DNA from: Heterostelium pallidum | Taxonomy: Eukaryota | Assembly (NCBI RefSeq): GCF_000004825.1 | Contig: NW_008805072.1 | Coordinates: forward strand, 684,435-748,434 | Direction: 5' to 3' | Length of the DNA stretch: 64,000 bases | In this document: positions 1-64,000 of the stretch, one piece after another | Layout of the letters: the number at the start of each line of letters is the position of its first letter | Position numbering within the stretch: the stretch's first letter is position 1 | Notes under the pieces: model-generated | What the model was told of the DNA's origin: nothing | The model's input: only the letters and a program-made list of their open reading frames with translations | Databases searched by the model: none | Translations under genes and position numbers: made by a program

Positions 1-2824
1 CTCTCGGAACAACTTGGACAACGATACCTTGTGGATTGGAACATCATATGTGATAATTCCACCCAACTTTTCAACATGAACAGCATCTGGGAATATAGTT
101 CTAACAAATCTGGAATAATAATAGTGAATGAATGAATATTCAATTAGATTATTTGTTTCGATACTTGCTATTAATATTATTATTAATAACTAATTACTTA
201 CTGATGAATTCCATGTGAGTTTGATACATCGATTGGTTGAATATCCAAAGAGTATCCAGAACCATATTTGTGTTTGAGATGCATTGGTGTACCGAGACAC
301 TTGAGCTTACCGTTACTCATGATGGCAATACGATCGCAGAGGAAGTCGGCTTCATCCATGGAGTGAGTTGTCAAGATGATAGCTTTTCCTACTTTGAGCT
401 CGTTGATCAGTGCCCAGAGAGTTCGCTTGGAGACTGGATCCAATCCACTGGATGCCTCGTCGAGGAACACCACTCTGGGAGCACCGATCAAACTGCAGGC
501 AACACTCAACTTTCGCTTGGTACCACCAGACAACTCTTTCGATTTCTTCTCACGATGTTGTTCGATTTCAAACTTGTCGATGAAGTATTCGATCTGTGGT
601 TTCACTTGGCCCGATGGGAGACACTTGATCCAACAGTAGAACTTGAGGTGTTCCTCAACAGTTAGGTTATCGAATAGAATATCGAATTGTGGGCACGATC
701 CAACCGACTCGAAAGCATTCTCCTTATCATGGAGAATACTATATCCATTGATAGTTCCATCACCTGAATCAGGATTAAGAATACCAGTCATGATATTTAG
801 CAATGTTGTTTTACCAGCACTATATATTATTATTTATAGTTAGTTTTTAAACTCTTTTTAAACATTAATAATAATTAGTTTAACATTACCCATTATGACC
901 TAATAAACCAAAACATTCACCATTGTCAACACCAAACCAAACACCATCTACTGCGTATTTGATCTTTCTCTTTTTGACACCTGATTTGTCATCTGGCATA
1001 TCTTCAGTGAATTGCTTGAAGACACCGTCAACAGTGATCAATCTGTTGTGTCTATTTGAAGCGATGAGATCTCTCTCTGCAATGACATCGTCATCACCCG
1101 ATTTCTCAGATCTCATCTCAATATCTTTGATCTCTGCATGTCTTGGTCTACTACCAATCTTTTCAATTAAACTGTTTTGTTTTTATTAATAATTAAAAAA
1201 AAAAAACAAATGTTAATAAAACAAACAAATGACCATTAAATTAATATAACAAGCAATACATACTAGATAATAAACAAGTAAAGTATACCGGATAAACATT
1301 GAATTAAGATAGTTAAACCAATCTTTCCTTGGTTTCTAACGATTTGTGAAAGACCATTGTAGAGTGAATAAGATGGCAAGAAAGAGAGAATCAATTGAAC
1401 GGCAAGTGGTGTCTCACCCTGAATAGCAAACGTGAGAATAACAGATGGTAAAATAGCAAACAACGATGATATAGGATATAACCATTCTATATTTATAAAT
1501 TTGTAATTAATCGAAATAAATGTTGTTATCAGTATGCTGTTATTAGGATTGTTTAATAATATATTAACTACTTACTGTTGGCAGTCTCCTCTTTGGCAAA
1601 GAGAAACTGTAAGATGTAACCGAATGGAATAGAACTTAAACCGAAACAAAAGAATAGGAAGAACGATCCTGCATTGTTGTAGAATCCTGGTATGTGTGCA
1701 ATGGCGAGTGCAGCCCAACCGAGAATACATGGTACCAAGAACATACAAAAGTCAGCCAACAAATAACCACCCCAATACGCTTTACGTTGCAGTGAATTGA
1801 GATAGAGATGATTCTTAATTCCCTTTTCACGATCGATTACAATCAAGATTGCGAAATAAGGAATCAAGAATACATAACCGTATTGAAGTATGATTGGTCC
1901 AATCATAGGAAACAACTTTTCAACGTTACCAGTATCCAATGAATTTTGTGTTTCATAGATCTTAAGATCTAATCCTGTCAATAATTTATCTAAACAACAA
2001 CAACAATAACAATAACAACCAATAAAACAAATATTAATATAAGCATATTCGATAACTATAGTATAGATACATACAAACTGAAATATAGAAATTCTGAGTC
2101 AATGATGGAATAAAGTATGAACTGTTGAAATAGATGTTTTGTGTCAATGAAATATTGCCATCCGATTGTACAGTTTCATTGAATGAATATCCACCGATTT
2201 GATACATCAATGAATCATTCAATATGAGACTATACATCTCTTGTTGACTATCAAACTCTTGAAATTCAACATCAAATTGTTCTTTCATTGTCTTTACTAT
2301 AGAACTCTCTGTACCATTACCACTTGGTATGAGTGTTAAACTCAAATTACTATATAATTATATTAATATTTCATGTTAGAATAGTTTATAAAGTATCATT
2401 AAATATATATATATCGATCGATATCATACGTAAAAGGTGAAAAGACATTGGTTGTTAATGATGGATTTATATTAATAAGATAATTAAATATAATAGATAA
2501 TGCAATTGAAATTGCCTAGAATAAAAATAAGATTTTAATATGTTAATATATATATATATATATCGAATGTTTATAATATAAACTAACTAACTATCTTTGT
2601 AATAAATACATACAGGTAAGACTAAACCAATAAATAAGAATTTCTTATCTCTTTTCTAAAAACAAAAATTAAAATGATGCGAGTCAGAATTAATATTAAG
2701 ATGACATTCCGTCATAGGAGCTAGTAAATCATCTCCGATCAAACAAACTTACAGATAGTGATGCCTTTAACCATAGTACTGAAATAAACTGTTTGAAAAC
2801 AGATATTTTATTTTTTTCTACCAT
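1..2824 (-). CDS. ABC transporter, ABCA-type half transporter with one TMD and one NBD; CDS join(2753..2824,2614..2655,2430..2515,2075..2349,1576..1989,1264..1486,890..1171,202..819,<1..109); the 3' end continues past the window start
   Basis: Walker A GECFGLLGHNGAGKTT, ABC signature LSGGTKRKLSV, Walker B VVFLDEASSGLD, and the ABCA C-terminal motif IITYDVPIHKVSLSKLF. The N-terminus MVEKNKISVFKQFISVLWLKASLS is of ABCA type, followed by about six TM helices and a short (~90 aa) extracellular loop. The eight introns are 70-98 nt with GTAAGT, GTATGT, GTATGA or GTAATG donors and (T)n-AG acceptors; codon phase was checked at every junction. The first in-frame ATG follows an upstream stop. Confidence 0.85.
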
Positions 2825-3936
2825 GATTGTGATTTTCGTTTAAAAGAGATCTGCTTTAATATCTCGTGTGATAAAGCTCTCCTTTTTTTTTTTTTAAAAA
2901 AAATATGTATTTGTGCTTATACAAGAAATAAATATTAATATTAACTATAAAACATAAAAAAAGAGAACTAATACAAAAAAAGAAATATGATAATACAATA
3001 ACTTTTTAATGTATCAAATTGTTTATTATTAAATAAGATATTCAAAATAAAATATGTATTTAATATTTATTTTGATTGATTTGATCTATTTAGTTTAGTT
3101 TTATTGCAGATTGATTTTAATAACACACATGTAGCTGTATTTATAAAAAAATATATATTAATAGAAAATTAAATTAACAATCATATTAGACCACTTTTTT
3201 TTTAGACCCTGGTCAAAATTTGTGGTGTTAAATTGTTTTTCGATTCAATTATTTTTAAAAAAGGTGATATTTTTAAAGTCTTGGTTATTCAAGGTTTTTA
3301 AAAGCAATACTGTAAAATACCACTTTTATAACCCCTAATAGTCCGAAAGTTGATATCTGCTCAAAATGTATATCAATCCGAAGGAGATTTAATGTTTAAC
3401 CAGGTCAAACTCAATGGATTTGGAAACTCCACCATTATCACTACAATCAAAACTGTCAAGTTAAGTATTTTCAGATGAAATGTCTCTTTCTTGAACTTTA
3501 AAGTGATCAAACTCATACAATTAATTGCTATAACAAAAGTATGTCATGTCATTTAAATAATACTTTGTCTTGAGTTAAATTAACAATTCAATAAACAACG
3601 AATGTTGAATTTAACATGATGTTAATTTTATAACAAAGACTAAAGATCATCAAACTAAAGATATTAACTTTGTTGAGTCAAAAGATTATAAAATTGGGTA
3701 ACAAAACAAAAACACGATTAGAGTATACTTTTCTCAATTGATAATTTTCTCATTACGCTTGAAATCTAAATCAAGGGTCATAGATTTTGGTTTAAAAATA
3801 TAATAAACACAAACATTTTTTTAAACTAATGAATGTGTTTTTATTGTAAAGGAATCCACAGCTATCCAAATGATGACGCTAATCGATATTGAATCAATAT
3901 TGCCATTAATATGAACGATGAACAGAATTAAGTTGT

Positions 3937-4477
3937 TTATTTCTTGGAGGTCTTTCCCTTCTTTAATCTGTTCTTCTTCTCCTTTCTTTGCTTTCTGGAG
4001 GTTTGTGGTCTGGTGTAAAGTCCAACCTATAGTTTATTAATAGTAGGTAGTAAGGAGATAATGATTAGTATGGAAACAATAACTAAAATCTTTTGTTCTG
4101 TATTGAAACTTACTCTGGCAAGACGGTACTTTGGTTCGTACTTCTTGGCGAGTTCCAAGTTATCGTAGATCAAACCAAAACCAGTGGATTTACCACCACC
4201 GAAGTCAGTCTTCATACCAAAGACGTAGATGGTCTTGGCATCAGCGACCTTGTGGATCTTAGCAACAGCAGTGATCAAGTCGTTCTTTGAGACGTTGGCT
4301 TTACCTGGGTGAACAACATCAACAACCTATACATAATAATATGTTGTTTTTGTGTTAACACTAATCTTTAATCTTCTTCTTCTCTGTATCGCTTATACAT
4401 ACGAATTGTTTTCTGCTCAAAAGACGGTTTGACATAACCTTTCTGGTACGAACGACAACAGCTGATTTATCGGCCAT
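3937..4477 (-). CDS. rps24: 40S ribosomal protein S24 (eS24); CDS join(4403..4477,4114..4326,3937..4026)
   Basis: Translation reads [25 protein letters not shown] / [17 protein letters not shown]...[30 protein letters not shown] / [29 protein letters not shown]. It is collinear with human RPS24. Both introns are phase 0 with GTATGT and GTAAGT donors. Confidence 0.93.
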
Positions 4478-4884
4478 ATTTGCTATGTGTGTGATGAAGT
4501 GTAGGGAGAAGATAACAAATATATCAGTCGATTGATCTATACAAAGACAGTTTCACACTCTATACATACATTATAGGGAGGAATCCGGAAAAGGGTGAGT
4601 ACGAGGTATCAGATAAGTTTCTTCACAGTGGTGGTAGTCAGGCAGCTTGCACCACACCTCAGGTACAGTCGATTCTCGTGCCAAAAAAAAAATTAAATTG
4701 AATTTTATTATTTATTTTTCAAAAATTTCATCGTAGTTCGTAATTTACAAGAGTCTCAACAAATTTTGCATTCAATAAAGTCGTTGAATGACTGATTGAT
4801 TAATCATACGAAATTAATAATAATAATAATTTAAATACTACCAATTGTTGTTAATTATAAATATATTATATTAAGAATCAATCA

Positions 4885-5329
4885 ATGGCTATTGGTAATT
4901 CAAAATCAACAATTGACGATGGTGCAGATAAAGCATATCTTAGTATACCAGATTCAGAGGTCGTAGTACCAATTGCAATCGACTCTTTCCTGAGAAAGAA
5001 GTTGAAGGATCAAACATTAATAGATTGCGAAGACTCTGTAAAGGAGTTTGCAAAATGTACAGAAGATAAATTCCTTTCTGTCATTTGGGAATGTAAGGAA
5101 GCTCAACAAAAGATGAAAGATTGTCTACAGGCACAGTAAGTTATTATTAAAGATAAAAACAATGATGAAAGACGAACGTTATCGATCAATACTAATATCA
5201 TTTGTTTAATTTACATGTAAACACAGCACAACACCAGAGAGATTAATGGAATTAAAGAGAGAATGGATCAACCAAAAGAAAAAGATTTTATATGAAAAGA
5301 AAATGAGAGATGAACAACTTAACAAATAA
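4885..5329 (+). CDS. COX assembly mitochondrial protein, CMC1-like twin-Cx9C protein; CDS join(4885..5135,5227..5329)
   Basis: Two CX9C motifs (C-EDSVKEFAK-C and C-KEAQQKMKD-C). The ATG sits in an AAUCAAUGG context. There is a GTAAGT donor at 5136 and an ACACAG acceptor at 5226. The second exon encodes a basic, helical tail ELKREWINQKKKILYEKKMRDEQLNK. Confidence 0.75.
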
Positions 5330-5882
5330 TAATATAATAATAATAATAATAATTAACAACGAAGGATAGATATAGGTATTATTTTATTTGTAAATAAAAC
5401 AATCAAACAAAAAAAAAAAATAAGAAGAACTTGTTCAGTTTTAAATTTTATCATGTTTTTTTACATTTTTATTTGTTTTTTTTAGTTTTTTTCTATCTTG
5501 TTATTTTGTAACATATTTGTTTGATGGAGTGGAACGAGTAGATGTAGATGTAGTTGGATGGATGGAGTGGATTGTTGAATAGTAGTGATCGTCAATAAGA
5601 TCCTTTTATGATTGCAGATCTTATATTTATTATAAGATATAAATAAAAAATAAAAGTAAAAAAAAAAAAAAGATTATATTAAAAAAAAAGTATCCAAGGA
5701 TTATATAAATTACACAGTCAGAACCTATTTCTAATGTTGTTCCTTTGGTAAAATCGAGTTGTAGCTGATTATAATAAAAATAAAAATAAAAAAAATAATA
5801 TTCAGCTTGTACATATATGTAATGTTGGTTGAGTGTTGTATATTCTAGATGTTTGATGTTATTGTTGAGTGACGTAGTGAGT

Positions 5883-7128
5883 TTAATTGATAGCAGGAGT
5901 GCTAACGGTGCTGTTGCTTCCTTTCTTTTCTTTTTCGGCAGGGGGAGCAGTCACTTGTTTTTTGTATGTGGTAAGCACTGGATAAATATTTTCAAATGCT
6001 TCATAGATTTCTTCTCTGACCTAAAATAATAATATTAATATTCTATTTTTCTGTTTCTGTTTTCTTGTAAGTTGTAATTATGATAGTTACCTTTGCACCA
6101 GTCAATACAATCTTGCCCGATACGAAAATCAAAAGTACTACTTTGGGTTGAATCATTTTGTAAATTAAACCTGGGAAAATTTCTGGCTCATACTGTGGTG
6201 GTGTTATGATTTTTGTGATTATTATTATTTTTAAAGAAATGGATGATTATTATTTGGTGTGCATTTTAATAGAATATTATTTTAGTTTAATAAATAACAA
6301 GAGAGTAATGAGAATTATTAAAAGATAAAATAGAAAAATAAAAAATAAATAGTTTTTTGTTAGTTATATTATTATTTAGATTAAAAATATATGGAAATAG
6401 AGAGTGTGATAATTACATTTGTAAAAGAATTGTGAGTATTATTTAACATTTCTAATTTAATTGGGAATTTAACATCACAGGAACCAACGATGTTTTGAAT
6501 CTTAAAGTCGGTAAACTGTGCTGGGAAATCTAGCTTTTGAATGATTCTAGCGTATTTTCTTGCGGCAAGCTTGGAAGCTTCCTCTGACTTGGCACCGGTG
6601 CAGACCATCTTTCCACTCTTGAAAATGAGGGCAGTGGTCTTTGGTTCTCTGATACGCATGATAACCGCTGCAAAACGCTTTGGATTGTACTCTGCATTTC
6701 TAGCACCCAAAGCAATAGTCTTTAGATCCAACTGAGTACCCATATTAACGGTTGACACAATATTCCTACAAACAAAAATAAAAAAAGTAAATAAATAAAT
6801 AAAAAAAAGAAAATTAATTGTAAATATAATAAAATTCTCTCATAACAGAACAATAATTAATTTGATCTTAATTTTACTACACATATATATATATTGTTAT
6901 ATTTTTACAATATATATATTGTTATTATTTTTTTTTTTTTATTATATGATTGTATATTATAGTTTTTTTTTTATTATTTTATATTATTTATTTTATAATG
7001 TATGAATAGTATAGTGTATTGGAATCGATCTCTTACTGTAATACAGGTACAATACCAGAAGGGTGTTTTGATAGATCAACTTGAGTTGATGGTCCAGAAG
7101 ATGTGGAAGCAGCAAGATTTGAACTCAT
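5883..7128 (-). CDS. tbp: TATA-box-binding protein; CDS join(7037..7128,6417..6765,6091..6192,5883..6020)
   Basis: Both TBP direct repeats are present: [62 protein letters not shown] and [19 protein letters not shown]...[50 protein letters not shown]. The introns are 271, 224 and 70 nt, all with canonical GT/AG ends. Confidence 0.9.
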
Positions 7129-8097
7129 GTTTTTATATAATTATTTAGAAAGATTGAAATGAAAGAAAGAGAAGTGTATGATAAAAGGTGAGAATTTAAT
7201 TAAAAGATTTAATATAAATGTGTGTAGTCGACCTCTAAATAATAAATAGAAGTAGTTTTCAATTTTAAATCAAGCAGTAACAAAAAATATAGATATAGAT
7301 AAAATATGTTTTACTATTATTTAACAACTTAATATAGATAATAATAAGATTTTATATTTACAAACAATAACACAACAATAATAACAAGTTGTTTACTCAA
7401 AAGAAAAAAAATAAATAAAAGATCTTTAATTATTTGTTAACAAGTATCTTTGATTAAAAAAAAATTAAAAAATAAAAAAGTAAAAAAAAGAAAGACAGAT
7501 GTCTTTGTTAATTTATTAGTTATATATATTTAAAAATTATGTTCTCTAAAAATAGAATAGAGAAAATAATAGAAAATATATAAAAGAAATAAATAGTGTA
7601 TATAAATTGAATATATTATAGTTTGTTAGGTTAAATAATTAACTAACAACTGGTCGAATAATAGGTAGAGATAACAAAAACTATAGTTATAGTATATGTT
7701 AATGGTAGTTGGATTTTTGGTGAAATGAATTGAAAAAAGGAGAGAGAACGTGCGTGGGTGACCTGTTGAGTATTTATATTTTTGAGAAAAAATAAAAAAT
7801 AATTAAAAAATAAATATTGAAAATCGAAATAAAATTAAAAACAATTGTTTGTTTTTACAACCGTTGATGGTGAAAAAATTAAATATTCAAATTTTTACAA
7901 TTTGGAAGTTCACACCTCAATATCAATACAAATAAGCTTAAAAGAGATCTGTTTAAAGTTGTAGTTATACAATGTCACCTATTTAATGTTATTTTGAATA
8001 AGAATTGTTGTTTTGTTTTTCAAAAGTTGTGTAAATTATTATTATTATTGTCGTCGTTATCATATTGTTTGTATTGAGTTGTTAGTTCTTTCTTGAT

Positions 8098-9024
8098 CTA
8101 CTTCTCCAAGAAGAGTACAAAGTTGGTCAATGAGTTGATTTGATGATTTGCTGATTTAACTTGGTGTTCCTTTGCTTTGGTTGGAACTGGCTTCAATGAT
8201 TCAGAGCTTGTATCTTTTGTCCATCCTTGTGCTTGTGTAACTGTTATTTGTTTATGATGTAAAAAGTTAGATCTTTGTTTCAACTTACATAAACATATTA
8301 TTATTATTATCAGCATACATACAGGTGAGAGTATCCTCTGGTGAAATACCTAAATAGGAGCTACAATCTTTAATAGAGATATTGGTGAATGAATTTGAGA
8401 TCAATTCGAATGTACGATTTTGGAATGTTTCTAAGAAAAATAAAATGTGATTGGTTAGTCATTTGTTTTGTTGGTGGATGATCAGATTCATCGATCGATA
8501 GAATACCTTTAAGTATAGTGATGAGTGGTGTGAGTTCAGAACCATAGTTTAATGAAAGTGATTTATAGATGTGTGGATAGTTCAATTGTGACAGATGTTT
8601 CAAAAGTGACCAAATACTCTTCAAATGTTGATCAGCACCTTTAACTTCTGATGGTATTCTGTGCCATAAAAATCTAGCATTTACACTGTGTTTGATAGTT
8701 GATAGTTGATATTAATATTAGTTATTGAATCTTTAAAATAGAGAGAGAGAGAAAGAGGCAAGAAGTAAAGTAACCACATACATATCATTTTGAATCAAAT
8801 AAGCAATCAAATAAACACCCCAATATTTCTTAAAACTATCTGGTTTATCAAGAGACTGTTATCATTGTTTTTTTATTGTTGGTTAGTATAATTAGATGAA
8901 TCCTAATCACAATCAATTGTTTATATATTAATCATACTTTTAATTCTCTTTCTTGACACCATGATAAAACATTCAAGAAATCTCTTTCATCGATATATTT
9001 TTGAATCTCTGGGAATGATGACAT
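8098..9024 (-). CDS. csn8: COP9 signalosome subunit 8 (CSN8, PCI domain); CDS join(8938..9024,8782..8855,8507..8685,8323..8430,8098..8240)
   Basis: Collinear with human COPS8: LSWCQEREL ~ LLDQCENQEL; YWGVYLIAYLIQNDI-VNARFLWHRIPSEVKGADQHLKSIWS ~ [37 protein letters not shown]; C-terminus QINSLTNFVLFLEK ~ QLARLTDYVAFLEN. The four introns have GTATGA, GTATGT, GTATTC and GTATGT donors and phases are consistent. Confidence 0.8.
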
Positions 9025-9293
9025 TTTCAATTCTCTTTATAAACTATATTAATGATATATATAAATGATAAATAGTTAGATAGATATGATACAAAAATTG
9101 AACTATGATTATTTTTGATTAAAATTTTTTTTTGATTTTATTAAACTTTTTAATTAAAAATTTTTAAGAAAAAAATATAAAAAAAAGTTTTTATTAATTT
9201 TAAAGAAAAAAAAAAGATAAATAAAGGTTTCAAAGTTTAAATATAGATATTAATTTAATAGTACAATTATATTATATATAGTTGAAAAATTGA

Positions 9294-9359
9294 TTAGATA
9301 TCATAATCATCATCACCTTTGCACTTTTCATTTGATTGAGGTTGTTGTTGTGCTTGTGG

Positions 9360-9396
<37 letters not shown>

Positions 9397-10673
9397 GGTT
9401 GATATGGTTGTTGTTGTTGATATGATTGTACTTGTGGTTGCTGTGGCTCTACTTCACCAAACATTAAACGAATCGAAAAATCATTGGGATATTGGTTGTT
9501 CTTGAGATTGGCATTGGAGTCGTCGAGTTGATCTTTGTTCAAGTCCAAACAAAAGTTGTTGATAAACGAGGTGTGGAATGCGAATCTAAAGGTTGGCTTA
9601 TCGAGTAGTGTCGAGATGATCTCGTTCAGGTCGTACACCTTGATGAGAATGTCACCACTCACAATGATGTCACGCGTGTTGACCATGGCAGCGGCATCGC
9701 TGCCATTGTAGGACTTGATGTTTTGCACGTTGCTGTCTCTGTTGGTGAACAACAACACCGGTTGCAATGGCAGATTGACATTGTAGATATCGACGACTGG
9801 CTTCCAACCGGATTGTCTGGGAATTGGCTTCATTATAAGCGAGCGAATCGAAAGTACCTTTGGTTTCTGTGCCAGCGAGATATCCACCTTCATAGTCGAC
9901 AACTGGTTGACATAGTCGACGTATCTCACCTGGCTGGGAACGGTTACACCCTCGCCAGTTGAGGAACGTTGCTGAGCAAACAATCGCAATACTTCGTCCA
10001 ACTTTCCTTCATACATAATAGTCGATACTAAGTATGCACAAATTAAAGTACCAGTTCTACCTCTTCCAGCCTTTTATTGATATGATAGATAGTGTTAGTT
10101 TAATATCGGTTGGGGTATGTATGTTGTTGTTGTTGTTGTGTTACACTTACAGCACAATGAATTGCAACGATGTTTTGTGGATCTTGAGTTAACCATTGAT
10201 GAATGATTTGTACGGAGTACAGAAGAAGACTTAGACTTGGTGAGTGATGATCTAGCCAACCAAGATGGTGAACTCGGTTAGAGAAGTAAGCTGGATCGTA
10301 TGGATGTTCTGTAAGATTGAGAATCAAGTATTTATCGGGATGATATTTATCCAAGAATCTTTTGACATCTGCTCTTGAGTTTCTGAAATTGGATTCGATA
10401 ACATCTGACGATGGATATCCCATTGCTATTATTCAATTGTATTAATTGTTTAGTATTACAAACATTAGCTTGATGCCGATTAAATTAAAAGTTACCTATG
10501 ATTCTATTTGTAATATACGATAGATCTAGATTGAATTCATCATTGACGAATCTATTTTTGTCTTTTGAAACAGCAGTTCTTAGTTTAAGCACGACATTAT
10601 TGACAGACTTTGTCAGACTCTTCTCTAAGAAACTTCCAAACTCTGAGGTTGATTCATTGAAACCTTCAAACAT
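9294..10673 (-). CDS. PTEN-family lipid/protein phosphatase (PTP domain plus C2 domain) with a C-terminal poly-Q tail; CDS join(10496..10673,10151..10425,9294..10070)
   Basis: N-terminal NLDLSYITNRIIA-MGYPS matches the PTEN N-terminal motif. The catalytic P-loop spans the second intron as HCA|AGRGRTG. A TI-loop/C2 region (VTVPSQVRYVDYV...) collinear with PTEN follows. The tail is Q-rich and (CAA)n-encoded. Donors are GTAACT and GTAAGT. Confidence 0.85.
9321..9440. repeat. (TTG)n/(CAA)n microsatellite encoding poly-Q in the PTEN-like gene. Similar arrays are at 58200-58300, 62940-63060 and 14160-14220
   Basis: Uninterrupted gttgttgttgttgttg runs. Confidence 0.9.
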
Positions 10674-11567
10674 TCTGTATTACTATGTTATTATTACTAT
10701 TAAAATTTGATGTATATATATAAAGAGGTGAATCTAATGTTTTGATTTTAATTAATATTTTAATTAACTAACTGGTCTAACGGTTTTTTTTTTTTTAAAA
10801 GATTAATTTTTTTGATATTAAATTCCGACAGTTGAATTAATAACTTTACTTTACTTGAAAAATGATTATTATTTTGTATTATATATTTAGTATTTATACA
10901 AGATGATTAAAGAGTAAAATTGGTTTGTTTGAGTCGTGTTCTACTTTTGGTTATTGCAATGTCAGTCTTTTTAATTATTAAATTAAAAAAAAAAAACACA
11001 GCATTCCCGATTTTCTAGAAATGTTGTGGAGTATTGTTTTTTTTTCAGTGCTATTTGTTTGTTTTGGTCCAAAAATAATACAGACTTTAAATAATTCAGG
11101 TTAATTAATTCTTTGAGATATTTTTATAACTTAAATTAATTTTTATTTCTAAATTGTTTATTAACTAAAAAAAATATTATTTACATTTATTTTTAAAATT
11201 TTTTATCATAGTAAAGAATTTAATAATGATTCTCTCTCATTGTTATAATTTTTTAAATAAATAATTATGTCCAATCCCAATATTGTTTTAATACAATAAA
11301 AAATATAATAAAAGATTGATCTATTTTTTAAAAATACAAAAAAAAAAAAAAAAAAAAAAAAAAGTTTTTTTTGAGAAACCAAAATTGCATTAAAGAAAAA
11401 AAAAATAAGAGAGATAAATAAATAGATAACAAAAGAAAATAGAATAATATTAATAGATCGAATAATTTTATATTATAAAATAAATAGTAAAAGATATATA
11501 TAGAATAATAGTCATATTATTATTTGTTGAGCTATTTTTTTTAATAAATTTTTATATTTTTTCAAAA

Positions 11568-12968
11568 ATGAAAATCAGACTCCATAATTATATCAATAGT
11601 TTAGATTTCAATAGTTATCAAAAAGAATATGAAAGACAAAAGAATGATACAACACCATTCGAAATACCACCAGATGACTTGTTTTCATCGCAATCTCTAA
11701 ATTTAAAAGATAAATTGTCGTCGTCGAAAAGAGACAAACCTCAACTGCAGAGTCAGAGTTCGGCAAAGGATTTGCTATCGATGTCCGGTGCATCGTCGGC
11801 CAATTCATCGTATCCGTCGACACCCAACAGTAAGGAGCGATCTCCTTTCACCACACCCAACCTAAAAAGCAGTAATGCAACGACATCGCCAACTGTCAAT
11901 GGCTTGCCTTGGAATCAAGAGTTGCTTTCGATGCCACTGCAAGCACCTCCACCCGCCAGACGTGGACCTGGTCGTCCAAAGAAAGAGTATCTCGAGCAAC
12001 AACGACTCTATGACGAGCAACAAGCAATGATTGCACACATTAAAGCTAGTCCAATCATGCATGAATCATTGAAAATGTCTATTCCTGCGCTTGCTGCCAT
12101 CTCCTCTGGCTCAAGAGAAGACGGTCAAAGTCAACACTCACCACCTTCAAAGAAACCATCGCCAAGAAAGAAGAAATACGATGACGATGACGATGACGAA
12201 GAGGATGACGACGACGACGATGACGAGGAAGACGATGTCGATGAAGAGAGAGAAGATGGCGAGGACGAAGGTGAATCCGGAAAAGAAGAAGACGACGATA
12301 TCGATGAGGATGGTGAGAGTGGTGACGATAGCGGTGAAGAAGATGGATCAACCAAGCCAACACCGCCAGCAAAGAAAAGAAGAGGTAGACCACCTAGAGT
12401 CTACAGGGTTAAGAGAGTACACCAAGACGGTAGTGAATCGGATTCAGAGGAGGATTCAGAGGAATATGATAACGAGTCGGAGGATGACGATGATTTCGAT
12501 AGTGATGAAGATAAATCAAAGAAATCAAATAACAACAACAATAATAAGAGAAAGCGTGAAATACCAAAGAGTGTTGCGACATCTGTGAATTCGGCGCCAA
12601 AGAGTCAACCACCAATACCGGCAACAGCACCTTCAAAGTCACCTGCAATGACACCGACTCCACCAATCACTACAACTACCACTACAAGAAGAGCGGCAGC
12701 AGCAGCAGCAGCGGCAGCAGCAACAGGTACCACCACACCAGCCGTCACACCACAGAAAGAGACAGCGGTCACCCCAAATAACAAACAACAAAACAACTCA
12801 AAAGAAACACCAAACAAAAAAGAAACAAACAATGAAAAGACAGAAGTAGTTGAAGAAGATTCAACTATGAATTCACCCGATAAACAAGATGTTACTGTAA
12901 TTGAAAAGAGAAAAGTTGGTAGACCACGTAAATATCCAAGACCAAATGAAGAAACACCAACTAAATAA
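11568..12968 (+). CDS. AT-hook motif nuclear protein with long acidic D/E tracts; single exon
   Basis: Three AT-hooks (RRGPGRPKK, KRRGRPPR, KVGRPRKYPRP) and several poly-D/E stretches. AAAAUGA start context and TAA stop. The ORF is continuous with no in-frame splice signals needed. Confidence 0.7.
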   Translation: MKIRLHNYINSLDFNSYQKEYERQKNDTTPFEIPPDDLFSSQSLNLKDKLSSSKRDKPQLQSQSSAKDLLSMSGASSANSSYPSTPNSKERSPFTTPNLKSSNATTSPTVNGLPWNQELLSMPLQAPPPARRGPGRPKKEYLEQQRLYDEQQAMIAHIKASPIMHESLKMSIPALAAISSGSREDGQSQHSPPSKKPSPRKKKYDDDDDDEEDDDDDDDEEDDVDEEREDGEDEGESGKEEDDDIDEDGESGDDSGEEDGSTKPTPPAKKRRGRPPRVYRVKRVHQDGSESDSEEDSEEYDNESEDDDDFDSDEDKSKKSNNNNNNKRKREIPKSVATSVNSAPKSQPPIPATAPSKSPAMTPTPPITTTTTTRRAAAAAAAAAATGTTTPAVTPQKETAVTPNNKQQNNSKETPNKKETNNEKTEVVEEDSTMNSPDKQDVTVIEKRKVGRPRKYPRPNEETPTK

Positions 12969-13837
12969 CTATAATAATAACCATTTAAATTTATAAATCT
13001 AAACTTATTTTGTTTTGTTTTATAATATAAATAAAGAAACATGTATAAATCTAAGACTATAAATATATATATATATATATATACTCAAAAATAATAATAT
13101 ATATTTGGTATTGTTTTATTATGGAATTGGAAATTGAGTATACAATGTTTTAAACATGGTCGATGATAGTTAACTGGTCTTAAAGAAAGAACACTCAATG
13201 ATGTTGATTGAATCATTAACTAACTATGATTGTTATTATAATTATTGTTGTTGTTGTTGTAGGTTGAAAAGATTTATTTGATTTATTCAATCCAACTTGT
13301 TGAAATGGAATCTTGCTTATATATATATAATATAAAATACGAGTTGACTTACATTGATTATTGTCTACAATCTATAAATAGTCTTTACAGTTGAACTTAA
13401 ATCACCAACTACTTTTGTGTTTTGTAACGATTCCTTTGGAGTAAATAAAACATTCTCTTGTCTATCCTTATGATAGGTAAGTGATTTAATTAAATTTCCT
13501 ACTGATATATTGAATGCCAATCTACTAGATTCTAACAACTATTAATAATTTAAAAAAATAAACAATATATTAATTAAAATGCTATAAACTTTATCAAATA
13601 ATAAAAATATAAATAAACTAATACTTACAGAATCAGGACATAGATCACTTAATGTTCCACTATAATCATTATGTTTTGGTTCATTGTTCAAAAGGAAATC
13701 TGTAGACAAACTATTCAAAGTTAAAAATGGTATTTGGATTGTACAATCACTTCGATAGATTGCATGTAGCTATTAAAAATAATCACGGATATATTTGTTG
13801 TTAGTTGATATACTAAATTAATTGCGATAATATTATA

Positions 13838-15936
<2,099 letters not shown>

Positions 15937-18900
15937 CCCCTATCAATTTACTGTCACAACAATCTATCTATCGATCTAATCTATCTATCTATCTAACTAT
16001 TTAGTAGCTTACTAACTAAACCAAACCAAACTAAACTAAACTAATTATTTTTAACTTTTACTTTTTTTTTATTATATTATTATTGTTATTATTATTACTA
16101 TTTATATCTAAATTATCTATCTATCTATCTATGCTATTTAAAAAGAACTATTTATTAAAACAATAAAATTAATAATGATTGATTTATGATTTATGTTTAT
16201 TTTGATTGACTATATAATTATACAAAGTATGATATATTAATATGGTGATTTCTTATGATTGATGATTTATATTTAAATATAATATGATATGCAAATGTAT
16301 GATTATTATAAGAAAAACTGTTTCATTAATATAATCGGGTAATATATCCTTTTTTAAAAATATTTATTAATAAGGTAATGAAAACGATAAAGATTACAAC
16401 GAGACGATGAGGTAATAATTATCAACAAACACGACGATGCAAATTAATTAAGATCTTAATTTGATGATGATGTCGATGTGGATGGTGATGTTCGTTTTCG
16501 TTGTTGTACTATTTCTAAAAGTAACTAAATTAATGAACTATATATTATTATAAGATTTGAAAATAGTGTGGAGTGTGTTTTTCTTTAATTGATTATGATA
16601 ATAGTTATTTTTATTAGCTAATGGTTTTTTTGTTTTTCAATTTAAATTGTAAATTATTTTTCCTTTTTTTTTTTTATCAATTTTTGTGTTTTTTTTTTTT
16701 TGGTTTTGTAATGTTGTTTGTTGGAGGGGCAACCATGCACACAGGTCATAACAAAAATCTAAAAAATAAAAAGAAAACAATTTAATGTGCAATCTAGATT
16801 CTAATCATTCCTACCAATCACAGTCGAGTCGATAGATAGAATCATTAATTTAATAAATGAAACAGTTTATGATTTTCCGACAAATTATAAAGTAAAGATA
16901 TTGACCACCATTTGTTATTGTAGATAGATTATACTTTAAAATTAATTCTAGAACTTACTTTAGTTTTGTAATGTGATTATAATTATGTAATTATATTATA
17001 TTATAGAAGGGTTGAAGCAATTCTCTGTAATTCTTGTTTCTGTTTCAATAAATAAAATGATTTTCTTTCTTCTTTTTTTAGTGAATGAGTTGTTGAAATG
17101 AATGAAAATTTTAAAATTTTCATTTAAAATGATAAAATGATAAAATGATAATATTAAATAAATAAATATTAGTATTATTATTAGTAGATAAAGAAAGATA
17201 AGATATAGTATTCTATTTTCTTTTTCATAAATATAAATATCATCAACCAAAAAGAACAAGTTAAACATTGTTGTTTTATCAATTTTTATGCACCACCAAT
17301 CATATCAACAACAAAAGCACCCTTTACCAACCAACAACTTAATAAAAACTCACCACAACACATTGATTGATTATTTATTAATTGTTGATTTATCAAAGAT
17401 TTATAATGCATAGTTAAAGTGTGTGTGTGAATGTGTGATTGTTAATGTCTATCAGTATAGTCATGCTACTGATATGTTATGTTGATACAATCTATTTATA
17501 TATAATTATAGAATTAAACAATATTGCATTAAAATAGTAATAAATCAAATTATAACTAATCAAATATAATTAATACATATAAATTTCATCAAATAAATGG
17601 AGAGGACAGAAGGTAGAGAGAGAGAGGAATGAGTTTAAAGACAACCCAATAAACAACACACCACTTCAGGACATCAACACGCGTATATATAACACCACCT
17701 TAACACTAAACCACTAAAACACCGTCGTAAAAACACGAAAACACACTCACACACTTAGACAGACATAAACACACAAACCAATTTCAGAATCACCATATAT
17801 ATGATTTTATTTTTGAACATAAGACAAATATGGAATAAACATACCATACCAATATATATATTCCATTTTGATCATCATCTTCATTTCTTGAAGTTAATAT
17901 TAACATTCATATGAATGTTAATATAGAATATGTTGTTGATCACACACAGTTATTGTCATCAATTAAAACAAGCAACATAAAAATTTAATTTTATCTGTTG
18001 GTTTATACAACAATACAAAATCCGATTGATCTAAATAAATCGTATCCATACAACAAAATGGGAACATTCAATCACTCAATCAAAGAATTGAATACAATCC
18101 CATTGATCAACGTAATCTTTGTTTTAAAATTAAAATGTATTTTATTTTATTTTATTTAAAAATTTCAACATAAATAGTATTAGCTTTGATAGTCCGAGAT
18201 TAATATTCTTTTCATTACATTCAAATAATTTAAATATAAAATTTAAGTTTAAATTATCAACCCGATAACCTTTAAAAATTTGTAACACCTCATCATCAAA
18301 ATCCGATGTAGATTCAGATTTTCTTGTTGTTTTTGTTTTTTTGTAAAAACTTTTCCGTTCCTAAAGGCGAAATTAAAAGTTTTAAAGGTTGTTTGCAATT
18401 GGAGGTGTGGTGTTGTTTGTCTTTTTTTTTGTTTTTTCAACAACCTGTTGGACATTGATGTAGGTGTGTCTGTGGTCCAGTTTTCACCAGGCAGCTATCG
18501 ATATTTTCGTTGTAAATTTAGATTAATTTGAATTGTTTGTTGAATACGGAACTAATAATAATTTAGTGTGGGTATTGCAACCAACCTTTGCATTGAAGGA
18601 TCCTTGCTTTGCAAAAAATCAATGAGCTGACACAACATTATATAGAGCCAAAATGGAAATTGTTGTTATTAAAGTATTTAATCAGGCAATTATTAAGCAA
18701 TAACACATCAACATCATACATAAAGTTGGTAGGTTAGCGGTTACTGCAATCATTTGATATCACTATCACCTGCTACAATATTGATATCATTTGCACACGA
18801 TGATCGTCAATAGGCAATAGCATTCTTTGCTCCTACCTACTAAAGTCATTAGGATTTTTTGATTGTGAATGATCCTACTCATCAGACCCTTTCTTTTTTT

Positions 18901-19137
18901 TTTTTTTAACAATATCCTACAACTTAATCAACATCATTTGTACAAATTCAATTCTAATTATTAATAATAATAATTATCACTATATATATATAAAATTTAT
19001 TTATTTATTTATTTGTATATTTTTAAATTTAAATAAAAGATTCGGATTGATTAAGAGAAAAGTAATATTCTTTTCATTGTTGAATAACAACAAAACTTAC
19101 TCAATCAGATAAAAAAAAAAAAAAAGAAACAAAAAAA
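15937..19137. other. 3.2-kb gene-free AT-rich divergent intergenic region between the kinase and Frizzled-like genes, with CA-rich and GC-rich islands at 17570-17790 and 18590-18890
   Basis: No ORF has codon-like composition. The islands are strand-asymmetric C+A-rich (ggagaggacagaaggtagagagagagagg...cacacttagacagacataaacacacaaacc) against an ~85% A+T background. Confidence 0.5.
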
Positions 19138-21313
19138 ATGTATTGTAGTCATCTAAACTTATTTATTAAACTTTCACTTTTGTTGGTGTTGTCACTTTTG
19201 ACTACATCTACAAACTCACAACAATTTTTTTATACACTTGACCCTAATGCTACCTGTGAGCCTTGGGTTGGACACTCTTTTTGTACTGGATTAATTAAAA
19301 ATCCAAGTAAGTATCTTTTATTCACATCAATGTATACATTCCATTTATCTAATAGAAAATAGGTTCTATATATGTTTCAACCAGTAGATCACAAAGTGTT
19401 ATGGTTTCTCAAATCGATTTGATTCAGAGCTATTATAATGCTGCCACTTCACAATGTTTGGCTGATGACAGCAACAATCGAAAGTTTTTTTGTAATGCTG
19501 TCTTTCCAGAGTGTAAACCTCAAGGCTTGCCCAATAACAAAGTTATAAATCTAGGTGTTGGTGTTTGCCAGGCCAACTGTAAGCATGTCTCTGACTTGTG
19601 TATACCAGCTGGTCTTAATTTAGATGAGATAAATTGTGATCTAGTAAACTCCCAGAATATCTATAACTATCCACCCAACTACAATCAATATGATCTCAGT
19701 TCATACGGTGGACCGGCCAATGTTCAAGTGCAATGCTTGAATTCCTCCTCGACCGCACAGAATGGAACATTAGCACCTATCAATGGAACATGTCCCGATC
19801 CTTTGATTCATCATGTTACTAAAGACCGACAATCAGATCTCGATAAGGGATACTATCTTTTGGAGGGAATCGATTGTCTGATGCCATGTCCAGCGCCATT
19901 CTTTACACATAGTCAATGGAGTAACATGAGATTAATGATTAGTATTGTTTCACCTGTATGTCTGCTAATTTTAAAATTAATACTTTTAATTATAGTAGTT
20001 CTTACCAACTTTTTTCTTTTAGATATCATTTTTCTGCATTTCAATGAATTTAATAACTTATGTTGGATTGAATAGAAAATTTGATAGGCATGCATTTGGA
20101 ATTATATTTCTTTCATTCTCAGTGTTCTTGATGACTTTGTCAGATTTGATATTTATTGCAGGTGGATGGGATTCTATTTGTCCAGACCCAGGAAGATTTG
20201 CTCGTCAATCTGACAGTAGTTGTGCTGCTGCCGGTTTTATTTTTCAATATGGTGTTGTATCTGCAATGCTTTGGTGGGCATCAATGGCATTTGATTTATG
20301 GTTAGTCATCAGAAAAGGTAGGTAAAAAGAAACAATAATAATTAACAAAAATTTTACTAAAATAATTTCTATTCTTCAAGTTCAAAATGTTAAATCTTAT
20401 GTTAGATATTATATTAGTACTATCAATGTAATTGCAATCGTTTTGGCAATTGTACCTATTTTCGGTAAACAATATGGTTATGCTGTTGGTGGATTAGGTT
20501 GTTGGGTAATGGATGATGCTTGGCAGAATGGTGTATTTTGGATTCCTTTGTGTGTCTGTCTGTTTGTCGGTATTTCATTTATCTTTTTAATCTGTTTTGA
20601 AATCTATAAGGTAATTAATGATCATTAAGAATTAACAGGTGTAAATACATTTTATTAATATTAATTTGAACTTGCTTTTATTATTTATTTTCTACTGATA
20701 GATTGTAACAGCAGTCTCAAAAATCAATGGCAGAAGTAGTAAAATGAGAATTCTGAGAATGAATATAAAACCATTTATCATAGTATTGTTTATATTCTCT
20801 CAGTTTATGTATTGTTTCATTTACCATTTCTATGTTCAAGATAATATGGATCGTTACTATAATAACATGGCAGACTATGTGAAGTGTCTTGTTTCTACCA
20901 AAGGTGATCCAGCGTGTGCATCTCATGCCATTACAGTTCCATACAAGAGTCAAATAACATTCCTCTTCTTCCTACGTATCTTTGGTATTGAAATTCTTTT
21001 TTTCTATGGATTCACCAAGCGTACCAAAAAGATATGGTTACTGTCACCCGTCTTTAAGAACAGATTTGTCGAACTCATTAAGAAATGGGCACCTTCATTC
21101 TTCAGTGTCAGCTCAATCACCACCAATAACTCGAATCTCAACACAACCACCGATGGAGTCACTCAGCAAAATACTGTAGCCAACAGCTCCATTCAACTAT
21201 CAGTGTCTGGATCAATGAGAACCAGTCAAATTTCAATGGTAACTTTAAATAGTAACATTGCAAACGACGAAGAGGAAGATAGAGAGAATAGCGATGAAGA
21301 TGAAGATGATTAA
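19138..21313 (+). CDS. Frizzled/Smoothened-like 7TM receptor with an N-terminal Cys-rich (Frizzled-type) domain; CDS join(19138..19306,19363..19955,20023..20317,20381..20610,20702..21313)
   Basis: Signal peptide MYCSHLNLFIKLSLLLVLSLLTTS. The ectodomain is a 10+ Cys CRD-like region. Seven TM segments align to FZD TM1-7, for example AAAGFIFQYGVVSAMLWWASMAFDLWLVIRK. A juxtamembrane KTxxxW motif (FTKRTKKIWLL) follows TM7. Introns are 56-91 nt with GTAAGT, GTATGT, GTAGGT and GTAATT donors; phases were checked. Confidence 0.8.
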
Positions 21314-21400
21314 ATAAATAAATAAAAAAAATAATAAATTAGTATTTGTTATTTTTCTTTTTCTGGATAAATGATATGATATTTTTCTATGATTTTATTA

Positions 21401-22894
21401 TTATTTTCCAGTTTTGAAAGCTGGAAATCCAGTTATTTCTCTACCGGTGATCAATGTATTGATATCGTAGGTTCCTTCAAATGTATGTACAGCCTCCATA
21501 TCTACAAAACTTCTGGCAACACCAAAGTCGGTGACTATTCCATTGCCACCGAGCAATTCTCTGGCCATTGAGACTACTTGACGACCGTGTGATGTGTTGT
21601 GTGCTTTTAACAATCCAACTTGTCCGTAGGTAAGCTTATTTTGATCGAAAAGATGTGATATTCTTAGAGTCATAAGTGACATCGATTGAATGATACCGAG
21701 CATCTTTACCAAGCGCTCTTGAACCAATTGATACTTTGCCAGCGATTGTCCGAATTGCTTTCTCTCTTTTACATATTTAATACAACTTTCATAGGCAGAG
21801 CAAGCGATACCCAAAGCTATCCAGCTAGCAACGATTCTGGTAAGGAACAACGATTTGCCAGGTCCACTTCCAAAGTCTTTGGCTAAAGGTAATCTATTTT
21901 CATCTGATAATATACAATTCTTTAAATAGATATGTCCACTGTATTTTATAATAATATAAATAAAGTATAATTAGCTATTTGTTTCTAATTTTTTTAATGA
22001 AATATTTTACTTACTTTTGTACCATTCTCAATGCAATCTTATTATTTATGGTCTCAACAGTCATTCCAGGAGTATTCTTTTCAATGACGAAACCATTGAT
22101 TAGTTTGGTGTCTGTGTTTCTTGCCCAAATGATAACAACGTCTGCAAATGGAGCATTTCCAATCCAACGCTTCTCACCGTTCAAAGTCCAGGTTCCATCC
22201 GAGTTCTGTTTGGCTTCACAGAAGAGACCGGCGGCATCACTACCAGCATTGGGTTCTGTTAGACCGAATGCACCAATCTTTTCCATCGATGCCATCTTTG
22301 GTAAGTAATATTGCTTCTGTTTCTCACTACCACAATAGTATATTGGCAACATCGATATAGTCTGTAAAATACCAAAGAAAGTAGCGATATCCGCACTCTT
22401 CTTTGCAAATTCGAAAGCAATCAATCCACATGAAACTGCATCAATACCCTTAATTGATTATAATGTTTTAATTATTTAATATTTAATTAGTAATTAATTA
22501 AGGTTTTCAAAAATAAATGGTTTCAAATTTAAACATAAGCATACAGGACAAGAATAACCTTTAATATTTGAACCAGCCCAATTCAATTCTTTGAGTTTAG
22601 GTAGTAAATGCATTGGAAACTCTGCTTTTTCATAGTATTCATTTACCTATTTCGTAATACTATATTAATATGGTTCAAACAAACTAATAAAAAGGTACTT
22701 ACAATAGGTTGTATATGTTGTTCTGCAAATTGTTTAGCTTTGTTTCTAATGTCCAGTTGATCATTGCTAAGTAGCTGTGTAATACTGTAGTAATCTAGAG
22801 AATCAACATCATTACTTTCAGTGTTTGAACTGACTTGATTTGTTTGTAAATGATCAGATAATACTGATAACCTTCTATTAATTTGATCTTCCAT
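21401..22894 (-). CDS. gcdh: Glutaryl-CoA dehydrogenase, mitochondrial; CDS join(22703..22894,22545..22646,22015..22448,21401..21938)
   Basis: Collinear with human GCDH across all three acyl-CoA dehydrogenase domains, for example FGLTEPNAGSDAAG...KRWIGNAPFADVVIIWAR and ARELLGGNGIVTDFGVARSFVDMEAVHTFEGTYDINTLITGREITGFPAFK. There are three introns with GTAAGT, GTATGC and GTAAGT donors. Confidence 0.9.
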
Positions 22895-23153
22895 TATTAC
22901 TAACTATTAATAACTACAATAATCAAAAAATGAAATGTTGATTATGAAATGTTGTTGTTGGATTTAAGAATAAAAAACATAAAATTTAATAAAAATCTAG
23001 ATTTTTTTTATAATTTTCTACAAATTTATATATTACAGAGAGTTTACGTATTCTACACTTTCTTTATATAGAATCAATCAAAGTTATATCAATATTTTTT
23101 TTAACAGATAAAGTTTTTATTTTAAATATTTCAATTGGTTTTGTTTTTTTTTT

Positions 23154-26100
23154 TTAATATGTGTGTAGGAGTGACAATGAATCAGCAGCCTTCTTCCTTA
23201 CCAATGGTGATTTTTCAGAAAGCAAAGAGATGAGTGATTTGGTAATAATTGTTGGATTAATGGTTGTAGTGATTCTCTTATCTTCAGAGAGATTACCCAA
23301 AATGAATCCAGTTAGTGTTGCTGCATTTCCTCTGAGTACTGTCCAATTACTCTTATAGTATTCAAGTGTTGTCATAATAAAGTAATTGATTCTATCAATA
23401 TACAAAGCAATCTGCAGAAATAATAAATAAATAAACAAACCAACCAACCAATTAGTTTCAATTGCTTTAAAACAACAATTATATGAAAATATATTAATAA
23501 TTACCAATAACTTTGAGAATTCATCCAAGAACTCATCATAATCAAGTGAACCATCGACATCAAAGTTTCTTCTGTGGAAAAATATCTTGGCTTCTTCGGT
23601 TCTGAGGAGTTTAGAGAGGTGACGCAAAGTAACTTTACAGGCATCACGAACCAATGGACTCTCATCGTTGAGATGCATTACAATTGCCGGTAGATTGTAG
23701 TGAATCTGTTCATAGAATGGATCTGCAGCCATTCCCGAACCGAATCTCCAGAGACTACCAAAGAGGGTGAACGATGCTGCACGGATTTCATTGTTTGGTT
23801 TCTCGAATGCCGGTTTGATACGATTGCAAATGTTGACGAGAATCGGGGCGACACGAGATTCATTGACGAGTGTGAAGATCTTTGAGAGACCCAACATCGA
23901 TTCCATTGCCATGACTTCGTCGGCGTCGTCGATCGACGATGAAATTGCATCGATAACGGTTGGTGCATAACGGTTGGTCTGCTCCTCGCCGGCACTGACA
24001 ATGTTCGATAGACCCTTGAGTGAGATCAACTTGACGGCTGGCTCTACCAATGCATTCAACAATGTGTTGATGAGACGCTGGAGTAGCTCTTTGTCTTTGG
24101 TGTGGTTGATCAACTCTGAGAAGACAGCGATAGTGATGATACGTTGAGGAATATGATTGGCACGTTGATAGGGGATCAGGTATTCAAAGACACCCTTGAT
24201 GAGATCGGGATGTGCTATGGCGAATTGTGCTGTGATCTCCTGGATGGCGACGTGGTAGGTTGGTGTTTCGAGTCCGGTCATGCTTCCCTTGGCCTCGATG
24301 GCCTCGAGAATCTCATCTTCCTTGGTGCACTTGAAGAATTGACGGAATGAAGCAACCAACTGTTGCGAAGGAATGATCTGAGTTCCTTTGGCCTTTGGGT
24401 TGGATGCTGGTGGGTCGATAGTTGCTGGCAGCGAGTTATTGGTGGTACCGGCACGCAATGCCAACGTGGAGAACAACTGGCAGTAGTAGGCACCTGCAAC
24501 ATCTGCAAAGTCCTCAACCTGAAGAATCTCACCAATCGAACAAGTGGCAGCCAACGCAACCAAATATGGTTGTGGAATTGTCTTTTTCTTATCCTTTGGA
24601 TCTGGTTTATCTTCATAGACCGGTTTATTATTCAAAAGATCCATCAAATGAGTGATTGTTGGTACAACTAAATTCTTATCCTTTGCAATGATTTGTAAAG
24701 ATTTAATAACATGACTAAAATTAAATTTGAAATGGTTTGTTAATAAATAAATCTAACTAACTAGATAGATATATATATATATTTACATTGTATGTGGCAT
24801 TGGGAAATCAAGTAATACAGTAAGTACTTCAATGAGATGATGATTTGCAAGTGAACGAAGTGATACGAGTGTACCGTTCATGGTTGTGTCAGAGGTGATA
24901 CCTTCCATGGAACCAAGTAAACCTTTAACAAGTGTTGGTACGTAGTCAATCAATTCACCACCACGAGATTTAATGAGACCGTTAATCATAATACATGAAC
25001 CATTGGTACTGAATGTTTGAAGATCTTGTAGACCCTTCAATGAGCACTCCAAGAACTTTGGAATCTCCTCTAAAACAATCATCTTTGAAATGATACCAGA
25101 GATTTCAAATACCAATGTAAATTGTTCGTTGACATCAGTAGTTGTAATACTCTCTTTAATCTGTGTCAATGGATGAATAATATCGATTGGTTTAACTCTA
25201 CGAACTTCATGTGTAGCATTCTTTAACATATAATCGATATCTATATATCGTTTTTTTTATAAACAAACATCTATGTTAATAAATAATAATAATATTATTA
25301 TTTTCTGGTATACTTACATAACATTAATTGAATTGATTCAACAGCGTATTTACGAATGATTGACTCTGGATCAGTACATCTTGGTGTTATGATGGCCATT
25401 GATGCACCAATGTTTTCAAACTTCTTATCGGTTGGTAGCTCCTCGGATTCAGTTGAGTATTCAATGTACTTTTTGACGAGATATAAGATACAAAACATTG
25501 CTTTCTCACGAAGATGTGATTCCTTTGAACGTGACAATGGGTCGAGATACTGAATCAAACGATTCAAACAAGCGATGGTTGGTTGATTGAAAAGGATGGT
25601 TGAGAAGAGGTTGTTGATTGCCGTTATCATTTGGTTGACTTCGGTTTCGTCGGATGGTGTCTGTCCGTTTGGTTGGGTGGCGTAGAACTGAAGGAGCAAG
25701 TTGATCACCTGTGTCTCGAGTTCCAATGGAACCATTGGCTGCAAGTTGATCAGAGTGGAACAAGCGTTGACACCGTCGATCTTGACCTGTAGGTTGACAG
25801 AGGGTGGTGGTGTACTCATATAGCTGAGAAGCAACTTGAACATCTCATCACGCTGCTTGAAAATATAGTTTGGAATCTTGTCGGCGTGCAACGCCTTACC
25901 AATGAAATCGATCATCTTGATTGCCGAGATCTTCTTGGGTGGCTTCTTCAAGAGCGTAATCGAAGGTTTGATTGGATTCAACATGTGTACTTCGACACGC
26001 GACGACAACAACGATGGTTGAGCATAGGTAGCTGCATATGCCAAACTCAACAACACACAATTCTTTATACCTTTTGGTCCAGACTTTTTAAAGAATCCAC

Positions 26101-28342
26101 CTTTCTTTGCCATAGAATCTAAATAAAATAAATACAAACACAATGAATAATGTTAGAACTATATAGTTGTTTCTCCTTCTACAATCTGTTAAAAACCAAA
26201 TAAACTCCTCTTACTCTTTATGAAGAAACCGATTTTCTCTAATAGGATATCGAAATGAGATGCAGCACAATAACCAAGACCAATTGCACAACCTTCGTTT
26301 TCAAGTGGGTTGGTGTAGTCGACAGAGTTAAACATCACTTCGATCTTTGACTTTACGAATTCCTTGTGTGAGCATTTCTGCATGATAAGACCGAGTTGTT
26401 TGTAGAGCGAACGCTTCAGGATTGGATCACGTTTGTAGTGATCGATTTGGTCGGCCAGAGCACTACCGAGAGCGACAGTCCACTCGTCGTCAGCGGCATT
26501 CTTGATTGTCTCTGAGAGCAAACGGAGAACCAATTCCTCCCATTGGTTACGATTGAATTGTTCGAGATCGGGTTGGTCAGTGAGGAAATTAGCGAGTTTC
26601 GGTAGTGTTACATCCCACATGTCGCAAATCGATGGATGTAGAATGGGACCGATGGCACGCATCGCCTCCAGGATTCTGCTACCGAGCTCACCACGACGGT
26701 GTGGAGTTGTCAAGAGTACAAAATAACGTGCTATGATCTGTGTTGGTTTTGGAAGATTAACTTCCTTGTCGAAATCGATGTAATAGTCCTCTGCTTCGGT
26801 CTCACGCTTATTCCACGCGATATGACCGAGACAACGCGCAACCACTGCTGCCGCGCCAGTCAAATCGACTGGTGTCACCGACTCAAAGAGATATGGCCAC
26901 AGTACCAAGTCCATATCGGGAATGGTTGTAGTAATCAAATGTAGGATATCGTCACAAATCTTTCTAAATTCAACCTCTGTAACGGTCTCTAGTGGGTCGA
27001 CCTTCTTCTTCTCCTGTGTTGCCGGTGCAGGCTTGCCAATCTCGACGTCGGTTGAGTAGCTCGATCCACGAATAATAAACTCAATGAGACACTCTCCACC
27101 TTGCAAATGAATGTAACGATGTGATGCCATGGCAATAACTGCCTGTGCCAAGTGTTTCTTGACAAACAACGATGTCTCTGTTTGAACGAGTGGCTTGACC
27201 GCCGAGAGGATCAAACACTTTTTCTCCTCGCCAAGCTCATTGTCCAAACGTGTGATAATGTGACGCAAGATCGAGAGTGATCCACCACGCGAACGACTGT
27301 CCTTGATCTCCAAACGCTGCGATAAGAAGTGAACGAGTGGATCGGAGAATCCACGTCCGATAATCTCAAAGCAACGAAGTACTTCATTGAATGTCTTGAA
27401 CGACGATGGATTATTAAAGTCGGGTGTCACACAAACCAATGGATGCAAAGTCTGGAAGATCGCTGGAAGTTGTGGTTCCAGTTGGAGACGAAGATTGTGT
27501 TTGATGCATTGCTCGAGGATATTGGAGAGTGCCGAACACACTGGAAGCAAATCCTTCTCCTTCTTGAACATTGGTAGAATTCCACCAATCAAACGAGTGA
27601 CTTGTGCGTCGAGTTGCTCGACCGCCAAGATACCACAGATCGATCCAACCGCTTGGATGGTTACAAGACGTACTTTTTCATGATTGCTACTGAGCCATTT
27701 GCTGAAAATCAGCTCCATTGCCGGGTAGAACTCTGAGCTGAAGCTGTAGAGGTGAAGATTGGGGTCGGTGATGTTCGAGACGTATGCGACGATCGCCTCT
27801 GAGAAGTTGCCGAGTGCAGCAGCGAATACCCATTTGATGTTGTCGAGCTTGATCGATGCAAGCACTGGAAGCACACGCGACAATACGTCACGGATACGTG
27901 GAACCGTTGGAAGTGGATTCGACGCGATAAAGTCACCGAGTGTTTTCATGATGAAATAGTGTGGAATCATACCGGTTTCGAAACGTTTGACTAGCTCATC
28001 CATAATCTGTGTTGGGAAGCGCAGACCGAGTGACACCATCAGTGAGGAGGCCGCTTGCTGCCAGTCGGGCACGACGTCCTTGTCACGTGTCATCTCTGAG
28101 ATCGACATTGCGATCAGTTGCAGTGAGAGTGCCTCTGTAATGTCATCGCGACGCTCACCCAGAATCTGGTGAACCGACTTCAAGATGGTGACACGATGGC
28201 CCAGATCGATCTTTTGATTCTTATTGAGGTATTCGCAAGCCAATGCCAAAACAGTGTTTGGCTGACGAAATCCGATTTCATAGATCGATGCAATCACACT
28301 GTTACGTACACTCTCATCAGAGTCATTGGCTGAGAACAGCAA
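23154..28342 (-). CDS. Maestro HEAT-like repeat protein (MROH1/HEATR7A-like, >1650 aa); resolved CDS join(26215..>28342,25318..26118,24787..25240,23505..24714,23154..23411); the 5' exon(s) are not found
   Basis: Four long ORF pieces, in frames consistent with the inferred splicing, give about 1650 aa of HEAT-like helical repeats. Four introns of 96, 77, 72 and 93 nt (GTAAGA, GTAAGT, GTAAAT and GTAATT donors) restore one continuous frame. The upstream frame runs open to 28342 without an in-frame ATG, and the ATG at 28403 is in another frame. Confidence 0.72.
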
Positions 28343-29627
28343 TGAATTTACAATATTTTCAATGACCTGTGTTCTTTGTTGTTGGTTTTTTTTGACATTT
28401 CTTTTTTTTTTTTTTTTAATAATTTATTTTTTTAATATCTGATTATTATATTTTTGAAAAAGAAAGAAAATGTCAACCTTTTGTAACCTGTTCTTTATCT
28501 ATCTATCTATATTCTACAAATCTTTTAAATATTTAACTAATTAGATTTTGTCAATCTAAATCTTTGAATTTTATATATTTATATACTCTTAAAAAAAAAT
28601 GTAAAATACAACAAAGTTCTTTTTTGTGTTGATTGTGTGCTAAAATATAAATAGATATCTTGATGTATTGTTATATATATATAGAAGGTATTACAAAATA
28701 TTAAACTACAATAAATAATTTTGTACAACAATGAATATTATTTATATATAATTGTCAATACTATCTATGTAATATTATTATATTGTGTTGGTAGTATTAA
28801 CAATCTGAATGTAAACTGCAAGTGGACTTTGATTTTTTTTTTTTTGATTTTTTTTTTTCAAAATTGAAAAATAATAATTAAAAAATTTTTCAAAAGACAA
28901 TTCTGAGCATGCTTAAATTTATATTATTGTCTTGGTATTCTGATCACTCTTTGAAAAAAAAGAAAAAATGATATTTTGACTAGGCTCATGATCAAATAAA
29001 TAAAAAATAGTACTTCTTTTGTTTAATTTTGCAAATATATTCTATCTTTATTTTATTTATTAATAATAATAAAGGTTGTTGTTTTTTTATAACAATGAAG
29101 TAGTTAAGTGAAAACCCAACCAAATAGATTTAGATTTCGACGGCGGTCATAGTGACTAAAAGTCTACTCAGGTAGAGTCGTTTTTCTGACTAACTCTAGA
29201 GTTGATATTTCAGTGTCTCTACTCTTGATTTATGATGAGTTGACTGAATCAGAACATTCTGAAAGTGTTTTATAGATTTTCATTCACAATTCAAAGCTTT
29301 TTCAGTCAAGATTTTCATTAATCTTATTCTTTTGAGTCCATTTGAATAACTTTTTGATGACAATTCTATGTTTTTCAAACAATTGGGTGTTAGATAAACT
29401 TTATATCAAATATTGATATCATGCAAAAACTTACTTGGAGCTCTTTGAACATCGTATGAAATCATTGTGTCATTAATATTATAATCAAACATTTTAATAG
29501 AGTGTAAATTAAATTAATATGATTTTCGAAAATAACAAAGCTAAATATTTATTTATTTGTCTGTGATAATTACCAATGCTTAGGTTATCAAGTATTTATA
29601 GAAGACATCCTTTGAGAAAGTAATCAA

Positions 29628-29738
29628 TTTGTCAATCGTGTAATTGTCAATCATATAATATTTGTTTATTACCTTGCAAATTTTCAATCATGAATTTGTC
29701 AATCGTTGATTTTTTTTTTTTGTTGACAAATTTGTCAA
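29628..29738. promoter_or_regulatory. Cluster of three direct TTGTCAATC(G) motifs plus the 16-bp perfect palindrome ttgacaaatttgtcaa, in the MROH1-like / MVP divergent intergenic region
   Basis: tttgtcaatcg at 29628-29638, attgtcaatc at 29643-29652, tttgtcaatcg at 29695-29705, and the palindrome at 29723-29738 flanked by T13 and A9 runs. Confidence 0.6.
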
Positions 29739-30675
29739 AAAAAAAAGTCGATATTTTTCGAATCGGATTCAAAGCCCAAAAATAACACAATAGATGATAA
29801 ATCTTTATTTATTAAATATATATGTAAATGAAAAAATTGTTTTATTTGATCTAAATTTTGTTTATCAAAGTAATTACCTAACCTAAACATTAAACTAATA
29901 AATAAAAATAAACTTTGTAAATTTTGTTGATTATGAACACACCTCAATGAAAATAAGAAAAAAATGAAAAAGATGATAAACTTTATAACTAATAATCTTT
30001 GTGTGTGAAATATTAAAATTGTTTTTATTTATTTATTTTTGTCTATTCTCAAAGTAATTACTTAGATCAATAACAATTTTACAAAAAATCAAATATATTA
30101 AATTAAACAATAACAAGAAAAATGATTAATTTGATCCAAATCATTAATATTATAAAAAAATTAAAAAAAAAATCAAAAAAAGTTAAGATATTAAAAAAAA
30201 ATGATAATAATAAAAAAACAAAATTCAATAATTTTCAAAAAAAATTAATAAAAAAAAGTTTGAAAGGGTTGAAGTTGGTCTTTGTGAGAAAAAAAGCTCA
30301 TTGTGCCCCTGTTTTTAGTGAGTTTTTTAATTCAAAAATATCAAAGGAGAAAATTCCAAGAATGTTGAAATTTTTAAATATCAAAATTTATTTGGAATTT
30401 TTGTCAAACAAAAGCTAATGTCAATCTTTATTTAAATTTAAAAGCTCAGTTGAAACTCCATCATCAACAACTTATTAAATCATCTATCAATCAACAACTT
30501 ATTGTTTATATCTATTCTATTCCAATTAATATATACAATTATTATTTCTTAACACAAATAATAATAATATATTAAATTTTTTTAAACAACTACTTTTTCC
30601 TCTCAACATCTAAATCTCTGTTTGTAATCTTATATCTATTTTCTTTACTTTTCTTTTAAATAACATATATATAAA

Positions 30676-33327
30676 ATGGCCACTCCATCTACAGTCATTA
30701 GAATCAAGCCACACCAATACATTCATGTAAGTAATAATTAATTAATATGATAAAGTTAAAGTTGTATAAAAAAAAAATTATTAATCTTTTATTATTTTTT
30801 TATCTTTTTTCTTCTTTTTTTTTTTTACTATTAATAATAGGTATTGGATAATAATACAAATGTAACTCGTGTTGAAGTTGGTCCACAAACATTCACTAGA
30901 TTGGATCATGAAAAAGTATTGACTGCTACCCCATTGCCAATGATTTTGATCCCACCAAGAAACTATTGCATTGTAGAGAATCCAATTATTAAAGATAAGG
31001 ATGGTAAATTGGTGATTGACCAATTCCAACAACCAAAGTTGCGTCACGGTGATCAAGAGATCCGTTTCGCCCAAGATCCATTCCCATTATACCCAGGTGA
31101 AATCTTGGCTGCCGCACCAGTCCCACTCAACGTTGTTCAAGCCAACAATGCTTTGCGTTTGAGATGTCTTCGTGACTTTGTTGATATTGTCGATAAGAAG
31201 GAAGTTGTTCGTGTCGCTGGTGACGAATGGTTGTTCGAAGGTCCAGGTACCTACTACCCACGTGTTGAAGTACAAGTTTTGGAGGGTGTCAAGGCTATCA
31301 TCATCAAGGAGAATCAAGCCTTGAAGTTGAAGGCTCGTCTTACCACCAAGGATCGTAAGGGTGTTCTCCGTCAAGTCAACGAAGAATGGTTGATCCGTGA
31401 TTCTGGTGCCTACTTACCAGGTGTAAATGAAGAGATCGTCGGTTTCGTCCAAGCCCTCGTTTTGACCGACCGTATCGGTTACCACTTGGTCGCCTTGCGT
31501 TCATTCAAGGATATCTTTGGAAAGTTGAGAAAGGCCGGTGAGGAATGGATCATCACCTTGAAGGACTGTGACACTTATATCCCAGATGTCAACGAGAAGG
31601 TCCTCCGTGACGTCAAGGCCATCACCTTGACCAACCGTCAATACTGTATCGTCGATTCTCCAGTCGACCCAGCCACCGGAAAGAACTTGCTCGGTCACCA
31701 AGATCTCCGTAAGGGTGAACGTACTTTCTTCTTGTTGCCAGGTGAATCATTGGTCAAGGGAATTCAAAACGTCAACGTCTTGTCAGAAGATGAGGCTTTG
31801 TTGCTCTCTTCCACCGAATCCTTCCAAGACAAGACCGGAAAGGAGGTCGTCAACCGTAAGCCAGGTGATTTGTGGATGATCTACGGTCCATGTGACTACA
31901 TCCCACCAATTCAAGTCGATATTGTCGAGCGTCGTAAGCGTATTCCACTCGACGTCAACGAGGGTATCTACGTTCGTGACACCAAGACCGGTAAGGTTCG
32001 TTCTGTCATCGGTTCCTCATACATGTTGCTCCCTAACGAGGAGAGATGGGCCAAGCCATTGACCCCAATCGTTGAGGAACTCCTCTCAAAGTCTGCCACA
32101 CGTGACGTCAACGAGGAGCACAACGAAGTCGACCGTGACTCCACCAAGGTTGTCACCTACCGTGTTCCACACAAGGCTGCCGTTCAAATCTACGATTACC
32201 GTAAGAAGGAAGCCCGTGTTGTCTTTGGTCCAGAGTTAGTCATGTTGGCCCCAGACGAAGAATTCACCGTTCTTTCATTGTCTGGTAAGATTCCAAAGCG
32301 TCCAAATCACATTCGTTCACTCGCCCTCTTCTTGGGTCCAGATTTCATGACTGACTTGATCACCGTCGAAACCGCCGACCATGCTCGTCTCTCATTGAAG
32401 TTGTCCTACAACTGGGAGTTCCAAATCGACAGCGCCAACCCATCCAAGTTGTTTGCCACTGCTGATTTCACTGGTGATTTGTGTAAGGCCACCGGTTCAT
32501 TGGTAAGAGCTGCCGTCGCCTCCTCCACTTTCGACAACTTCCACAAGCACTCTTCAGATATCATCCAAACTGCCGTCTTTGGTAAGGATGAGGAAGGTAA
32601 GCCAAACAACCGTTTGGTCTTTGAAACCAACGGTTTGGTCATCACAAACATTGACGTTCAATCTGTCGAGCCAGTCGACCAACGTACTTTGGACTCCTTG
32701 CAAAAGTCTGTCCAATTGGCTATCGAAATTACCACCAAGTCACAAGAAGCCACTGCTCGTCAAGAAGCTGAACGTTTGGAGCAAATGGCTCGTGGTGAAT
32801 TAGATCGTCAAAAGATTCTCGACGAAGCTGAGGCTGAGAAGTCTCGTGCCAACTTGGTTAAGTTGCAAGCCGAGTCAGCATCCGTTGAATCCACTGGTCA
32901 AGCTATTGCCGAGGCTCGTGCTCGTGCTGAAGCCGCTTTGATTGCCACCGAATCTGAGGTCAAGAAGACCAAGTTGGAGTGTCAAGCTCAAGAAATCGAA
33001 GCCTGTGCTGAGCTCGAAGAGGAAGTTGCCAAGCACGAAGTCGAAATCGAACACACCAAGCTTTTGAACGAATTGGAAGTCTCCAAGGCTCAACAATTGG
33101 CCGATATCGAAGTCTCCAAATTCTCCAACCAAGTCACTGCTCTTGGTACCGACACCATCAAATCCATCGCCCAAGCTGGTCCAGAGATGCAAGCCAAATT
33201 GCTCCAAGGTTTGGGTCTCAAGTCCGTCTTGCTCACCGACGGTTCCTCCCCAATCAATCTTTTCAACACTGCTGCAGGTTTAATCGGTGGTCCACAAACC
33301 GGAAACGTTGAATCATTCGACGAATAA
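30676..33327 (+). CDS. mvp: Major vault protein (MVP); CDS join(30676..30726,30841..33327)
   Basis: The N-terminus [17 protein letters not shown]|[18 protein letters not shown] matches human MVP [35 protein letters not shown]. It is collinear through the MVP repeats, the shoulder domain and the C-terminal coiled-coil cap helix ([18 protein letters not shown]). Codon usage is GGT/CCA/ACC-biased, which is typical of highly expressed genes. The single intron is 114 nt, from GTAAGT to AATAG. Confidence 0.93.
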
Positions 33328-33854
33328 ACAATATGACGACCAAAAAGTAGTAAATTAATATCAACAACCCATCAAAAAAACAAATCAATGATATTAATAA
33401 TATTATCTAGCAAACTTGAAAATTAATACTTTCAAGATGAATATATAAATAAACAAACTTTGTAAAATATATCACAAAATATAATTTTTTTTTTGTATTA
33501 TTATTTTTTTTAAATTCAAATTTAACAGTTGCTCAAACCCTTTAATGATCTCTTTAAAAAGATTTATAGTGTTTGCTCAAATTACATTAAAAATATAAAC
33601 AGTTGATACTTTTTTGTTTTGTTTTTTAATTATCTGTGAACCTGTAAGCTTCTGTGAACTCAAAATCTTATTTTAACAACTCTATTTCACAGTTTACCTT
33701 TCATCATTTGCGCGAAATTAGAAGATGCCTCAAGTCCAATGTGTGAACAGAAAATCTAAAAGTAGACGGGTTTAAAATAAAATATACAAATGTATACAAG
33801 TAGTTTTATCACTTCCTCTCTGAAAAAAAAAAACAAATCAATTTTTTATTTAGA

Positions 33855-36800
33855 TTAATAGTTATTGGAGAATACGACTCTTGCTTGAATAATGGAAGCT
33901 AATTCTTTACAAAATTCTTCAATAATAATAACAGAATTGAGAAAATCAATATTTTTTTGGTTCAGTGTTGAGAGAATTGAATTTGGTGGGAATTTGTTAT
34001 CATCATTAATGTTGGTAATGTCTGTCATAAATATTCTGAATTGGTCCAGTATCTCATTGAATGAATTAAACGATTGTGATTTCTCTTCAATTTGTTCAGA
34101 CAACTAGAAATATTTGAAATATTAGTTTAATATGATCATAAATGTTATTGATGAAAGAGCTTACATTTAACAAAATAGAGTATAATGATAGTTGTGAGAG
34201 AGAGCTTGAAGTTTCATCCTCTTGCTGTTGTAGTTGTTGTGATGAAATGATCGGTGACATGGTGCTAAGCGGACAATGAACTAAATAAGGATAGAGTTGA
34301 GGACATGGATAGTAACAGAGTTTCGATAGAATTCCAGTAATTATAAAGTTTAGATCGATTGGTAGATTGACCATATTTCTAACTAGTTTGAATATTTCTT
34401 CTAAGAATGGCCCAATTTGATGTTGCTGTTGTTGAGTATTACTATTGTTATTATTATTGTTGTTGCTGTTATTGAAATCATTGTTTTGTTGTTGAGTGCT
34501 AGCTACTGCTGGTACTGGAGAAGAGGATGATGAAGATAGTGATAAGGGTGATGATATTGAGTTTGATGATGATGTTGTTGTTGGTGGTGAAGATAAATTT
34601 ACATTATCACTATTTGACTTTTGTAGTTGGTTGGTGTTATTTGATGGTGTTGTTGGTTTAAATGAATTTAAAGTGATTGCTACTGTATTGTTATATACCT
34701 CCTTTGTTATAAAGAGGAAATTGGGTGGCCACTGAGCACATGCCGAACTGTAGAGTGATACCTGATATCTGGCATCGACCAGATAGGCAGAGTAGCCGTT
34801 TGTCTGTGAAGATGTCTTGTTTTGAAAGATATCTGTTAATCCAGTTTCAGTTCCGTGCGATGGGATGTTGGTATATCGATTTCCAAACAAAGTCAGATAG
34901 TTGGTGATTGACTTTTGTGCCTGCTGTAATGTTGCAAAGTTTTGATAGGAGAATCTGGTGTTCTCAGGTGATGGAGGTGGTAAATTCACCAATATCAAAT
35001 TATAAATGACTACGAAATTATGTAAACCTATCAATGTTGAAAATAATCTTAAACATGATAACGATACCTAAAAAAAGTAATAACAATGTTAATAGATTTG
35101 TAATAACCAATTTTATCATTATTAATTCCAAATGTGATACATACAATATAATTTGGATGTGATATTCTCTTAATTAAAGTAGATCTAATAATATTGTCAT
35201 CTATATCGTCATCTGTAATGCTGCTGTTATTATTATTATTATTGTTATCGGATGATGACAATAGTTGTTTTCTATAGTCTGTCGGTTTAATTAGATCACC
35301 AACAAGGAATGTAATTATTTTCTGTGCGATTGGACCATGAAGTAATGATAGGATTTCACGTAGATACAACATTGCTGTGGCACAATGAACATCATCTGTA
35401 TGTAATAATGCTGGTCCCAGTGTATCTGTAATAAATAGATCCTCCCAAAGTTTAGTTATATATTCACCAATATCCTAATATATTAAAGTAAAAAAAAAAA
35501 AAAAAAAAAAAGTTAGAATATATTTATAAATATTAATAGATAGGTAGTTAATACAAACATTATGTTTAACAGTTGATAATGAACAACAAAAAGATACTCT
35601 TGTCTTGTAGTTCTCTAGTATTGATAGGTTTTCGGGTGCAATGGGTGGACCTGATTTACAATAGTTAATCGAGGCTATTGTGGGTGGTAACAGTTTGTAT
35701 ATCTTGAGTAACTCTGTCATTTGTATGTTAATGAAATTGATGTGATTCAAAAGTGCCAGTGGATCGGCGGCAATAAAGTCAATCTTGTCATCCTGTGATT
35801 GTTTCAATGGCGATAGAGGTGTTGGTGAAATCGGTGAGAGTGTAGGTGATGTGTTGTGGCTAGTCTTTGGATTGATACCATTGGAGTTGACACTCTGCTG
35901 CTGTTGCTGTAGTTGCTCAAGAGAATCGATCAATCCCTCTTTAAACTTGTCACGTGCATGATTCGCTTGGAGTAGTTCCGTGGTGATGCTGGTCGCAGGC
36001 ATCAACTCTAGACACTGAACCAGAGCTTTTCTGGCACGCTCGCCAACCGATCCCACCGTCCAGAGATGATGGAGCAGTCCTTGATAAACAATGAAATGCG
36101 CACCATACGGATACTCCACATCCTGGAAGAATCCAAGTAGTGTTGGATACATCTTTAGTTGTTTCGTTAGTACCTCGAGAAGGTTGACAAACTCACTGTC
36201 GTCATTCGATTGCTGTTGTTGTTGCTGAAGCGATGCCAGTCCAGGTACTAATCTATTCAGCTCGTTTGTCAAGTGTATATTCTGTTGTTGCTGCTGTTGT
36301 TTCCTGAATAGCTGATGCTGCTGTTGTTCTCTAGTTGTAATGATCGCTCTTATCAACCTACATATTGGCTTGTGCACACTCATATGTGGTAGCAATGGCA
36401 ATGACAAATCACTTAGTAAAATAGTAGTAGTTTGTAATACCAATTTTCTAACACCTGTTGGAGTCTAAAGTAATAATAGATTATCACATTATTAATTTGT
36501 TTTTTTTGTACACATTATATATACGTAATTAGATATCATACATCTCTTTCACCTAATAAACAAAGAGTTTCCAATATTCTATTCTTTAAAAAGAATTCCA
36601 AACATGGACCGGCATCACCAGATTTATTTTCCTCTATCAAAAGTGATACCATCGATATAATATGACCAGGTAACTGTAATTCATGGAAACTCTCAATATC
36701 ATCTATTTAATTATTGTGTGTTGTGTTGTTGTTGTTGTTTTTTGTTATATAAATTTTGTATGTTAATAAACAACAATTCAGATCTACTCTTAAAGTAAAG

Positions 36801-36936
36801 TAGGATGATGAATGATCTTACAATTTTTATCGATATAGAAAGTTTTTATTGATCTCCAATGGTTCTTGAGATCATCTAAATCGGAATGATAGGTAGGTGC
36901 TAACACTTCACCTATTGATGATAGAAATCTTTGCAT
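33855..36936 (-). CDS. FHIP (FTS- and Hook-interacting protein / FAM160-like, RAI16-like domain); CDS join(36822..36936,36542..36702,35598..36464,35145..35474,34165..35067,33855..34103)
   Basis: N-terminal DLDDLKNHWRSIKTF ~ FHIP MVFKNHWSQVVRIL. Middle EYITKLWEDLFITDTLGPALL ~ DYIHNGFLVPVMGPALH. VSLSCLRLFSTLIGL ~ LCMVSLSLFRTLLNL. C-terminal GPFLEEIFKLVRNMVNLPIDLNFIITGILSKLCYYPCPQL ~ GPFMAVLFAKLENMLQNSVYVNFLLTGLVAQLACHPQPLL. Five introns of 61-123 nt have canonical donors. Poly-N/Q/S low-complexity inserts are present. Confidence 0.78.
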
Positions 36937-37922
36937 TGCTATTACCTATTGATGTTTTACCTCAGCCTATGAATAAACATGTACTACTAAACTATCAATA
37001 TCGACCATCAATTAATTACAAATATATATGATTATTATTATTATTAGCTAATTTAAACTATTATGATAGATATTATATAATAATATATGATAATAATCAA
37101 TGAATTTTAAAGAATAATATATCAATAAAGGTGTGTGGGTGTGAACATAAATATCATTTCATAATAATTTTACCAAAAGTTTGTTGATTTTTTTTTTTTC
37201 ATTTTTTTTTTAATTATTTATGATTATGCACCTTTTCCATCATCGACCTTACCAAACTTCTTCTTTGTTTTTGAAGTTTCAAATAAAATAACAAAACATA
37301 TAAAAAGATCACAATTAATAATTGTTCTATTTAGAAATATTTTTTTCATTTTTATTATTGTAACTTGAAATTATTTAAAAAATTAAATCTTGTATATACT
37401 CAATAAAATTGAAAATTAAAACAAATGAACAAATCAATTAATCCTCCAATCAGATCAGTTCTTTTTTTAAACCAAATCATTTTTAAACAAAATAATAACT
37501 TACGTACGATTAACAAAAAAGTTATTATTATTATTGAAATTAATAATGCAAAAGAAATTTATTTAACTTGATTGTCAATCAAAAACAAAACTAAATAGAT
37601 TTATATTATTGGGGTGATTTCAATCCCAAAAATGAGATTGATTGAAAAGGATATAAAAAGTAAGTTTGCTTTTTACTATTTTCGTTTTTCTTATTTACGG
37701 TGATTTTAATTGGTCTGATCTGTGAATGATTTTTTGTAAATAGCCTTGTTTCATCCCTCATTTACTGATCCCTCATTTGAACAAATCAATTTCAATCCGT
37801 TAATGATTTTCTATCTGTAGAATGAAAACTATAAATAAATTAAACTTTCTTTACGAATCATTATTAAATTATTTTCTTTACTTCATTATCAACAAATAAA
37901 CAAACGAAGAAATTCATTTAAA

Positions 37923-38933
37923 ATGAATAGATATCAAATATTACTATTTTTATTATATTCCATTTCAATTATAAATTCCATTAGTGCACTAGAACAATGT
38001 ACAATTCCATATTGTATGAGCAATGACAAATGCTATACTGATTACTGTCCTATTGGTGTTGGTTGCTCACACACCCAAGTAGTTTGTAATTCCAACAATA
38101 AATGCTTGATTGATGGATGCCACCCTTCACTTGGATGTACTACCACTCCAAAGAATTGTAACGATGCCAATGCCAACACCCATGATTTGTGTATTCCCAA
38201 TATCGGTTGCCTCAACGTACCATACTCCTGTGATAACACTTCCAATCCATTGAGCTGTCCAAACTCAGATCCATGCGAGACCAATTTTGTAGAGAATGGA
38301 AAGTGTTGCTATCACACCACTGTTTGTGACGATGCCAATCCATGTACTTCCGACTCGTGTAGTTCAACTTTGGGTGGATGCCAACATCAACCAGTTACTT
38401 GCAATGACAACAATCCATGTACAATCGATTCATGCAATGTCAAAGCCGGCTGTACCTACACTCCAAACACCTGTACTGACAACAATGTATGTACCATCGA
38501 TTCATGTAATCCTTCCAATGGTGATTGCATTCACACACCTATCGACTGTAATGATAACAATCCAAATACAGTCGATCAATGTGATCCAACTATTGGATGC
38601 ATTCACCATCCTTTAAATAGCTGTAATGATGGTAACCTCTGTACCATCGATACATTGAATACCGTCACTGGTGAGTGCCAATATACACCTAAATTCTGTG
38701 GAGATGAAACATTCTGTATCAAATTCCCATGTAACCCTGCCACTGGTTCTTGCGGTGTTGCCTACACCAACTGTAGCGATGGAAATCCATGTACCTACGA
38801 TTTTTGTGATTCTGGAACGATGACTTGTTCCCACAAACCAATTAATTGTTTCGATAACAACAGATGCACCTTTGATAGCTGTAATCCATCCAACGGACAA
38901 TGTATAAATACTCCAATAACTAATTGTTATTAA
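37923..38933 (+). CDS. Secreted cysteine-rich repeat protein with about 24-aa CxDxNxCTxDxC (Dictyostelium CTDC-like) repeats; single exon
   Basis: Signal peptide MNRYQILLFLLYSISIINSISA, then 12 or more tandem C-rich modules (...CNDNNPCTIDSCN..., ...CTDNNVCTIDSCNPSNGDC...). Confidence 0.75.
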   Translation: MNRYQILLFLLYSISIINSISALEQCTIPYCMSNDKCYTDYCPIGVGCSHTQVVCNSNNKCLIDGCHPSLGCTTTPKNCNDANANTHDLCIPNIGCLNVPYSCDNTSNPLSCPNSDPCETNFVENGKCCYHTTVCDDANPCTSDSCSSTLGGCQHQPVTCNDNNPCTIDSCNVKAGCTYTPNTCTDNNVCTIDSCNPSNGDCIHTPIDCNDNNPNTVDQCDPTIGCIHHPLNSCNDGNLCTIDTLNTVTGECQYTPKFCGDETFCIKFPCNPATGSCGVAYTNCSDGNPCTYDFCDSGTMTCSHKPINCFDNNRCTFDSCNPSNGQCINTPITNCY

Positions 38934-39478
38934 TCTAGCATCTGTCTTCAACCAATAATATTCAATAAACAATTTTAAAAAAATTAACTTTTTGTTAATA
39001 AATAAATATCATCTTTATAAATTATCTTTCTAATTACAATAATATTATTAACAATTTATTTAATGATATATAGATTTAAATGAATTTTAGTTGAAGGTTG
39101 TTATTGACGTATCACTTTACACTTAAGCATAGATAGTTTCAATTAACTTCATAACGAAAATACTAGAGTCTTCTAGTGGGATATCGACTGGATTCTCAAC
39201 ACACTCTGCCACCGAAGAACAATTATCAATTGAAATTGGTGTGTATGAAAGTTCACTGTCTGTAATTACAATCTCTCCTTGTATTTCTAAAATAATATTA
39301 ATAATATTAATAAATTATTTCAATATAATGTTCAGTTGCTTAAGCACTACTTACTTCTTAGAGTATTCTTTTGAGATTGAGCCAACATTTCATATTTACT
39401 ATCACTTACTTGATTCAATTTAATTGAAGTAAGTTTATGATAAAGTTGTAAATAGTTTTGCTTTAATTTATCTATTAA

Positions 39479-41016
39479 TTAATAATTAAAAAATAAGTAA
39501 ACTACAGAACAATATTGTTTAGTATAATATAATAACATACTCTGACTGTCAATGGTATCCAATTTTGATTTCAATTCTTGAAGTTCCTGTGCCAATGATC
39601 TTTGTGATTTCAATGAGTCTTGATGCTCCTTCAAACGTTTATCTTCGAGTTGTTCGATCTCCTCTGTGAGTTGCTTCTCAATGACAGAGATCTCTACGTT
39701 CTTTTGGTCGAGCAGCTGGTCGTTCAACTTCTTTAGCTTGGTCTCAGACTGTACAAACTCGTCGTGAATCTTTATGATGTTGTCTTCGTTGGCCTGCTTC
39801 AATTTCTTCATTTGTTGCTCGTAGTAGTTCTTGACCTCGATGATACGCGACTCAAAGTCCTCGGCCTTTTGCTTGTCGGCCAACATCCACTCGTCGATGA
39901 GCTTCTGCTTACCGTCCTGGAAGAGATTGGAACGGTCCTTATTCTCTTGGACCATCTCATTGAGACGAGTGGTGAGTGCTTCGTTCTCACCCTGGAGTTG
40001 AGCAATCATTCTACGTGATTCGGCCAAACGATCGTTGACTTCACTGCTCATAGAGTCGACTGCTCTCTGGCTCTCGTATCGCTCATTGGTGTGCTTCTCA
40101 ATCAACGACTCGAATTGTTGATTGGCCGATTGCATCTTTCTCTCAAACTCCTCCTTCATCTCTGCCATTTGACTGATTAATGAATTCTTTTCTTCATTCA
40201 ACTGTGAAATTACCTTATCATCCTCTATTTTGATTTCGAAAAACAAAAAAACAATATTAATATTTGTTGGATTTCCCATTCAATATAAATATAAATACCT
40301 TTGATCTTATCATTAAGAACTTGTTTAATTTGTTCGAGTTTGAACTTCTCTTCTAGATCTCTACGGTCGTTCAATTGTTTCTGGAGATTGTCATAGTCAC
40401 ATCCATATTTATTATTGAGTGCTTCATTCAATAATTTATTTTTTTGTTGGAGAACTTCCACCTGGAACTTCAATTGTGATATATATTTCTTTGAGTCTTT
40501 AAATTAAGAAAATAAAATAAAAAATACATTTAATAAGAATGATAACTAATTAAATATAAAACTATTTATAACACTTACCAGAGTCACGCTTTTCAGCAGC
40601 AATCTTAAAGTCTTCAAACAAATTCTCTGTATCGGTATGCTTCATCTTTTTAAAGAGTGTAAATTTATCCTTTAATTCAATATACTAAAATAAAAGTAGA
40701 GCTAGAATTAATATAAATTATCACAATATATTATTTTTATGAAATCTACCTTCTTCTTATATTCACTGTCTTTTGGTTGTGTATTGATTGCATTGTTTGT
40801 ATTGTTGATGATATTCGAAAGGATGGAGGAGTAGTTTATATTTGTATTATTGTTGGCAGTGGTAGCAATCTTTTCGAAACGCTCTGACAACTGATTGATA
40901 TGATTTTGATTATTCTCTTGTAGTGTAACATTATTTTCCTCCATTTCTTGATCCTTCTCTGGTGAAGCAGGCACAATTGCCTTAACTTGTTTCTTTGTTG
41001 CTGCTTTCTTTACCAT
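39479..41016 (-). CDS. Coiled-coil protein of unknown function; CDS join(40750..41016,40579..40684,40299..40496,39479..40224)
   Basis: Four ORF-track pieces join through GTAGAT, GTAAGT and GTATTT donors and T-rich AG acceptors with consistent phases. The sequence is heptad-rich (KKLKQANEDNIIKIHDEFVQSETKLKKLNDQLLDQ...). No recognisable family is seen. Confidence 0.62.
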
Positions 41017-42642
41017 TTCGCCTATCTATAATAATATAATCTCTTTTGTTATAGTGTAAGATAGAAATATTTAATAGTAATAATAATAATAACAATCAAC
41101 TACAAACAAAAAATTAAAATCAATCAATAAAGAGAAAATTTTAAATGGCGCCAAATCTAAATTTTCGTCAACGGACAAATTTTTAAAATTTGGAGGGATA
41201 AATTTTTTATTTAATTTAAAATGGTAAAACAGATGAGTATTCTAATCTAATATTTCGAAGATAGAACAATCATTTAACAATCAAATTATATACTTTATTT
41301 AATCATTTTTTTTCAAATTTAATTTAAGTTTATTATACATATAAATCTATTTCAATTTAAACATAAAATGGTCCTGTAGTGTTTATACTTTATTAGACTT
41401 GGTCGCAATAACATAAAAAAAAGTCACTGACCAATTTGAAAAGATTGCTTATTGTTAAATAGCTATCAATAAATTCTAACAAGATATTTAGGTTTCAATG
41501 GAAATATTTATAAAAGATGTTTTCGATGTCACCATATAAATCTGACAATCAAAATAAGTGTATTACAGTGAATATAATCTGAATCGAAGTCAGATGCCCA
41601 ATAACAAAAAGTTTTTGTTTTTTTTTTTTTCATTTTTCACAACAAATTTTCTTAGAGTCATAATACCCATTGGGTTGGTTGGGTTTGCTCAAAAAAAGCA
41701 AAACTTCTCATAATAATATGTGAGTCCATATTAAATTGCACTCACTTTTCTGAAACCATTTGAACCAATCCAAAGAGGTTTTTTTTGGATTTATAATTAA
41801 TTATTTTCAAAAATATCCAATATAATTATCATTCTAACTTTTAAAATAAACATAATAGTTTTTTTGTACAATACTTAATCAGTAAAATTATATTTATTTA
41901 TTTATTTATTTATTTAATTGTATTTTTATATTTAAAACAAATATCATTCTGTAGTGAGTGAAATTAACCAACATCAACAAATCTCAATATTATTTTTATC
42001 TTTACAATATTAATTATATTAATAGCAAAACAATAAAGAAAAGATGGCTACAAAAGTATGTGTTCTCATAAAAATATATATTTAAACGAATTGTATAATT
42101 CTATCAACTCTATCTATTGCGCTCGTATATCTTATTATAATCATATTTGTTAAACAAGGTGAAGTTATATTATCACAAAGTAAATTCGCTAAAATTATAC
42201 CAACCCCAACTACAACTCTAATCTCTGCACTGTTTCCGTTTATTTTATTTGATTTTCATCGATAAAGTAAACCCACCACAAATTGATTTGAAATCACGCA
42301 TAATATCACAACCACACTGTTTTATTTACATTAAAAAAACAATCGTTTATATTGCAATTATCACACACACACAACCACACAAATTTTAATATTACAACCT
42401 GATTATAATGAAAATATTGGTTTGGTTTGAATGTGAAATGAACTGAGTTGAATTTGATTGGACGTCCTTTGCAATAAAATAAAAACAAAAACAAAACAAA
42501 CAAAACAAACAAACTAATCCAATAATTATAATCATAAAATCAAAATCATTATTGTTTAGAATTACTATTGTTAACAACAACAATATTCTCTATCTTTTCA
42601 AAATCTTATTTCTTTTCACTCAAAGAATAAAAACTAACTAAA

Positions 42643-43973
42643 ATGTCAACTGTTTCCACCACTTTAAATAAACCACCAACCACTGGAAAACCAATTACAA
42701 TTAAAAAGTCATTTGGATCCTCAGAGAAATGCACTGTTTGTTCAAAGACTGTTTATAGTACTGAAAGATTGGCTGCCGATGAGCGTATCTTTCACAAAGC
42801 CTGTTTCAGATGTGCAGTTTGTAACAATGTCTTAAAGCTTGGAAGTTTTGCTTCCATGCAATCAAAATCATACTGTAAACCATGTTTCAAGAAATTGTTC
42901 TTTACTAAAGGGTATGTAAAAATAAATCAATATAATATATATTTACAAATTTCAAATACTAATTAATATAAAAAAGTAATTATTCTGAGGGATTCGGTCA
43001 ACTCAAACCACAACATCAACATGATTTAAAGAAGGGTACACCAACTGTTACAGTTGTAACACCACCTCCACCACCTGTAAACTCATCGGCTGCTCAACAA
43101 CCAGAGCCAGTCACTCCAGCTCCAACTCCAGCACCAAAGCCAGTTGTTGCATCAACACCAGCTCCAGCACCAGTTACAGCTACACCCACACCAAAACCAG
43201 TTGTTGCAGCTACACCAGCACCAAAACCAGTCGTTGCATCAACACCAACACCAAAACCGGTCGTTGCATCAACACCAGCACCAAAGCCAGTCGTTGCATC
43301 GACACCAGCACCAAAGCCAGTTGCAACCACTACATCGGCACCAAAATCATTTGCCAAGCCAACTGTCTCATCTTCACCAGTATCACCGGATAAGCCATCT
43401 ACAACAACAACAACTACTTCTACCCTCAACAAACCAGCTACTCAACCACCAAAATATGTATATGGTAACTTCCAAGGTCTCAAAGATTTCACAAAGCCAG
43501 CAAATCCAGAAGGCAAACGAAACTTTACAATCAATAGATCCGGATCTAAATCACAAGAGAAATTAGTTCCAACACCAGCACCAGCTTCAACACCAGCACC
43601 AGTTTCAAAACCAGTTGTTACACCAGCACCAAAACCAACACCAGTTGTTACACCAGCCCCAGTTGTTGAGGAACCAACTCCAGCACCAGTTGTTGAGGAG
43701 CCAACACCAGCACCAGTTGTTGTTGAAGAACCAACCCCAGAACCAACTCCAGTTGTTGAAGAGCCAACTCCAGCAGTTGAGGAATCAATTCCAGAGCCAC
43801 CATTAGAAGAACCAACTACAGTTGTTGAAGAGCCAACTCCAGTAGTTGAGGAACCAACTCCAGTCTCTGAAGAGCACGTTGATATTCCAATCACCATGGA
43901 AGACGAAGAAACAAACATTGAAGAAACAGTTTCACTATCAAACAATGAGTCAGCTGAGGTTGTTGCTGCTTAA
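42643..43973 (+). CDS. LIM-domain protein (CRP-like single LIM) with long Pro-rich repeat arrays; CDS join(42643..42911,42977..43973)
   Basis: LIM consensus CTVCSKTVYSTERLAADERIFHKACFRCAVCNNVLKLGSFASMQSKSYCKPCF. A 65-nt intron runs from GTATGT to AAAAAG. After the intron come six PAPKPVVA(S/A)T repeats and then about eight PAPVVEEPT repeats. Confidence 0.8.
43130..43870 (+). repeat. Two coding tandem-repeat arrays in the LIM gene: about 36-nt units (PAPKPVVASTPA) at 43130-43340, and about 33-nt units (PAPVVEEPT) at 43600-43870
   Basis: The periodicity ccagcaccaaagccagttgttgcatcaaca is visible by eye. Antisense ORFs in the track show the same periodicity. Confidence 0.85.
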
Positions 43974-44316
43974 TTGATCCCAATAAATGTTTATATTATA
44001 TATTTATTTATCTACAACATCTTTTAAAACTTTTTTTTTTTTTTGATATTTAAAGATGATATTTTGATTTTTTTACATATTTTGGGAAATATCTCTCGGA
44101 GTTTGTAGTTGTTGAATAGGTTACACAAAACATTGTAAAACATTTTAATATCAAATCAATAATATCATGATCAAGTGAACGATTTATTAGATTCTACAAA
44201 AAGAATCAAATAAAAATCATTATGATTCACATATTATTTTAATTCTTTATTGATAAAAGGATGAAGCTTTTCACTTAACAACCTAATAAATTTTTAATAT
44301 TATATACATATATATA

Positions 44317-46095
44317 ATGAAATTATCACAAATTAATTGTACAGTTCATACTGATGAACCATTTATTTTATTTTGTAAAAAATGTAATACTTTGGTTTGT
44401 TCAGAGTGTATGTGTAGTACTCATCAACAACACACCACAATCTCTATAAAAACACATTTACAAGAGAGAAAAGAATCTATCGATACCACAACAAAGAAGC
44501 TAGCGGTATTCGATAATCTAAAGTGGTTCGCTGAGCAACATGCTCATGTCACTGAGAATGAATCGAAATCACTGTTGATTTTCGATGAACTCACCAAGTT
44601 GATCAATAACTACAAGTTCAAATACGAAACCAATATCAAAAGACAAAAGAATCTCCTCGAAGACTACGCCAAAGTCCAATACTCCTACTTGGAGCAACTG
44701 AATCAAGTTTCACTGTCTGCCACCACCAACGAAGTCAATTCAGAAACAGCTAAAGTGTCCATCGGTGACATCCACACTCTATCGAAATCGTTACAACAGA
44801 ATATTGAAATATCCAAGTTTGTTTTGGATATTAGAAATTCCGCTATGTTGGAGGAGCTTCTCGTTGCCACTGCCATCAAAGGATACAAACCATCGATATC
44901 TCTCACCATCGAACAAATGCTCGCCATTGTCGAGTCAATCGATCCAAGCTCACCACCATTCAGTAAAGCCTACGATGTAAATTGTGAAACCACAGTAGAT
45001 GTATCATCCGATTACATTAGCCAATTCTCCAACTTATTAAAAGAGTCGGTAAAGTTAAAATCCGATAACTTTATTTCTCCACATTCTTCATCTACTTCCA
45101 TTTTATCAGAGGTTTTAGCTCCCGATAGAATCGCCGCTAAACCACTTACTAAACTCTATTGTGTACAAGCAAATAAGATTGTCGGTTCCGGTGCAGGCAA
45201 TCCAAGATCAATAGCAGTTATAGACCTGGAGGTGAACAAGATCAATATGGAATGGGCATTTTTCAGTCGCTCCAAAGCCTATAGCTCTGCTCCTATCCTT
45301 TTGAATAACAAGTTCTATACGCTAGGCGGTGATATAATGGAAAAATCTACATTTGAGGTGTATAATATCAATACAAAGTCTTCTACTATCCACAACCTAG
45401 GAAAAGTTGTTGGTTCTAATTTGGCTTGTGATTCCGATGGTCAACGTCATATCTACATAACCAATTCCGATCGTGGAAAGTACGAAGAGTTCATAAGAGA
45501 TTCCTACGATGATCTTGACAGTAGTTACCACACTGGCCACAAAGTTATCAGTGGAACCGAAGCCGATTTAACCATTGAACGATTAGATGTTGTAACCGGT
45601 GAATTCAAGGTGGTTGGAAATTTAAAGGAGAAATCGGGTCTGATCTATACGCATTTGATTTACTCTGCCAAGTACAATTCACTGATAATCTTCAACAATA
45701 AGAAAATCCACAAACTCGATCTCTCAAAGTCATCGTTGGGCTACCAAAATGTTTCAGTCGAAATTGGTTCAACTTTGGCGATCTACGAAAGTGCCAAGCT
45801 TAGTTTAGTCTACGATGGAGACGATAAGATCTATTTCAATTCGATTGGAGATCGTAATTTCTGTGTTCTCAATATCAGTGATAACAGTCTCACCGCACTA
45901 CCACAGCACTCCGAGGCAATTCGAGCACTTGCCTACGATAAGTACACCAACCAGATTATCATAGCGATATCCTATAGACAACCACACAAGCTTGGATACT
46001 ACAACTGCAATACCAACAAGGTAGAAGTATCCAATCGTCAATTAGAAATACCATCAAATATATTCTTTCATTCATTGATTGTAGCTGAAAAATAG
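44317..46095 (+). CDS. B-box zinc finger plus coiled-coil plus C-terminal Kelch/NHL-like beta-propeller protein (TRIM-like, no RING); single exon
   Basis: N-terminal B-box CTVHTDEPFILFCKKCNTLVCSECMCSTHQQH, then about 150 aa of heptad-rich sequence. The C-terminal half has repeated hydrophobic-blade motifs (FYTLGGD, IYITNSD, LIIFNN, KIYFNSIGD). Confidence 0.75.
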   Translation: MKLSQINCTVHTDEPFILFCKKCNTLVCSECMCSTHQQHTTISIKTHLQERKESIDTTTKKLAVFDNLKWFAEQHAHVTENESKSLLIFDELTKLINNYKFKYETNIKRQKNLLEDYAKVQYSYLEQLNQVSLSATTNEVNSETAKVSIGDIHTLSKSLQQNIEISKFVLDIRNSAMLEELLVATAIKGYKPSISLTIEQMLAIVESIDPSSPPFSKAYDVNCETTVDVSSDYISQFSNLLKESVKLKSDNFISPHSSSTSILSEVLAPDRIAAKPLTKLYCVQANKIVGSGAGNPRSIAVIDLEVNKINMEWAFFSRSKAYSSAPILLNNKFYTLGGDIMEKSTFEVYNINTKSSTIHNLGKVVGSNLACDSDGQRHIYITNSDRGKYEEFIRDSYDDLDSSYHTGHKVISGTEADLTIERLDVVTGEFKVVGNLKEKSGLIYTHLIYSAKYNSLIIFNNKKIHKLDLSKSSLGYQNVSVEIGSTLAIYESAKLSLVYDGDDKIYFNSIGDRNFCVLNISDNSLTALPQHSEAIRALAYDKYTNQIIIAISYRQPHKLGYYNCNTNKVEVSNRQLEIPSNIFFHSLIVAEK

Positions 46096-46283
46096 GAAAT
46101 CATAAAGTTTATTTTTGGATTATCAAATTTCACAAAGACAAACATCCATCATAAATCCCTAACCTTTTTTACCAATTTGATTTTAAGAAAGTGAATAACA
46201 AATCTTTTAAAAAATAAAATAAAATAAATATAATCTTTTTATATATCTTCCAAATAGTATGTATGTAATAATCTTTCTATTTT

Positions 46284-47170
46284 CTAGCTGCAGAACATTC
46301 CATTTAATTTTAATTTAATTTCCTGTTTTTTATTTCTCATGTTATTTTTTTTTTTTACTTGTATTGTACAACATCTTCTGTTTGCTTTTTTCGCTTGTTT
46401 TAGAAATACTTTGCTTTTTGCACTTAGTTCGTTGGATTGCTGTAGTAAATCTTCCATTTTAGCATTGTTCTGTAATGCTGCTTCTATATTTTTGTGCTAA
46501 TAGAGATGGAGATTTTGTTAGATTTATTTGTTGTTTTGTTTTGTGAGATTGTGATTATATAAAGATGATCAACGACATACCATAACCATAGTGACTTCAT
46601 TTACTTGATTTTGTACTTCACCAACTCTATCAATACCTGCAGGATTGGCATATTTCGTCAATATATTCTGAAGTTGTGGGAATTGACCACCGATGATACC
46701 CTTGGTGAAATTTAGGTACTCACGCATCATCTCGGAAAGACATCTTGCTGCTACTCTCTCTGGATATTCTTGATCTGTATATACAACACCTCTAAATAAT
46801 AGATTAAGAAATTAATATATATACTATCAATGTGGTTATGTTTAATAATCACAATATCATTAACATACCCAAAATCTTCTCTACAATCTACGTATGCCAT
46901 ATAACCTTCATGTGGTACACTACACTTTGAATTTACATTGAATCTATCTATAAAAATTTTACTTGATGCCAATAACACCTCTTTAATTCTAATAGATATA
47001 GAGTAGAGTGAGTGTGATATGATATCAGTAAAATTACTCTAAATTTATCTTTAATGTGATAGAGATAGAACATACGTTCCACGTTGTAAGAAACCAAATG
47101 AATTTAAATCCCATACATGATCGATTATAGTTCCACCTCTTCTAGATAAAACTAAAGCTAAAATCTTCAT
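46284..47170 (-). CDS. ykt6: SNARE Ykt6 (longin domain plus R-SNARE); CDS join(47076..47170,46869..46988,46581..46791,46284..46496); the C-terminal end is uncertain
   Basis: MKILALVLS...FGFLQRGT|IKEVLLASSKIFIDRF ~ human YKT6 longin domain. DFGGGVVYTDQEYPERVAARCL ~ AGVVIADNEYPSRVAF. SNARE motif EDLLQQSNELSAKSKVFLKQAKKANRRCCTIQ ~ DDLVSKSEVLGTQSKAFYKTARKQNSCCAIM. Introns are 87, 77 and 84 nt with GTATGT donors. The expected CCaaX end is followed by 24 more codons rather than a stop. Confidence 0.8.
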
Positions 47171-47650
47171 CTCTTTTGACTTTTAATTGATAATGTAACA
47201 AATATAGTAATTAAAACTAAAAATAATTTAAATGAATAAATAAAGAGTATATATTATATATTTATCGTTTTAATAAATAAATAAATACAATGTAGAAAAG
47301 TTAACAACAATTTGTTAATTTATATAATGTGAATGAATGTATGAAGAATTAATATAAACAAATATGTAAAGTTTTGAGGGAGTGGTCAAAAACTCATAAC
47401 AAAAATAAATATGAGAAAATATGATTTAAAAAAAAATCGGTGAATTTATTTAAATGAAGTTGAATGGATCGTTGCAATTTTCTTGAAAAAATGAAACCTT
47501 TGAAGTACTTCATTGAATAAAATTTGATTAATATCTATAGATTAAGATATATTATCTTTGATTAGTTATTTTTTTTTTTTTTGTTTTTTTTTTTCAAAAG
47601 GAAGAGAAAAACATATTTTATTAATATAATTGATTCTCTCTCACACACTC

Positions 47651-49360
47651 TCATTGTTTTGTTAATCTTAAGAATCTGCATAAGAATGTAAGTCCTCTAA
47701 GTGTACGTTCACGATGTAATAGCGGTACTACAATGTCAGAGGCTGCGCATAAAATACGGTAGGCGGTAACTATTCTGCCTGGTGTTGGGAATGGCCAGAG
47801 TGTTTTGAAGATACCGTAGAATGCAACGGCAAAGAAGTGCATTGCCAGCACGCTTGGTTTCGGACGGAGACCAGAGAGCAATGCTACCGGTCCAGCAGAG
47901 AACTCACCACCGAGACTCAGATATCCGAGACATGCCTTTCTGAGGTGCTCGTTGTCCGCCGAGAACACCTTGTAGAGTGCACCGGCCAGAACATTGAGGG
48001 TGGAAGCGAGTGGTGTACGTTGTCGTTGGAACTCCTTCATGACTGCGTCCATCTTTTGTGAGTTGCCAAGATCCTCTGTGCTCAGTGGTGCCAACAGACA
48101 GGTCAGTGTGCGAACATCGGCAATGGCAACGGTCATACCGGCACCGGTAAGCGGATGTCTCATATTCCATGCGTCACCGAGCACTATGACACCCTTCTTG
48201 TCAATCATATCGGGATGCAACCTTGAATTTGGCATCTTTTTAAGCTGTTCATTGCGCAATGACTGTAAAAATGGTTCCCTGAGAGACTCCGGGAGTTGAG
48301 GAGCAGTCTGCTTCTCAAACATGACACGCAGCTGCGAGTTGGGTGGACAAGTCGATCCTGGAACATCGACCAACACTCTAATCTCATTCGATCCGATTCT
48401 ATACATCAAAATGGGTGATGGATCAACCAAAAATACATGACCATGATCTGGGAAAGGTAAATTACAATCTCTAATAATTAAACTATGATTGATTCAATAT
48501 TGTCAACAGATTAGTAAAGTAAAAAACAATGATGCTAGTGGTATACCAAAGTTTAACTAACAACACACTTACCCAACGAAAGTTGATACACAAAGTGGAG
48601 TTTGATTGGTAAGTGATTTACGCAGATTCGAGAAACAACCATCCACTACGATCGTAAGTGGAGCGAATGCTTCACGCTCTATTAGCTGTGGTTTGTCGTT
48701 GTCGGTGAGTGCATCACCACCGAGCAGTTGAGTTGTATATTTGATACCGACAATGGTGTTTGACGAATCGTCTTCGATGAGTGATTTGACAGTGCCCTGT
48801 ACCAGGTTGACAGCTGCGACCATCGATGCCATATTACGTAGTTTCTGTACGAATCGGCCGTGGTGAAAGCTGAAACCGTTGGCAACCTTGGCGGGACTGT
48901 TGTTTGATTCACGCGGATATGAAAGACGAACGCCGTCAGTGCCCTTGAAGATACCGTAACCGTAGGCGGGTGTTGCGTCGATGCCGTCGAAGCACTCGCC
49001 CATGCCCAGAGCCTGGAGTGCACGCACACCACCTGGCTGCATCAACTCACCGACAATACGGTCGGGTTCACTCAGGTCACGTTCGACACAGAGCACACGA
49101 CGTCCAGAAACACCGAGAGTTCTGGCAAGAATGGATCCTGCCACACCTGCACCTACAATGATCACATCGAATCTATTATTATTATTATTGGCATCGTCAA
49201 CCGATATATTACTTTTGCTATTGTTATTGTTATCGTTTTGATTTTGATTGTTTTGAGTATGATCATCATTGATTGGTTGTGATTGTGATTGTTCCATTTC
49301 TTGTTGTTCTTGTTGTTGATCAGCTGCTACAGTTACATTAACTTGTTCGGTGTTGATCAT
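47651..49360 (-). CDS. sqle: Squalene monooxygenase (squalene epoxidase); CDS join(48573..49360,47651..48470)
   Basis: FAD-binding DVIIVGAGVAGSILARTL. Collinear with human SQLE through GDAWNMRHPLTGAGMTVAIADV and the C-terminal membrane helices. One 102-nt intron from GTAAGT to AATTATTAG. The N-terminus is Q/N-rich low complexity. Confidence 0.9.
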
Positions 49361-49991
49361 TTCATTGATAGTATAATTAATATACAACTACTACTACTAC
49401 TATTATTATAACTAATATTTATTTATAAAAAAAAGAATGATTATAAACAAATTAAATTAAAAGGACCACCATTTTTTTTTTTTTAAAGATTATTCTGATT
49501 GTTTTTTTTTTTTGTAAAATTTTAATTGAAAAAATATGAATTCAGTAGTTTTTCAGCGTTTTTATCTTTTCATCAAAAAACAAAAAAAAACGAAGTGTCA
49601 AGGCTATGGATTGTTCATTCACCATATAATATTTTGGGAACACGTTGGTTTGTGGTGGTCAACCACAAAACCTCAAATATGGTAAAATTGGAATTGAATA
49701 AGGAAAGAAATGGTGAGACAAAAAAAGTTCAAAATAGATTTTCAAGTTGTGGATGATTAAAAGTTACATCACTTTGAAAAAGGTCCATCAACCACATCTT
49801 TGGTTTTGATTTGACCAAATCGATTTTGATCAAACAAAATTTAATATTATAACTTGATATTTCTTGTGGTGTTTTTTTATAATAATCAAACTCTTCATGA
49901 GTTCAATTTCAAAATTTTGATGATCAAAGAATTAGTTGTTGTTTCTAAACAATTTCATAAATTTAAATGAATTTTAAAAAAAAAATATTGT

Positions 49992-50747
49992 TTATTGCAT
50001 GATCAAGACGAGACCTGATAATAAGAAGAGGGCAAATGATGCGGTGAGGGATGAAGCTGATCCAGTGGTGGTGGTACCAGTGGTATCGGTGGTGGTTCCA
50101 GCGGTGGTAGTGGTTCCGGCGGTGGTGGTGGTTCCGGCAGCGGCTGGACAGTAGGTGGTGGCGATCGACGAAGCTGGGATTGGTTGTCCTTCCTTGCAGT
50201 AGTTACTGAACGATGAACATTGGCTCATCATTGGCATGTCGATGCAGAGTGCACTGTACGCCTTGAAAGCATCGCAGTCCATTGGGGTTCCGCTGACAGA
50301 GGTGTTGTATGGACAGGTGACACAGTCTTTCATCTTTGGCATCTCAGTGCAGATCGAAACGATCTCCTTGTTGACGGTGTCGGTCGATGGCAAACTTGGG
50401 ATGGCAGCTTGAGTCTTGCATTGGTCGACGACAGAGTTGGCACCGCACAACGAGTTGTAGTTGGTACAGGCGTCGGCAGATTTGAAGTCACCAGTGCAAC
50501 CGTCGGCCAAAACAGAGAATGGTGCACAGACACCGGTGCTGAGCTTGGCGGCTAAACAGGTATTGACAATAGAGCACATCACTGCAGAACCATTGTTATT
50601 GGTGCAGAGAGTAGTGATATCAGCGGTAGCATCATAAGTATAGTTTTTGCATGTAGCAACGGTTGGATCGGTAACACATGGATCAACGGCAGATGAACAA
50701 GCAATCAAACAAACAAATGCAATCAAAGCAATTAATGTGAATTTCAT
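49992..50747 (-). CDS. Cys-rich GPI-anchored surface protein (ponticulin-like); single exon
   Basis: Signal peptide MKFTLIALIAFVCLIACSSA, more than 20 Cys, a poly-Thr/Gly stalk (AGTTTTAGTTTTAGTTTD) and a C-terminal hydrophobic GPI-signal-like tail SASSLTASFALFLLSGLVLIMQ*. Confidence 0.7.
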   Translation of the reverse strand: MKFTLIALIAFVCLIACSSAVDPCVTDPTVATCKNYTYDATADITTLCTNNNGSAVMCSIVNTCLAAKLSTGVCAPFSVLADGCTGDFKSADACTNYNSLCGANSVVDQCKTQAAIPSLPSTDTVNKEIVSICTEMPKMKDCVTCPYNTSVSGTPMDCDAFKAYSALCIDMPMMSQCSSFSNYCKEGQPIPASSIATTYCPAAAGTTTTAGTTTTAGTTTDTTGTTTTGSASSLTASFALFLLSGLVLIMQ

Positions 50748-51272
50748 TTTATCTTTTTTGTTTTTGAGTTCAGATTAATAATAATAATTTAAAATATGAT
50801 TGTATTTTGGTTTACGAAGAAGCGTAATTCTTAATTATAATTGTATACAAAGAAGAAGAGGAAGGGAGGAGGAAGGGGAGGAAGAAGGGAGGAGGAAATA
50901 ATGAATAATGGTAATCAAAGATTAGTAGTTTAAGTTTTGTATTGTTTTTGTTTTGGTTCAAAAGAAAAGAAAAAAAAATAGTTTTTATTTAATTTTAATT
51001 ATTTATTAATGTGCCAGAGTGTTTTAAGAATAGCCACAATTTGTCTTTATTATTTAAATGTATTTTTTGATTATTATTTGAAAGTGGGGTATGCATCATA
51101 CTTTGTTTGGGTTTTTTTACCCAAAAAAATTAAAGGGGAATCAAACAACAGACTCAAAATAAAATAGTCTGAGTGATCTTACCTTTTGCAAAAGTAATTC
51201 GTTTTTTTTAATTCTGTTTTATAAATTTTGTTGTTGAAAAAAACTGCCACAAAAGTGCAACCAGGATGTCTA

Positions 51273-51274
<2 letters not shown>

Positions 51275-51303
<29 letters not shown>
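51275..51303. repeat. Poly(A) homopolymer tracts of 26-29 nt in intergenic DNA (also 11338-11363 and 35497-35517)
   Basis: Read directly from the sequence lines. Confidence 0.9.
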
Positions 51304-51305
<2 letters not shown>

Positions 51306-51564
51306 CACACACAGACACAATATTCGCAACTTCATGCAATAATAATTGTGTGTCACTACCGTTGTGGTTGTGATCTTTTTTCTATAGTGCCAAGATTATT
51401 ATTGATCAATACAGGTGTGGTTGACAACTATATGAGTTAGTCGATCCCCATTATAATTATATTTGCATGTGGGATGTGTTTCATAATATTTATATTTATA
51501 TTCGATGATTATGACAATGTTTAAATTAATATTAACTTTTCAAAAGAAATATTTTAGAGGAGTG

Positions 51565-51598
51565 TTGCAATGATTAAGACGAGACCTAATAATAAAAA
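51565..51598 (-). other. Duplicated ~34-bp fragment of the 3' end (GPI-signal codons plus stop) of the ponticulin-like gene, sitting in the next intergenic region
   Basis: ttgcaatgattaagacgagacctaataataaaaa at 51565-51598 versus ttgcatgatcaagacgagacctgataataagaa at 49995-50027 (about 29 of 33 nt identical). Translated on the minus strand it gives ...LLLGLVLIIATLL*. Confidence 0.6.
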
Positions 51599-51706
51599 TG
51601 CACTAGTGTTTCAAAAGGATTGAACGAATCTCAAAGTGACCAATATTTACTTTATTTATAAATTATATTCAAAAATGGCGGATACAATATTATCCACTTT
51701 CTTCTT

Positions 51707-54240
51707 TTATAAATTTTTTAATAAATGATTGATTCTAAATGCTTCTATTGATACTCTATTGTTGATATCTCTAATACCATGTCTCTCTTTACAGAGCATT
51801 TTTAGTATATATGGTTTACCATTAGTTTGTAACTCCTCAACCAATAGCAAAGTATTAGCAAAATGTACATTTTCATCTTGTATACCATGAATTAAAACCA
51901 ATCTATCCAATCTAAAAATATATAGTGTGTTGGTTAATTGTTGATTATCAAAGTTTGATAGTTGATATATAATTAATTGATTATAACTTACTGATCTGGG
52001 AAATTATTTAGATAACTAAGTACGTTACCTAATTTGTAACCCTCAGGATTGTTCTTTGGTGTATTCATGTAACGTTCGGTGTATCCAGTGTTGTAGGTCT
52101 CCCAGAGAGTGACAGGTGCACCAGAGATTGCAACCTTGAAAAAGTCTGGACGTTGAGCAATACCCATCAGTGCAAGATAACCACCGTAGCTCCATCCTTG
52201 AATGGCGACTCTTTCCAAGTCGAGTGAGATTTGATTTCTAGCGAGATACTCAATGCCCTCGACTTGATCCTGAATCTCAATTGTACCCATACGTTCACGT
52301 AGATGACCTTCAAACTCCAGTCCACGATTGGTCGATCCGGTTCCATCGATGTAGATAGAGATGAAACCAAACTCTGAGAGGAACTGTCTGGCCAGACTGT
52401 ATGAGTTATTGACTATCTGGACGTGTGGACCGCCATAGACACAGCAGACGCTTGGATAGAGCGTGGCGGGGTTGTAGTCAGCAGGCAAATAGTAGCATCC
52501 ATAGATCTTACGACCCTTGGAATTGACAAAGCTAAAGAGAGTCGGTGTTCTCGGTTTGAGAGCAATCGATTTCTCAACGTTGATGGTTGTGATCAGAGTT
52601 GGACATGGGAAGTGGTCGTCGCCTCTAAACTCGAGCTGATAGACTTGACTGAGTGGGGCGTCTTTGACCGACGAGTAGTTGCTGACGAAGCGAGTAAAGT
52701 TTGGTGATAGCTGGATCGATGTGTGATGATGTCCCTGGTTGGTGAGACGTCTGATATCACAGGGTTTCGAGTTGGCAGCATACGAGCAGACATAGAGATG
52801 GTTCTCAAGCGGCGAGTCTGCACTCGCCTCAAAGTAGATGAGAAGACGCGATTGGTCGATCCAGAGTTTCTCGCCGACAACCCAGCTGCCCTCAGTTAGT
52901 TGACGTGTCTTTACGTTGGTGTAGTTCGACTCCCAGCTGACGAGATAGAGATGACGGAATCCAGAGGATTCATTCGACCAAATCAGATTGTTGCCATCGA
53001 GGAATGTGATGTGGTCGACGACATTCACCCACAGATTGGAACGGTCACTCAACAACACTGGCAAATCCGAAGGTGTTTCGCTGAATTGAGACAGCGGAAT
53101 CATCACCAAATCCAAACGTTGTTGCAATCTATCCATCAACTGAACCCAAACACTCTTTCCATCCTTTGACCATCCACCACGAACATAATATTCCAGCCAT
53201 TCAAACTTACTTTTCAAATCAAACAAATAATTTTGTTTACATTCCAATTCATTCTTTAACATGTAATAATAATAATAATAATAATATTAGTATAAATCAA
53301 CTACTATTTACAAAAATAACAACAATTATACTTACAGATTCATTAAAGGTAAGAGTTAATAGACATAGACGAACTTTGGTATTTTCGTCACCTGCCAATG
53401 GATATTTGTAATGAGTGGTAGTTCCAGTGTATCCATGTTGTGAGATATAGAAATCACGGACATGACGCTCATCTTCCTCAAAGTAGAATATTTGATATTG
53501 GTTGGGTGCAGCAGAGGTTGGTGACCACCAATATCCAGTGTATCTGGAGAACTCTTCACTGTACACGAATTTCGATTCACCGGCAGAGACAAACTCTGAT
53601 ATTTTACGGGTATGTGTAAGACGATGACGTTGTCCACTTGCTAGATGAGTCACCCAGATATCACCTTCCTCAATGAATGCGACCAGTTTGGCATCGTGTG
53701 AGAGTTTCGGGTCGAACGAACCACAATTTAGCTTCTCAAGCGCCGGTGAATGAACTCCAGCACTACCACCGATATCGACAATATACAAATCATTACTCAT
53801 TGCAGCCAAAAAATGTTTGGTATTCTCATTAAAGTCATAGGAGGTGATACCATTACCAATGATTCTCTGTCTTTCTCTCATCAATTCCTCTTCGATTGAC
53901 ATCTCTTTATTTGATTCTCTATATGCAAATAGTGGTTTAATATCTTTGAATACCAATAATAATAATAATAATAATTTAGTTAGTTAGTTAGTTAAAATAT
54001 TATTATAAATCTATAGATGATGTTACCAGATAGTTTTTGATTGTTTTCAATGTTGATATAGTGAATACTCAACATTGATTGACTTTGAGTGTTTGTAAGA
54101 AAGAATAGATGATTGTCATTGTCAAATTGATACTTTGATGGTGAAAATGAGTACTCTTCCATTGCCAATAGCTTTATGATATCATCTTTTGTATAACCCT
54201 TGTTATTGTGCTGAATCATAATCTTATTTCCAGCAGTCAT
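51707..54240 (-). CDS. Dipeptidyl peptidase 8/9-like serine peptidase (S9B family); CDS join(54027..54240,53336..53943,51992..53253,51707..51911)
   Basis: Catalytic GWSYGGY nucleophile elbow, then LIHGIQDENVHF. Collinear with DPP8/9, for example YPLAGDENTKV ~ YPKAGTPNPKV; RHLYLVSWES; CCVYGGPHVQIVNNSY ~ LFIYGGPQVQLVNNRF. Three introns of 80-83 nt with GTAACA, GTAAGT and GTAAGT donors. Confidence 0.88.
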
Positions 54241-54450
54241 TCTTTTTGTTTATTCTTTAAATAAAATACAAATATACAATAAATATTACAAAATAATAAT
54301 ATGATACTGTATTAATAAAAGTGATCACATTAATCATTTAATTTAATTTATTTTAAAGTTTTTTTTTTTAAAAAAGTTTAATTTATATTTTAGATTGAAC
54401 TTCAAGAAAGTAGCCAACACAAAATAAAAAAAAGTTGCACTAAAAAAGTT

Positions 54451-54547
54451 GATTGACATGACTTAATATAGATAATTGTCGAATCGATTTGTTTTTTTTT
54501 TATTTCTTTTTCGATTCGACAATTATCTATATTAAGTCATGTCAATC
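54451..54547. repeat. Perfect hairpin palindrome with 37-bp arms (gattgacatgacttaatatagataattgtcgaatcga) around a 23-nt T-rich spacer, in the divergent DPP-like / ankyrin-gene promoter
   Basis: Right arm 54511-54547, tcgattcgacaattatctatattaagtcatgtcaatc, is the exact reverse complement of left arm 54451-54487 (checked base by base). Confidence 0.9.
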
Positions 54548-54607
54548 AACCTTTTTTATAATTGATTCTATAATTATCTATATATATAGATAAAATAAAC
54601 AACTAAA

Positions 54608-56293
54608 ATGGATAACAAACTATTTTCTAGTCTATTTAAAAATGTTGTTATAAATAAATTGATATTTGACAATGTTAAATCGATTAATAGATTGAGAGGA
54701 GAAGGAAATGTTTACAAATGGAGTCAAGTAATTCAATTGCCACACGTTCAAGCAGGTAACAACTATCTACATTTGTTAAAAGAGAGTTTACAAATGAATT
54801 TTGGTGCATTCCAGATCTTCAGAAATGCAGTGCATGCCGGTAGTCTCGAGATGTTTGAATACCTGTTGCAATACTACCGATTTACCACCGCTCAGATATC
54901 ATTAGATAGAGTTTCCACGTTGAAAGAGCAACTTCTCAACTCTATACTCATCAATGCATCTCGTTGCAATCGATTGGATATCATTGAGTGTCTGCTCCGC
55001 ACATTTCCAACTTATCGATGGGATTTCTATGGTGCTATGGTGGATGCTCCATACTCTGGCAACTGGGAGATACTGAAGCGACTGAAGAAGTTACACGAGC
55101 AACATAACAACGACAGTGACTTCTCATATTGCAGTGTATTTGATTCCGCTGCTTCAGTTGGACGACTCGACATGATACAGTGGTTGTTGGTTAATCGTTC
55201 TGAAGATTTCGAGAAAAGCGAAATGTTAATACCAGCAATTGAAGCTGGTCATCTTCCTGTCGTTGAATATATCCTAAGAGAGCATAAAGAGCTGTTGGAT
55301 AAAGAGGACAAAGTGCTCGTGAAAACCGCAGCTGTCAACGGTCATTTGGATGTCCTAAAGTTGTTGTACGAAGAGAAGTTTTCAGTTCCAGATAATATCG
55401 TTGATGATGCAGCACTGAGTGGAAATCTAAAGTTGATCAAGTGGTTACAGGAGAATAAGATTGGCGTTGCTTCTCTTCGGGCGATCCAAAGCGCTGTCAC
55501 CATAGAAGATCTACAAACCTTGGTATGGTTGTATCATAATTCATCTGATGTAGTACATCTAAACATACCATTTATTGTAAAACTGGCAGTTGCTAACAAC
55601 CATTTGAGTGTAGTTAAGTGGTTGCTCGAAAATACAACAACTGAACGACACATCGATAGTGAAACAATAGTGAACGTTGCCAAAGGAAATTATTTCGATA
55701 TGTTTCAATTTTTACTAAAGAATGCACAGGTTCAAATTCCAGATAATCTTTTGGATATCGTGGTGTCGCGAGGTCATTTCAAATTCATCAAATATCTACA
55801 TGAGAATACAACTCTTTCATGTTCTACCAACTCTATGGATTATTCTTGTAGCTACGGTAGACTTGAAATTGTAAAGTTTCTCCATGGGAATAGAAGTGAA
55901 AGTTTCAGCTCTAAAGCAATGGATAATGCTTGTGTCATTGGCTGCCTTGATATCTTGGAGTTTCTACATAAAAATCGAACAGAAGGATGCACAAACGAAG
56001 CATTTCTATTGGCAATGGATAGAGGTGAGTTTAAAACTCTTCGATGGCTCCTGGAAAACCGAACAGAGATCAACATTCAATCGATCCCACTCGAACACTT
56101 CAACATCTACGATCTATTGGTAAATAACTACCATGATTGTCTGGAATTGCTACTCAATCAACGATCAATTCCAATCGATCTGGCAAAACAATACTTGAAG
56201 AGAGCTGTTGATATCTATAAAAATTCTATTGAATCGATTCAAGTTTTAAATCAATATATTGAAAAACATCAGATGTACCAAACTAATAAATAA
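54608..56293 (+). CDS. Ankyrin-repeat protein with degenerate repeats of the form G(H/N)L.V(V/L)K(W/F)L(L/H)EN; single exon
   Basis: A 561-aa ORF with about 12 tandem ~30-aa helical repeats (AAVNGHLDVLKLLYEE, AALSGNLKLIKWLQEN, AVANNHLSVVKWLLEN, SRGHFKFIKYLHEN, ...). Confidence 0.7.
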   Translation: MDNKLFSSLFKNVVINKLIFDNVKSINRLRGEGNVYKWSQVIQLPHVQAGNNYLHLLKESLQMNFGAFQIFRNAVHAGSLEMFEYLLQYYRFTTAQISLDRVSTLKEQLLNSILINASRCNRLDIIECLLRTFPTYRWDFYGAMVDAPYSGNWEILKRLKKLHEQHNNDSDFSYCSVFDSAASVGRLDMIQWLLVNRSEDFEKSEMLIPAIEAGHLPVVEYILREHKELLDKEDKVLVKTAAVNGHLDVLKLLYEEKFSVPDNIVDDAALSGNLKLIKWLQENKIGVASLRAIQSAVTIEDLQTLVWLYHNSSDVVHLNIPFIVKLAVANNHLSVVKWLLENTTTERHIDSETIVNVAKGNYFDMFQFLLKNAQVQIPDNLLDIVVSRGHFKFIKYLHENTTLSCSTNSMDYSCSYGRLEIVKFLHGNRSESFSSKAMDNACVIGCLDILEFLHKNRTEGCTNEAFLLAMDRGEFKTLRWLLENRTEINIQSIPLEHFNIYDLLVNNYHDCLELLLNQRSIPIDLAKQYLKRAVDIYKNSIESIQVLNQYIEKHQMYQTNK

Positions 56294-56334
56294 TAAAAAC
56301 TATTGTTTTTCTTTTTGCAGATTAATAATATAGT

Positions 56335-58937
56335 TTATTTCTTTTCAAGAGATAATCTTTTTTTGAATTCTTTTTTTGGAACTTGGAAATAGTTTTCAAT
56401 AAACATGATACTCTCTGGTGTTAATGAAATCTGAGAATCTCTTTTGTTGAGTGATTTTGCAGATTTATCCAGTTGTGCGATGTTGTGTTGGCTCACCATA
56501 TCCAAAATGTTTAGGAGAGCGGGTTCCTCGAAAAACTCTGTTGAATCCGATCGAAGTAAAGTCTCCAGATCCAAATGATGACGGCCAACTATCGATTGGA
56601 ATGTAGTTTGTTTCAAAAATTCGACTCTCTCCTTTGCAGTGGTGTACGATATCAAGATGTAGTAGAGGAGGTCGACATCGATCGATTTACTAACGATCGT
56701 TGCCAGTCCATTTCCAGCGGTGATATAATCTCTGATGATATCGGATCGTCCCAGACCAGTGAGATAACCAAACAGCTTTTTGAGATAGAATACTTTCTTG
56801 AGAATAAACGATGAGCCGGTGAGGAGTTGCTTGTAGATCTCATCGGAGAGGACATACTCACGGATGCTCTCCGTGCCATTGACCGACGAATGATGCTGGA
56901 TGAACAACTGTATTCCCAGTTCAATGAAATGGTCGTTCTTCTTTGGTGTGACTTGATAGAGCTTGAGATCGTCGCTGGTGATAGGACGACTTGGATTCTC
57001 TTGGAGTTGATGCTCCAAATCCAGCAGTTGTTTAGTGGAGCTTTCGGTACCACCGAAAATCAGTGCGAAAACATCGGACGGTATCTTTTGGCCCGACTTT
57101 TCTTGGACAACGAGCAGATGATTCTGGAATGCTTTGAGTGTGTTTCGAGAGAAGCTAATTTGCACCTTTTGTGACGCACGGAACAATTGGTAGCCAAGAT
57201 TCAGTAGATGTGGATTCTCTTTGCCAGTCTCAAAGAATAGGTTGATGAATGATTCAATGACGGGTGTGGAGTAGATATAGCTAAACTTGTTCTCCAACTT
57301 TAGCTGTGCAATCACCTTGTTGAGATCAGAGTATTTAATCTGACGCATATAGTAGATTGGATGGAAGAGGACGGCACGCAACACACCATTGACATCACTC
57401 TCTAGCAGTTTGAATACCGATTTGCTGTGGAACGAGTCACCGGCCACTGCATGAACAGCGGCAAACAGTGAAACGCCAAACGGAATATTGTTACGCTGTG
57501 AGAATCCCTCGAGTAGTTTAGCGATTTTCGGTGCATCCTTACTCTGGATGGCGAGATCCAACGAGCTCTGTTGAGGATAGCTCTTAAAGTGTGCCCGGGT
57601 TTCGCTGTAGAGTTGATCGCCGTTGTTTAGGAATGGCTGGAGTGATGCGATGTGCTGTGCCTGCTTGGAGTAGTCGCGAGTCGCTTGGATTTGGGTGATG
57701 TCGTCGATGGCGCTCAGCTGGTGGAGCGAACGCCAGTGGCTGTCGGCAGCCGAGTTGACATGGTGATTCTGGTGGTAGAGGTTGAATGCGATCAACGTCG
57801 ATTTGTTTGGTGCCATCTCGAGCGTCGTGAAATAGCTGTAGAACTTGAGTGCGAGATGATAGAAATCGGTGTGTAAACAGTAGACGATGGCGTCGTGTAG
57901 GATCGCATTGGCATTCGCTTGGTTCATAAGGATATCCACTACGTTTGGTGAGTGTTTAATACAACAGAGATGTGCAAGTAGCTGACCAATCATTCTAATA
58001 TCACTGTTGTTACCGCCACGCGCAAACAAACGTATCAAATTCGAGAGAGAAGTCGTTCTATTCTCACGAGGAATCGAGAGAATCCAACGAGACAACAGTT
58101 CCAATCTATAGTTATTCGGTAGACGAAGCAGTAACTCTTTCTTTGCCGCCGGTTTCAACTGTGTCATTATTATCTCTAGAATTTTATAAAGATTCTCTCT
58201 TCTATTTGAAAAAGTTAATGTAATTGGTTGTTGTTGTTGTTGTTGCTGTTGCTGTTCTGTTTGTTGTTCTGATTGTTGTTGCTGTGATGGTTGTTGTTGT
58301 TTCTTTATCTCATTCAGATCATCTTGATATTGTAGTTTCAATTGTGATACAAAGAAATCTAACAGTGGTGAATGTGTCAATGAATAGTTTGATATCAACT
58401 TGAGTGTATCCTCTTGATACAATCTCGTTGTTATTGTATCTTCTGCCAATTGTACGATTGGATCATTCTTTTTATCTTGACTCTGACTATTATTTGTTTG
58501 TCCAAGTTGTAGTTGCTGAATGAATTGTATATGTTGAAGTTGTTTTTGTATATCTTCCTTTGCATTGTTATTATTATTGCTATTGTTATTTGTAGATCTA
58601 TATAATCATAATGATAATGAATTTAATTATGTTAATTTAATTTTATTCATTTGCAAAAACAAACACACACACATCAATTTACATACTTTGAATTTAAAAT
58701 ATCTCTTCTATTTGACTTTAACTTATATTGACCATTTTTAGGAGGTCTATATCTAGATTTAGATGTCGATGTCGATGTCGGTGTAGATGTAGATACTGAT
58801 GATGTTGATGCTGTTGTAGATGATGTTGGTTGATTATTATAACATCTAATAAAATAAAAACGATCTACAAATGTGTTGAGGAAATATCTTTTGTTTGATA
58901 TACTGCTACTACTACTACTACCTAATAATCCAAACAT
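56335..58937 (-). CDS. Helical-repeat (PPR/TPR-like?) protein with a putative mitochondrial presequence and internal poly-Q; CDS join(58687..58937,56335..58597)
   Basis: N-terminal MFGLLGSSSSSSISNKRYFLNTFVDRFYFIRCYNN is basic/hydroxylated with no acidic residues. An 89-nt intron from GTATGT to TTATATAG restores the frame into the 754-codon ORF. No confident family assignment. Confidence 0.6.
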
Positions 58938-59209
58938 ATTTAAAACAAATTAATTTAAATAAAAATGACAATGCTTTTGATCATATGCCAAATAAAAACG
59001 AAATAAATTAGAATCATCCAAGATTTTAATTTCAAAAATTATTAATAATGTAAATAACAGTTTAAACTTGGAATCACTTGTTTTGAATATCGTGATCACA
59101 TCATTATTATTAGTTTAAATTATATATTTGACTTTGCAAATAGATAGTACTTTAGTTTTTATTCTATTATCTATCTCTATACCAAAAAAAAAAGATAAAC
59201 TTTTAAAAC

Positions 59210-60697
59210 ATGTTACCATTTATAATTCAAAGAAATATATTATCAAAACTATTTAATAATAATAATAATATATTTACATTAAAAGAATATATTATTAATA
59301 ATAATAATAGTAGTGATAAAAAGATTAAAAGAAATAATAAAAGAAATAATATATTGGATAATAATTTCAAAGATCTCCTATCTAATGATAACAATGCTCA
59401 ATTGAGTTGTTGCAGTTTAGTTTGTAAACAATGGTTCAAGTTGATCGCAACTGAATATTGTACGAGATATTACATTGGCATTGATATCGATTGGAGATAC
59501 TTTGATGAATCCGATATATTATCAGAGGATCAGATATTTAGTACGGTTAATCCAACCTATGATATTAAAATATTGAATAATGTAAATTCAATGATCAAGA
59601 ATCAAATTAGATCCTCTAGTAATAGACTATCGAGTAATCATTCAATATATCAGTATAGCAATATCAATCATTTATATTATAATTCTAATTTCGTAAATAA
59701 TCATAGTATTGATAACTATCAAGATAATGATAATCAATATAATCAACATCAATATCTATTGAATTGGTTATACAAATTCACAAGCCTACAACGCTTAACT
59801 ATAAAGACAGAGTGTCCTTATTTAGTTAACGATATTCTCGATCGATTCCCACATCTCAAGATTGAGTTGTACGTAGAGCAATCACCATTCTATCTATATA
59901 AAGATATGTTGGATATGTCGGATATCGATGAGACTACATTGGAGTTTGTACATCTCAACGTTGAAGGTATACATCAAATGATAGCATACGATAATCCAGA
60001 GAAATACTACAACCAATACGTTAGGCAGTGGAGAACCAATTCATTTTCATTCAGCTATATAGGTCGTGACTCTGAGATCTCGCATATCTCCTACAAGAAT
60101 CTATTACAGCTATCACTCTTGGAATCAAGTAGACTTCGACATATAAAGATAGTTAATGATTATATAGATACAAAGTATCTAAGTTTAATAGTTGATAGTA
60201 AGAGTTGTATTGTTTCATTCAAATCAAAGGTTGCTTTCGGTATCTACGAAATGAGTCATCAGTATCATGGTCAGCATGTTGGTGAGCTATTTCAATGGTG
60301 TAGCTGTCTTTCAACTCAGTCATTCTCGGAGCTCTATGGTAGAAACCGTCTTGAACACTGGGAGCAATTCTGTCAGCTACTCGCCAACAATAAAACACTT
60401 AGACGTCTATCGCTAACGAATGTCTGCAAAGTACATCTATTACAACAACCGGAAACCATAGAGAGTATGTCAAATCAACTAAGTATAGCACTCTCTAACA
60501 ACAACACTTTGGTTAGTCTAACGATATCCGGTCTTTTTCTTACTGAATCGTTCTTTGACGCCATTGCACATAGTAACACAACCATTCAATACCTAAAAAT
60601 CAAAGACATAACAACACAACAAATTCATCAATTAAAAGAAGTATCAAAACATAACAAATTTATTAAAATAAAGTTTGTTCAAAACAACTATCAATAA
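59210..60697 (+). CDS. F-box protein with C-terminal LRR-like region; single exon
   Basis: F-box consensus LPFIIQRNILSKL...LLSNDNNAQLSCCSLVCKQWFKLI. Downstream are leucine-rich segments (LRRLSLTNVCKVHLL, LVSLTISGLFL). Confidence 0.7.
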   Translation: MLPFIIQRNILSKLFNNNNNIFTLKEYIINNNNSSDKKIKRNNKRNNILDNNFKDLLSNDNNAQLSCCSLVCKQWFKLIATEYCTRYYIGIDIDWRYFDESDILSEDQIFSTVNPTYDIKILNNVNSMIKNQIRSSSNRLSSNHSIYQYSNINHLYYNSNFVNNHSIDNYQDNDNQYNQHQYLLNWLYKFTSLQRLTIKTECPYLVNDILDRFPHLKIELYVEQSPFYLYKDMLDMSDIDETTLEFVHLNVEGIHQMIAYDNPEKYYNQYVRQWRTNSFSFSYIGRDSEISHISYKNLLQLSLLESSRLRHIKIVNDYIDTKYLSLIVDSKSCIVSFKSKVAFGIYEMSHQYHGQHVGELFQWCSCLSTQSFSELYGRNRLEHWEQFCQLLANNKTLRRLSLTNVCKVHLLQQPETIESMSNQLSIALSNNNTLVSLTISGLFLTESFFDAIAHSNTTIQYLKIKDITTQQIHQLKEVSKHNKFIKIKFVQNNYQ

Positions 60698-61173
60698 TTA
60701 TAAAAATTATCTATTTTTTTATCTTTTATTTTTGGCATGTCAAAAAGAATTATATATAATTAACTATTTTTTCTTTTATTTTCAGCTATCTTGTATACTT
60801 ACTTACAGAAGTAGTTATCATCATCATCAACAAGATTTATAATCAAGTTTTCAAGTACAATAGTTTATGTGTTGCAAAAGAAATAAAGATAAGAGTTAAT
60901 AAACATTGTTTCAAACTTTTAAACAATCTTTTTATTTTCCAAGTAATCACAACCATTGACATCATCACCAAATATCTAAAATATCAATTGTAATAATTTT
61001 ATAAAAATATTTAAAAATAAAAGAATTGGTGTGGTTCTTTGATTTCATTGCATTGTAAATTCGACTATTCATTTATTTTTTTTTGTTTTATTCCATTTTT
61101 ATTTTACATGTATTTATATATCTTTGAGAGTTAACAAACAACTCTTGAAGAATCATCGAATTGTTTTAATAGA

Positions 61174-62838
61174 ATGTATATTATAAAATATTATTTTTAT
61201 TGTGCAATAATATTTTTTATCTTAATAAGTGGTAGTACATGTAGAATCAATGAAGCGTCGTCCTCATTATTATCATCATCATCATCATCATCATCATCGA
61301 TACTCTCAAAAAGATTAGGAGACTATTCAACTACTACATTTACAATCTATGTTAATCAAACTAGTAATTTCACAGAGGTGCTATGTGGAGCCAATATGAC
61401 GTCGGGTTGTCAAACGATGAACGATGCATTGAACTCCTATTACTACCAATCGAGTGTCATCACCGACGCAACCAACGTAGTCATCATACTGAACAGTGGT
61501 GTCTACACAGGTATCAATAATACCAATCTTTCTCTAAGCAATATAAACATAACATTTACAACTTATGATAACAATAACAATAATAATAATAATAATAGTA
61601 CAACCAATTCGACAAATACAAATATTGAAACTACAATCGATTTACAATCACAATCAAGATTCTTGGATATAAATAGTAATTCTCAACAATCACAATCAGT
61701 ACAGACACTGGTTTCCATCAATAATCTGAATATAGTGAATGGCGCTGCTGACGATGGTGCCGTCATTCGTACGCTTGGAAGCGAGGGAACCGTCTATATC
61801 AGTATCAACAACAGCTATATTGCATCAAACAATGCCAATCAATATGGAGGTGTATTCTACTTCCAACAGAACAGCAGTCCACAACTATCGGTCACCAATT
61901 CAATACTGATCAATAACACTGCTAGAACTCATGGCGCCATCATCTACTCTGAACAGCAGGTGATCACATCGTTTTACGACTGCCAGCTGACTTACAACCA
62001 GGCAGTCCAAGGCAATGGAATCATCTATGCAATGAACAGCTCCACCGTGTTACAACGATGTAACATTAGCAACAACCAAGTACTACAGGGATCGATTATC
62101 CACACCTCTGACGAAGTACTGGGTGTCGCCTATACCAACTTCACTGGCAATCGATTTACAAACGCAACACTCTACTCTGAGAATGGATATCTACACATGT
62201 CGGACACGGTGTTCAGTGAGAATTGCTGTGGAAGTCAAATCATGCTCATCGGAGAGAATGGCGAGGTGCGAGCGTTCAACTCGCTGTTCACCGCTAATCA
62301 AGGTTCCGGCGAGTATCCAGAGGTGATACGTCTACAGGATCAAGTGATAAGCTACATCACCAACTCGACATTCAGCGATAATCAAGGTGGTATTCTCTAT
62401 TCCGACAGTATATTGGCATCGACTTTTGAGTGGTGTCAATTCCTTGACAACCAACCGATTGCTGTCGACACTGACAACGGCCAGCCCTACAGCATCTACG
62501 TACAGGACACTAGGAATTTGAAATTCTTTGATAGCTATTTTAGACCAAACAATTCATACATCTATTGTCTGACCAGTCAGATCACAATGCAATCACCTAT
62601 CAACCAGACAGCACCACAGATTCTCTGTGGCAGTGATTGTTTGACAATTGGTGAGGCACTATGCTACGGTAGTTCATCGTACGAACCAAAGAAACCACGA
62701 CTAACAAACGCAGATGTCGGTGGAATCATTTTTGGAACAACCATGGGTGTTGTTGGACTTGGATTGCTTGGTGTTTATCTATATAGAAGATTCTACAGAA
62801 ATCCAGAAGAAAAGTTCCAATATCAACCAATTGCATAA
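61174..62838 (+). CDS. Type I membrane protein with a Pmp-like (GGA[ILV] / FxxN) parallel beta-helix repeat ectodomain; single exon
   Basis: Signal peptide. Repeated GGVFYF, HGAIIYS, GNGIIYAM, QGSIIHT, GGILYSD paired with FTGNRF, FSENCCG, FTANQG, FSDNQG, in the arrangement of chlamydial polymorphic-membrane-protein repeats. One TM (IIFGTTMGVVGLGLLGVYLY) and a short cytoplasmic tail. Confidence 0.75.
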   Translation: MYIIKYYFYCAIIFFILISGSTCRINEASSSLLSSSSSSSSSILSKRLGDYSTTTFTIYVNQTSNFTEVLCGANMTSGCQTMNDALNSYYYQSSVITDATNVVIILNSGVYTGINNTNLSLSNINITFTTYDNNNNNNNNNSTTNSTNTNIETTIDLQSQSRFLDINSNSQQSQSVQTLVSINNLNIVNGAADDGAVIRTLGSEGTVYISINNSYIASNNANQYGGVFYFQQNSSPQLSVTNSILINNTARTHGAIIYSEQQVITSFYDCQLTYNQAVQGNGIIYAMNSSTVLQRCNISNNQVLQGSIIHTSDEVLGVAYTNFTGNRFTNATLYSENGYLHMSDTVFSENCCGSQIMLIGENGEVRAFNSLFTANQGSGEYPEVIRLQDQVISYITNSTFSDNQGGILYSDSILASTFEWCQFLDNQPIAVDTDNGQPYSIYVQDTRNLKFFDSYFRPNNSYIYCLTSQITMQSPINQTAPQILCGSDCLTIGEALCYGSSSYEPKKPRLTNADVGGIIFGTTMGVVGLGLLGVYLYRRFYRNPEEKFQYQPIA

Positions 62839-62921
62839 TAATAAAGAAAAGAAAAAAAGAAACAAAAAAAAAACAATAAATAATATTATTTAATATGTAA
62901 TATTTACAAATAATTATTTTA

Positions 62922-64000
62922 TTATTGTATCAAATTTGGAATTTGCTGTTGTTGTTCTTGTATTTCTTGAGCTTGTTGTTCTTGTTGTTGTTGTTGTTCT
63001 TGTTGCTGTTGCTGTTGTTGTTGTTCTTGATCTTGTTGCTGTTGCTGTTGTTGTTGTTGCGCTGGCTGTTGGAAATATCTATAGTTATTAATTCGATTTG
63101 TTAGAACAGCTGGTATTTCAAAGTTGAAAAGACAAAGAACTAAAAGATATTCGGTGGTTGTATATGATACACAAAAAGCAATAGGATGGAATCCAGATGG
63201 AAATATAATGATATAATACGCTAATAAATATAAAGTTGAAAGGAATAAAAATGGATAATATCTTATACTTTCTTGAGAATGTAAACTAATTATAATCAAA
63301 ATATAAATATCATTAATAAAACAATTATTAATACAGCTACCAACTACAACAACTTAACTTACCCCATTGAAGAGAAATAGGATGCAATCAAAGAACATGT
63401 TAAAAATATTAGATATTCAGTTTGAACGAAAAATGAAAACATATAGATTCCTCCTATTTGTAACTGTGATAATAACCAGTTAATTAATTGATGTGGATTT
63501 GGTTTAGTTAGACGAATATAGATCTTTATTGTGAATTCATTGATTATACTTACAATTACAAAGATGAAACCTATAATCCAATTGTGAATCATAAATATAT
63601 GTAAGCCAATAGTAGGATCAAACACTCTTGTGATAAAAAACTCGCAAATCCTCAGTCCAACTCCGAATATGATGATGTTGGAAAAGAATACAAAATTAAC
63701 TTTTATAATACACTGAACTAAATAAAATATAAATTCTAGAATAGTAGCAGTAGTTTGTTTTGGTTAGATCGATCTCTTGGTTCGATTATCTTTAACAACT
63801 TACCAAAAGAAAAATCTTTTTCAGGTGATCGGTAGTTGGACAAATCGAAAAAAGTGTTGTCCTCAGACTTGAGGTAGCCGCCTTTGAATCCGTTCACCAT
63901 ATTGTTGATCATGACTACGTCGTAACCCAACACTCGCAAGAGCATCTTGTGATACTGTCCACCAAAACATGTTAAATTCGTAAACAAATCGATGTGGTGT
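62922..64000 (-). CDS. Multi-pass membrane protein, 3' part; the 5' end is beyond the window. It is split into three or more exons (about 63736-64000, 63359-63700, 62922-63300) with a C-terminal poly-Q/E tail
   Basis: Three minus-strand ORF pieces carry several hydrophobic helices. They link through GTAAGT donors at 63748 and 63356 and T-rich TAG acceptors. The tail is QQPAQQQQQQQQQDQEQQQQ. The family was not recognised. Confidence 0.5.

Follow-up and report, generated by a model that had tools for sequence, protein, structure and literature searches.

Dictyostelids are the reference system for polarity signalling through PtdIns(3,4,5)P3 (PIP3) and PTEN, and the fact that cells without PTEN still degrade PIP3 led to the discovery of two further family members, Lpten and CnrN. 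In PTEN, Cys71 is a partner in the regulatory C71-C124 disulfide, while in VSPs a glycine at the position of PTEN Ala126 is associated with 5-phosphatase activity. The pocket of human PTEN is made basic by His93, Lys125 and Lys128, which are intolerant to mutation in a PIP3-dependent assay (10.1101/255265); the two lysines coordinate PIP3, and their mutation or acetylation reduces PTEN activity (PMC8169795). CnrN and Lpten have been reported to lower PIP3 (PMC11317092, PMC3595242, PMC4172592), the latter being a 114-kDa protein with five LIM domains (PMC4172592). Plant PTEN2 constitutes a lineage-specific subfamily that is reported to have a preference for PtdIns3P and to act at vacuolar, not plasma, membranes (10.1101/2022.01.18.476728), thus providing a precedent within the family for a diverged PTEN paralogue. 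The analogy with the protein described below is functional only, as PTEN2 has an unrelated, plant-specific origin and a different N-terminal extension.

We have analysed a PTEN-family locus of Heterostelium album contained in a 64,000-nucleotide stretch of DNA, the whole of which is here called the window. The source genome is that of strain PN500, as a 592-aa open reading frame elsewhere in the window is identical to its protein EFA77702.1. Reading the reverse complement of positions 9280-10700 yields a minus-strand gene of three exons with a 409-residue product, in which the Cys-X5-Arg motif, the general-acid Asp, the TI loop and the C2 domain are all present, making it a member of the PTEN family. 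The parts of the gene and two of its neighbours are the following:

10496..10673, minus strand: exon 1, with the ATG at 10673; amino acids 1-59 plus 1 nt; clade-specific N-terminal helix and start of the phosphatase domain, SKDKNRF...NLDLSYITNRII
10426..10495, minus strand: intron 1, 70 nt, GTAACT...AATAG, phase 1, falling between RII and AMG
10151..10425, minus strand: exon 2, amino acids 60-151; WPD-type loop LDHHSP (D118, H119) and first half of the P-loop
10071..10150, minus strand: intron 2, 80 nt, GTAAGT...AAAAG, phase 0, splitting the P-loop
9294..10070, minus strand: exon 3, amino acids 152-409, stop at 9294-9296; second half of the P-loop (AGRGRTG), TI loop GVTVPSQ, C2 domain and Q-rich tail
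9456..9866, minus strand: PTEN-type C2 domain, amino acids 220-356, Pfam PF10409
9297..9452, minus strand: Q/P-rich low-complexity C-terminal tail, amino acids 358-409, with the acidic end GDDDYDI
8101..9024, minus strand: downstream neighbour, CSN8-like, located with the A. subglobosum CSN8 locus as tblastn query on the window; synteny marker
11568..12968, plus strand: upstream neighbour, transcribed divergently and encoding an acidic protein of 466 amino acids with GRP (AT-hook-like) motifs

Integrity and conservation of the gene

The N-terminus encoded by exon 1 can be aligned with that of the Acytostelium subglobosum orthologue. Exon 2 ends in ...AIH and CAT-TGT-GCT (10159-10151; H149-C150-A151) and exon 3 opens with GCT GGA AGA GGT AGA ACT GGT (10070-10050), the spliced P-loop being HCA joined to AGRGRTG (amino acids 149-158). 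The initial annotation, made from the DNA letters, had described a P-loop HCAAGRGRTG split by an intron, and the spliced reading across a phase 0, GT..AG intron confirms it; retention of this intron, which carries a short (CAA)5-like run at 10122-10139, would truncate the protein directly after HCA. The (CAA)n poly-Q tail also noted there exists, as a tract of period 3 and 26 copies at 9341-9419, inside the tail-coding region. It can hardly be called unusual, as had been proposed, given that Q/P-rich tails also occur in the orthologues of D. cf. discoideum, D. firmibasis, D. purpureum and Cavenderia; indeed, poly-Q tracts are common in dictyostelid proteins.

The closest protein match is the A. 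subglobosum orthologue (62-70% identity, same P-loop), in which both introns occupy identical codon positions. Over 333 aligned codons the two genes differ by a dN of 0.23 and a dS of about 1.9, corresponding to a dN/dS of about 0.12 or lower with dS near saturation, and all 409 codons of the window gene are free of frameshifts and stops. These results show that the locus is an intact, selectively maintained gene of H. album, and the dN and dS values speak against the pseudogene that the initial annotation had named as a possible refutation of its proposal. The P-loop intron is absent from that position in D. purpureum, Tieghemostelium lacteum and D. cf. discoideum, the first two having introns elsewhere and the third an intronless orthologue. 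We have thus rejected this intron as a marker of the family, as it is common only to the window gene and A. subglobosum. In a 1296-nt contig from run ERR3252990 the T. lacteum orthologue is devoid of the intron seen in its genomic sequence, a sign of a spliced transcript in this relative.

The neighbourhood is conserved as well. Around the A. subglobosum gene there are a Frizzled-like gene, a divergently transcribed gene, the PTEN-like gene, CSN8 and, farther away, S24e; common to both species are the Frizzled-like gene, a 413-aa gene, CSN8 and S24e. The 466-aa upstream neighbour, for which no Pfam match was obtained, is homologous to the A. subglobosum gene at the equivalent position and serves as a further synteny marker; exact protein look-ups with this and a neighbouring 84-aa open reading frame gave no match. 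A heuristic, word-indexed protein search found no H. album protein for the PTEN-like locus. Since H. album PTEN and another paralogue did surface, the gene is probably unannotated in the PN500 protein set, a small annotation gap.

PTEN-family clades in Dictyostelia

Three sets of short PTEN-family proteins were recovered in Dictyostelia: PTEN itself, the set that includes the window protein, referred to as clade B, and the Q54CH3 group, or clade C. The canonical PTEN set comprises D. discoideum Q8T9S7, H. album EFA82559, two A. subglobosum copies and others, and the initial annotation had rightly given its P-loop as HCKAGKGRTG, which is found in all nine dictyostelid PTENs retrieved, D. discoideum Q8T9S7 included. 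Clade B contains ten sequences, namely the window protein and nine retrieved orthologues with 47-65% overall identity to it; its members come from A. subglobosum, Synstelium polycarpum, Polysphondylium violaceum, T. lacteum, D. purpureum, D. firmibasis and D. cf. discoideum, with a fragment from Cavenderia. The orthologues are all annotated as hypothetical, and the automatic naming in UniRef makes them PIP3 3-phosphatases.

In a neighbour-joining tree (305 columns, 100 bootstraps), clade B, the dictyostelid PTENs and the Q54CH3 group each form a clade with 100% bootstrap support. The dictyostelid PTENs are joined at 99% by Physarum PTEN and group with metazoan and fungal PTENs, and clade B falls among environmental and transcriptome sequences bearing HCxAGRGRTG loops; the deep branches, on which the origin of clade B depends, are weak (bootstrap 1-48). 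Since H. album has a separate canonical PTEN with HCKAGKGRTG, which the tree parts from the window protein at 100%, the window gene is a true paralogue, as the initial annotation had it. The Q54CH3 group (XP_629443, EFA76878) resembles clade B in being a short, uncharacterised PTEN paralogue that occurs across Dictyostelia and has no Cys71; in contrast, it keeps HCKAGKGRTG, forms its own clade and has 30-35% identity to the window protein.

CnrN and Lpten are comparable to the window protein in that they, too, belong to the additional PTEN-family members of social amoebae and combine a phosphatase domain with a C2 domain of the PTEN type. Unlike Lpten, the window protein has 409 amino acids and is LIM-free. 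The cnrN RT-PCR primers of PMC11317092 are absent, at up to 3 mismatches, from the 17.5-kb clade B locus of D. cf. discoideum, where the orthologue is adjacent to nmt, and TGLEASWR, encoded by the cnrN forward primer, is absent from the 345 proteins compared; the positive control worked, a PTEN locus of D. citrinum being matched by the pten primer pair of that study with 2 and 0 mismatches. The identity of clade B with CnrN was rejected on this absence of the primers, the comparison being an indirect one. Taken together, these results show that clade B is distinct from canonical PTEN, from the Q54CH3 group, from Lpten and, judging by the primers, from CnrN.

The initial annotation had allowed that its P-loop variant might be the standard sequence of a subfamily of known specificity. 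The variant is indeed standard in a subfamily, but we found no sign of a published characterisation of clade B, in which the D. discoideum group was represented by D. cf. discoideum, and no literature survey of dictyostelid PTEN paralogues treating cnrN and lpten together. Clade B is a further, conserved and apparently unstudied PTEN-family branch of the social amoebae.

Active site and predicted fold

In the alignment with human PTEN, the following residues, those of the catalytic chemistry among them, are retained: D92 corresponds to D118, H93 to H119, H123 to H149, C124 to C150, A126 to A152, G129 to G155, R130 to R156, T167 to T194 and Q171 to Q198. The initial annotation had reported that the catalytic Cys and Arg are kept, to which the WPD Asp and the TI-loop Thr and Gln can be added. 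The changes concern N94 (H120), K125 (A151), K128 (R154), I168 (V195), R14 (N40) and K163/K164 (G190/E191). Cys71 is absent from the window protein and from all clade B members, which have NLT-E where PTEN has NLC(A/S)E.

Whereas the HCxxGxxR columns are invariant across a 60-sequence alignment, and D92, H123, C124, G127, G129, R130 and Q171 (human numbering) never vary in clade B, the three PTEN-specific basic pocket positions do vary within the clade, with Ala, Lys or Leu at 125, Arg, Lys or Leu at 128, and His or Asn at 93. The states found are these:

T. lacteum: P-loop HCKAGRGRTG, His at position 93
H. album and A. subglobosum: P-loop HCAAGRGRTG, His at position 93
P. violaceum: P-loop HCAAGRGRTG, Asn at position 93
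Synstelium polycarpum: P-loop HCAAGRGRSG, His at position 93
D. purpureum: P-loop HCLAGKGRTG, Asn at position 93
D. firmibasis: P-loop HCLAGLGRTG, Asn at position 93
D. cf. discoideum: P-loop HCLAGLGRSG, Asn at position 93

A wider view is given by the 315 P-loops obtained from 346 homologues fetched. Position 125 is Lys in 258 of them, Leu in 31, Met in 12 and Ala in 5, the non-Lys total being 57, and Ala is confined to five retrieved dictyostelid clade B orthologues and the window gene; some of the homologues that have no Lys at 125 may still act on PIP3. The replacement of the first P-loop Lys by Ala and of the second by Arg, as stated in the initial annotation, is reproduced by the alignment to PTEN (K125 to A, K128 to R). 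However, the Arg is standard in the wider HCxAGRGRTG set (44 of 315 P-loops have it), and the Ala is merely one state of a position that is variable in clade B. Judging from this variation and from the restriction of Ala to five orthologues and the window gene, the substitution at 125 seems to reflect a relaxation of constraint more than a targeted redesign.

At the level of domains, the spliced product matches Pfam PTEN_C2 (PF10409) with an E-value of 2.6e-23 (82.6 bits, cut-off 27.1), in line with the conserved C2 domain of the initial annotation, and also matches the DSPc and Y_phosphatase families; no LIM, ion-transport or transmembrane Pfam domain was matched in the 409-aa product. Sequence matches in the PDB are headed by TPTE2/VSP (E 1.4e-44), followed by Ci-VSP and PTEN (about 1e-40) and then auxilin. 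The gene is clearly not a chance reading, as its spliced product matches PTEN_C2 and DSPc as well as PTEN, VSP and TPTE2 structures with E-values of 1e-40 to 1e-44.

The AlphaFold2 (AF2) model built from the 60-sequence alignment has a pLDDT of 86.7 and a pTM of 0.81, and in Foldseek both of its domains match Ci-VSP and PTEN with target-normalised TM values of 0.85-0.88, aligning over about 330 columns to 1d5r, 7jvx and 3v0h; auxilin is again among the structural matches. The C2 region is confidently modelled and can be overlaid on the corresponding domains of PTEN and Ci-VSP. The N-terminus is predicted as a single soluble helix (amino acids 5-35) that precedes the phosphatase domain, and the Q-rich tail (amino acids 367-409) is predicted to be disordered, with a pLDDT below 50 at 367-380 and 385-409. 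The absence of the basic CBR3 loop of the human PTEN C2 domain was considered as a sign of a different membrane preference and dropped, as canonical dictyostelid PTENs also have no net-basic loop at this place.

In comparison with canonical PTEN (P60484, Q8T9S7 ptenA, EFA82559), the window protein has the same phosphatase and C2 fold (TM 0.87-0.88), HCxxGxxR with Ala at 126, the WPD Asp and His, the TI-loop Thr and Gln, D24 and, in part, the N-terminal basic motif; its phosphatase domain is 40% identical to that of human PTEN and 36% to that of D. discoideum PTEN. It does not fall in the canonical class, being no orthologue but a member of a separate clade with Ala at 125, Arg at 128 and no Cys71, in addition to the other substitutions given above. 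It also differs in having an additional helix of about 30 residues at the N-terminus, and a Q/P-rich tail in place of the phospho-regulated tail and of the long loop inside the C2 domain that dictyostelid PTEN has. As for the VSP/TPTE2/TPIP group (Ci-VSP, Dr-VSP), which provides the top PDB matches (Foldseek E 4.5e-28, TM 0.85), the two-domain catalytic module is the same; unlike VSPs, the window protein has no voltage-sensor or transmembrane segment, and its P-loop has Ala where that of VSPs has Gly (HCKGGKGRTG). The tensin/auxilin/TPTE type of pseudophosphatase was likewise rejected as its class, as Cys, Arg and Asp are present and invariant in clade B.

Proposed activity and its alternatives

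The reading that we favour, with moderate confidence, is that the window protein is an active 3-phosphoinositide cysteine phosphatase for which PIP3 is not the optimised substrate; as regards the substrate, it is drawn from the residue substitutions as they would be read in human PTEN. The retention of the nucleophile, the arginine, the general acid and a PTEN-type TI loop suggests a working cysteine phosphatase, which would remove the D3 phosphate of phosphoinositides at the membrane by the ordinary PTEN mechanism, through a phospho-cysteine intermediate with C150 as nucleophile and D118 as general acid. A 3-phosphatase is to be expected from Ala152, which stands at the position of PTEN A126 in place of the VSP-type Gly. 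An altered substrate preference, as proposed in the initial annotation, can reasonably be inferred from the sequence: both the pocket and the membrane face would be less positive than in PTEN (K125 to A, R14 to N, K163/K164 to G/E), and, since H93, K125 and K128 appear free to drift in clade B while the catalytic residues are fixed, PIP3 is unlikely to be the optimised substrate. The likeliest target would be a less charged 3-phosphoinositide such as PI3P, PI(3,4)P2 or PI(3,5)P2, possibly on endomembranes. In the absence of Cys71 redox control would have to differ from that of PTEN, and the extra N-terminal helix may serve membrane binding or regulation.

More tentatively, this proposal may be extended to clade B as a whole, which would then be a lipid phosphatase without PIP3 specificity present throughout Dictyostelia, and possibly Amoebozoa, that acts on another pool, for example PI3P/PI(3,5)P2 on macropinosomes, phagosomes or the contractile vacuole, and that is regulated through the N-terminal helix with no Cys71 disulfide. 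We hold this broader version to be possible, at a clearly lower confidence than the activity proposed for the window protein.

The main alternative, conceivable though rather unlikely, is that the protein is instead a redundant PIP3 3-phosphatase, a back-up PTEN like Lpten and CnrN in which the P-loop changes are neutral. Indeed, the catalytic core, the A126-type P-loop and the TI loop are all PTEN-like, and in H. album just one charge of the pocket is lost, as the charge of K128 persists in R154 and H119 is unchanged; other PTEN homologues that degrade PIP3 are known from D. discoideum (PMC4172592, PMC11317092), and the names given to the orthologues in UniRef would agree with such a role. 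However, K125 is intolerant to mutation when human PTEN is assayed on PIP3 (10.1101/255265), and H93, K125 and K128 have all been replaced in D. cf. discoideum and in D. firmibasis (by N, L and L), which would scarcely be expected if PIP3 binding were selected for.

A role mainly as a protein (dual-specificity) phosphatase, or as an enzyme with another non-lipid substrate, in which the C2 domain would serve for localisation only, appears improbable. Its attraction lies in the reduced positive charge of the pocket, in the additional Pfam matches to DSPc and Y_phosphatase and in the fact that PTEN itself has a protein phosphatase activity; against this, the protein keeps G129, whose enlargement abolishes the lipid activity of PTEN, the PTEN-type TI loop, by which the pocket is made wide enough for inositol head groups, and a complete C2 domain of the PTEN type that packs as it does in PTEN and VSP. 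Still less probable is a catalytically inactive pseudophosphatase or lipid-binding scaffold of the kind of tensin, auxilin or human TPTE. Inactive members have arisen repeatedly in the PTEN family, auxilin is found among the structural matches and the PTEN-specific basic residues drift in clade B; yet the Cys, the P-loop Arg, the general-acid Asp, His123 and Gln171, residues of the kind typically missing from inactive relatives, are invariant in 10 of 10 clade B sequences that have as little as 47-65% identity. Finally, that the gene is a pseudogene, or an artefact of a splice forced across an interrupted frame, is hardly credible in spite of the missing H. album protein and of the truncation that intron retention would cause, as both GT..AG introns have correct phases and are common to A. 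subglobosum, the frame is open and under the constraint seen in dN/dS, and the predicted structure is confident.

If we return to the favoured reading, that of an active 3-phosphoinositide phosphatase not optimised for PIP3, its interest lies in the finding that the PTEN-family enzymes of social amoebae include at least one more member that is conserved, apparently unstudied and, by nature, variant in its P-loop, and that the pocket of the window protein is without residue(s) that human PTEN needs for PIP3 hydrolysis. The protein is a modestly interesting enzyme candidate within a known family and not a new kind of system. Should it prove to be just another PIP3 phosphatase, it would be one more redundant paralogue. 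If, on the other hand, its substrate differs, clade B would offer a natural P-loop series (HCK/A/L-AG-R/K/L-GR) for dissecting head-group specificity and would be a candidate regulator of endomembrane 3-phosphoinositides; and if PIP3 specificity has been given up, it would be a natural experiment on the way in which head-group choice is encoded in the PTEN P-loop, and a component so far overlooked in the model system where PIP3 signalling has been studied best.

Gene neighbourhood and annotation

The region of the window from 3938 to 21118 has a gene neighbourhood that is conserved with respect to the Acytostelium subglobosum locus (L001) carrying the clade-B orthologue, clade B being the dictyostelid PTEN paralogue group to which the PTEN-like gene belongs.

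Genes of the conserved neighbourhood
3938-4477, S24e, conserved in L001
4885-5139, Cmc1-like gene, lying between CSN8 and S24e in H. album
6381-6758, TBP, lying between CSN8 and S24e in H. album
8101-9024, minus strand, CSN8, conserved in L001
9294-10673, minus strand, PTEN-like gene, conserved in L001
11568-12968, plus strand, unnamed acidic gene, conserved in L001
19216-21118, Frizzled-like gene, conserved in L001

The acidic gene encodes 466 residues of strongly acidic character, with runs of aspartate and glutamate, a poly-Ala/Thr stretch and three AT-hook-like GRP motifs (RGPGRPKK, RRGRPPR and VGRPRKYPRP); it returned no Pfam matches, and is homologous to the A. subglobosum neighbour, which is likewise unnamed. 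As for the annotation of Heterostelium album PN500, the name used here for the organism, the window's ORF at 44317-46092 is identical to its protein EFA77702.1, which identifies PN500 as the source of the window. Protein searches with the PTEN-like gene recovered other H. album PTEN-family proteins and none corresponding to the gene itself, which is probably absent from the PN500 annotation.

Gene models among the relatives

The Synstelium polycarpum homologue P0003 ends in ...SLKPVPIKPSDGAVRSGNVQIRSLADYVLFLEK, which has its match in the window at the C-terminal end of the CSN8-like gene (8098-8316, minus strand), the downstream neighbour of the PTEN-like gene. Because of this match, P0003 looks like a chimeric model, in which the phosphatase would be fused to the neighbouring gene with loss of most of the C2 domain. 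Two further models also look faulty: P0012 (Cavenderia fasciculata DFA_03015) comprises the C2 half only, its first residues lying within the TI loop, and the H. album clade-C protein P0101 (EFA76878) has a poly-Asn stretch in place of the WPD-loop region. In respect to canonical PTEN, A. subglobosum has two genes (P0246 and P0247), and each other dictyostelid sampled yielded one.

Intron turnover, repeats and the C-terminal motif

Comparison of the orthologue loci L001-L004 evidences that both introns of the PTEN-like gene are common to H. album and A. subglobosum. The D. purpureum orthologue also carries two introns, placed elsewhere in the gene, one preceding PSQ and the other AFHTSF; that of T. 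lacteum has one, before FHTSF, and that of D. cf. discoideum has none: intron turnover in this clade-B gene is fast. Intron 2, which splits the P-loop, holds a perfect trinucleotide run of six copies (10122-10139; ACA/CAA on the coding strand). It belongs to one repeat family with the tract that encodes the poly-Q, which lies 700 nt downstream.

Past the Q-rich tail, several clade-B proteins (the window protein, P0001 of A. subglobosum, P0002 and P0012) finish with a short acidic and hydrophobic motif. The terminal motifs are GDDDYDI (window, 9297-9320), DSDYSIL, DNGYDTL and EQDDDL, and this candidate element might act as a sorting or interaction signal.

Follow-up and report, generated by a model that had tools for sequence, protein, structure and literature searches.

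Gene context of the palindrome

We describe here an almost perfect inverted repeat in a stretch of 64,000 nucleotides (referred to as the window) from the genome of Heterostelium album PN500, formerly Polysphondylium pallidum. The G+C content of the window alternates between about 20% and about 48%, as expected for dictyostelid AT-rich spacers between coding exons, and the inverted repeat is situated in the spacer between two genes:

51988–54240, minus strand: DPP8/9-like serine peptidase gene (DPPIV/S9, Pfam), with its ATG at 54240
54608–56293, plus strand: ankyrin-repeat gene PPL_12316, an uninterrupted 561-aa open reading frame (Pfam)

The start codons, at 54240 on the minus strand and 54608 on the plus strand, are divergent and have 367 bp between them, a head-to-head arrangement with starts less than 1 kb apart. 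The initial annotation had put the element between divergent DPP8/9-like and ankyrin genes and about 60 bp upstream of the ankyrin ATG. The Pfam assignments, together with two divergent start codons 367 bp apart, indicate that this gene context is correct, and the distance from 54547 to the ATG at 54608 is 61 bp.

The DPP8/9-like gene has at least three exons (53992–54240, 53297–53956, and 51988–53262), and its product is most similar to DPP8-like proteins from Acytostelium (60% identity) and Cavenderia (52%). No H. album protein matched it among 5.8 billion proteins, a collection in which its neighbours PPL_12311 (an exact protein match to the ORF at 44317–46095) and PPL_12316 are both present, and the gene may be absent from the public PN500 annotation. 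The ankyrin reading frame is identical to annotated PPL_12316 over the first 421 residues and shares its start codon, but the annotated model is 467 aa long; it splices at a GT at about 55871 (region 55871–55983), changes frame there, and ends in a 46-residue tail that lacks repeats. This annotated intron is probably spurious, because the unspliced 561-aa reading frame carries on with ankyrin-type repeats.

Structure of the palindrome and its flank

The palindrome and the DNA between it and the ankyrin gene contain the following parts:

54441–54447: left outer stem extension, T followed by A6, pairing with 54552–54558 across a bulged C at 54551
54448–54487, plus strand: left arm, exact 40 nt, GTTGATTGACATGACTTAATATAGATAATTGTCGAATCGA
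54451–54458, minus strand: TGTCAATC (reading GATTGACA on the plus strand) at the outer end of the left arm, with a mirror copy at 54540–54547 on the plus strand
54466–54475, plus strand: ATATAGATAA box, TATA-like and GATA-like, found also at 54523–54532 (minus), 54574–54583 (minus), and 54584–54593 (plus)
54488–54510, plus strand: loop or spacer of 23 nt, T-rich on the plus strand, TTTGTTTTTTTTTTATTTCTTTT
54511–54550, minus strand: right arm, 40 nt, the exact reverse complement of the left arm
54551–54558: right outer extension, consisting of the bulged C, T6, and A, with the sense-strand T6 (54552–54557) facing the ankyrin gene
54564–54583, minus strand: third, degenerate copy of the inner-arm 20-mer (18 of 20 positions, two mismatches)
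54574–54593: perfect 20-bp mini-palindrome TTATCTATATATATAGATAA, made of two ATATAGATAA boxes, 15 bp upstream of the ankyrin ATG

Exact pairing of the arms extends over 40 nt (54448–54487 and 54511–54550) without a mismatch, and none of 100 shuffled sequences gave any match. The exact 37-bp arms at 54451–54547 of the initial annotation are correct, yet fall 3 bp short on each side. A repeat finder extends the arms to 46 nt at 98% complementarity (54442–54487 and 54511–54556, with 23 nt between them), and a fold that tolerates one bulged C (54551) has pairing across 54441–54558, with a stem of 46–47 bp around the 23-nt T-rich spacer. The palindrome is accordingly 103 bp long in its perfect form and 118 bp with one bulge. 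As single-stranded DNA it folds with an energy of -45.1 kcal/mol (z = -15.6), and as RNA with -70.1 kcal/mol (z = -15.4); no shuffle was as stable in either case. A full scan of the window with loops of up to 60 nt found arms of only 14 nt in the runner-up perfect inverted repeat, and a perfect inverted repeat of 40 nt is expected about 2e-9 times by chance in approximately 33 Mb at the local base composition. The description of the arms as far beyond chance is therefore well founded. The base composition given for the element, about 85% A+T, is not: we measure 75% for the 97-bp element and 70% for its arms, and the higher figure roughly describes the surrounding 367-bp spacer (82.6%). With 30% G+C against 17% for the whole intergenic spacer, the arms are its most G+C-rich and most complex part.

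No other copy of the palindrome, exact or diverged, was found within the 64-kb window. When the region was compared with the rest of the window by sensitive blastn, the matches consisted of low-complexity AT sequence (58–77% identity) and a few stretches of 19–31 nt (80–95%).

Each arm is laid out as GTT-GATTGACA-TGAC-TTAATATAGATAAT-TGTCGAATC-GA, and is itself a quasi-palindrome, with GATTGACA on the outside, the complement of GATTCGACA on the inside, and the TATA/GATA-like box between them. The 23-nt spacer, T-rich on the plus strand only, is the sole asymmetric part of the palindrome. At the outer edges, the A6 at 54442–54447 is a T6 tract on the minus strand that faces the DPP gene, and a further A-rich stretch, AAAATAAAAAAAA, precedes it at 54422–54434. 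Within 130 bp there are four occurrences of the 10-mer ATATAGATAA, arranged in two inverted pairs, one in the arms and the other in the mini-palindrome. The third copy of the inner-arm 20-mer has the same orientation as the right-arm copy, from which it lies 51 bp downstream; its alignment score was reached by none of 2000 shuffles, and it runs directly into the mini-palindrome TTATCTATATATATAGATAA. Together, this third copy and a mini-palindrome built from the same 10-mer suggest that local copying of a short module took place more than once.

Recurrence of the arm motifs in the window

We counted the arm motifs in 19.4 kb of the window's AT-rich, presumably non-coding DNA, with the palindrome's mirrored copies included. 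There TGTCAATC occurs eight times against 0.24 expected (about 30-fold; none of 500 shuffles reaches eight), ATATAGATAA six times against 0.95, and TCGAATCG three times against 0.08, enrichments that derive from one 64-kb window and to which the palindrome and a cluster at 29.6 kb each add non-independent copies. The core GTCAATC had been proposed to link the arms to that cluster; the link holds in the AT-rich non-coding DNA, but across the whole window the excess of TGTCAATC is marginal, with 11 occurrences against 5.0 +/- 2.3 expected and one of 100 shuffles reaching 11. The cluster is as follows:

29629–29772, plus strand: related motif cluster upstream of the major-vault-protein gene, with TTGTCAATC three times within 75 bp, plus TCGAATCG

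The plus-strand TGTCAATC sites at 28549, 29630, 29645, 29697, and 30419 are all found within the AT-rich spacer of 2.5 kb that precedes the major-vault-protein gene (30844–33327), and a further site, at 37573, is upstream of a Dicty_CTDC-repeat gene. The flanks of the TGTCAATC sites outside the palindrome are unrelated, which is the pattern of a binding-site word rather than of transposon fragments, and we regard TGTCAATC at 28549–30426 as a candidate cis-regulatory word. The cluster also includes a small inverted repeat at 29690–29745, AATTTGTCAA and TTGACAAATT around a T-rich 20-mer with a T12 run, and this arrangement of AATTTGTCAA, T-run, and TTGACAAATT repeats the layout of the palindrome's inner core in miniature. 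We considered and dropped the idea that TGTCAATC always points to the downstream gene, as in a divergent spacer either orientation faces one gene. Presumably GATTGACA resembles both the TTGA-repeat STATa element of D. discoideum and the TGATTGACAG homeodomain site, resemblances that we treat as leads only.

Other occurrences of these words are noted as observations. Two plus-strand ATATAGATAA boxes lie 39 bp apart at 7293 and 7332 (region 7293–7341); the first has ATATAGATAAAATA in common with 54584–54597, and the second has the 15-mer CTTAATATAGATAAT in common with a palindrome arm. At 37566–37580, 350 bp upstream of the Dicty_CTDC-repeat gene (37923), there is a 15-bp palindrome, TTGATTGTCAATCAA, on TGTCAATCAA, the word of the arms' outer ends.

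Comparison with other dictyostelids

Intergenic palindromes of a comparable kind are already on record for a sister genus. A catalogue for D. discoideum AX4 lists 1770 palindromes of at least 19 bp, mostly of 19–80 bp, from non-coding DNA (Drewell et al. 2023, PMC10111430); they form hairpins and disturb bisulfite sequencing, and no function has been assigned to them (PMC10111430). The H. album palindrome belongs to the class so catalogued, a perfect inverted repeat of at least 19 bp in AT-rich non-coding DNA, and the catalogued examples, like the one here, are perfect or near-perfect inverted repeats in such DNA. Most of the catalogued palindromes examined are A/T runs or TA repeats, although complex ones of 60–87 bp exist (PMC10111430), and one entry, at chr5:4652662–4652740, consists of A15, CATATATAGATAAAAATAAATC and its complement, and T15 (PMC10111430 Table S1). 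The plan of this entry is that of the H. album palindrome, namely an A-tract, ATATAGATAA arms, and a T-tract. Relative to the catalogue as a whole, the H. album element is longer (103–118 bp), is more complex (30% G+C in the arms), and comes from another genus.

The initial annotation had suggested a comparison with orthologous promoters, and we made it for the DPP genes of Acytostelium and Cavenderia. For the most part it yielded no correspondence, as the neighbouring genes differ and the spacers cannot be aligned by eye, but one 10-mer is shared with Acytostelium. Synteny of the DPP/ankyrin pair is not kept, with both the upstream and the downstream DPP neighbours differing in all three species. 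The palindrome was not found at the Acytostelium or Cavenderia DPP loci, and the only inverted repeat found at the Acytostelium DPP locus, at 72%, lies inside the gene. The shared 10-mer, TTATCTATAT, is about 255 bp upstream of the Acytostelium subglobosum DPP ATG (4640–4649 of the stretch of DF837574.1), in an orientation relative to the gene that matches the H. album left-arm copy 226–235 bp upstream of the DPP ATG; upstream of the Cavenderia DPP orthologue both the ATATAGATAA box and TTATCTATAT are absent. As support for the arms being native promoter sequence, the Acytostelium match is suggestive only. We also note that a DDE_3 (Tc1/mariner-type) transposase gene is located 4 kb downstream of the Acytostelium DPP orthologue (11204–12247 of the stretch of DF837574.1), which indicates that such DNA transposons exist in group-2 dictyostelids.

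Promoter architecture and possible start sites

In D. discoideum promoters, poly-T on the sense strand ends about 2 bp before the transcription start, and the TATA element is centred about 29 bp upstream (Chang et al. 2012, PMC3371697; also PMC6161686). By these rules, a divergent promoter pair should show an A-tract to its left and a T-tract to its right, and there are two plausible models for how transcription would begin. One model uses the outward-facing TATATTAA sequences (centres at about 54532 and 54466) with the T6 and A6 tracts, and predicts starts at about 54559 for the ankyrin gene and about 54440 for the DPP gene, which are the two outer edges of the palindrome. The other uses the inward-facing TATAGATAA of the left arm with the T-rich spacer, and would place a start at about 54503–54513, such that the right arm alone would be transcribed. 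The two models appear to fit the sequence about equally well.

The resemblance to dictyostelid core promoters lies in the outward A/T tracts towards each gene and in TATA-like boxes about 26–27 bp inside the predicted starts. In contrast to D. discoideum core promoters, the tracts are only T6, and the TATA-like boxes differ from TATAAA(A/T)(A/T) at one or two positions; both the T6 at 54552–54557 and the A6 at 54442–54447 are short, and TATATTAA, about 26–27 bp inside each predicted start, is an imperfect TATA. The poly-T/TATA rule was established in D. discoideum rather than in H. album, and T-tract use in the H. album promoters of this window is less regular than in D. discoideum. A scan for bacterial-type promoters and terminators, which is irrelevant for a eukaryote, gave a promoter-like count not above that of shuffles and was set aside.

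Origin of the palindrome

We propose, tentatively and with somewhat less than even confidence, that native promoter DNA was recently duplicated in inverted orientation at this locus to give the palindrome, which forms a mirror-symmetric module in the shared 367-bp promoter and is neither a mobile element nor an RNA gene. The arm motifs common to other promoters and the degenerate third copy adjoining the palindrome are what lean the evidence towards a native, locally duplicated promoter module. Before the palindrome arose, the module would already have been copied once nearby, and a pre-existing short inverted repeat would be the probable site at which fold-back or template-switch copying of native promoter DNA then created the palindrome at this locus. 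Each arm would represent the same module, comprising the GATTGACA box, the TATA/GATA-like TTAATATAGATAA box, and the GATTCGACA box, with the two copies facing opposite ways and bordered by outward-facing oligo(dT) tracts. Under the first of the start-site models, the palindrome would work in double-stranded form and would itself be untranscribed, serving as a mirror-symmetric module of bidirectional core-promoter elements or transcription-factor sites.

Quasi-palindrome/template-switch and fold-back inverted duplications have been described in E. coli and yeast. As here, they give perfect short inverted repeats with a short spacer, arising from local sequence with a small inverted repeat, and each palindrome arm is itself quasi-palindromic (GATTGACA ... 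TGTCGAATC); unlike in the E. coli and yeast cases, the mechanism at this locus is deduced solely from the end product. We know of no description of a mirror duplication of a whole core promoter. The 40/40 identity of the arms exceeds what transcription-factor sites need, and thus speaks to the youth of the palindrome only and not to its function; any regulatory effect is putative, and the palindrome may be a nearly neutral recent mutation. A stronger form of the proposal, which we consider doubtful and largely speculative, is that a single inverted-duplication step made a complete mirror-symmetric bidirectional core promoter with both start sites exactly at its outer edges, that negative supercoiling from divergent transcription could extrude a cruciform and thereby couple or limit the two genes, and that a second case would be found in the D. 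discoideum palindrome with its A-tract, ATATAGATAA arms, and T-tract.

Several other origins have to be weighed against a local duplication, of which insertion of a MITE or foldback non-autonomous DNA transposon, somewhat unlikely in our assessment, deserves the fullest consideration. The palindrome would then be a MADE1-style element with two long terminal inverted repeats and a short spacer, inserted in the promoter, possibly at a TA. The plan is similar to that of human MADE1 (mir-548 family), which has 37-bp terminal repeats around 6 bp, and, like MADE1 and D. discoideum thug-S, the palindrome is short, non-coding, and a near-total inverted repeat with a short spacer, of a kind that often lies near genes and can give rise to hairpin RNAs from which small RNAs are made; it spans 103–118 bp with arms of 40–47 bp and has no ORF. 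MADE1 and thug-S, however, form families of many copies that show TA target-site duplications and whose parent transposase is known, whereas the palindrome has one visible copy in the 64-kb window, with no diverged copies, an uninformative TA, and no parent element found. The sequence can be read as TA-[54443–54556]-TA (54441–54442 and 54557–54558), as a mariner-type insertion would be, but this TA "duplication" is the self-complementary continuation of the palindrome; being indistinguishable from one more palindrome base pair, it carries no information. Direct repeats of 3, 4, or 8 bp are absent from every palindrome boundary as read from the sequence, and a piggyBac-style reading (TTAA at 54463–54466 and 54532–54535) was rejected since the inverted repeat continues outside the TTAA sites. 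Foreign DNA could also be richer in G+C than the surrounding spacer, as the arms are, and the adjoining 18/20 copy could be the relic of an older insertion, but single arm motifs are found again in other promoters, between unrelated flanks, as would be expected of binding sites rather than of transposon fragments. P. pallidum does have recently active DNA transposons, with Sola2 copies 98% identical (PMC3627910), although the arms are unlike the published Sola2 ends (those of PPa-1/4/5, 5' TGTTAAATTTT... and 3' ...AAATAGTTTCATA, are unrelated to them), and none of the arm 12-mers occurs among the transposon sequences deposited alongside that report (PMC3627910). None of the 23 ORFs of at least 200 aa in the window has a transposase domain, and a tRNA scan found no tRNA gene in the window that could attract a retroelement. 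Nothing related emerged either when 20–22-mers from the arms and a gapped pattern of the inner core were scanned against metagenome, viral, and prokaryote collections: the viral and prokaryote collections gave no matches to the arm sub-sequences, and the five metagenome matches are all unrelated hairpins, on contigs of 14–72% G+C.

A nearly neutral fold-back mutation would share the local origin of the preferred duplication but be functionally inert, having arisen recently and not yet decayed or been deleted; we consider this unlikely. The perfect 40/40 arms indicate youth, and their identity is explicable without selection, neither the gene order nor the element is conserved in Acytostelium or Cavenderia, and the 1770 palindromes of at least 19 bp catalogued in D. 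discoideum likewise have no assigned function (PMC10111430). Against inertness, the motifs are non-randomly common to other promoters, the older copy retains 18/20 identity where rapid evolution of the DNA would be expected, and the palindrome sits where the core-promoter elements of both genes are expected, so that it is unlikely to be wholly without effect. It is very unlikely, we believe, that the palindrome is instead a hairpin-RNA gene, transcribed across both arms as an siRNA or miRNA precursor, even though its RNA hairpin is extremely stable (-70.1 kcal/mol, z = -15.4) and dictyostelid miRNAs come from intergenic hairpins and the thug-S repeat (PMC6161686, PMC4894637). The hairpin does match plant and animal miRNA-precursor models of Rfam weakly, but at 20–29 bits the scores are far below the gathering scores of 73–83 bits (the best, MIR1507, has 29.2 against 73), nowhere in the window is the gathering score of an Rfam family attained, and such sub-threshold scores reflect a generic hairpin shape only. 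A perfect 47-bp stem is moreover unlike curated pre-miRNAs, and as the palindrome takes up the space separating the two divergent start regions, its own promoter would have little room. Were the palindrome part of the ankyrin 5' UTR, it would put a hairpin 50 nt ahead of the AUG, where such a structure would be expected to block ribosome scanning. Finally, perfect palindromes can stem from chimeric clones or reads, but an assembly or cloning artefact is extremely improbable here; the element is deep inside a 1.64-Mb contig, it is short with a 23-nt spacer that is asymmetric, and the independent diverged copy of the 20-mer nearby is not something that an artefact would produce. Nothing we observed speaks to the replication or recombination hotspot that the initial annotation had also suggested.

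Implications

If the palindrome did arise by local duplication, it would be a clear-cut natural case of mirror-image copying of promoter DNA, with the same control module handed to two back-to-back genes, and would illustrate one route to bidirectional promoters and new regulatory wiring in very compact genomes. If it is a MITE, it becomes a matter of routine repeat annotation. The analysis also flags TGTCAATC and ATATAGATAA as candidate regulatory words in Heterostelium. Either way, the site could give false methylation calls in bisulfite data, as the D. discoideum palindromes did (PMC10111430), and we suspect that the palindrome may hinder sequencing.

A minor observation concerns one of the metagenome contigs that matched the inner-core pattern, JAABUW010002535.1 (27.6 kb, 14% G+C). 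At 2453–2583 it carries repeated TCGAATCGA / TTTCGAATCGATTTC units and the hairpin AATTGTCGAATCGA...TCGATTCGACAATT, and its match to the pattern is probably due to chance.
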